64,000 bases of DNA. It comes from Microbotryum violaceum. Lineage: Eukaryota. The notes beneath the pieces are model-generated. The model was not told the DNA's origin and did no database searches. It saw only the letters and a list, made by a program, of their open reading frames with translations. The translations under genes and the position numbers were made by a program. This document shows, piece after piece, positions 1 to 64,000 of this stretch. Location of the stretch: the NCBI GenBank assembly GCA_001244265.2, contig CDLV01000009.1, positions 1,736,001 through 1,800,000 of the forward strand. Reading direction: 5' to 3'. Position 1 is the stretch's first letter. Every line of letters starts with the position of its first letter.

Positions 1-1
1 A

Positions 2-1318
<1,317 letters not shown>

Positions 1319-1372
1319 TCATGGAAGAATCATCAAGAGGGGATGAGACGTCCATGTGCGCCGACCTTACTA

Positions 1373-2846
<1,474 letters not shown>

Positions 2847-3905
2847 TCAACGACGAAAGAGTTGGTGCGAAGCTGGCGGCGACGAGCGAGAAGACCGGTG
2901 GCGATACATCCGACATGGTGTTGCGAGTTGGCGATCGAGTTCGCCGTGTCGGCCTTTTTGCCGTTCCGAGAGCCTTTTTGCAGTCGAAAGACCAGTGATT
3001 CTGCTTGCAGGAGCGACAGGGTCCTGGCGGCGGGTGTTTTGCTCTCACAGGGCACTCCGCCACACGGTGCGAAGGGCTGCGACAGGCGAGACACTTGGGA
3101 CGGGTAGGACGTGACGACGACGAGGCAAGAAGGGCCGATTGGGTGCCGGGGACGTTGGTGGACCGGAGTTGAACACGCATGCGGTCGGCGAGCGAATCGA
3201 TGGCAGGAAGAGCTCGTTGAGTGCGCTGTTCATCGGTGAATGACGCCTTGAAACTCTCGAGGGACGGGTGAGCGATGGCGAGGAGTGTGGCAAGAACATC
3301 ATTGATAGTCGTCTTCGTATCGATGATTTCTTGCGCAATAGCTTTGAACTCCATGATCCAGCCGTCGAATTCGCCAACGGTGCCAGGCATGGGCCGGAAA
3401 CTCCATAGTCGGGAGAAGAGCTCGAGCGTGCGAGTGGCGTCGTCAGGAGCATACCGCGATTTCAGCGTCGAGTACATTTTGGGCGCTGTGAGGTCAGCGG
3501 TAGGGATTGCGTCGAGGACTGCCGAGACTTCGGCCGAGTCGATCGAGTTCGCAAGAAGCTCGCGGGCCACGACATCGCGGGCGGAGCGTTGTGAAGGAGT
3601 CCAGTCGACGGGCACGATGCCGTCGAGGACGTACGAGCGGATGTCGTCCGCTAGGCACAGGCGAAGTTGGCGTGTCCAATTTGCAAATGTCTTTGGCCCA
3701 TCCAAGCGTGCGTGCTTGGGAAAGGCGGGGCGGGTGGTACTAGACGACGTGGTGGTTGTGACAGTGCCGGACGCTGCAGCGGTGAGACCCGACAGCAGCG
3801 ATGTAAGGGCGGCAAGCTGGTCGGCGGGAAATGTCGGGTGGACACCCGTCGCTAGGGGTGGCGACGTGTCGTCCATGCCAGCGGTAGCTCGTTGGGCTTA
3901 TAACC

Positions 3906-4288
3906 TATAAGACGATCACCACAACTGTCAGGAGAGGTTGAGAGTCGAACAGCAGTGATGTATTTCAGCATACCTATAAGACGATCACCACAACTGTCAG
4001 GAGAGGTTGAGAGTCGAACAGCAGTGATGAAAAGGAAGCTAAGAAACAAAAGAGGGGCCCGCGCTGGGATAGGCCCAGCCGCGGGTGAAATCGCTAGGGC
4101 GCTGAGGCAGCTGCGCGCGTCTAAGTCGCCACCTCAAGGGGGCGGCCTAGCGGGCGCGCGCCCGAGTCCGCTGGCGCCTGCTCGCTGAGGCAGTCGTGCG
4201 CGCCTAAGTCCCCACCGCAAGGGGGCGGGCTAGCGGGTGCGCGCGACGACCGAGGCGCCTCTGTCGAGCTGAGAGTGGACTCTTCACA
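3906..4288 (-). repeat. 5' LTR of family A (383 bp, TG...TA) with internal 58-bp direct repeat
   Basis: Homologous to LTRs at 10237-10549 and 13460-13773; repeat copies 3903-3960 and 3972-4029; abuts the PBS. Confidence 0.92.
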
Positions 4289-13455
<9,167 letters not shown>

Positions 13456-13459
13456 GAGG

Positions 13460-13773
13460 TGTGAAGAGTCCACTCTCAGCTCGACAGAGGCGCCTCAATC
13501 GTCGCGCGCACCCGCTAGCCCGCCCCCTTGCGGTGGGGACTTAGGCGCGCGCAACTGCCTCAGCGAGCAGGCGCCAGCGGACTCGGGCGCGCGCCCGCTA
13601 GGCCGCCCCCTTGAGGTGGCAACTTAGACGCGCGCAGCTGCCTCAGCGCCCTAGCAATTTCACCTGCGGCTGGGCCTATCCCAGTGCGGGCCCCCTTTCT
13701 GTTTCTTAGCTTCCCTCTCACCAATTCTGTTCAACAATCAACCTCTCCTGACAGTAGTGGTGATTGTCTCATA
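13460..13773 (+). repeat. Family A LTR (314 bp, single-repeat form), no matching TSD
   Basis: TGTGAAGAGTCC...GTCTCATA; exactly 69 bp shorter than LTR 3906-4288. Confidence 0.9.
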
Positions 13774-16421
13774 CAATCCACCAAACCCGTTCAGGTTTTC
13801 ACTTGCAATGGCCATGGGCTCCTACTGGTTGGACGAGCAAGTCTTCGATGACCCTCTTCTCATCACAATGCAGAATGGAGCACGGTGGTGCGCGCACACA
13901 AAGGCCAACAAGCTCACCCTCAAAGTCACACAGGTAGCCGCAATGGACAACACAATTCTGCCAGCAAAGAGTGAAGCTACGCTAGCTACCATGACGCTCT
14001 ACATGGAGCTATTCCAAGAGGCATATGGAGCCCAAACGGACTGGGGTACAAAAACTCGAGCTATTATTTTGGGAGAAACTGACTCACTGGTTGCGCCAAT
14101 AGAAAGGGTGACGGTCAACACTCCTCATGGAGAACAACAGGTTGCGGTCGACCTGGCACATGTCTTCCTCAAAACGCCGTTTGCAGCACCAGATCAACAA
14201 TACACTCAGCTGGAGAGTATTGTGCGCTCGGTTGGGTTTCCTAGCACATCAACTAGGAGGCTTCCGCTCTCAGCACTGCGACGGTTTATAGAACAGCAAG
14301 TAATTAGCAGGTTGACGCCAAGGCTAGCATTGTGCCCAATTTGACCGGACGATGTGCTCAGACTTGATCAAATAGTCACACAGCGGATAAAGGAGTATTA
14401 TGGATGGGTCTTCACACCAACGGCAAAGTTGGTTACCTTGCTGGTCACCAAGTTTGGATTTGAGCTTACCAGCCTATGGCAACTAAACGGGGCACTGGCG
14501 GTTGACGGATTATTACGGGACCTCAATCATCACATTCTGGTGTTTTCAACGATGGCCAAGATCACGCTGGCCAATCTCCAATGTCGACATCATGGCTGCA
14601 TTTCTCCTTTCATTGACCCCAAGCCCCTGTCCTTTCCGTACTTGCAACAAAAGGTCCCCCAGACATGGAACACGGCTCTTAGTGCTTTATAACAATGCAG
14701 GAAGCTGCAAGTGCTGGAGACCAACCAATCAAGCCGTCTTACCTTGATGGTCAGTGCGGAGCATGCATACCTTCAGACAGGAGGGGCTCGGCGGAACAAA
14801 CCACAGTTACGGCGGGCAGTGGCGGCGCTTCCAGCTCGGCTTACAGATATACGGGAGCTCAAGAAAGGACCGCGGAGAGATCTACCGGACCTTTTCACCG
14901 ATTGGCTAGACCCCAATACCAGATTGGTGCGGCAGTGGCCGGATCACTTTGACGAACTGACTTTGGCCGAGGGACCAGTCCAACTCCTGCAAAGCAGAGC
15001 CAAGCGGAAAACTGAAGTCAAAGATCAGCTTTGGGGTAGTTCTTCCCATACTTAAAATGAGACAAGCGCAGGTCCAAGACATTTGGGCAACAGGTGGCTC
15101 ACTTATTGTCCTGCCCACGGGATTTGCTTCCGCAGCCGCAGCAGTTGTAGGACCAAATTGGGAAGCCCGGGCAGCTTTGTTCGCGGGCGCGTCAATTATG
15201 CAAGCGGAAGTGACAGCCCTGCACTGACTATACAATCTTACAATTTTGGGGCTACTACACCAATTCCGGTTCTTGCAGATCATCTGACATTGGTCAGATT
15301 TGCCAAGAAGATCAGGCAGGGTGATGTTGCACCGAAGAAGCCAAGGGCTGCGTTTGCACAATACACATGGCTCAAATGTTTGCTTGCAACGAACCACACA
15401 ATCGAAATCCAACATGTGAAGACGACGCATTGCGTGCAAATGAAAGGGCGGATGAAGCGGCTAAGAAGGGACATTCACAGCCTGACCTCATTGTGCCTTT
15501 CCCCGACTTTGCTCTCCCTCAGTGGACAATCACTAGAATGACCGCCAACAACATCAAATGGCTGGAAAGCCATATCTGTTGTCTGAGTGGTAGGCCATTG
15601 GTAACGAGGTGCGGCGCGCACCCAGAGCTTGATTGGTTTTAAGGCAGTGGATTAAAACCTAGTGTCTGAGTGGATTATATTCTTGCGCATGGGCCTATGC
15701 CTTCGCAATGCGGACTGCCTTGTTTAGCTTTTCTTTAATCACTTGTTCCTCAACTATCGGTTCTGACACTGCTGTGTATTGTCCTACTGCTGCCACCTCT
15801 ATAGGTGGTGCACTTTTACTTCAATATCAGCAAGAAGATTTACGACCTTCAAGAAGACTGGCAGCTGAAGTCGTTGCCAAAGAAGACAGGCAACAGTGTT
15901 TGACTCCTATTGAATGTCGGACATTCAGCGGGGCAGTACCCATATCTTTGCGCAGTGTCAATGTATGCCGCGCAGACACAGCTCCAAATGCGGGCACATG
16001 TTCTGCCCACTGCTTCGCGATGTTCAGAGAGCTGAGACTGGGGACCTCACCGGAGTGTGTGATATGTGGAGCAGAGGAAGAAACAGAGAAACACACGTTT
16101 GGAGAGTGCCCATCGGGACAAGAACTTTGCGACAAAATTGGTCAGGGACTGTATTGGGCTACGCGAAGCGAACTTGAGGCATGGCAACAAGGATGGACTG
16201 ACCTGCAGATACAGGAGCTATGTACCTTTGCTGCCAAACTGGTGAGGGCACATTTGTGGTGGTTTGCGACGCCAATGATACCCAAACCGGATATCTACTG
16301 GACTCTAGACGAGCGATCGCAGACACGGCTGGACCGGGCATGGCATCATGAGCTGATCAAAGGGGCTGGGAGGGGCGGCCGCATGCGAAAGTGGTGGATA
16401 TTCCAACAGAATATGGAGTAG
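13774..16421 (+). pseudogene. Degenerate non-LTR retrotransposon ORF2 relic with RNase H-like and C-terminal zinc-finger motifs
   Basis: IEIQHVK...ANERADEAAKKG (RNase H C-terminus, frameshifted, ~15400-15470); CVICGAEEETEKHTFGECP; many stops. Confidence 0.6.
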
Positions 16422-16678
16422 TATACCTCACTGGTGGAGGAGATGGTGGCAAGCTTGCTCCATCTGCCCTCGGGAGCCGGGAGCTGAGGGGGAGGAGGGA
16501 AAACTGGTGTAAACCCTGAGAAATGGGGGCATCAGTCCTAATCCCAGCGAGGCAATGGCCCGTGTGCAATATGGGTGTATGATATGACATGCTATGGTGG
16601 TCCAGCGGATCTAGCGTTTGTTAGATTCTGTCTTTGAACAAGACTAGCTGGAATTTATGAATTTAAACATTTAAACTG

Positions 16679-17148
16679 ATGGCGAGGGAGAGGAAAGTTT
16701 GGTTCAAGCTGATTCTCCGCTTCACCCCGACGCGCAAGCTGCAACACCAACAAAACCACAACACTTCTCCCGCGTGCCTCGTCTGCAAAGCGCCGGTGGA
16801 CGACACCAACCACTACTTTTTGGCTGCGTTGACTCGCGCAACGTCTGGATCGCGGCAAGGGGCGTGCTCTGCAACGCACTCGGGTGCAACACGATCGAGG
16901 ACGCCCAGTACACAACACTGCAACGGCTCTTTGACCTCCCCAAGCTCGAGGCCAAGCTCAGCAAACAGGAAGGGGCGGGCAGGAGGATTGAGATCTTCAT
17001 GTGGATGGTTTTGGAGATGATCAGCAGTGGGAGATGGAGGATGCAGAAGCACGGGACGAGGATGGAAAGTGTGGAGAGGAGGAGAGCGGTACTGGAGGAG
17101 AGGATGAAGTTGAGGATGGGAGGAGCAAGGGGCGGGCGAGGGCAGTAG
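16679..17148 (+). pseudogene. 3' fragment of a LINE ORF2 (zinc-finger region)
   Basis: CLVCKAPVDDTNHYF(F)GC across a frameshift. Confidence 0.5.
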
Positions 17149-17789
17149 AGGCTGGGTTCAACTTCCCCCCCACCATCCCAAACACACCCACCAAATCACA
17201 CTTCCTCTTTCAAAACTGTATACTAAATATCTTGCTTTCATCTTTCATCTATTACAGGTCTGCCTTGGTTGCTCATGGACCGGCTTGCAATTTGGGATTG
17301 ACTCAATGGTGGCTCGCGGTCTTTGTCTATGGGGTTCTGAGTCAAGGGAGGGATCAGCAGACACAGGCAGAAAGTCGGCTTTGAGGGGCCAGGGACTGCT
17401 GAGGTGGAGGTTTTGAGGGGCCTCCACCGCGTCTTGTTGTGACCGAGCATAGACTTAGGACTTTGCAGGTCAGGGTAGTTGCGCAGTCAATCTCCTGTCT
17501 TTGTCTCGACTGAGTTGGGAAGTGACGGCGGGGTGGGCCTCTTGTTGCTTAGTAAATTGTTTTATTACTCTTTTCTCTTTCTCTCTCTCATTCGTCTCCT
17601 GAGGGGGAGCAACCGCTTGGCTGGGGCACTTGAATCCCAAGTATTGGATTGGTGGACACCGGCCCGTTTCTCGCATCTTGCGGGCGGTTTGTGTTATCAT
17701 TGTCGACTTCCATCTAGTTTTTCCGTAGGCCAATCAGGGGGAACAGGAATTGGGGGCAATATGATGAACAAGTTCTACAAAAAAAAAAA

Positions 17790-18120
17790 TCCTGTTCTGC
17801 GACAACAATGCAGCGGTCATTGAGATGGTGTTGCACTACTTTTTTGAGTGCGCGTACTCGACCAGCTTCTGGGGCGGGGTGCTTTGCATTCTGTTGGACA
17901 AGCTTGGCATCAAGGATACCGATGTCAATCCGTCAACGTTCACTCCGGAGCAGCTGACTATGGGGCTCCCCCTTTTGCGGGGTCATGGGAGAACGACCTC
18001 AAAATGGATGTGGGTTCGGCTGCCTTGCGCGATTGGCTTCCAGCAGCTGCACCTGCTCCGCTGGCGCGTTCATCAGCGGTTCGAGCTGGACAAGGTCGTG
18101 GCCCCTCCCTCGCTCCCCCA
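17790..18120 (+). pseudogene. Second LINE ORF2 3' fragment
   Basis: LHYFFECAYSTSFW, typical H-x-F-F-x-C...W end of the non-LTR zinc finger. Confidence 0.45.
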
Positions 18121-19189
18121 GAGCGTTCGAGCGAGATTTTCTCTCTCGAGCGGGCTTTGTGCCTGGGGCTCGAGATTGGGAGGTGTGATGACCGAGTTAA
18201 GTCCTTCCTTCCCATTTTCCTCCCTTCTTTTTTGGAGGTCAACTTCTCTTTCAGAAGCTGACTGTCTCGAAACTTGTTGCGCAGTGGAAGGCTGCGCACC
18301 TCTCTCTCTCTCTCTCTCTACTTTGCGCAGTAGCAGTTTTCGTTCTTGGATGGATTGGCAAGCCAGTACGATTGTCTTTGCGTTGGAGGCTTTGTGAAAT
18401 TTTTATCTCTCCTTTCCCCCCGTTTTCCCTTCCCTTCCTCTTCTTGTTCCTGTTGCTCAGTTGTTGACTACGCTTCAGGCACTTCTCCTTTTACTCCTAA
18501 GCCGTGTGTTGGATTCCGTCAAATGGTTCGTTTGTTTGCATTGGTCAAGATCTACGGCATGGCTCGGGAAGGAAGGTCGCTCATTTCTGGTCAATATCCT
18601 TGTGTCAAGGCGAGGCTCGTTTCGTTGTACTGGATCGCTTTTCTCTTGGCCCCGACGGCTCAACAGCCAGCACTCAAGATTCAGCCAAGGGAGGACATCA
18701 GGCGCTGTCGGGGTGACGAGTAGCTGGGGCTTGGCTGCGGCCTGTTAGTCCCTGGGGAGGTACCTCTACCTCCGGCTTTGACCCCCTCCCTTGGTCCCTT
18801 GGGTGTGTTCCCCTCCTCTCTGTCTTAGTATTCCTGGTTCTCCGTATCCCCAGTCGTGACTTTCTGTATACTCTCCCCCTTCTTTCTCTAGGCGCTCTTG
18901 CCTGGTTTTCGAGTATCTTTGCTCCCGCTCTTGGGACATGAAGCGGCAGCAGTACTCACCGCCCATTGGAGTCCGCGTTAGGTGCTCGGCGGGCTTTGAT
19001 CTGTGCAGCGCTCTTTGCGCGCAGGGGTTTGACTTTCACCCAACTGCTTGCCGTCGTTGCTTTATAACCTCCTTTAGCTCTTTTTGTAATGGTCCCACTC
19101 AACCCAAAGGATAGCAATTTATGAGCCCCAGTCAAAAAAAGGAAAAAACCTTTCGAGTATTGCTGTCAGGACATGCTGTGATCCTTACA

Positions 19190-19451
19190 TTGAAAGTCGC
19201 AAAAATGCGAGGGGCTGACAGCTCGTCGCTGGGGATGGCGTCGAGGGCCGCCGATACGTTGGCGGAATCAATAGAGCCAACGATAATCTTGCGGTCAGTG
19301 TCGTCACGGGCGGGCAGCTGCTCGGCCGTCCAGGTAGCGGGGATGACACCGTTGAGAACATAGCTCTGAACCTGGTTTGGGAGCATCAGATGGAGTTGAC
19401 GCAACCAATTTGTAAAAGACTTAGGTCCGTCAAGGCGAGCGTGTTTGGGAA
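19190..19451 (-). pseudogene. Copia gag fragment (family F), inverted relative to adjacent element
   Basis: [19 protein letters not shown]...IDSANVSAALDAIP, homologous to 19963-20220 and to family A gag. Confidence 0.85.
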
Positions 19452-20526
19452 TGTGAGGAATCCACTCTCCGCTTGGCTCAGGACTTAGGTGCGGGGAGCA
19501 AGCCTGGCGCATTGGCCCAGGACTTAGGCGCGCAGAGCGAGCCTGGCCCATTGGCTCAGCCCCGAGGTTTGCTGGCTGAGGATTGGGGTGTGCGGCTCTT
19601 TTACTGTTAGCTTCCTATTCATCATTCTTGGCTATAACTACATCGCTGACATAGTAGAGTTGATCGAATAGGTTGTAAGCCCACAAGCTACCAGCTTTGC
19701 CACTTGCGTTTTTTTTTTTCTTGAGCTCAGCCACTTGAACGCACACATCCATCGCACCATTGCACCATGGACAGCTCTCCCGCCCCGCCTTCGCCCCCCA
19801 GGGATCCCAGCCCCCCTGAATCTTCGATCAGCGTACAAATCGCCACTCTAAAGGCACAGCTTGCTGCCCTGCAGGCCTCGCAGCCCCCTGCCGCCGCTGC
19901 CTCCGCACCCCCGGCCGTCACCGCCACACAGGCCAACACCGCCACCGCATCCAAAGTTGTGTTTCCCAAACACGCTCGCCTCGATGGCCCCAAGTTGTTT
20001 ACAAACTGGTTGCGTCAACTCCGTCTTGCGCTCCCGAATCAAGTTCGTGGTTACGTCCTCGACGGTGTCGTCCCCGCTACCTGGACGGCCGAGCAGCTGC
20101 CCGCCCGTGACGACGCCACCCGGGAAATCATCGTTGGCTCTATCAATTCCGCCGACGTATTGGCCACCCTCGACGCCATCCCCAGCAACAACCTGTTGGC
20201 ACCGCGCATCTTTACCGCTCTCAAGGCTTGTTTTACACCGGACGACGCCACCCGCACTCTCGAGTTGTTTGCCCGCCTCCGTCAAGGCATACGACCCCTG
20301 GCTACGCCATGTCAATTGCACAAGAAATCCGCAACGCCAAAACATTGCTCAATGACGTGCTTGCCACTCACATGCTCGCCATGGTCCCATCTTGCCTCGA
20401 CAGCCTCACGTTCACGGACAAGCAATGCAACCAACGCAACCTCCCCAAACTCACAACGCTGACGGACCACATTCGCGTCCAACTTCGCTCAGCGGGACTC
20501 TCCACCTCACATTTGGCTATGCTCGC
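19452..20526 (+). mobile_element. Copia family F 5' fragment (relative of A): LTR 19452-19670, PBS, gag start
   Basis: TGTGAGGAATCCACTCTC...GAATA then GGTTGTAAGCCC (19671-19682); gag ATG 19767 [11 protein letters not shown]. Confidence 0.85.
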
Positions 20527-23500
20527 AGTTGGCGTGTTGTGAATGAGGATTAGCAGGAAGGCGGCTATCAGTTATTTGATTAGAAGCGCGCGTTTGTTTA
20601 GTGAAGCCTGGCAATGCGCACCTGTTGAATTGCATTCTGCCTATCCTTCTAACACTCCCACTTGGGCCGCCGTTTGACGGACTTGCCCACCTTTTGCCTG
20701 GGCGCCTTTGCCTTGGCGCTTTCACCTCGGGCGCCTTTCGTCCTCGCAGCTAAGCCACCCCCTTGTCCGCGCTGCCCAATCCGCCCCCTTGCTCTCGCGA
20801 CCAAGCCGCCCCCTTGTTTGCTTCCCCCGCGCCCGCCTGTTCAACTCACGTGCGCGCGCCGCTCCCTCCACGCCGGGACTTAGTCATATCCGCGCCTCTC
20901 ACACGTTGCTGAGCCAAGGCCTCCACCTCGCCACAGCCGGTTGCCGCCTCCGACCTCATGGACCACAGGCAATACAGAACATTGCCCCTCCATGAAGTAC
21001 GTTGCCTACCACCTGAAACTCACCGTAACGGATTGCCACCTCCAACAATACCAGACCTTGTGGATAAGTCCTCCCCTAGTGTTTGTCATCCAACACAACA
21101 CCTCTCAGCCTCAATGGCCCACTAAGAGTTTGACCTTATGTGCTTTGCAATGTGATTGGCCAGCTTGCTATAATTCACCCGCGCGCCTGCCTGATAGAAC
21201 TGTGTCCATCCCGTGCTCCCTTGTGCCTTTCTTCCTCTTCTCTACCGCTTCCCATTATTAACCAGACTGCTAATCTTTGGTAGAGAACAGATTGTCCAGC
21301 CGCGCCGCGTCCGTCTCGTCAGACCGTGCCTGTGCCGCCACACGACTTCTCCCCCCCCCCGGCCGACGTCGCACACAGCCTCGTCGTAGCTCCACCAGTA
21401 GCCCAAGCGGTCGCTACTTCCAAGTCCGAAACTTCTTCGGCATCCACTCAACAGCACCAACCGTAGTCTTCTCTCCATGGTTGGATTACACGCTTGTCAG
21501 GTAAGTACATCTAGCATTACGGCTACTATCATATGCAATTAACTGACGGTTGGATCACACACTTGTTAGTCTCTTATTTGGTAGCGTCTGTATTGCCGCA
21601 AGGCACAGATTCGCACGCAGAAAAGACGCAGCGCATATCCAAGATGGCGACACCCACGTCAGTCTGATGGGCGACCTATACGGCAAAGTCGACGCCACCA
21701 ACTGGGGTGTTGCCAGGGAGCGACTTCAGAACGCCCTGAAAGGCGAGGGCCGCCTCAAGCATGTCACCGGTGTTCTAGACGTCGGCCCCGAGCCTTTACA
21801 GTCCGAGTTCACTCGCTTGGAGGGCAACAACCGGGTAGACGATGTGGCCACCTATTGCAACCAACTTCGATTGTACCATCGGGATGTCGACGCTCTCGAT
21901 CAGGCCCTTGCGCAGGCGCGCAACACGCTAATCGTATGCCTGGGGGAGTCCACCTTCGCCCGCGTCAAAGCCAACGCCACGCACGACTTGTGGGCCGCGC
22001 TCGAGCTCGATAAGGATCTTGGTCGCGCTTCGGACGATTTCATGCGCTCAGCGAAGCTCAACGCCCTCTTCTTGTGTGAGCCATTTGTCGACGGCGAAGT
22101 GCTTGACCCATGGCTTGCGAACTTCAACCGGTTGTTTGAGGACCTCGTCGCCGCCCACGTCTCCCGTGACAAAGCCTATCAACGCGCCAGGATCGACGGC
22201 ACATTGTTTACCCAGAGCGATTTCGACAAGTGGGTACCACCGCCCGCGCTGTCCGAGGGCGTTCGCATGGACCTCTTGAAGGCTAGGATGCCGAGGAACC
22301 TCGTGACGGTCATCAACTCCATCGGCACGCTCCCATTGCTCGAGCAAGTTGAGGGCGCGATACGTAGGGCCGCACTTTCCTCGAGCCAGCAGATTGAGCC
22401 CATTGCGGAGGCATTAGCGGCACGGGTGCAGTCTCGGAGTCAGCCAGCCTCGGGTCGTCCTCGCTCAAAACCCTCGGGCCGTCCTTCCGGTACCTTGGCG
22501 CCCCCCTTCCTTCAGGCCTCGAGGGTGCCCGGCCTCAAGGAGAGGTGGCTTCATGGGATCTCACACGCTGGTCGCCTGAAACTGGGTCGGATGCAGTGCA
22601 GAAGGTGCTACAAGCAGGGACATCTTGGCGACGATTGCACGGTGCCGTCGGCAGAGGTCTCTCGCCGCCGCATCGCTGTTCTTGCCAAACACAACATCAC
22701 CATTGGCACGGCCAACGTAATGGCGCTCGTCGCCGTTGACCGTGCACCCGAGGCTCAGCTCGAGGACAAGGCCTACGAGGGATACTTTGTCATCGGCGTA
22801 CCCATTGGTGACGACGACACGGCGCTGTACCTGAGCAACATCCCGCGCTACTTGCTTGATTCGGGTGCGACCCGCCACATGACGACTCGCCGGGACCTCC
22901 TCATCAACTTCAAGCCCTTCACCACGGAGCGCGTCCGGGTCGTTGGCGCCTTCAACTCCAGTGCCATGGCGACCGGTACGGGCACTCTCCGGTTCGGTGT
23001 CGACAAAGCGTCCATTGAGCTCCACGACGTCCTCCTCGTCCCCGGTCTGTCCGCTGAACTCGTCTCACTCGCCGGCCTGATGAAGGACGGGTATGAGCTA
23101 TCCAACGAGTGCGACGCGGCTGGGAAACATACCGGGATCGCGATCTCGAGCGCAACCTCCCGCCTTTCCTTCGCCCTCGATTGCAACCACTACGTGCTTC
23201 AGGCAAGTTCTCACCCACCTCCTCGGGCGGATCACCTGGCGCTGACTGCCACCACCTTGCCTACAGACGTAGTGCTTTGGCATCAGCGCTTGGGTCATCC
23301 TTCTTGGGGTCGTTTGGTAGAGCTTGTTAGGTCGGGTCAAATTCCACTCAATGTAGCAGCTGTAACTCCGGATCAGAGTCGCCTCCTCGATCAGTGCGAT
23401 GCTTGTTGCGCCGGTAAAACCGTCTCTTCCCCGAACCGGGAACCCGCGAGCCACCCCGCGGACGCACCTTTCTCCCGTGTCTTTGCCGACGTGTGGGGTC

Positions 23501-26214
23501 CTTCCCCTGTGCCCGCACTTTCGGGTGCTTGTTACCTCTGCGGCATCACGGACGAGTTTTCGCGCTTCCGCTGGGCTCGCAGCATCCGGCTCAAGAGTGA
23601 CTTGGCAGCCATCCTTCAGGATTTTGTTGCAATGTCAAAGACCCAGTACGCGGGCCAGGGCATCACGACGCTGCGCACGGACAGAGGGGGCAAGTTTGTG
23701 AACCACAGGCTCCGGGATTGGCTCGCTGCGCGGGGAATTTTCCACGAGCTCTCCACAGCGTACGAGCACAGCCAGATGGGTGTTCAGGAACGCAGCTGGC
23801 GAACGATCTTCAACTCCGTTTGCGCCTGGCTCCATCGCTCGGGACTGCCTCCCGCACTTTGGGATGAAGCGACGCACGCCGCGATCTACGCCATAAATCT
23901 GCTCCCCTCGTCGCCGCTCCAGCAGCGCACCCCAGACTCTGTGCTGCACGAACCCTCGGACCCGGTCACGGACACCCGCCGCCCCCGCCTCGACCGTGTC
24001 AAGACCTGGGGCTGTGCCGCTCATGTGCCGCTCGCCCCCGAGCAACGTCCCAACAAGCTGGCCCCGTGATCCCGCCTCTGCTACTTTGTTGGCTACTCCT
24101 CGCGATCCAAGGCCTGGCGCTTCTTCAATCCGGTTCGCAACAAGGTCTTTGAGTCGTCTCAGGCCAGGTTCTTTGAGGACCGTTTCTTTCCCGCTGCAGT
24201 GAGCCCTGCCATGCCTGCCATCCCTGTTGCGGTCGGTTTGTCTTACCCGCCCGTGCCGCTCGGCATCGGTTCCGCCGCTGCGCCCCCTGTCGCCAAAGCG
24301 CCGGCCATGGCTCCCGCTGCCGCCGCTCCGCCACCCGTTCCGCCCGCCCTCGCATTTTCGGACCCTGGCCCGGCAAACGCACCGCCCGATGGTGATCACT
24401 CCACTCGGACCCGCCGTCCGCCTGACTACCTCGGATTTGCTCACGCAGCACAGCATTGGGAGTTTGCTGACCACGCAGCCATCCAGTTCGATGACTTTGA
24501 CAAAGGTGACCCTGACACGCAGATGTACTCGTTTGAGGAAGTCTCTGCGCTCCTCGCCAAGATCGACAGCGATGACACTCCTTCGGTCTAGGCCACCCTT
24601 GCTGGCCCCTTTCGTGATTACTGGCTGGCCGCCATGTTGGTGGAGGAGGGAGCTCTCGCCGCTAAGAATGCGTTCTCCAAGCCGGTTCGACCCCCGCCCG
24701 GGGCCATTGTCATCGGGAGCATGTGGGTGCTCCTCGTCAAGCGCAATGCGGAGGGTCAAATTGTCAAGTACAAAGCTCGACTTGTTGCGCGCGGGGACAT
24801 GCAAAGACGTCCGGGGGTGCATATCAATTGGTTCTTGCCCACAGGTCGAGCCGCCTCTCATTGACTGTTACTTGCCCTCGCCGTCAAGAACGAGTGGGAG
24901 ACCCGCCAGTTCGACGTCTCGTCTGCATAGCTCAACGGCAACCTCGGCGGGACCGAGATCTACATGCGACTACCCGGAGGTGATATTGTGCGCTTGCAGC
25001 GCGCTCTCTACGGCCTCGTTCAGGCGGGCCGCAAGTGGTACAAGGTCTTCACTGAATGGATCCTGTCCATTGGCTTCACCCGCACCAACAGTGACCATGC
25101 CGTTTTCGTTCGCAAAGAGGGGGATCGACGGTCTTTCCTCTCCATTCATGTCGACGACGGTCTGCTCACCGGTGACGGGGATCTCGACGGCGTGCTCTGT
25201 CAGCTCAAGGCTCGGTTCGAAGCTCGCAGCACCGACGAGGCTTCCTTCTTCCTCGGCCAGAGCATCCGTCGTGAGGGCAAGACGGGTGCTGCGATTGTCA
25301 ACCAGGGACATTTCGTCGATGCCATCCTCGAGGAACACCACATGGCCAATGCCTCCCCCCGCCCCACGCCTCTAGCGGCTCCGTCGACTCTGAGGAATCG
25401 CGCTGACTCCGGTTTTGATCCTGCCTCGATCCCCTATCGCGCCATTGTAGGCAAGCTCTTATACCTCTCTGGCACCACCCGACCCGACATCGCGTTCGCC
25501 GTTTCAAAGGCTGCTTATTTCTGCAATGACTTCACGGCGGAGCATTGGGAGGTGCTCAAACACATCCTGCGCTACCTTGTCGGTACCCGCAATTTTGGCA
25601 TCCGCTATCAGAAGTCCTTCCAGCCTATGTCGGCAATCTTGGAGGGATTTGTCGATGCTGATCATGGCGCCGACCCGGTCACTCGCCGGAGTGTCTCGGG
25701 CTACGTGTTCATGTGCGCTGGTGGGGCTATCTCTTGGATCGCCAAGCGACAGACTCTCGTCACCCTCTCCAGTACCGAGGCCGAGTATGTGGCCATGTCA
25801 TACGCCGCTCGCGAGGGGATTTGGTTACGTCGTTTGCTTGCGGATCTTGGCTTCGAGCAGACCGCTCCGACTCGTTTGCAGGGTGACAACCAGTCCGCCA
25901 TCACTCTGGCCAAGCACCCGGCTTTCCATGCTCGTACCAAACATATTGGCATCCACTTTCACTTCATCCGGGACCACATTGTGGAAGGCACGATCAAGAG
26001 GTCTGGGCGCCCACGGGCACCATGGCTGCGGATGTCCTCATCAAGGGGCTCGGGACACAGAAGCACTATCAGTTTGTACACACAATGGGGCTTATAGATT
26101 CATCGCGTGAAGGGGCGAGTTGGCGTGTTGTGAATGAGGATTAGCAGGAAGGCGGCTATCGGTTATTTGATTAACAGCGCGCGTTTGTCCTCGCGACTTC
26201 TCCACCTGGGAGTC
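20527..26214 (+). mobile_element. Ty1/copia family D, near full length with nonsense mutations; 5' LTR carries extra sequence, 3' LTR truncated
   Basis: AGTTGGCGTGTTGTGAATGAGG at 20527 and 26118 (the latter after PPT GAAGGGG); PBS TGGTAGCG 21579-21586; [54 protein letters not shown]. Confidence 0.92.
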
Positions 26215-26600
26215 TGTTAAATTCCATACACTCTTGCTTAGATCGATCTCCAATCCGCGCCGGGCCTAGCCGGCCGCGCCGCTTGGACCTCTCCTTGGAC
26301 TTAGAGATATTTCGCACACTCACGCCTCTTTAGTCTTCCCCCTAACGCTCCAAACTACTCCCTTACAACCGTACTCTGTCTCGTGTACTTACTGGTTGCC
26401 GATCCAGTCTCCCTCGAGGAGTACGAGTCTACAGGTTATGAGCCCGAGCTCACGCTGCTACAACGATACAACGATGCCAACACCATCACCGTCACTTGCG
26501 ACCATCATGTTTGTCCCCGTCACCATCATCGTTCTGTACCACACCTTTGCCACCGCCCTCGCCCACGCGACCGGACGTTACCGCACCGAGACCTTTGCTG
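26215..26600 (+). mobile_element. Copia family E 5' LTR (26215-26433) + PBS + start of internal region, truncated
   Basis: TGTTAA...CTACA immediately followed by GGTTATGAGCCC (26434-26445). Confidence 0.7.
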
Positions 26601-26615
26601 GAGACTGACAAGGAG

Positions 26616-28356
26616 ATGAAGTCCGACTTGTTGTCGGACGCGATGGACACCGACTCCGACGCGTCGTTGCCTCCAGCCTCTTTCTCACCGTCGGAAAACC
26701 TGCGATCCGCCAATGTTACCAACTGCACAGCTAATCGCTCTTCCATTCTGGAAACTCCACTCGTTGATACTTGGGTTTCCCAATTCTGGCCCGAATCGCC
26801 CGAAGTGTCCGACGACCGGTCTGACCTTCTTGACAGGCTGAGGGTGTTTTGCACCCATCACTTTCGCATGAACTACCGCTTAATACAGGCTCTTCAGGAC
26901 CACCTAGAGATGTTGGTTTAGAACTTGCGGGACAACGCTACGCGAATCGGGCAAAGAAATACGCCGGCAGACGACCCGGCCACGGGCTGATGAGGTGTTT
27001 GGATGTGGATCGCAATCGCGACCACGACCTTTTCTTGACGGATATTCGCATGAGCAAGAAGGCATTTGACGAGTTACACAAAGCTGTGAGTTCCTTATGA
27101 CCGTGTGATATCACAGGTGTTTTAGTCTGTGGCCTGAACATCTTGCCCATGTTTTGTCAGATAAAGGATCACGCCGTGTTCAAATCCCGAGGAAGAAAAC
27201 CTCAGACACCGACTAAAATCCAGCTCGCCGTCGCTTTGTGGCGCTTTGGTGGCTACGGCAACAGGGCATCGGCAAAGGCGGCCGCTGAATGGTCCGGTTG
27301 CAGCATGAGATCAGTGGTCAAATTTACCTACAGAGTTCTGCTAGCGCTGAACGAACCGAGTTTTAGTCGCCGAATCATACGTTGGCCCAATCAGGCGGAG
27401 CGCGAGCTGTTGAAAGCGTGGATGGAGAGCAAAACATACCCTGAATGGAGGAACGGATGGTGCATGGTTGACGGCTCTCTCATTGAGCTGTCGCGCACGC
27501 CACAGTGGTTTGGCGCAAGCTTCACCAGTCGAAAATGCCGGGCCGCTCTCAATATTCAAGTGAGTCCTGCTTCTCTACACGCTATCTAGGCACTCTGAAC
27601 CAACCGCGCGCAACCTTCTTGCTTCCAGATTGTCAATACACCAGATGGACGCATCATCGATTATACTACTGGTTCGCCCGGGTCGGCCACCGACGTCACC
27701 ATTTGGAGACAATCGAGGACTCACAATCTTCGAGAAACACTTTTGGATCCAGAAGACTTCGTTCTCGCGGACTCGGGCTATCCTTTGGAAAGCTGGGTGC
27801 TCAGTAAGCAGATGGTCTGTTTTTTTCCTGCAGGCGCCCAATATCTGACAAACTTGTTGTGCAATGCCTACACCAGCTCCTTATTCCCGCGGGGAGCGAG
27901 ACTCGACAAAACAAGCGTTTCAATTACTATGTCTCATGTGCACGCTGTGGATCCGAGCACACCATCGGCTATCTCAAGTCTCGGTTTCAGTCCTCGAAGC
28001 GGCTCGCGCTCCGCATCAACTCTAAAGACCAATTCGAAATTGCAAATCAGTGGGTTAGCGCATGCATCGTTGCACATCGATTCGCAACCGAGGTCGACTG
28101 GTTTGTGGGCAAGTTCGATTACCATCGGCCAGTCGAACCTGAGGAACCAACACGCGAGCAATACGAACGCGTTCAGCGCAATGAAGCGGGAGCCAGCACC
28201 CCGGCTGATAATGATGAAACACAGCAGTTGGACTTAGATCAGGCAGCGAATCAGTCCAAAGCGGTACAGCGTTGGGCTGAGCTCCGCATAGCCAAGTCGA
28301 TTCGAGATCGTAGACGCAGCGAAATACTGAGACATCATCCTTTGAGGAGACCATGA
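26616..28356 (+). pseudogene. PIF/Harbinger DDE transposase with three introns (27086-27160, 27560-27628, 27804-27876), frameshifted
   Basis: RMSKKAFDEL; QLAVALWRFG HTH; GWCMVDGS (D), PGSATD, LADSGY (D), EHTIGYLKSRF (E); GT-AG introns rejoin the motifs. Start approximate; TIRs not found. Confidence 0.88.
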
Positions 28357-29106
28357 GCTTGCCATGTTCTCTGATGTGATGTCATTGTGATTACAAATTG
28401 AGTCATATCTTGATAATCAACGAGTCTTGCCTGATGTGAAATGACAATTCCTACCTATATATACCATCTGCTCATCATCATGAGGCACTTCCAATGGCAT
28501 AGCTTTCCTCACCGCGCAGGAACCGGTCAACATCGGTGACTAAGCGGTACTGGGCCTGCACTTCAGCGGGCCATGACAAAACTTCCTTGAAATAAAACTT
28601 GCTTCGTTCCATCTGCAACTGGTCAAGCGCTCTTCGGTTGGCAAGATTGTCCTTCACTGCCTGGGTGCGAGCCCAAGTCGCGTCGCAAGCTTGCATGAGA
28701 TCGACCTGGCTGTTGGCGAGGAAGCGCGAGTGCGCATCCAAGACGTTCTCGACTCGGTTGTCACCATTGGGCTGGGATCGCGGTCGCGACGTAGGTGATT
28801 CTCCTGAGCGGCGAGGTCGCATGTCCGATTTGCCATCTCGAGCACGCTTTTTCCCGCGACTAAGGAGCACGGGTCTGCCAACCGGTCAGCCTGCTCGTCG
28901 GCTCGAACTGAGGGCTGCGGAACGATGGGCGGCGCACTGACCTAGGTTTGCTGGTAAGGGTCTGATCTGAAGGCACATCATTCTCTTCCTGATTGAAAGT
29001 TGTTTCCTCGGCTCCGCTTGCGACACTTGGCGGAGAAGTATGAAGTATAGGATCGGCCTCTCGACGACGCTGCCGGTTCCGAGCCGTACCTGTCGGCGGT
29101 CGTCAA

Positions 29107-39159
<10,053 letters not shown>

Positions 39160-39779
39160 GTCAAGGGGTCATTGGCAGCCTGCAAAATGACCCAGATGCC
39201 CGTATCCGCCATTAAGTGGCACATCTATCGCGGTCTTAGAGCGTGGATACTAACGATGTGGTCTTCTTCTTCTTCTTCTTCCGTGTCCTCCGGTATGTCC
39301 TCCCCCTCAGAGCTCCTGGCCTCATCAGTTACGAGATCTCCGGTCTCAGAGACTGGCCAGTCCGAGGTCGGGAAAGTGGTTGAGTCGTTGTCCGAGAGCT
39401 CCATATTGTGATCACCAGTCGCCCTTTCGAGATGGCTTGTAATCTCGTGGAGCCTAGCCGCCTGCCTTTTCGAAACTCCGAGCATTTGCGCGAGCAACGC
39501 GGAGGATGACCCATTGGAATCCGAGTTCGACATCTTAGTTTCACCCAAGTGGGGGTTGCCTTGTCCACAGAGTTGTAACATGTCCCAATAGGAAGCGTAG
39601 GAAGCGATGGTGGTAGCTGTAAAACTGTTGATAAGGCCAGCTTGTCCAACTAGCCATCTAATTGCAAAACGTACTGTACCTCTCTCGGACAGCGGGGTCA
39701 TTGATTGTCTCGAGGTCGGCGGGAGACGTGAGACCTTGACCGGTTTCACCCAGCTGTTCACGAGCCTTCATGTATATTG

Positions 39780-40251
39780 CTTTCTCTCTGCAGCGGGTGT
39801 TCAACTCTATCAGCTCTTGCCGGATCGGAAGTCTGATTCAAGCTGGAGAACTACCATTTCCACCATCCTATTGCGCGTTCGATAATAATTTTCTTCACAG
39901 GCCGGCCCGAGCTGTGGGCCTTCGCGTCGGGGCTAAAGAAATGCGCCATGCAGGGCGGTTGTTCTCATATCGGGCGCGCGAGGAGGTCATCAACAACTGA
40001 CCTCCTCGGCGTTCTTGCAACAAATCAAACACATTCTCGAGGCGAGCGGGAGGGCGGTCTTGAACAACCACTCCTTTAGGTCCGGTGGGGCCATGTTTTA
40101 CCTTCGAGAAGGTGTACACACGGATCACGTCCGAAACCTTGGCCGTTGGTCATCGAATGCCCTCGACAGGTATTGGCGGCAGCACAAGGAGATTGCGATC
40201 CAAGTGCTGAGCAAGGCTGGCAAGCTTGCACTCGATTCAGGTAGAGTCTGA
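39780..40251 (+). pseudogene. Tyrosine recombinase C-terminal fragment (DIRS/Ngaro- or Crypton-type element)
   Basis: NHSFRSGGA...LGRWSSNALDRY carries the H-x-x-R, W and catalytic Y; 5' boundary approximate. Confidence 0.82.
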
Positions 40252-41617
40252 ATGCGTTGTAACGTAGGCCTCTTTCGCTGCGTTTTGTTGGTTGTAAGTG
40301 TGGGGGGCGTGACCTATGGTACGCGTCCAGCGCCAGGCGGGGGGCGTGGTACGTATCCGGCGCCAGGGCGCCTGTCCGAACCGGGGGTTCGGGGATTGGG
40401 GTGTACGCATCATCCCAGGGTCTCGTCCAGGAAGGTTAATCATCTTCCTCATCCCAACACAACCAAACACACCGAAAGATACACAAGGAAGGTCGCAATT
40501 CCCTTCCCGCGCTCGAGAACCCCATTGGCATCCGATCGAGACATCGGAGGGGAAAAGCGCGTACGGCGCGAGTACCCTCGCGCCAAAGACTCGGCGCGGT
40601 TGTCACGCAAACTCGATGAGAGTGGGAGGGAAAAGGCGAAAATTGGAGCGAGTAGCGCTTCTGGAACCTCATGTTGTTGTTGAGCCCCTAAAACCGGTAT
40701 CGGGATGCCAGAAATACGTCACGTGATCGACGGGGCATCGCGCAGCTTATTAGTGGCGCCCGCGTCCGCGCGTCAACGACAGCGAGACCAGGCCTGAGCT
40801 CTGTAGAAGAAGTGTCATGCAAACCCACGCGCTTGCTATACATTAAATCCCACACAAACTGCTCAATAGTTGGGCACCCCGCCAAAAATCAACAAAAATT
40901 TTCCTCGGGCTGTAGCTCGACTTTTATGGTGCAGAAAATGCGAAAAGGGTCGTACATGACTTCTGGTCGGGACGCCAATATCACAGGCAGGTGCGGCAGA
41001 CGCAATACTGTACTGGAACATTCACTATAGGCGGCCCAGAGGGCCGCAACACAGTCAAAAACAGCGATTCTAGGTACATGGTCGCGGATCGACACTTTTT
41101 TTTTACTAGTTAGGGTAAAGAATAACTCTAACCATGATTAGCTAATAAGCTTCGCTTCACGGCTCGTGGGACGCCCAGAGAGGTGCACCGTGCCAGAGTG
41201 TGCGAGGAGGGGGAGCAATGGTACACCATCCCTCTACCAAGCTCCCCCGGGCCAAAAAAAAGAAAAGCTGCCTTATCGCGCGTGCGCGCACGAGTTTTTT
41301 TGGCTGGCTTAATGGACCTGCCGATCTGTCGGGTCAATGCTTTGTGATCGAGCGTGCTCTCGAGCGAGCTGCTGCGAAGCTGGATCCGCGCTCCCCCGCT
41401 CACCCGCGTTGAGGCGTTTCCCAAGTCGCCATCATCGTCGATCGTACCAGAACGTCAGTCTCATTACAGGACTCGCACTGTAGTTGTTCCAAAGACCTTA
41501 CGGCAATACAACGTGCGTGTTTCCTCGGACAAAGTGGCAGCTGACTGACGATCGGATCCCTCCGTCGCAATCTCGCTGGACTCCCACGCGCTCGCACAGG
41601 CTCGACGACGCACCAAT

Positions 41618-44373
41618 ATGACGACCATCAACAAGGCGATCGCGCCCGTGCCGACGGCACAAGAGTTCCTCGATGTCATCCTTTCCAAGGTACGTCATTT
41701 CCCAAGGCCTGGTGGCCACCGGCGAGCCTGGGACGCGCGAACCTCTTTGGCCCACTCGGCTGCGAAGGACGGGGGAATAGGGCCCCGCGCGGCCGTCACC
41801 GATCGCCGAGCCCAGTCTCGTTTCGAGGGACAATAGCAACTTACGATTGTGTTCCTCTCCCCGAAAAATGCTTGATTCTATTAGACGCAACGCAAGACGC
41901 CCACCGTCATCCGTAGTGGTTTCAAGATCACGCGTATTCGCTCCTTCTACATGCGCAAGGTGAGCGGCCTCCCCACTTTCGACGGACGGACTGGCGCCGA
42001 GGGTGGCTAACGGTGGACTATATCTTATCAACTCTCTCGCACAGGTCAAGTTCACGCAGCAGTCGTTTGAAGAGCGCTTGGACCAGATTTTGAGCGAGTT
42101 CCCGATCATGGAGGTGAATAATTGGACTGATTGCGAGTGGGCGTTCGTGAGCCATCCTGACCAATTCGGTTTGGCGCCGCATCATCTTTAGAACCTCCAC
42201 CCCTTCTTGTCCTCGCTCCTCAATGTTCTCTACGACAAAAATCATTACAAACTCGCGCTCGGTCAGCTCAATACCGCGCGCCACCTCATCGTTTCGGTCG
42301 GCAAGGACTACTGCCGCCTCCTCAAGTTCGGTGACAGTTTGTTCCGATGCAAGCAGCTCAAAAAGGCCGCCTTGGGTCGGTAAGTACACAACTTTAGTCG
42401 CAGTTCCACCCGGGAAGCCGAAGTTGACCCGTCTGCTTGCACTGTGCAGAATGGCCACCATCATGCGAAGACAAAAGGACCCTCTCGCCTATCTCGAGCA
42501 AGTTCGCCAGCACATGTCTCGTCTACCGAGCATCGATCCGACAACCCGCACGTTGCTGGTGTGCGGGTACCCCAACGTCGGAAAGTCGTCTTTCGTCAAC
42601 AAAATCACGCGGGCCGACGTCGATGTGCAGCCTTACGCCTTCACCACCAAGAGCTTGTTTGTCGGCCATATGGACTACAAGTACCTGCGCTGGCAGGTGA
42701 TTGACACCCCCGGGGTGCTGGACCATCCGCTGGAAGAGATGAACACGATTGAAATGCAGAGCATCACCGCGCTCGCGCATCTACGCAGCTGTGTCATGTA
42801 CTTTATGGATCTCAGTGAACAGTGTGGCTACACCGTCGAAGCCCAAGTAGGTCGTCGCGCCCTTCCGGCCTGAAGCTCTCGCCGCAGATTACAGTTTTTG
42901 TACTGATATTCCACTTTTTGGGGTCTCCTCCAGTGTCAACTATATCAATCGATCAAGCCCTTGTTCACCAACAAGCCCACTTTCATCGTCGTCAACAAGA
43001 TTGACGTCACTCGCCCCTCGGACCTGGACCCGACCCGACGAGCAATGCTGGACGCCATCCTCGCGGAAGGCAACGTCCAGTTGCTCGAGCTCTCCTGCGT
43101 CTCCGAAGAGGGTGTGATGGGCGTGAGGAATGCTGCGTGTGATGCGCTTCTCCAACACCGAGTGGAAAGCAAGGAAAAGACGAAGCGAGTCGACAACGTG
43201 GCGAACCGTGTTCGCGTCGCTGTTCCGGTTAAGCGCGACACTGTGGACCGAACGCCCTTCATTCCGGATGCCGTTAAGACGCGCAAGACTTACGACAAGA
43301 ACGACCCGGAGCGTCGACGACTTGAGCGTGACGAGGAGGCGGAGAACGGAGGCGCTGGCGCATACATGATGGACTTGAAGAGTCAGTCATCACGCGCGTC
43401 CCCAGCCGCCGATTTAAATTGACGTGCGCAACCATGCCCCCTTTTATACAGAGCACTACCTTTTGGCCAACGACGATTGGAAATACGATGTCATGCCCGA
43501 ATTGCAAGACGGCAAGAACGTCGCAGACTTTATCGATGCTGATATCGTGGCTCGACTGGAGGAGCTTGAAGCCGAGGAGGAGCGCTTGGAAGCTGCTGGA
43601 TTTTACGACGAGGATACGGACGAGGTGGGTGGGTTGGTGCAACGAAGGGCAAGAATTGGCCATGGAACTGACCCCTGGACTGATCTTCTTCATTCGCAGG
43701 ATTCGGACGAAGAGGCTATCCGCACCGCGGCGTCGACAATTCGCGATAAGAAAGCGAATATCCGTCTCCTCAACCAGCAAAAAGACAAGCTCCAAAACCG
43801 GCCCATCATCCCTCGAACCGTACAACGACGAACGCTTTCCGAGATGACGTCCAAGCTATCCGAAGCGGGTTACGATGCGACCAACTTGGAAGAACGTGCC
43901 AAGATGTTGGCCAAGGCCCGCGGCCTCATCGGTCGCAAGCGAGAGGCCGGTGAGATGGACATTGACGAGTTCAACGGGGGGGCAGATGATGGCGAGGGGG
44001 ACTGGGTCGAAGCGGACGAGAGTATGGACCATGACGGCCCGCGGAAACGATCCAAGACGGGCACCAAGTCCATCGTCCCCAGTGGCAAGAGGCTGCCCAC
44101 CAAAGATCGACAAGTGGCAGGTCTGCGCGATGCGGAACAGGCGGCCAAGGCCGTGCGCCTGCGCCAGCTGTACCAGCGCGAACCGAATCGTTTAGCCAAA
44201 GCCTCCGAATCAGATCGTCACATTCGTACAAAGATGCCCAAAGTCAGGCAAACCACCCCTTCCTGTCGCATTGGCTGCCGTAGTCACAGAACTGACCGAA
44301 CCCCCTTTATCCTTGGCACTCACAGCATTTGTTCTCGGGCAAGAGAAAGGCAGGCAAGACGAACCACAGGTGA
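41618..44373 (+). CDS. NOG1: Nucleolar GTP-binding protein 1 (multi-exon)
   Basis: [49 protein letters not shown] motif [14 protein letters not shown]; ends [13 protein letters not shown]. Confidence 0.97.
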
Positions 44374-45105
44374 TCCGCGAATCGGGATGCTTGGCAGATT
44401 TTGTCTTGTTATTTTCGCACATCATGGCCTTTCATGTCTTTACTTAGGTTCGAGTTCGTATCCGCACATCGACATATATTTCCAGCCACGTAATTCTAGC
44501 AGCCCAGAGCTTCACTACTCTTTGACTTTTGTAATGCAATATCGAGCTTGTCTTCGGTGTCGGGAGCACGTGGTGATGGATTATCCGGGCGGGCCCACAT
44601 CCGCGCCTGGGTGAGTGTAAGGTATGCGCCTCTGATGTGCATAAAATACAATCTGTCGTTCTTGACCACTAGACTAAAAGCAAGTCGTAACTAGAACTCG
44701 GCAGTTCTAGCTACTCAGAGGCTACTTATAGGGCTGTTCTGTAAGGCATCCCCTCTACCTACAAATAAAAAATAAAAAATAAAAAATTACAGTGAGCTCG
44801 TCGAATTGCGAAAAACGTGGCAGTCGGCAAGAAAATGTTCTCAAAGAAAACATTGCACATTGAAAAGATCTTGCTATTCTGTATACACTCATCCTCGAAC
44901 GCTCTCAAATCTTTCCGCCCCTCTCCGCCCCGGCGTTGTGTGCGCACCTAATAATGATCCGGACCAAATCGAAAGCTCTCTCGAAAGGCGGAGGGGGTCT
45001 TCGACCCCACGCTGCCGACCTCCCCGCCTTTCGCCGCTTCACCCATAACCCTTCTTCGGCCCGTGTTCCCGCCAGCCCCCACGAAGTGCGCTGAGCGATG
45101 CAGTG

Positions 45106-46341
45106 ATGCCACCGCTTGCTGCTGCTCTACCACGCGGCAATCCAGCCGGGGCGCCACACTCCGCAAACGAACCTGTTCCTCTCCACACATCTACGCCGAC
45201 GTCCGCTGCACCGACGACGACCGAAGACGCCACGAGCCGATGGGAAGCACATATACGGTCTGAATGGCTTGCGCCGCCCGCTCCATTCCCGTCTTCTTCC
45301 TCGTCCTGTTCATCAGTAGTATCGATTAGAGGCAGCAGCGACAGCTCGGCCCGAACCGGCGGCCGCAAAGGACGTCCGCTTGACCCTGTGTTTCGGGAAA
45401 GACTGCGCCAACTGGAACAAATGCTACGATTGGACGGAATGGGGACGGAAGAGGGCGGTTCAGATGGTGCGAACGTACCGACGGGATCCAGGTCTCACGC
45501 GCCCGCTGCTACAGCTGCCGTCGTCGAGGATGCTGAAAGTCCGAATCGTTCGGTCGAGGTCGGGGAGACCCCTGACGGAGGAGATGTGATCGGAGTGGTC
45601 ACAGGACGACGCAACGAGCTCAAGAAGGCGAATGAGGTAGGTCTCCTATCATGATGGGGCCTGTGCGGGTCCGGTGCGGTGTCGATATTGCAGATGTTGA
45701 CGCTTCGCAAACGGTGGTGTCATCATGATCCCATTTCTGCCAGGGCATTCTGCTGGCGTTCAAGCAGGGTAGAGTTCTGAGAGAACCGCTTCCTCTGTCT
45801 TTGGTTGTAAGTTGTCTTGCATCTTATTCCGTCGGCGTCGAATGATTCCCGAGTTTGAACGCTGGCCGTTTCTGTTCATTCTCTCTCTCGCGCTCGCGTT
45901 GTACGAGCAGACGGCATTATTGTATCGGTCTTGGTAGGTGTAACCCGTCAGAATCAAAGTTCGAATTATTCCATAGCTTTGCTCACCTTTAGTCTTATGC
46001 CATATCTTCTCTCACTTCTCAGGGAAATGGACGGGACCATCCCCGTCGACTACGTGGCCCCCATATCGGGGAATCCGCTACCGAATGGATCGTCCCAAGT
46101 TAGAGCAGGTCAGGATCACATCAAGCACACAGACACAGACACGGGAAAAAGGGGGGAGACCCCGTTACCCAAAGTTTGCAGTGGAGCGGGAGGCCGGTCA
46201 GAATGGCCAGGCGTACCCGGGGATGCAGGACAGGACGGAGCACAATTGGGAGACTTGAGGCCAAAGATGAAAATGGATCGGTTGAAAGGTGCCAGATGGC
46301 GCACCGAAAAGGAGGTAGCGAGCGGTAGCGATGTGATATGA
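45106..46341 (+). CDS. DUF4050 (Gag1-like clamp)-type protein, 4 exons inferred
   Basis: Spliced read ELKKANE|GILLAFKQGRVLREPLPLSLV|TALLYRSW|EMDGTIP resembles the PL.L..V...L...W..DG motif; family assignment from memory. Confidence 0.6.
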
Positions 46342-46491
46342 AAGCAATATCTCTTTGCCCGAGCCACTGGCACCGGCCGAGAGACTGGTATGGCAAGAGC
46401 CAACGTATTCTCTCCTGAGTGCCTCGTTCGTACATGCTTTTACAGCGGCCCATTTCAATCTCCCCCGAAACGACATGTATCCTACCTTATC

Positions 46492-47064
46492 CTACCGTGC
46501 AGGTGGTGCGACCTGTTGTGGGCAAGAGCATCGGAACGCGGTCAGTCCAAATCACGCCCAGCCCGAAGAAAGACAAAAGAGGGAGCGCACCAAGACGACG
46601 CCATCCCCTCGCACGAACAACATGTCACAATTGCGTTTGACGGTCTGCAGTACAACCGCGACAGAGTTTTGAGGTCAGAGCCGAGGGTGTGTGTAAATCG
46701 AATGTGGTGTTGAAGGAGAGAGTGACTCACTCTTACGAGACTTTGATCCGACTGTGCGTCGTGGTCAACGACGTAGATGGTTTCCTCGACATCCGAAAGG
46801 ACCATATTCATATGACCGTCGTAAGCCTGTAAAAAAAGGCGAGCCAAGGCCGTCAACGCCATTAGTGATATTGATATGGATAAGCTAAGGGATGCTCGTT
46901 TCCAGCTGCTCGTTGACGAAGCTGATTGATGCCGCTGGCTCGAACTCGACGTGACTGACATGCAAGACCCCCCTCAGCTCGCGATCGCCCCTCAGCTTGA
47001 CAAAGACTCGCTCAGACAATGAGACGCGGATCAGGTCGAACGGTTCGACGATTGTGTCGGCCAT
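46492..47064 (-). CDS. LSM3: U6 snRNA-associated Sm-like protein LSm3 (4 exons)
   Basis: [45 protein letters not shown]...|[17 protein letters not shown]. Confidence 0.96.
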
Positions 47065-47519
47065 CGTGTTCACAGGTTGGGACGTCAGAACGAACAGGGG
47101 GAGCTGCTCGCCTTCTCCAAGCGGATTGAAAAGAGCGCGAAGGAAGGGCTTCACTGTGTAAACAGACGGGAAGGCGAAGAAAGCGTGTTTCGTCAGGTCA
47201 AGTCACTGGCCGGCCACACGGGTGGGAGCCTGCGTATTGGAGCGTACGAGGTTGGCAGAGGTTGGCAGAGGTTGGCTGGACTTGGGGGTTGATGCTGAGC
47301 GCTGAGCCAAGCCGTCCCCGCGCCGCCGCTCCAGCCCAGCTCCAAGCCGGGACTACAACTCTAGTCCTATTTGGAATTGGGTGCGCTAATGACTTAATAG
47401 CATCTCAAACCATGCTTGGTCTCTCCCGCGCTCGACCGAAACGCCCTTTCGTTGTCTGGCACTCCTCTGTGTTTGCATTGTTGTACCGAGCCCATTCGCA
47501 GCCGTCCGGGACTAACAAC

Positions 47520-48885
47520 ATGGGGAAAGTGAGTTTGCTGATCGTCTTGGTCCACAATGCAGGTTCACTGTGTCGCTTCTCGTGCGGTAGCTGATCCACT
47601 TGAGCGCGTCGCTCCTTCGTCCGCTGCAGTGTACGTGACCTCACCGCCTCCAGCACAGCCCCGTCCTCCATTACTACAGCCTCTACCACATGCATCTTAC
47701 GCTCACGATCCACAAAGGCCCCACCGGCCAGGCTCACTGCGGGAGACGGAGCCACGATCGTTCGAGTGCTCATAACCCCTTCCGTGTTGCCCTTTGCACA
47801 CAGATTACTGCGACTACTGCGACGTGTTTCTCACTCACGACAGTTCTTCTGGTAAAATCCAGCGTTATAGCGGAACTTGACGGCATGTGATCACCGCGAT
47901 TGACTCACCCCCTGAACGAATCGCAGTGCGCAAGGCCCACAACTCGGGCCGTAACCACCTTACCAACGTTCGAGACTACTATGCGTGCAAGTGTTGGGCA
48001 CTCATTGCTGACTCGATGCTCTCGGTGGCTAATCTACGATTTGCACGTGCTCACAGCTCTCGGGTCGGATAAGGCTCAGGACATGATCGATCAGATTGCT
48101 CGCAAGTACGAAGGCGGCCCCGGTGGTGTTGCTCGAGTGCTACCCATGGGACCCGGCATGATGGGCAACATGAATGGGCCTCCACAGAGTAAGCACCACA
48201 CCTCGATACTTCTTCGTCTCTCTCTCTGCTGCCCTTCCCACGACCGGCCCCTCACGCCGACTTCATTCCCGGACTCTAGTGAGAAATTTCGGAGGACCCC
48301 CACCCGGCTTCCAACCCGGTGGACCACCTTTACGATTCGGCAACGGCCCACCTCCAGGCTATGGTGCTCCCCCGCCTCCGATGCGTGGACCTGGTGGATA
48401 CCAGAATCAAGGACCACCACAAGGTGAGTGTGCGAATATCATCCTGTGCCCCGAGTCGAGCTCGTCAAGGTGCTGACAGCCTTCGCATAGGCTATCAAGG
48501 GGGATACCAGGGCGGCCCGCCCCCTCCCCAACTCTCGGGGCCACCACCAGGTATGTACCTATTACCACTGCATCCGACTGCTCGGTCATGTGCTGATTGC
48601 TCGGTCGAGCCGGCCTACACTCAGGGTTCCAACCGCCGCCGGGGATGCAACCACTGCCGAACTTCTTCCCGCCGACCTCGGGTGCGTCGGCGTCCGCTGC
48701 CCCAACAACATTCGATACACCTCCTTTACCGACACCCAATGGCGGAGCCGCCCCTCTTGTCAAGTGCGTGCGAGATCATCCCGTTCCCGCACAATACTTG
48801 GCCATCCCACTAACCGTTTCGAATTTCATTCTCTGTTCACAGTGGATTGAATCCGGAACGAGCCAGAATGCTGGGTCTCTTGTAA
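47520..48885 (+). CDS. YHC1: U1 snRNP protein C (multi-exon)
   Basis: [30 protein letters not shown] zinc finger, Pro/Gly-rich tail, ends GLNPERARMLGLL*. Confidence 0.93.
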
Positions 48886-49123
48886 CAAGGATTTGGGAAG
48901 CAAAGTTTCGCGCCCTTCATCGGCGTTTGTAATCATAGCCTAGCAGGCCTAAACAAAGATATGGGGTTGTTCACTCTTGTCGAAAGGCTTTCACCGCCAA
49001 GTCAGCTCGAGGCTGTCCGGGTATGCCGTACTTTGCACGATCGTCATGACCAGAGCAAAAGAAGTGCCCCAAAAAGTCTAAATTCCAGCAGTCTTGGTTT
49101 GGCAACACAGCGGCGAATCGTTC

Positions 49124-51243
49124 CTACACCACCGCAGCTTTGACCGTCTTGCCACGTTTATGCTTGCCGACTGAGGACTTGTTTCCCGCGGTTGCTTTGG
49201 CGCCACCTCCGTTGCTCTGCAGTATTGCGTTCTTCTTTCTGTTCGTCTCTTGTCTCTTACCGAACCCATCCGCGAGTTCCATGTTACCCATTCTCTTGGC
49301 CATCGAAACCGCGCTCAGCAACTCCAGCACAGCTTGTTCCGGTAGCTCAAGTTCGTGCAATTTGGTATCTGCGTACCCCAAAGACGTTGAGGGGTGGTCA
49401 ATGACCCGCGCAAAAACGCACTTTCTCGAATCGAAACCCAACCGCTCAAAGACGTACTAATACGTTCCTCAAGCGCCTGAACCAACTCGACGTCTCCTTC
49501 CGTGACGACGGTAATACTCGTACCTTTGCGACCCGCACGCGCGGTCCTACCAACCCGATGAACATAATCATCCGGAACCCTGGGTACTTCCCAATTCAGC
49601 ACGACTTCGACTTCGGGAATGTCCAATCCTCGACTGCCGACGTCAGTCGCGATGAGCAGCGGTACCTGTTGCCTTCGGAACGACGACAGCGACTGCAATC
49701 GCTCCGATTGGGAGAGATGGGAGTGGAGGGCCGTACAAGGAATCGGATTCGGTAAATGACCGAGAAGTGAGGTGAACAGTGCGGCGGTACGGCAATGCGG
49801 CACGAAGAGGATCGTTTGGGGTAATCGAGGGGTCGAAGCTTCCTCGGCAGAAGGCGAACTGGCACGTTTCGTTCGTTTCAATGGTCGTTCCCCTCCACGA
49901 CTTTTGTGATTCAAAGTTGAAGCATCAATACTGGCTTGCACGGGTTGAGCACCGGTGAGGTCGCAGAGATTCAACAGGAGGTAGACGAGGTACACCTCGC
50001 GTACTTGGGAAGGAATGAAAAGATATCGTTGCACCAACCCAGCCGGAGTCGTGATTCTGATCATTCCAGAAAGAGCTGTCAGCTCGGACGTTCGCATCGG
50101 GGCGTTGTAAGATTTCGAGAGATTCGAGTGCTCACGCATTCCGAGAAACGTGGATGAACGGCGGGGTTTTACCGGGGACCGTCTGGCGCTTTTGGAGAGC
50201 CATCACGGGTTCCGTCAAAGTGGCGGTGAAGAGCAGACTTTGTCGTTGAGAGGGCAACTGATCGACGAGGAACGCCAAATCAGGTGCGAATGTCGGCGTC
50301 AACAGCCGGTCGGCTTCATCAAGGACCTGTATGAGTTCAATCGACGAGAGAAGGTCATGGCCGAGTTCGAATTTTCCAGTTTCGTCTGTTCGTCAATCGA
50401 TTTTCGACAGTCTAGCATCGGACTTACGAGATACTTGACCTTGCCTAGGCTCCATTCGTCCTTGTTGCTCCTGATCAAGTCAACCAAACGGCCCGGTGTA
50501 GCGATGATGACGTGGGGTCTTTTACGGAGTTCAATCGCTTGGGCCATCATGTCCATGCCTCCGACGATGACGGCCGAATGAAGGTTCACGGCTGCGCCGA
50601 TGACCCTGAATTGTTCCGAAATTTGAAAAGCGAGTTCCCTGAGTAGGTAAAAAAGGCAAAGTGAGCTGAGATTTCCCCTACGCTGCAATCAAGTCAGGTA
50701 CTGACCGTGTCGGAGTGAGAACGAGAGCAAAGAAGCCGTGCGGATCTTTGGCGAAGTCTTGCATGATGGGAAGGGCGAAAGCGATCGTTTTGCCCGAACC
50801 TGTTTGCGCACTTCCGATGCAGTCGCTGCCTGTGAAAAGACCAGGAGTACTAAAATGAGCATTCGACGGGATAGCGCCTGATACGAGATGGGTTGTGGCT
50901 GCGACGAACCCGCTAAAATGGGAGGAATGCACGCCGCCTGTACCTCGGTCGGCTGTCGAATCGACATGGCTTGCAGGGCGTTGCACAAGAATCGTTCTAC
51001 ACCCAGCTGTGCAAACGAGGTCGGGGTCTTGGTCGTCGTCGAAGGAAGCTTCTCCGTCACGGTGGCCGTGGTCGCCGTGGTCGCCGTGGTCGCCTTGTTC
51101 GTCGCGGCATCCTCGATTGAAGCAGCATGTTCCAACGTGACTCGTGAGGTCGTAGCCACGGGCATCGATCTCGAGGGTGGCTGTGTTATCGGGTCGCTCA
51201 GATCCGACTGGGTATCGGATGAAGAATCGCTCGACATGTACAT
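49124..51243 (-). CDS. DBP8: DEAD-box RNA helicase Dbp8/DDX49
   Basis: Q motif [61 protein letters not shown]. Confidence 0.92.
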
Positions 51244-51630
51244 GTCCTTGTCCGCGAATGGCCCGGACGGAGGTTGGCGACCGGTCAGTGTGAGCTCAGC
51301 TGCCAGCTGCCACTGAGCCTGCGAAGTGCAAGACCGGCGAGCGCTGCTTACTAATCCTCACCCAACGATGCTGGCCCGACTTTGCCCGTCGGAAGCGGCC
51401 GGAACAGAGAAAGGCCGACGCTTCCCTCGGCCAGGCTCGGCTCGGCCAGGCTCGGCTCGGCCATCGATTTCAGCCACCGAAAGATGGACCAGCGAAAGAC
51501 CGAGAGTTCGTGCTTGTGGCTTTGCTGCATCCTCCACGTCAAGACACTTTTACCTGTTTTCCAAACCGCATTTCCCCCCCGAGCTCCGATCCCCGATCCC
51601 GATCCCCAGCCCTACTCTACTAATCTCACC

Positions 51631-52945
51631 ATGGTCAAGGTCAGTCGCCTATAGTAGCGCACCCCTCGTGGAGATCGCTGCTAATCCGATGGTCGATCTC
51701 GGCAGGCTGTCAAGGACGTCCAGGATGAGCGAAAGTAAGTTGCGCCCTCTCGGTGCATTCCGCCAGGCTAGTCAACTCTAGCGGGCGCAGATCGCTGATA
51801 CGGCCACGCCTTGTCCTTTTCTGTCAGTCATCAATCGTAAGTCCATTTTGCGTGCCCCCCTTGGTGATCTGCCGTGATCGCGCCCGGAAGATCGGCACCA
51901 CTTTCGCAGCGGACGACGTCAGCCGTCGATGCCGTCATGGTCGAATTCTGATTCAAAGCTATGCTGTGCCCTTTCAACAGTGCCACGGTCTACGGAGGTT
52001 TGCGAGCGGGCGCGATCGGACTTGGTCTCGGCGCTGTGGGCTCCATCGCACTACAACGCAGTGGCGTCAAGGCATACAGGAGCCTCACCCTGCCGCTCAA
52101 GGCGTTCGCTCTCACGTGAGTTGGCACCCACTTCGCTCCGTCATTATTAGCCCATCAAGACCTCTTCGTTGAATGAACACACTTTGGTGTCAAACAGTTC
52201 CGTCACGACAGCAGCGTTCATTATCGGAGCCGACAGCGCATCACGAGAGTATGAGCTCGCCAAGTACTCGATCGGATCCGACAGCGATCTCGCGAGGGAA
52301 GCGAGGCAAGGAATGCAATTGGAACGAGAGGCGGGTATTGCGGGCGAGACGCAACAGAATCGACCAACACTCAGCACGCGCGATGCTTTGATTGAATTCG
52401 GCAAGACCCATCGTTACGGTGTCGTCTTTGGAGCGTGAGTCGACCGTGCGACGTATTCCGTCGTCGCATTAGATGCGGATATTGACTCCATTGCGACTTT
52501 TGAAATCGTTTCCTGCTGCCTGGTCTTGATCTTGACAGATGGGCGGCTTCGATGGTTGGATCTTTTGGATACATTAGCATGACTCCCCTCAGCTTTGCGC
52601 AAAAGTGAGTTTGACATGCAGCCCGAAACTCCCGTGCGAACGAATCTGACCAGTGTTTTAAAATGCAACGATAGGCTTGTCCAAGCTCGAATGGTCGCTC
52701 AAGGATTGACCGGTAAGCTCCTTCTGGAAGTAACAACCTGTGGGTGAATTACCTCAACCTCACCGTTTCCGCCTCCGTTCGCAGTCGCCGTCCTCATCGC
52801 TAGTGCCGGCCTTTCGGCGATCCCGAGCACCGCAAGCGGAGAAAGTGAAGATCAGGTCAAGCGCCGCGAGAGGGAAGAGTCCATGTTCCGGTGGAAGAAG
52901 GGGAGTCAACACGACTTGGAGCATTCGGCTTCGTTGACCAAGTAG
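51631..52945 (+). CDS. RCF2: Respiratory supercomplex factor 2-like HIG1-domain membrane protein (multi-exon)
   Basis: ATVYGGLRAG...YRSLTLPLKAF...IIGADSASREYE...HRYGVVFGAWAASM...QK|LVQARMVAQGLT. Confidence 0.85.
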
Positions 52946-53225
52946 ACGGCCAGGTTCATCTTTGTAGGAGGCGCGTGTATAGACCCCACACCCTCCATAA
53001 TTCGTTTTAGCGCAGATCGGTGTTATAGCAATCCTAGTCTCTGTGCCGACAGTGCGAGAAAGAGAAAAAACGTTAGTCCTCGGCCGAGCCCCCGCCCTAC
53101 AAAAACTTGAACTGCACTCCGCAGTCGTAGCCGAATGGTCTTCTGCTCGAGGAGCCTTGCATTGCATCTTATTACATTGCTTGATGTGCATATACTGCTT
53201 CGTCGTATTCTGGCTAGGTGCTCCA

Positions 53226-55643
53226 CTAAATCGCGTACCAGGCCCAAACCAACGTCCATAGGACGACGCCTGGCCAGACGACGGCGTGCACCTGCCTCAT
53301 TGTCTGCACCCAAATCGCGCCGAATTTGGTTCTCCCTAGTATCTCTTCGACCTTGCTTGCGACAAGGAGCGGGGCCATCAATACCCTGATGAGCGCTATT
53401 CTCAGGACCCTCAATACCGGCTTAAGAGTGTACCGATAAATCGGCCCCAACCCTCGGTTCAGCGCCTCGTCAATCTTCACCAACGCCTGTGCCGTCTTGC
53501 TCGGCCGACTCGTTAACTGCCTCCTCCCCATCGAGCTGGACAACGGCGAGGGTAGACTCGTCTCGCCTCCACTCCCACCTCCTGCACCTCCGCCACCCCC
53601 AATGAAAGTTCCCTTACTTTCCCACATGTAGACCCTCGACAACCTCCGGACCTTGTTCCCCAACTCGAGCTCCTCCTCCTCCTCATCTTCATCATCCAAC
53701 AAGCTCGATCTTCGCGAATGACCCTGACTTCGATTCGGCGAACTACTCGTCGGCAACTCCTCTGCGCCTACGCCTGAATGATACGCATAATCGTCACCTG
53801 GCGTCGCGAGGAACGAAAACGATGGGAACTGCGAGTCGTCATCATCACCGGCCTCGTCGTATCCAGCATCGACTTTGGATCCTCTTCCCAACCATTGTCT
53901 CGAAAGTGATGATCGATGCCGGTGGATCGGTAATCCATTCGACCGAGCGCTCGCATTCGATCGCTTCAATGAGCCCGTGATCATTCTCCACAACTTTGGT
54001 GCGAGGAAGAGCAAGATCAGGAGGAGGTACAAGGGCATGTAGATTCGGGTCCAGAGGTAGATTTGGTCGGGGAGGACGCAGTTCGTTTGGGTGAAGGTCG
54101 CCGAGGTTGAGGGGTTTGTGCTGTCCTTGGGCGCGTAGAGGGATAGGAGGTGGTATCCTGGTTTACGGATCCCCATCGCCATGGACTAAAGCAAGGAGAA
54201 GAGGCCATCAGTACGACGAGATATCGTGTCGACTGCGGGCTAAACAAAGATTGATCCCGACTCACGAACGCTTTGACCGTCGTCTCAATCAGTGGTGTTT
54301 CGCCGTCGATCAAGAAGGGATGTCTGACGATGCACGAGTCATGATCGTCGCCGCTGTAGACCAGATTCGGCTTCAAGGTCCTAACGAGCCACTGCGTGGT
54401 TTCTTCGTCCAACTGATTTTGGTAGTTGAGTCCCGAGCCTTGACGTAGAGCGTTCTGCGACTCGCGTGAGGCGCCACAGAATGTCCCCTCGGGTCGATAT
54501 AATGGGATGTGGGTGAAGAGGACCCGAGGGAGGTTCGATTTTTCTGCCGGGCAATTGATCCCCTCAGCGTCTTTTTCCCGCCTGTTTCTCAAGAAGCATG
54601 GGTTTTCACTCACTCTCGCCCAATCTCGCGATCCAATTCCTCGCTTCCCTCCCTTCAACGCCGGGTTCCAACACCGCCATCGCATCGACCCAAACGAGTT
54701 GCCAACCGCCAGTTTCGACGATCCCGTTCGTCGGCCCAAAGGTATCTCGGAACCGCTTTCTTCCGTTCGACGAAAGCGTCGAGGAAAGGTTGTGAAGTCC
54801 CAGGTCATGATTTCCAGGTATGTAGATGGTGGAAGGCGATTTTGAAAGAGTGGACGGCGGTGGAGGGAATAATCGAAAGAATCGGGACGAGTACTTGGCG
54901 TGTCTGAACAATAAGGAATCGGGTTTTTTGAGGTCAACTCTGATGAACCAAGTCACGTGAACCAGCCACTCATCCTGCCAAACTCACTCGACGACATCGA
55001 CGTTCTCGACTCCTGAATCGAGCAAGTCGCTGAGCCAAACGACGGAATCGATCTTGCCATGTGGGCCCGAAGCTTTGCTGACGAATCTCCACGCTTTCCT
55101 GATGTACGCATCCGTAAATTTGATGCCGAGGTAGCGTCCTATCCACGACCGACCGGGGTAGGATCTCATATCCAAAATCTGAGGATCCTGTGAGGGCAAG
55201 GGGAGCGAGTGGGCACGGGACACTTTCGCGTAGATGAGCTTCTGTCGGCCAGTTAGCTCACTATCGGCTCTGCGAGCGCTTACGGAAACGACCAAGACAT
55301 GCCAAGGTTGGTCCCCCTTCCAGCTAGGGTCATCCTCCCAATCGCCAAAGCTCGGGGAGCTCGCCGCGGGTTCGGTCGCGCTGTCGGCCCTCTTCAACGG
55401 CGGCGCGAGCGGTTTCCAGACCTTGCCCTCGCTCGAAGGTGTATCATCGAATCCACAGGACGAGGTGTGGAGGTGAAAGGTGGCGTACTCGGCGTAAAAG
55501 ACGACGAGCAGGATGATCGTTCTCGAAGGGAGGAGTACGATCGAACGTAGCCGGTGCGAGGTCGACGAGCCGTGACGACGGGATGAGGAAGCGCTGAGGC
55601 GGTTGCGGAGCAGTGGGGGAGCACCGTACCGTGGTGCAAGCAT
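53226..55643 (-). CDS. CDC1: Cdc1/MPPE1-family metallophosphoesterase (GPI remodelling), multi-exon
   Basis: DPQILD..SY, SDLLDSG, PGNHDLG, FTHIPL, SGDDHD, SMAMGIRKPG; N- and C-terminal hydrophobic segments. Confidence 0.87.
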
Positions 55644-56024
55644 GGTGACGGAGAAGAGAACGTGCCTGATCGTGGTTGACTATGTCCGTATGGTCGCCAT
55701 GTCTAAAGGACGGATCTATAGAGACAAGACCGGCAAGCGCGCTCCGGGATCGCAGCAGCCGAGAGCGTGCGCGTCGTATTAGACCGGCGGCTATTACCGG
55801 CTAGTACCAGCTATTACCAGCGGCGGCTTATACCGGCTACCCTCGGCTTAGCTCTGGTTTCCTTTTCCCCCACATTCTCAACTGTAACCCTCCCGCATCT
55901 CGACCTCCCAGCAAAATAGTGTTCTAATCTGTACCACAATCAAGGTGTTCTGTCTCATCTCATCCCCACCCTCACCCCTCACCCCTCACCCCTTCGCTCC
56001 CATCATCCAGTTGTAGAGCGCGGC

Positions 56025-56755
56025 ATGTCGTCGTCGTCGTCGTCGCCGTCTTCACCTCTGCTCGGCACACCTTATATCCTCGCACAGTCGACGCCCACCT
56101 CTTCGCAGACGCACCTCACCCAAATCACGCCCTCGCTCTGCTCGAACCTCTCGGCGTTTAAAGCGCTACTCCGCTCCTCGCGAGCGCTCGACGATTCGAT
56201 CGCACTCCGGCTCAATCGGGCCAGCGCCCTGCACCGATCGTTCGCGAATCCAGACGGCGACAGCTGCGATTCTTTTTGGAACGAGCTCACAACGCGTTGG
56301 AACGAGCGAACGCGCGTATTGGCCTTTTGTGATCAGGTTCATTTGGACCAGGCGCGCACTTTACCGATCCCGACCGCGGATTCGACCAGGATAGAGAAAG
56401 GGTTGGATCGCGATCGATTAACAACCCAAGGTAGAGGCGAGACCGAAGTAGAGGTTGAAGTAAGCCCGAGCTCGTAGTACGGAACATTTCCTTTTTTAAA
56501 AGGCGAGAATAAAGAGCTCACTCGCTCCCGCTCCCCCATTTTGAACAGCGACGACAACTGCGCACCGAGACCAACGTCGAAGCCATCATACGAGCACGCT
56601 CCTTGGACCTCTTCCTCTCGCGATGCCCTTATCACCCTCAACAACCCGCACCGATGCCCTTGCCCGGTTATACAACCGACAACTCCTTAACTCCGGGTGA
56701 CGCGGTGGCGCGAAGAGGTCGGGATGGACGAGGTGGGGTCAATTGGAATGGTTGA
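56025..56755 (+). CDS. MIX23: Mix23/Cid2 mitochondrial intermembrane-space protein (2 exons; intron 56460-56548)
   Basis: C..LSAFKALLRSSRALDDSI..RLNR; CDSFW......W..R...LAFC; LRTE..VEAIIRARS...F.SRC. Confidence 0.85.
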
Positions 56756-57190
56756 CGACGGGAAAACCTCGCGCTGCGCCAGACCAAGACGAAGAAGCCT
56801 ATACGGGATGACGGGATTGTCGAAACTGCAATAGAGCTACCGAAATAGAAAGCAAAAAGCATCGACGACTCCCCTCTGCTTTCCATCATGCATGTTTCGA
56901 ATCGGGACGATAGCTCGATCCTTCTCAATGATGCCCCGCGGAGGATGCAGTAAGAGAGACAATATCAGGCACTACTTTGCAGATTATCCGTGCTCAGAGG
57001 ACAGTTCTTTATCAATTCACGTCCCCCTTATTCAGTCCAGTCAGCGTTCGATCCTCTAACGTCTTTTCTGCAGGGACTGAAGAACCTCTGTGCGGATGAA
57101 GGAGTAAAACGACTTGAGAACCATCCATTGCATCAATCGCACCACATCTCGCTACCCCAACCGCTGGGGAGAACCTTCCGCTTGATCACT

Positions 57191-57769
57191 TCATTTACAG
57201 GATCGGATTATGATGCAGCTCAACGCACACGAAAAAGATCTTTGATTCACAGAGTAATCGAAGAGAAGGCTCGGGAGTCAAACTTTGAGCCAAGAGGGGG
57301 ACATCTTCGAAGAAAAGGACTTACGACGGTCGCGATGGTTGGTTTTCGCATTCCTTGGTGCATTCTCTTTGGTTATGAATGCGGTGTTGTTGTTTTTTGA
57401 AGCAGCAGAAACGTAGGACAGAGGATTGAATGGGACAGTTAGTCGCAAGGCCTGACGACGCACGCAACTGAATCTTATATAAAGTGCGCACTTGCAGGAT
57501 AGGAGTTCATCGCTTGAACGGCGTGAAACCTTGTAAGCTGGGCTAGCGGCATCGTTGGTATTGTAGCCAGTCGTAACGCTTGATCAATGCAGCCAATGGA
57601 AGGTTCGGCGGTCAGCAGGCGAACGCAACGATTCCCCACCAGGGGCTTGTGCCGCAACGCACCGGTGCTCAGGGGTGGTCTCCGTCTGAACGGCGACCGG
57701 AGTAGCCAAGGTGACCTGACCGAACCAAGCACAGTGCAAGAAGATGATAGCGAAGTAGTGGGAGCGCAT
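57191..57769 (-). CDS. Small secreted 6-Cys protein, copy 1 (~94 aa, 4 exons)
   Basis: Signal-like MRSHYFAIIFLHCAWFGQVTLA; splicing gives ...VSRRSSDELLSCK|ECTKECENQPSRPS|SFSCALSCIIIRSCK*; exon structure and Cys spacing conserved in copy 2. Confidence 0.7.
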
Positions 57770-59143
57770 CTTCGTCTTCTCTCCTTCTCAAAAACGTATG
57801 AAGCAGAGGAAGAAAGAGAGAGGATCATTCCGTCTTGTGAGAGAATACGACCGGACCTGGGTTCGGTCCCGACATTTCATCCGTTTGATCGCGTCATTGC
57901 CTTCTGAAACCTGACTAACAGACACTCCACTCCCAACCGTGGTACTCGGGAGCCAGTCGGAAGCTTTCAAGGCCAACACGATTCGGTAGCAAGTTCCGGA
58001 CTTGGCCGAAGCACCAGGTCACCCTCCAGCGGTCAATCAGGTCAACTACGCCGGTTGCGGCAAGTACCTCATGAAGCGCTCCCGTGTGAATTTAGTACTT
58101 TGGTGTCTCGCGGCCAACTGCAAATGCATGCAATGCACACGGACGATTGGGCCGAACGGGAGGAAGAGGAGGTGATTATGAAGAGGCCCTTCACTTTTGT
58201 GCTTCGGCGACTCGGAGAACGTGGAGCAATGGTGGGAAAGTAGGCCGGCACTTAGAAGGAGGACCGGGCCGGACGAGCAACAACCAGGAAGAGGGGCTGA
58301 CTGAGGTAGTGAGACGGCTGGAATATCTAGGACGTCTCGACCGAATTTGCTTATTGTTCTTCGCGGAAAGGACTTCTGCGATCCAATACCTGCCTCTCGC
58401 TTTCTGCGTGTTTCAAGTCTCGCAGGGCGTCGTTCTCTAGTAACGCGTGCGCAGTCTCGCCGCCTCGTTCCCACGCGCGGCCTCGTTCCTCGTTTCTACC
58501 CCTTTCCGCGCTCTCTCCTTCCAACCCCTTTCTCTCTGCCGTTCCGGTCACTCTGTCCGCCTCTCTCACCTTGGGTGCCTGCGCACCCCACATGAATAGG
58601 AAGCCCAATTGTTCGTTAGGTTTTGCGCTTGGTAGAACAATATGCCGGCATGTGGCGATGTGGCGGCAACTCATGACCGTTTGTCAGATTAACCGATGGT
58701 CCTTTATCAAGTCGCGCCCCCCTTCCCCAGTTCAGTCAGCGATCGATATCGCAGAAAGTGGACGAGCCTGTCAGATAGACTTTCGATAGGATAGGTAACG
58801 AGGCCGAGAACTCAGGACCACAATGTAGAGCGAGTGAGGAGAAAGCCGCTACCGAGAGTAAACAGCCGCGCGGGAAGAAAGCCCCGCGCAGACCCTAACT
58901 TCAATAGATCAAACTCCACTACCTTGAAAGTGACTAATGACTGAACGCACCCGCACCAGCGCAGATACGACTACCACAGGCACAGACACATATCAAATGA
59001 CATTCGATCTTAGACGTCTTTTCTGAGGGGACAAAGAACCCCCGTGCGGAGGAAGGGGTAAAACGATCTGAGGACCATCCATTGCATCAATTGCACCACA
59101 CCCCGCTACCCAACGGCTGGGAAGGCCGTTCCGCCTGAACACT

Positions 59144-59758
59144 TCAGTGGCAGAACTTTCCGAAAACGCATTTCATCGTACACCAGAGAGATCTTTGGTT
59201 CGCGCGGTGTTTTACGTACGAAGTCGAAAGAAGAAGGCTCTGGGTCAGACTCCTGAGCCAAGAAGGGGACTCCTGCTTGCAAAATAAGTACTCACTGCAA
59301 CCAGGGGTGCGATGTCGGGCTTTTACAGTCTTTGATGCATGATCTTCATTTATAAAAGTTGTGTTTTCCATGTAGCAGAAACGTAGGACATATGAGTTCA
59401 AGATGTCAGTTCGTCGCAAGCTTTGACCGTCCGGCGGAAAACCTGATTCTTATCCAAAGTACGCACTTGCAGGTCGGATTTTCATAGCTTGCGAGTTGGT
59501 TTGCAATGTTGTAAACTGTGCTAGTGGTATCGTTGATCTTGGAGCTAGTCACAATGCTTGATAAATGAACAAACTGGAAGCGTCGGTCAGCACAGGGCGA
59601 ACGCAAGGATTCCCCCCCACCAGGGGCTAGGTTGTAAGTTGTTCCGCAACGCACCGGTGCTCGGGTATGTTCTTCTGAAAGGCGACCAAAGTATCCAGGG
59701 CGACATGACCGAACCAAGCACAGTGCAACAAGATGATAGCGAAGTAGTGCGAGCGCAT
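59144..59758 (-). CDS. Small secreted 6-Cys protein, copy 2 (4 exons)
   Basis: MRSHYFAIILLHCAWFGHVAL...ENPTCK|SCIKDCKSPTSHPWLQ|SLWCTMKCVFGKFCH*. Confidence 0.68.
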
Positions 59759-59790
59759 TTTCGTATTTTCCTTCTTGAGAACGTAAGAAG

Positions 59791-59993
59791 TGTCAGAGTG
59801 TATATTGCTGTTTCATCCCACTTCTATTACCGATCATGATTAGTTACTAGTTGTTGATATTAGTCGCCTCGCGCGGCTATTGCTTGCCTCGCGCGCTCCT
59901 ACTCTGCGCTTCTCTTCTTTCTCTAACTGTCTTTACTATCATCCTCGGCTCTCGTACTAAACGTATCTCGTGCCTCGGCTTTAGGTTCTAATA
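59791..59993 (+). mobile_element. Solo LTR related to copia family C (203 bp, TG...TA)
   Basis: TSD AGAAG 59786-59790 and 59994-59998; absent at the paralogous site ~57800; shares CTAGTTGTTGATATTAG and TCGGCTCTCGTACT with LTR C. Confidence 0.92.
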
Positions 59994-60737
59994 AGAAGCA
60001 GAAGAAGAAAGAGAGGGGATCTTTCAGGTTTATGAGAAGAACGATCGGATCCAGTCGTTGATGGCGTGATTGCCTGCTAACTCCTGAATTGCGGACTCCC
60101 CTCTCGACAATGGTACTCGTGATCCGATAAGAATCTACATTTCAAATTGTCAAGGCCAACAGCATTCGCAGCAGTAGCAAGTTGCGGACTGGGCTGAGGT
60201 GCCAAGTCACCTCGAGTGATCGATCAGGCCAATTATTGTTCGGCAAATTGCCTATCGATAATGCGCTTCCGGGTAAGTCCAATACTTCGGTGTCTCGAGG
60301 CCAACCGTAGCTCAAAATCAAACGCCCGTGATACACATGGAGGATCTGGCCGGCCGGGAGATAGAGGAGGTCATTATGCAAGGGCCCGTCACGTTGCGCT
60401 TCGGCGAGTCGGTGAACAAGGAGCCATGGTGGGAAATGGACGCCGGGCTTGTGCTTCTTGTGGTCAGGGAGAGGATTTCTGAGATCCAATATAGCATCTT
60501 ACCTGGGACTGGTTTTCTGCGTGTTTCAAGTCTCGTTCGGCATCGCTCTCTAGTACTGAATTCGCTGTCTCGTCGTCTCGTGCCCTCGTTTCTGCCTCCT
60601 TTTCCGCGCTCTCTCCTTCCACCCCCTGTCTATCCGCCATTTCGATCACTCTGCCCGCTTCCCTCACCTTGGGCTTCTTAGGAGGTGCTAGCTATCTGCC
60701 GCTGTACCATACAAATGGGACATTTGACGTTGCCCCT

Positions 60738-60923
60738 CATCGAATCGATCCGAGCACACTCAACGCTCCCGAACTGACACCTGAACGTTGGCAGTGGCGC
60801 ATCGAATCGATCAGAGCACACTCAACGCTCCCAAACTGACACCTGAACGTTGGCAGTGGCGCATCGAATCGATCAGAGCACACTCAACGCTCCCGAACTG
60901 ACACCTGAACGTTGGCAGTGGCG
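60738..60923. repeat. 62-bp minisatellite, 3 copies
   Basis: CATCGAATCGATCAGAGCACACTC...TTGGCAGTGGCG at 60738, 60800, 60862. Confidence 0.95.
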
Positions 60924-61469
60924 GCAAAGTTCGCGCTCTCTGAATAAGGTGCCTCCTCTGGCTCATCCCAGGTGTCTGATCTTTGGGCAGACGATTTATA
61001 AACTTGATATGTGGAAGGCTGATGCCGTTCGAGTTTCGTCAGGAGGCTGTGCCGAAGCCAGTGGCCACACAGCACTCTTCCGCACGTACTTAGGGAGAAG
61101 CCTGAATACTACACAAACCGGTTTCTTGACGTTTCCTACCTTAGTGGAGCACATCTGCAGGAGAACGAAGTGGTAGATTGCGTATTGAACCCGGTCGTTG
61201 GGAGCAATTACATAAACTCAAATTGCAAACACTTCATTTAACAGATGAAGGACCGTTACCATAATTGAGCGGGAAACCGAAGGACTGTCACCATAATTAA
61301 GCGGGAAACCGGGAGTTCCTGAGGGTCTTACTTCGCCAATAGTGCTAGAGTGCTATAGACTTGATGACCAAACTTTCTGATTTTCAACTTGATCAAGACG
61401 ACTATATGATTTCTAGAAAGGGTGGGGACTAGCAGGCGCTTACTCCACACGACCCCAGAGGTTTACTCG

Positions 61470-62021
61470 TCGCTCAAAGCTGGGTTCGAGTGTGGAAGCA
61501 TTCAGGCATGGTTTCCACTTGAACCGCAAGAATATTGAATCGGTTTGAGCCTTGCGCGTCAATGCTTCCGGCAGTGCTTGAGGTGGCAGTAAATTTTGCA
61601 GACAAGGGGTCTGTGCAGTGTGTAACGAACGTTATTTTTGTGAAGTAGCGAGTAGCACTCGACGTGCTGTCTCACCCCCATCCCTTCTTATCACATCTGA
61701 CGAGGCATGTTCTGATAAACGTACTCCAGCAATAGTACGTCAGTATCTTCCTTCCACTACAACGTACCAGACTCGATCGAGATTTGTTCTGACTGACTGG
61801 CACTTGACTCGACGATGGCTGTCTTTAATGTGAGCATGTTTGGTCAAGGGATCCGCCAGACTGTGAGAGCAACATGTAGAGTTCAGAGGCCCACGTTGTC
61901 ATCTGTAACTGTCGAGAGACACCACTCCCCTATCTCCACCAAGGCTGGTAGGTACCGCCATACCCAGTGCGACCAGAGAGGAGACGAGGACGGCGAGGAC
62001 GGCGAAGTTCTTGAAGTGCAT
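61470..62021 (-). other. Possible small secreted protein gene or pseudogene
   Basis: ATG 62021 encodes MHFKNFAVLAVLVSSLVALGMAVP (signal peptide-like); downstream exon structure unresolved. Confidence 0.35.
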
Positions 62022-64000
62022 CAAGGCAGGAATGGATCGGGATTAAGTGCTTGACAGATGCAGTGGGACGGAGAGAGAGAAGAGCGAAGATGAGATTCAG
62101 ACGATTCATACTCGCGGAACCGCTGATGCGAGACGGCGAGCGAAAGCGGCCCCTGATGCCGTGCTAGCCGTAGCGGGGAGAGGGCCGCGCCGGCCACGAC
62201 TCCTCTTCTTGGAGTCATGCAGCTTATCTCAAGGAACATCATCACCGCTAGCAACATCTTTACACCACGTGACACTGCACAATCCCCCTGTCTAGGGAGA
62301 ACCTCTTGATCACGTATCCAATCGAAAGTATCAGATGACCGGCCTCGACGGAGTCGCGCCGTCCGCGACCCCTGTCTTGCAGGAAGTGGAGGAGTAAGGA
62401 GTGTCACCTGCTTGCCTCGTGGTTAGCGTTCCACTTCAAAATCAGAGATCGAGTCTGTCATGGTTGCTGGGTTCATAGTCCCAATCTTCATCAGCTGCAC
62501 GCCACTATATCCGCTCCTTCACACCGGGGAGCACCGATCTGCTCTCTATGTTGTCTACCACATCATCTCGTTCGTTTTTGACGAAATGCCTTGCTCAACA
62601 GCTGGGTGAGCTCCAACACTGCAGACGAAACCAAGGCGTCTGCGAAGTAAGGGAGCTTTCTCTCTCGGTGCGGCCACAAGATCGAACCCTCTCTACCGTC
62701 TCGTCAATGCCGCTCTTTTTCCATCATCAAGGGCGGGCTCCTTTCGCTCTCACTCGTACGGCTTCACCTCATTCAACGCCTCCGCTGAAATTGGCAACAT
62801 TACCGTTCGGTTCATCTTCAAGTCCCACGACGCACCCCACTACTATTCAGTTCCGTTTCCCTTCTGATAAAAATCGGCGGCCGTCTCGAGGACGCACTCC
62901 TCAACATGACCGACCCCCAACTTCATCTACATTTTGTGAAATAGGGTCCATAAGCTAAGAGATGAATTACGGGTGTTTATCTTATAATACCCGATGTGGT
63001 CATAGTTTGACAGGGTGCTGGTGTTTGCCTTGGACTGTCCGCAATTAGTTATCTGTGTCTTGACATATGCTCGTTCGAAACCGGATGGTATCTCAGGCTG
63101 CATGAAATACTTCCAGACAATTGCTCATCACAGTTGACGCCTCCTGTGGTCTCTTCCACGTCCCTATGGCCGTCGCTCAAGCGCCCATCTGCAGCAAACA
63201 TGACAGGAGCTTGATCAGGGAACCCTGCGCCTCGAGCCTCAGACAGATATAGAAAAAAAGGTCAGACGCCTAGGTTTTGAGCTATGTATACGTATGCGAA
63301 GTCTAACCGGGCGAGCAGGCATCAGCAGACATAGGACCCTTCGGCATCGCGTTAGTTCGTGCGTTTCCGTCGCCGCCGGCCCATCTGATACTTGGGCAGC
63401 CCCTCTCAGGCGTTCCAGGAAAATATCGGATTACTTGATAATCCTTCTGAGCCAGAGTATTCATCGAGTGACGTGCGGTAGCTCAGGCGGGGTTCACACC
63501 GACTTCAACCGAGGACTAATCGAATAGTAGCAAAATCAGCTGGTCGGAATGGTCAGCACGTGTGCGGTCGACACAAGAGTGTGATCCGGTGTGCCGGAAG
63601 GCTCGTCCACCCTCGAGACGACAATCCATGCACCATATTTCTTGTTTCTCTTTCTATCATTCAGATACTTTTATATCGGACACCGTTCTTCCGCTCCTTT
63701 CGCAGATTTGTGTGTCCTCCGTCGAACCTCCCGGCCGCCTCGGCGGCCCGAGTGTAGGGAGCTGACGGTCAAGGGGTCCTGCCCCTCGGGCTGCTCATCG
63801 GCGACGAATTTTCTGCGAGGTCGACCAACCCCGCAAAACCGTGATCGGCGCTCGTCGCAACGTATTCGACAACCCTGGGTGAGCGATCGTCCTCCGGGTG
63901 TCGGGGTTCTTGCGGGGGTGCTTGCCTTGGCGAAAATGTTCCTCCCCATCGTGTGCTTCTCGTTCCTGCTGGCTGAAACATTCTTGACCTGGGAGAAGGC

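Follow-up and report, generated by a model that had tools for sequence, protein, structure and literature searches.

The 5' long terminal repeat (LTR) of a Ty1/copia element, located within the 64-kb stretch of Microbotryum violaceum DNA analysed here (64,000 nucleotides, hereafter the window), carries an additional 69-nt unit that is, with a probability of about one half, a duplication-born proto-intron of the Rogers type, probably spliceable and inherited via unspliced RNA. The unit is built around a short filler placed between two copies of the LTR tail, and the same repeat-filler-repeat design (X-filler-X) is found in two other element families of the window, B and D. What makes the observation interesting is above all this recurrence across three families.

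The window consists of nested retroelements alongside a few host genes, which include NOG1 (41618-44614) and a helicase C-terminal domain (49315-50202). The element bearing the 69-nt unit, assigned to family A, comprises the following features.

3906..4288, minus strand: 5' LTR of family A, long form, 383 bp, starting with TGTGAAG at 4288 and ending ...TTATA at 3906, followed by the PBS
3891..3905, minus strand: primer-binding site (PBS), presumably of the half-tRNA(iMet) type, GGTTATAAGCCC at 3905->3894, one base off the canonical 12-mer
2..3890, minus strand: internal region of this A copy, in three frames, running off the window start
2239-3897, minus strand: gag/protease part, with Pol_BBD and gag_pre-integrs (Pfam)
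1370-2404, minus strand: integrase part, with rve and SH3_retrovirus (Pfam)
2-1318, minus strand: reverse transcriptase (RT) part, with RVT_2 (Pfam, E 1e-58)

This copy possesses an RVT_2-type RT with the integrase upstream of it, all in one polyprotein direction, and the Pfam domain order gag-PR-IN-RT assigns it to Ty1/copia. Its gag ATG is located at 3876-3874 of the minus strand. The partner 3' LTR lies beyond the window, and target duplications are readable only for families B and D. The same copy also holds a plain, perfect tandem duplication of 111 bp at 2564-2785, the sense strand of which is, by eye, devoid of AGGT.

Comparison of the window with itself (blastn) bears out the LTR sizes given in a preliminary description of this DNA, namely 383, 314 and 313 bp at 3906-4288, 13460-13773 and 10237-10549, respectively, and the minus-strand LTR end ...TTATA at 3906 and the PBS start at 3905 read as quoted there. 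The same comparison reports that segments 3903-3960 and 3972-4029 are identical at 58 out of 58 positions, with 11 unique bases between them, a match within the long A LTR that far exceeds chance. The additional 69 bp of the long LTR therefore represent one turn of a tandem duplication, and the repeat block starts directly after a CT-rich tract. It is organised as follows.

3972..4029, minus strand: repeat copy X1 of family A, the final 55 nt of an ordinary LTR followed by GGT
3961..3971, minus strand: filler of family A, 11 nt, between repeat copies X1 and X2
3903..3960, minus strand: repeat copy X2 of family A, the LTR tail (3960-3906) plus the first three PBS bases
3905..3973, minus strand: candidate intron of 69 nt, with GTATGC at 3973, CTGAC, and TAG ending at 3905

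The filler has a G+C content of 27% (3/11 bases; 31% for the 13-nt stretch 3961-3973), and its ATG opens an upstream ORF of 39 codons that overlaps the gag start. Its 11-mer returns one other exact match in the window (35091-35101), which is within chance, and a k-mer search of the window for filler sources reports only chance-level hits, with the exception of one 11-mer of family D.

The 69-nt unit resembles a U2-type intron in its ends, its donor, the distance of its branch motif and its length when compared with six host introns, all located in NOG1 and read from ORF pieces. The A of the branch-like CTGAC lies at 3928, at a distance of 23 nt from the unit end, and the final G of the acceptor TAG is the first PBS base. 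The NOG1 introns, 70-195 nt in length, exhibit the donors GTACGT, GTGAGC, GTGAAT, GTAAGT, GTAGGT and GTCAGT (GTNNGY in 5/6), the branch-like motifs CTTAC, CTAAC, CTGAC, TTGAC, CTGAT and TTGAC, and TAG or CAG acceptors; the C at donor position +6 of the A unit occurs in one of the six. The units of families A, D and B measure 69, 80 and 62/87/125 nt, respectively, as against the 70-195 nt of the host, the value of 62 falling just below this range. Once the 69-nt unit is deleted, LTR and PBS read exactly as they do in the short form, which is found in a contig of sequencing run X1 (see below). The unit thus shares with Rogers-type introns a tandem duplication bearing AGGT, an intron that resembles the upstream exon, and an excision that restores the ancestral sequence, and, judged from these sequence features, it may be a newborn intron.

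Most of these signals have a simple origin. The LTR ends with A and the PBS starts with GGT, so that duplication of this AG|GT provides the unit with its GT...AG ends. What is new in the A unit is donor positions +3 to +6 alone, all other signals being copies of the LTR tail and PBS. The branch-like motif and acceptor text also occur in the short A LTRs and in the related LTR F, and since they are copies of an ordinary LTR tail and PBS, they are no evidence for splicing. The 69-nt intron of the preliminary description therefore stands as to GT, CTGAC, TAG and a length that fits host introns, with the reservation that most of these signals are duplicated LTR tail and PBS. An unlikely, though by no means negligible, alternative follows from this: the unit would be a plain, never-spliced duplication, an accident of RT or of host replication/repair devoid of function, its resemblance to an intron being due to the A at the LTR end, the GGT of the PBS and chance, and the short LTRs being the normal state. 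It agrees with an AG|GT that exists by construction in A, and possibly in D as well, where the repeat ends ...CA+GGTT. The perfect identity of the A copies points to youth. Tandem repeats also abound in these LTRs and in the coding region of A, where the 111-bp repeat indicates that simple duplication is common here. Against it stand sizes within or near those of host introns for all three units and a branch-like motif at a host-like distance. Moreover, host genes contain numerous short GT-AG introns whose signals are loose, so a transcribed unit such as this would presumably be hard to hide from the spliceosome.

The ready-made AG|GT is not a peculiarity of this copy. The canonical PBS 12-mer, which presumably pairs with the half initiator Met tRNA (anticodon stem-loop), sits at 26434 and 29391, and the window contains six PBS-like 12-mers for 0.66 expected, five of the six being preceded by A. 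The A|GG junction is therefore generic for this element class, and every such element has an AG|GT at hand where the A of the LTR end meets GGT. A search for tRNA genes in the 64-kb window, for comparison with the PBS, found none. According to parts of PMC1181622 and PMC5371799, priming in hemivirus-type copia elements starts at nucleotide 40 of a half initiator tRNA, and an oligonucleotide in a paper on Met-tRNAi ends with the same 12-mer, in a passage that gives no purpose for it. The t6A37 modification is described in PMC10275265. A possible detail, which would fit A, not B, is that plus-strand DNA stops just after GGT, at base 37 of the half-tRNA with its modification.

One statement of the preliminary description about the acceptor did not hold. 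It had placed the acceptor AG at the LTR/PBS junction only; the duplication took in three PBS bases along with the LTR tail, so that ...TTATAG|GT is also present at 3975-3972, within the long LTR. It had also expected a 3' LTR to be without the acceptor G unless its flank starts with G, and the short LTR at 10237 happens to precede a G. Three further LTRs are of concern here.

10237..10549, minus strand: short family A LTR, 313 bp, after a G run (polypurine tract), a 3' LTR
13460..13773, plus strand: short family A LTR, 314 bp, without a PBS after it and without target duplication
19452..19682, plus strand: LTR F, related to A, with a single tail copy and the PBS-like 12-mer GGTTGTAAGCCC at 19671

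The LTR at 10237-10549 belongs, as 3' LTR, to a second A copy (13459->10551), and neither short A LTR pairs with the long LTR at 3906-4288. LTR F (19452-19670) is, as had been described, single-copy and ends ...GCTGAC...AATA, followed by GGTTGTAAGCCC at 19671. Likewise, the D-group tail is found in single copy in D', a relative of family D at ~59790-59993, and in the C LTR at 26127-26433. Since F and D' (and C) hold a single tail copy, the comparison points to the short LTR state as ancestral, in agreement also with a plain duplication. The sister LTRs had been described as one intron shorter. The 69-bp difference is real, and the loss of one repeat looks identical: collapse of the 58-nt direct repeats, by RT or by the host, would yield the same product, so the short sisters are uninformative on splicing, a sister lacking one intron looking no different from a sister lacking one repeat. 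Gain and loss of such repeats is documented in retroviruses, another point in favour of a never-spliced duplication; according to the part of PMC3187697 concerned, a single cycle suffices for retroviral RT to delete a 110-bp repeat in 41% of cases, and retroviral LTRs vary in the copy number of their 50-75 bp direct repeats.

Contigs from four sequencing runs (X1, X6, X16 and X18), among the 24 listed, provide an independent view of the long LTR; none of the 24 is listed as RNA, and X1 is of unrecorded kind. In run X1, a 534-nt contig comprising LTR, PBS and gag covers 3695-3902 and 3972-4288 with three mismatches in 525 nt and skips exactly 69 nt, the position of the cut fitting 58 positions equally. 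This skip is observed in one of the four runs (X1). A short sibling, almost identical in sequence and continuous with PBS and gag, thus exists as DNA or RNA, and its joint would look the same after splicing or repeat loss. Contigs that span the filler and reach into both repeat copies, with 9-11 mismatches, are found in two of the four runs (X1, record 6 at 3910-4001; X16, record 11 at 3912-4026). Run X6 exhibits loose ends at 3961, the filler edge, that read like the start of a variant repeat copy X2, and run X18 is without cover over 3929-3965. The long form is therefore real beyond this exact copy, and the question whether the duplication is unique to it, raised in the preliminary description as a possible refutation, is answered in the negative by the diverged long-form contigs of runs X1 and X16. 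These contigs also bear on the very improbable case of a false 69-bp stutter in this assembly. Only 71% of the words sampled from 3300-4400 are present in the best-matching run, and its window-like contig lacks the 69 nt, as such an artefact would have it; the filler is, however, unique sequence, the filler-spanning contigs come with their own variants from independent runs of two other studies, and the same design is present in families B and D. A profile built from three RT sequences had 129 matching stretches in a metagenome collection, none of which was confirmed, and an exact 32-nt LTR-start pattern returned no match.

The LTRs of families B and D contain the same X-filler-X block.

8956..9184, minus strand: 5' LTR of family B, with repeat copy X1 at 9042-9089 and a donor-like GTGTGT at 9041
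4596..4886, minus strand: 3' LTR of family B, with repeat copies X1 at 4744-4791 and X2 at 4619-4666 (48/48)
29107..29390, plus strand: 5' LTR of family D, with repeat copies X1 at 29241-29303 and X2 at 29321-29383 (62/63), the PBS being at 29391
38910..39159, plus strand: 3' LTR of family D, older-looking, with the same 80-nt unit at 39070-39149, its 63-nt block pair being 57/63 identical

Family B is delimited by the target duplication CAAAC (9189-9185 and 4595-4591). The unit of its 5' LTR measures 62 nt with the AG at 8980, or 87 nt with the AG completed by the PBS G at 8955, while that of its 3' LTR, with the donor-like site at 4743, measures 125 nt and includes additional 24-nt repeats. 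The 48-nt block ends exactly at CAG, and the 29-nt filler, for which k-mer matches in the window are scattered, starts with GTGTGT. The 3' LTR runs on for 23 nt past repeat copy X2 (4596-4618), and this tail shares an in-register 11-mer with the start of the A block (p 0.0006). Since the LTR continues after X2 and shares this 11-mer with A, the ends of the B unit are not PBS-derived; the AG|GT of B was thus not made by the LTR/PBS junction, and at no time did the B block abut the PBS. A never-spliced duplication leaves this exact AG|GT boundary unexplained. The two B LTRs differ in the repeat block by two extra 24-mers and a 15-nt indel, and this difference in repeat number, despite a clean target duplication, shows ordinary instability, as a plain duplication would also lead one to expect.

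Family D is a bounded insertion with the target duplication GTCAA on both sides. Its 80-nt unit (29301-29380) starts with GTTAGT, ends with CAG and is present in both LTRs, which means that it either survives reverse transcription or originates during it. The D filler (17-20 nt) contains an ATG that opens an upstream ORF of 31 codons, one of its 11-mers is found in the integrase region of D itself, and the end of the D repeat, ...CA+GGTT, looks like an old LTR/PBS junction.

In all three families (3/3), the block starts right after a CT-rich tract and the unit combines a GTNNGY start with a YAG end. The donor pattern GTNNGY is shown by 1003 of the 7441 GT sites of the window (13.5%), so that its presence in 3/3 units has a nominal p of 0.0025 for what are post hoc cases; three such donors against a 13.5% background speak against a plain duplication, and pure chance seems a poor explanation for the B and D units. 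The X sequences of the three families are unrelated to each other. With 31-45% G+C against 56% for the window, the fillers are relatively AT-rich, and their similarity is weak: a 7-mer between B and D (p 0.02), a 5-mer between A and D (p 0.12), and nothing significant between A and B. Common descent of the X-filler-X design was dropped as an argument, the filler similarity being weak.

The duplication-born proto-intron can be pictured as follows. A template switch during reverse transcription would duplicate the block and leave a few foreign bases at the joint; the block extends from the likely RNA 5' end to the primer or its vicinity, much as a double round of strong-stop DNA synthesis would leave it. 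The resulting unit would probably be spliced, at least partially, out of the 5' leader, given its host-like signals; since these signals lie in a transcribed leader, partial splicing has the better odds. Splicing would restore the normal leader and remove the upstream ATG of the filler. The unit itself would be inherited through unspliced RNA, and the short LTRs would represent the unduplicated state or collapse of the 58-nt repeat rather than intron loss, so that regeneration is unneeded. Further slippage may follow the duplication, as the unequal LTRs of B suggest. The long forms look young, the A repeat copies X1 and X2 being 100% identical and the close relatives short, and because of this apparent youth, selection on splice signals would have had little time.

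The preliminary description had gone further and suggested that splicing would be confined to the 5' leader, as a regeneration model requires. Under standard strand transfer, however, both new LTRs acquire the sequence between R and the PBS from the RNA 5' end, which rules out classical regeneration of an intron located there. The idea survives in one special form, which we consider improbable. If we assume that R extends from repeat copy X1 through the filler and into X2, the unit would be spliced in the 5' leader, kept in the 3' R (in A, the 3' copy would stay unspliced as the G of the acceptor is missing there) and rebuilt in both LTRs. Strong-stop DNA made on the spliced leader would be the complement of X1; its landing on X2 of the 3' R would be followed by copying of the filler, X1 and U3, and the unit would be regained, X2 being overwritten by X1 in each cycle. 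Landing on X1 instead would give progeny with short LTRs. This scheme would account for the required identity between the upstream exon and the 3' part of the 'intron', and explain why X1 equals X2 (58/58, 48/48 and 62/63) in three families with unrelated X. The presence of the unit in both D LTRs, a short sibling that differs from the long copy at three of 525 bases, a block that starts at the likely RNA 5' end, and fillers that are AT-rich (31-45% against 56% G+C), as a poly(A) region might be, also fit it. Yet the acceptors of B and D lie inside the LTR, so their 3' copy could be spliced too; the weak filler similarity leaves long-term concerted evolution unsupported; youth explains the identity of X1 and X2 equally well; and the close relatives carry the short form. 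The prior is also low, as nothing comparable was found in the open-access literature. Of the regeneration claim, only the form with landing on X2 is thus workable.

New spliceosomal introns are rarely caught at birth, and retroelements are expected to lose introns that are spliced from the genomic RNA. If the units are spliced, the window would hold intron birth by tandem duplication in three families within 64 kb, in an unusually clean case where the exon and intron copies are still identical. The spliced and unspliced outcomes would leave countable descendants, the short and long LTRs, and intron origin and intron retention by retroelements would both be testable in one organism. If they are not spliced, the units would represent a recurrent RT error at the strong-stop/primer region of half-tRNA-primed elements, mainly of specialist interest. 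Regeneration, if true, would let a retroelement retain an intron though its spliced RNA is the replication template, and might determine whether transcripts read through the 5' LTR or form their 3' end at the 3' LTR.

Several known systems share parts of this architecture. In retroviral leaders, a splice donor is located near R/U5, the intron extends far beyond the LTR, and the genomic RNA is unspliced. In 'split-intron' vectors, reverse transcription rebuilds an intron via LTR copying. Both resemble the present elements in having splice signals in or beside the LTR. We know of no natural element with a whole intron inside the LTR tail, and full-text term searches of open-access papers and preprints found no account of such an intron or of a regeneration mechanism. 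Repeat change by retroviral RT is alike in that LTR repeats of tens of bases are gained or lost by template switching, and in that the loss is precise, so that its product equals the spliced form (PMC3187697, in the part concerned). According to the same part, the retroviral repeats are mostly U3 enhancers, whereas here a leader block is affected, extending from the likely RNA start to the primer, and, unlike the retroviral repeats, it comes with a filler and splice-site ends. Duplications produced by non-homologous RT recombination are described for HIV-1 in a passage of PMC12115494.

The hemivirus copia elements (copia, Ty5, 1731 and Osser), as presented in parts of PMC1181622 and PMC5371799, have in common with the present elements the gag-PR-IN-RT order with RVT_2, a PBS directly after the LTR with a 12-mer presumably of the anticodon stem-loop type, and 5-bp target duplications, seen here in B and D. 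Those parts describe no leader duplication or LTR intron, and, unlike the hemivirus type, the A copy has a PBS one base off the canonical 12-mer.

The closest likeness is with the model of Rogers (1989), in which an intron arises from the tandem duplication of an AGGT-bearing segment, as exemplified by vertebrate ATP2A1 (Hellsten et al. 2011, PMC3265369, in the part concerned); potato RdRp is another case of a duplication-born intron (passage of PMC4974935). In these cases, as for the candidate intron here, the intron resembles the preceding exon and sits between two AG|GT copies, its removal restores the original RNA, and donor and acceptor are present at birth. In contrast, the duplicated segment here is non-coding, made of a retrotransposon LTR tail and the first PBS bases, and a filler of 11-29 nt supplies donor positions +3 to +6. 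The design here recurs in three element families. Lastly, unlike in the Rogers cases, the RNA that hosts the unit is the template of replication, so splicing would erase the unit from the progeny.

Three of the five LTR-adjacent copies of the primer-binding site (PBS), which is probably of the half-tRNA(iMet) type, lie one transition away from the canonical 12-mer. They accompany the family A copy (a minus-strand Ty1/copia element), the copia element B and the A-related LTR F:

3894-3905: PBS of the family A copy, one transition off canonical
8944-8955: PBS of element B, one transition off canonical
19671-19682: PBS next to LTR F, one transition off canonical

The transitions in all three copies fall at anticodon positions, which suggests decay or relaxed pairing at these positions. 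Within its protease-integrase part, the family A copy also carries a perfect head-to-tail duplication of 111 bp, or 37 codons (2564-2785), the units being 100% identical; no filler separates them, and their sense strand lacks AGGT.

In the leader block, the LTRs of element B (4596-4886 and 8956-9184) are set apart by two additional 24-nt repeats and an indel of 15 nt, but elsewhere they differ at only 3 of 196 bases. Element B, with its unequal LTRs, nevertheless exhibits a clean target duplication, CAAAC. Just past its 3' LTR begins an ORF with a CCHC-like knuckle (4289-4784, minus strand), which is cut at 4288/4289, where the A element has inserted. In the copia element D, a 10-nt tandem duplication opens the 5' LTR (29107-29127) and is absent from the 3' LTR; a LINE-like reverse transcriptase (RVT_1, 32492-33832) is nested in this element.

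Positions 9480-10245 are the reverse complement of 10380-11143 (97%), forming a tail-to-tail inverted duplication (9480-11143) that covers the 3' end of the A internal region together with a portion of an A LTR. Either this palindromic rearrangement is genuine or the assembly is at fault here. Two 262-nt inverted arms (19190-19451 and 19963-20224, 82% complementary) enclose LTR F and ~290 bp beyond it. Further along, a 62-bp unit is present three times (60738-60923, 97% identity) among diverged duplicated segments, 57047-57803 being similar to 59003-59790.

The LTR within 26127-26445 resembles the upstream LTR at 20527 over its first 71 nt only, and a fragment of a DDE_Tnp_4 (PIF/Harbinger-type) transposase lies downstream of this LTR and its PBS (27599-28237). 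Given that this LTR comes after a polypurine tract and the terminal part of a copia element (ORFs 21547-26097), and that a canonical PBS directly follows it, two elements seem to have it in common. For such LTR-sharing complexes, template switching has been proposed (PMC1950507).

Follow-up and report, generated by a model that had tools for sequence, protein, structure and literature searches.

The window analysed here is a stretch of 64,000 nucleotides from Microbotryum violaceum (assembly GCA_001244265.2, contig CDLV01000009.1, positions 1,736,001 to 1,800,000 of the forward strand), and all positions given below are counted from its first letter. Between 47520 and 48885 on the plus strand of this anther-smut DNA lies the window's single gene for U1-C, the U1 snRNP protein C (Yhc1/SNRPC orthologue, zf-U1). 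It is divided into nine coding exons, the second of which very probably consists of one nucleotide, T47630, placed between two ordinary U2-type introns (Table 1). With T47630 included, the spliced model of nine exons is open and gives a coding sequence of 636 nt, that is, 211 codons and a stop. The start codon stands in a good context (AACAACATGG), and inspection by eye found no upstream ATG in the 80 bases 5′ of it. A tblastn search with a Leucosporidium creatinivorum homologue (P0121) gave this locus as the sole clear match in the window (E 4.8e-26), the next match having an E of 0.019. The DNA runs X10-X13 contain 0.97-1.00 of the window's words, and therefore the window assembly is reproduced.

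Table 1. Exons and introns of the U1-C gene in the window, with the evidence for each.
Feature	Position	Strand	Evidence
Exon 1, coding part, ATG GGG AAA	47520..47528	+	Window sequence and organism-C contig
Intron 1, 101 nt, GTGAGT donor, CTGAT branch-like motif 35 nt from 3′ end, pyrimidine-rich tail, CAG	47529..47629	+	Removal inferred from congener cDNA
Exon 2, single nucleotide T, first base of codon 4 (TAT, Tyr4)	47630..47630	+	Window sequence, congener contig, scan of gap, frame
Intron 2, 173 nt, GTACGT donor, CTCAT branch-like motif 31 nt from 3′ end, CAG	47631..47803	+	Alignment of both organism-C contigs starts from 47804
Exon 3, 48 nt, first half of zf-U1 zinc finger	47804..47851	+	Contig joint 47851/47927
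Intron 3, 75 nt, GTAAAA..CAG	47852..47926	+	X6 and X4 contigs
Exon 4, 60 nt, second half of zinc finger	47927..47986	+	Contigs
Intron 4, 70 nt, GC-AG type (GCAAGT..CAG)	47987..48056	+	Joint 47986/48057 with ends GC..AG, X6 and X4
Exon 5, 132 nt	48057..48188	+	Contigs; 100% identity to P0001 over 43 aa
Intron 5, 91 nt	48189..48279	+	X6, X4 and X1 contigs
Exon 6, 144 nt, Pro/Gly-rich	48280..48423	+	Contigs and spliced model
Intron 6, 67 nt	48424..48490	+	X6, X4 and X1 contigs
Exon 7, 60 nt	48491..48550	+	Contigs and spliced model
Intron 7, 74 nt	48551..48624	+	X6, X4 and X1 contigs
Exon 8, 139 nt	48625..48763	+	X1 contig piece ends at 48763; spliced model
Intron 8, 79 nt, GTGCGT..CAG	48764..48842	+	Inferred from contig pieces with an end at 48763 or a start at 48843; C-terminus matches ..NGLNPERARMLGLL of P0001-P0003
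Exon 9, coding part including TAA stop	48843..48885	+	Window sequence and spliced model

The elements around exon 2 can be read directly in the window. The coding part of exon 1 (ATGGGGAAA) takes up 47520-47528 and is followed by GTGAGT at 47529-47534; the sequence ...CCGCTGCAG (CTGCAG) ends at 47629, a T stands at 47630, and GTACGT occupies 47631-47636; finally, ...GCACACAG (CACAG) ends at 47803, and from 47804 onward the sequence reads ATTACTGCGAC / ATTACTGC / ATTACTGCGACTACTGCGAC. An earlier note, made from the sequence alone, had proposed a one-base exon from these elements, and all of them are present as it described. It had also maintained that exon 1 and the zinc-finger exon are out of frame, which was borne out, in that joining 47528 straight to 47804 leads to a stop at codon 49. 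Its further claim, that T47630 restores the reading frame and gives MGKYYCDYC, agrees with a congener RNA contig, with a scan of the gap between the two exons and with the N-termini of homologues.

We compared four sequencing runs with the region 45000-51000, and judged their RNA nature from spliced contigs, as none of the 15 runs listed is recorded as RNA. The contigs of X4 and X6, from an organism that we call organism C, are spliced RNA, because GT-AG and GC-AG intervals are skipped in the U1-C gene and in both neighbouring genes. Organism C is a congener, about 2-4% divergent in exons (two U1-C exons differ at 3 of 132 letters and at 4-5 of 142 letters). X3 has the appearance of low-coverage DNA and does not bear on the junction. 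In the U1-C gene, the X4 and X6 contigs contain the joints 47851/47927, 47986/48057 (GC..AG), 48188/48280, 48423/48491 and 48550/48625, the last three of which were also found in X1, a run that matches the window at 100% identity. The X6 contig begins right at 47804, with no loose end. The X4 contig (538 letters, depth 291) has, before this position, 53 letters that fit nothing in the stretch and that end ...ATGGGGAAAT. Thirty of these 53 letters were read, and we take them as those adjoining 47804; the far-end reading would put 24 letters (the T and 23 more) between AAA and ATTAC and would not restore the frame. The letters read, ending ...CAACAATGGGGAAAT, consist of a slightly diverged form of the window's 5′ UTR, then ATGGGGAAA and exactly one T, after which the zinc-finger exon begins. 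In other words, the congener mRNA is ATG GGG AAA TAT TAC TGC, encoding MGKYYC, which is exon 1 with exactly one extra T. The earlier note had suggested a search of RNA for the T-containing junction, and this junction, with AAAT directly before 47804, is what the congener contig holds. The same contig places the congener 5′ UTR at least 43 nt upstream of the start codon. In the window-identical run X1 there is no contig between 47412 and 48014, and so none over the junction; the spanning contigs come from organism C only.

In the window AAA is followed by G and ATTAC is preceded by G, so that removal of one intron, whatever its type, cannot produce AAAT-ATTAC; therefore, the T must come from inside 47529-47803. 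We scanned this 275-nt gap and found three AG-N-G[TC] sites (C47605 before GC, T47630 before GTACGT and T47767 before GCTCAT), and T47630 is the only T in the gap with AG and GT as its flanks. We dismissed T47767 (AG-T-GCTCAT) as the exon, since it would shorten the second intron to 36 nt and since GCTCAT matches none of the 12 donors supported by RNA in this region. The 12 RNA-supported introns in 45000-51000 are 67-133 nt long, with donors that are GTRNGT-like apart from one GTAAAA and one GCAAGT, and 11 of them contain a YTNAY motif, which in most cases lies 14-46 nt before the 3′ end. Introns 1 and 2 match the pattern of these nearby introns, each having its own donor, branch-like motif and acceptor signals, and a single 275-nt intron would be twice as long as the longest of them.

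The frequency of such motifs was counted in 128 kb (both strands). The bare AGTGT occurred 106 times, corresponding to 0.23 expected per 275 nt, and the splice-like YAG-T-GTRNGT occurred 4 times, corresponding to 0.0086, a background that is probably overstated, as the count takes in ordinary exon ends. Other YAG-N-GTRNGT sites in the window, at 9223 on the plus strand and at 39134, 37929 and 27443 on the minus strand, resemble ordinary exon ends or non-coding matches; they were rejected as further one-base exons, being without an upstream pyrimidine tract or coding context; the one read in detail, 27443, was dropped. We also searched the window for a second copy of intron 1, intron 2 or the 5′ UTR and found none beyond chance matches of 12-13 nt, so that there is no sign of a repeated intron element.

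Next, we turn to the protein. The translation of exon 5 (43 residues, 48059-48187) finds three proteins among five candidates, and all three are from Microbotryum: M. silenes-dioicae (P0001, 100%), M. saponariae (P0002, 98%) and M. intermedium (P0003, 95%). Judged by its sequence, the window protein is a member of the U1-C / zf-U1 family (PF06220), the Pfam test having been made on orthologue models. The zf-U1 match covers positions 5-38 of the 38 in the profile in P0002 (63.5 bits) and 1-38 of 38 in the L. creatinivorum protein (69 bits), and it takes in the second half of the profile only in P0003 (24.9 bits). Residues 17-52 of P0002 (YCDYCD...RDYYA) are residues 5-40 of the window model. 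The T-containing window model has C6, C9, H24 and H30 after M-x-K-aromatic-aromatic, and we take these four residues to be the zinc ligands of U1-C.

We assembled a set of 163 homologues, consisting of the best 120 of 248 matches and 43 from a second search. A start of the form M-x4-C-[DE]-[YF]-C was found in 113 of the 163, and the exact N-terminus MGKYYCDYC in 15, including Leucosporidium, Rhodotorula and Puccinia. The pair of residues before the first Cys was HY in 95, YY in 26, FF in 9, YL in 8, DY in 2 and VF in 1, with no motif in 22; the pair NY occurred in none of the 141 motif-bearing homologues among the 163 retrieved. Over its first 60 residues the window model has 54 ungapped matches with L. 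creatinivorum (P0121), 50 with Rhodotorula (P0007) and 47 with Puccinia (P0129), and with the T it reaches 112.6 bits against a profile built locally from the N-termini of 113 homologues. The start MPKHYCDYC is found in 65 retrieved homologues, mostly from mushroom-forming fungi, and it comes from ordinary models; therefore, the same exon is not suggested in those fungi. Eight proteins (P0006, P0011, P0013, P0014, P0018, P0022, P0024 and P0028) start MPSRYLCDYC, which is one residue longer than M-x-K-Y-Y-C and has Leu before the first Cys. Six of the eight are from named Sporobolomyces species, and the other two lie on contigs of about 1-1.5 kb and may be transcripts. The protein of Meredithblackwellia eburnea (P0004) starts MGKDYCDYC, its Asp4 being what a G instead of a T before AT would produce; this residue may be real, or the model may have been forced around a similar junction.

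None of the three public Microbotryum models starts MGKYYCDYC. In them MGK is never joined to YYCDYC, and introns or a wrong frame are read instead. The M. silenes-dioicae model starts inside intron 2, its beginning being a letter-for-letter match to window intron 2 in the wrong frame, and its zinc finger is out of frame, which is why Pfam found no zf-U1 match in it. From the letter-for-letter match, the window belongs to M. silenes-dioicae or to a relative almost identical to it. The start of the M. saponariae model also lies inside intron 2, in frame, and this model continues through the GC-AG intron. The M. intermedium model starts MGK, is then spliced out of frame to a point in intron 2, and returns to the frame through retention of intron 3. 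The GC-AG intron 4 is read into, and not spliced, by both the M. saponariae and the M. intermedium models. Three independent failures at one place are indirect evidence and fit a shared one-nucleotide exon that gene prediction cannot foresee. Such an exon would account for the errors in all three public U1-C models of Microbotryum, among them the loss of the zinc-finger domain in one, and comparative gene sets for Microbotryum would mis-score U1-C.

To look for relatives of the junction, we scanned metagenomes with the pattern [G/T]AT-TAY-TGY-GAY-TAY-TGY-GAY-GT, which gave 70 loci with 71 matches, 34 of them G-type and 37 T-type. Twelve matches continue as U1-C; all are T-type, and since ATG-xxx-xxx-T is contiguous in them, these genes are intronless there or the sequences are cDNA. 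None of the 34 G-type matches was U1-C, most of them representing an unrelated bacterial gene, and among the 70 loci there was no U1-C locus with an acceptor at the site equivalent to T47630. In three of the loci (L022, L023 and L035), the first 25 residues after Tyr4 are identical to those of two Puccinia proteins, P0129 and P0091; ATGGGAAAGTATTAC is contiguous in these loci, so that they are cDNA or have no intron there.

Other splicing routes were also followed. Retention of intron 1 brings the first stop at codon 25, and a 34-nt first intron (47529-47562), which was also tried and rejected, brings it at codon 51. The earlier note had itself named an alternative in which the mRNA uses the weak donor GTTTGC at 47533 together with the acceptor at 47803, so that the protein would start MGKVNYCDYC and no one-nucleotide exon would be needed. 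This route keeps the frame and stays open as far as the same stop, and RNA spanning the junction is from organism C, with no contig there from the window-identical run. However, the congener cDNA has AAAT before ATTAC and not AAAGTGA, GTTTGC matches none of the 12 RNA-supported donors (GTRNGT-like, GTAAAA or GCAAGT), and the NY that it would place before the first Cys is the pair missing from the 141 motif-bearing homologues. In addition, the MGKVNYC model scores 103.9 bits on the profile of N-termini, 8.7 lower than the model with the T. With both the cDNA and the profile score against it, we regard this alternative as highly improbable.

Another explanation is that the T in the congener mRNA reflects a difference in the congener's own DNA, with an exon 1 that ends AAAT and a single intron, and that the window copy is frameshifted by mutation or by an assembly error, its AG-T-GT being coincidental. 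Organism C is known here from RNA contigs alone and its exon 1 could end in this way, and the bare AGTGT is not rare, at 0.23 expected per gap of this length. We nevertheless consider the explanation very unlikely. The window's words recur almost completely in the DNA runs, which reproduce the assembly, and tblastn gave no second clear match in the window besides the U1-C locus. The models of three Microbotryum species, each from an independent assembly, are broken at this one place. The full splice-like motif has an expectation of 0.0086, and each of the two half-introns has its own branch motif and pyrimidine tail. That T47630 is a true exon of the U1-C gene is, in our view, very probable.

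If T47630 is an exon, the acceptor at 47629 and the donor at 47631 could not be occupied at once, because the two sites are one base apart. Most likely, intron definition would serve to recognise introns 1 and 2, and the two would leave in succession, in the manner of recursive splicing, as in the combined model put forward by Guo and Liu for APC11 (PMC4674806). Were intron 1 to be removed first, AAAT|GTACGT would be formed and spliced next; were intron 2 to go first, CAG|TATTAC would remain as an acceptor. Either order would lead to the same product. No special RNA structure was found in 47500-47830 (fold z = +1.10, with 85 of 100 shuffles folding at least as well). Skipping of the T brings the first stop at codon 49, with four exon junctions downstream, and we infer that such a transcript would be a target of nonsense-mediated decay. 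The 275-nt gap of the U1-C gene offers a compact natural substrate for studying how the spliceosome handles an acceptor and a donor that are one base apart. At the ratchet points of recursive splicing no exonic bases are left, and very long introns are subdivided. The U1-C arrangement is like a ratchet point in that an acceptor is followed by a donor, the sites have to act in turn and the first step recreates a splice site; it is unlike one in that a single base stays in the mRNA and neither intron is long. Such recursive splicing is also named in the Discussion of the paper on the Arabidopsis APC11 exon (PMC4674806).

One-base exons are very rare but already in print, and what the U1-C case adds is the host gene, the position at codon 4 and the annotation errors. 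Among the papers listed by literature searches there was no report of a one-base exon for Microbotryum or for U1-C. In Arabidopsis thaliana, APC11 has a constitutive 1-nt exon between ordinary introns that annotation missed and that keeps the frame (Guo & Liu 2015, PMC4674806). The exon was tested by GFP fusions in protoplasts, and the authors argue for intron definition and sequential (recursive) removal (PMC4674806). The APC11 and U1-C cases are alike in that the 1-nt exon has an ordinary intron on either side, was overlooked by annotation and is required for the frame. They differ in that APC11 is a plant gene whose exon was tested with GFP, whereas the U1-C exon belongs to a basidiomycete spliceosomal protein, lies in codon 4 and is supported by the RNA contig of a relative only.

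Among fungi, CYP621A of Fusarium has an AG-G-GT 1-nt exon inside an intron of about twice the usual length (PMC12940212). That report describes the exon as deduced from a phase mismatch and an intronless homologue and as confirmed by SRA reads, states that nearly all public models are wrong, and counts it as the second known example and the first from a fungus (PMC12940212). A fungal 1-nt exon, an over-long apparent intron and wrong public models are thus common to CYP621A and U1-C. However, CYP621A is an ascomycete P450, its exon supplies the second position of a Gly codon, and the exon was shown to be conserved in 24 gene sequences (PMC12940212). A long-read annotation of Coprinopsis cinerea gives 13 genes with 1-nt exons, the omission of which breaks gene models (PMC12230235). 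C. cinerea is an intron-rich basidiomycete in which 1-nt exons recur, and its likeness to the U1-C case lies in the models that break when the exon is omitted. The U1-C gene would represent a one-base exon from a third fungal lineage, the Pucciniomycotina, in a core splicing gene, at codon 4 and with a GC-AG intron in the same gene.

U1-C helps the U1 snRNP to recognise 5′ splice sites. The earlier note had speculated that the exon, besides being real, could act as an autoregulatory sensor. In that case inclusion of the T would depend on U1 snRNP/U1-C activity: the gene would read out the cell's capacity for 5′-splice-site recognition through the timing or strength of U1 at GTACGT, and skipping or retention, with the resulting stop and decay, would feed back on U1-C and tune its level, the GC-AG intron being a conceivable second checkpoint. 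We consider such a sensor very unlikely. It would be in keeping with the early stop and the downstream junctions that follow from skipping, and with the presence of a GC-AG intron and of a GTAAAA donor in the same gene. The X6 contig, moreover, stops exactly at 47804, a position that the X4 contig crosses; this may stem from a branch in the assembly graph, or from many other causes. In human cells, the production of U1-70K involves a non-productive isoform and NMD and depends on U1C and on 5′ splice sites adjoining a 3′ splice site (PMC3798272). This is a U1C-dependent splicing feedback within the U1 snRNP that works through an alternative 3′ splice site, which neighbouring 5′ splice sites activate (PMC3798272). 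The likeness is that a U1 snRNP protein is controlled by splicing; however, the regulated pre-mRNA there is that of U1-70K and not of U1C, and no micro-exon takes part. In the U1-C gene described here, the contigs contain no alternative isoform, whether skipped or intron-retaining, and the 5′ region has no unusual RNA structure. In addition, the simplest expectation is that more U1-C leads to better use of GTACGT and hence to more productive mRNA, which would be positive feedback and not homeostasis.

Two further features were seen at the borders of the gene. About 250 nt upstream of the start codon, inspection by eye revealed a short tandem repeat on the plus strand (47249-47278), with GGTTGGCAGA twice and then GGTTGGCTGG. 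At the other end, an X4 contig starts at 48843, in the last U1-C exon, and continues to 50637, into a convergent minus-strand gene whose introns appear as CT..AC. A contig that covers two genes does not prove a single transcript, and the 3′ ends of U1-C and of this neighbour may abut or overlap.
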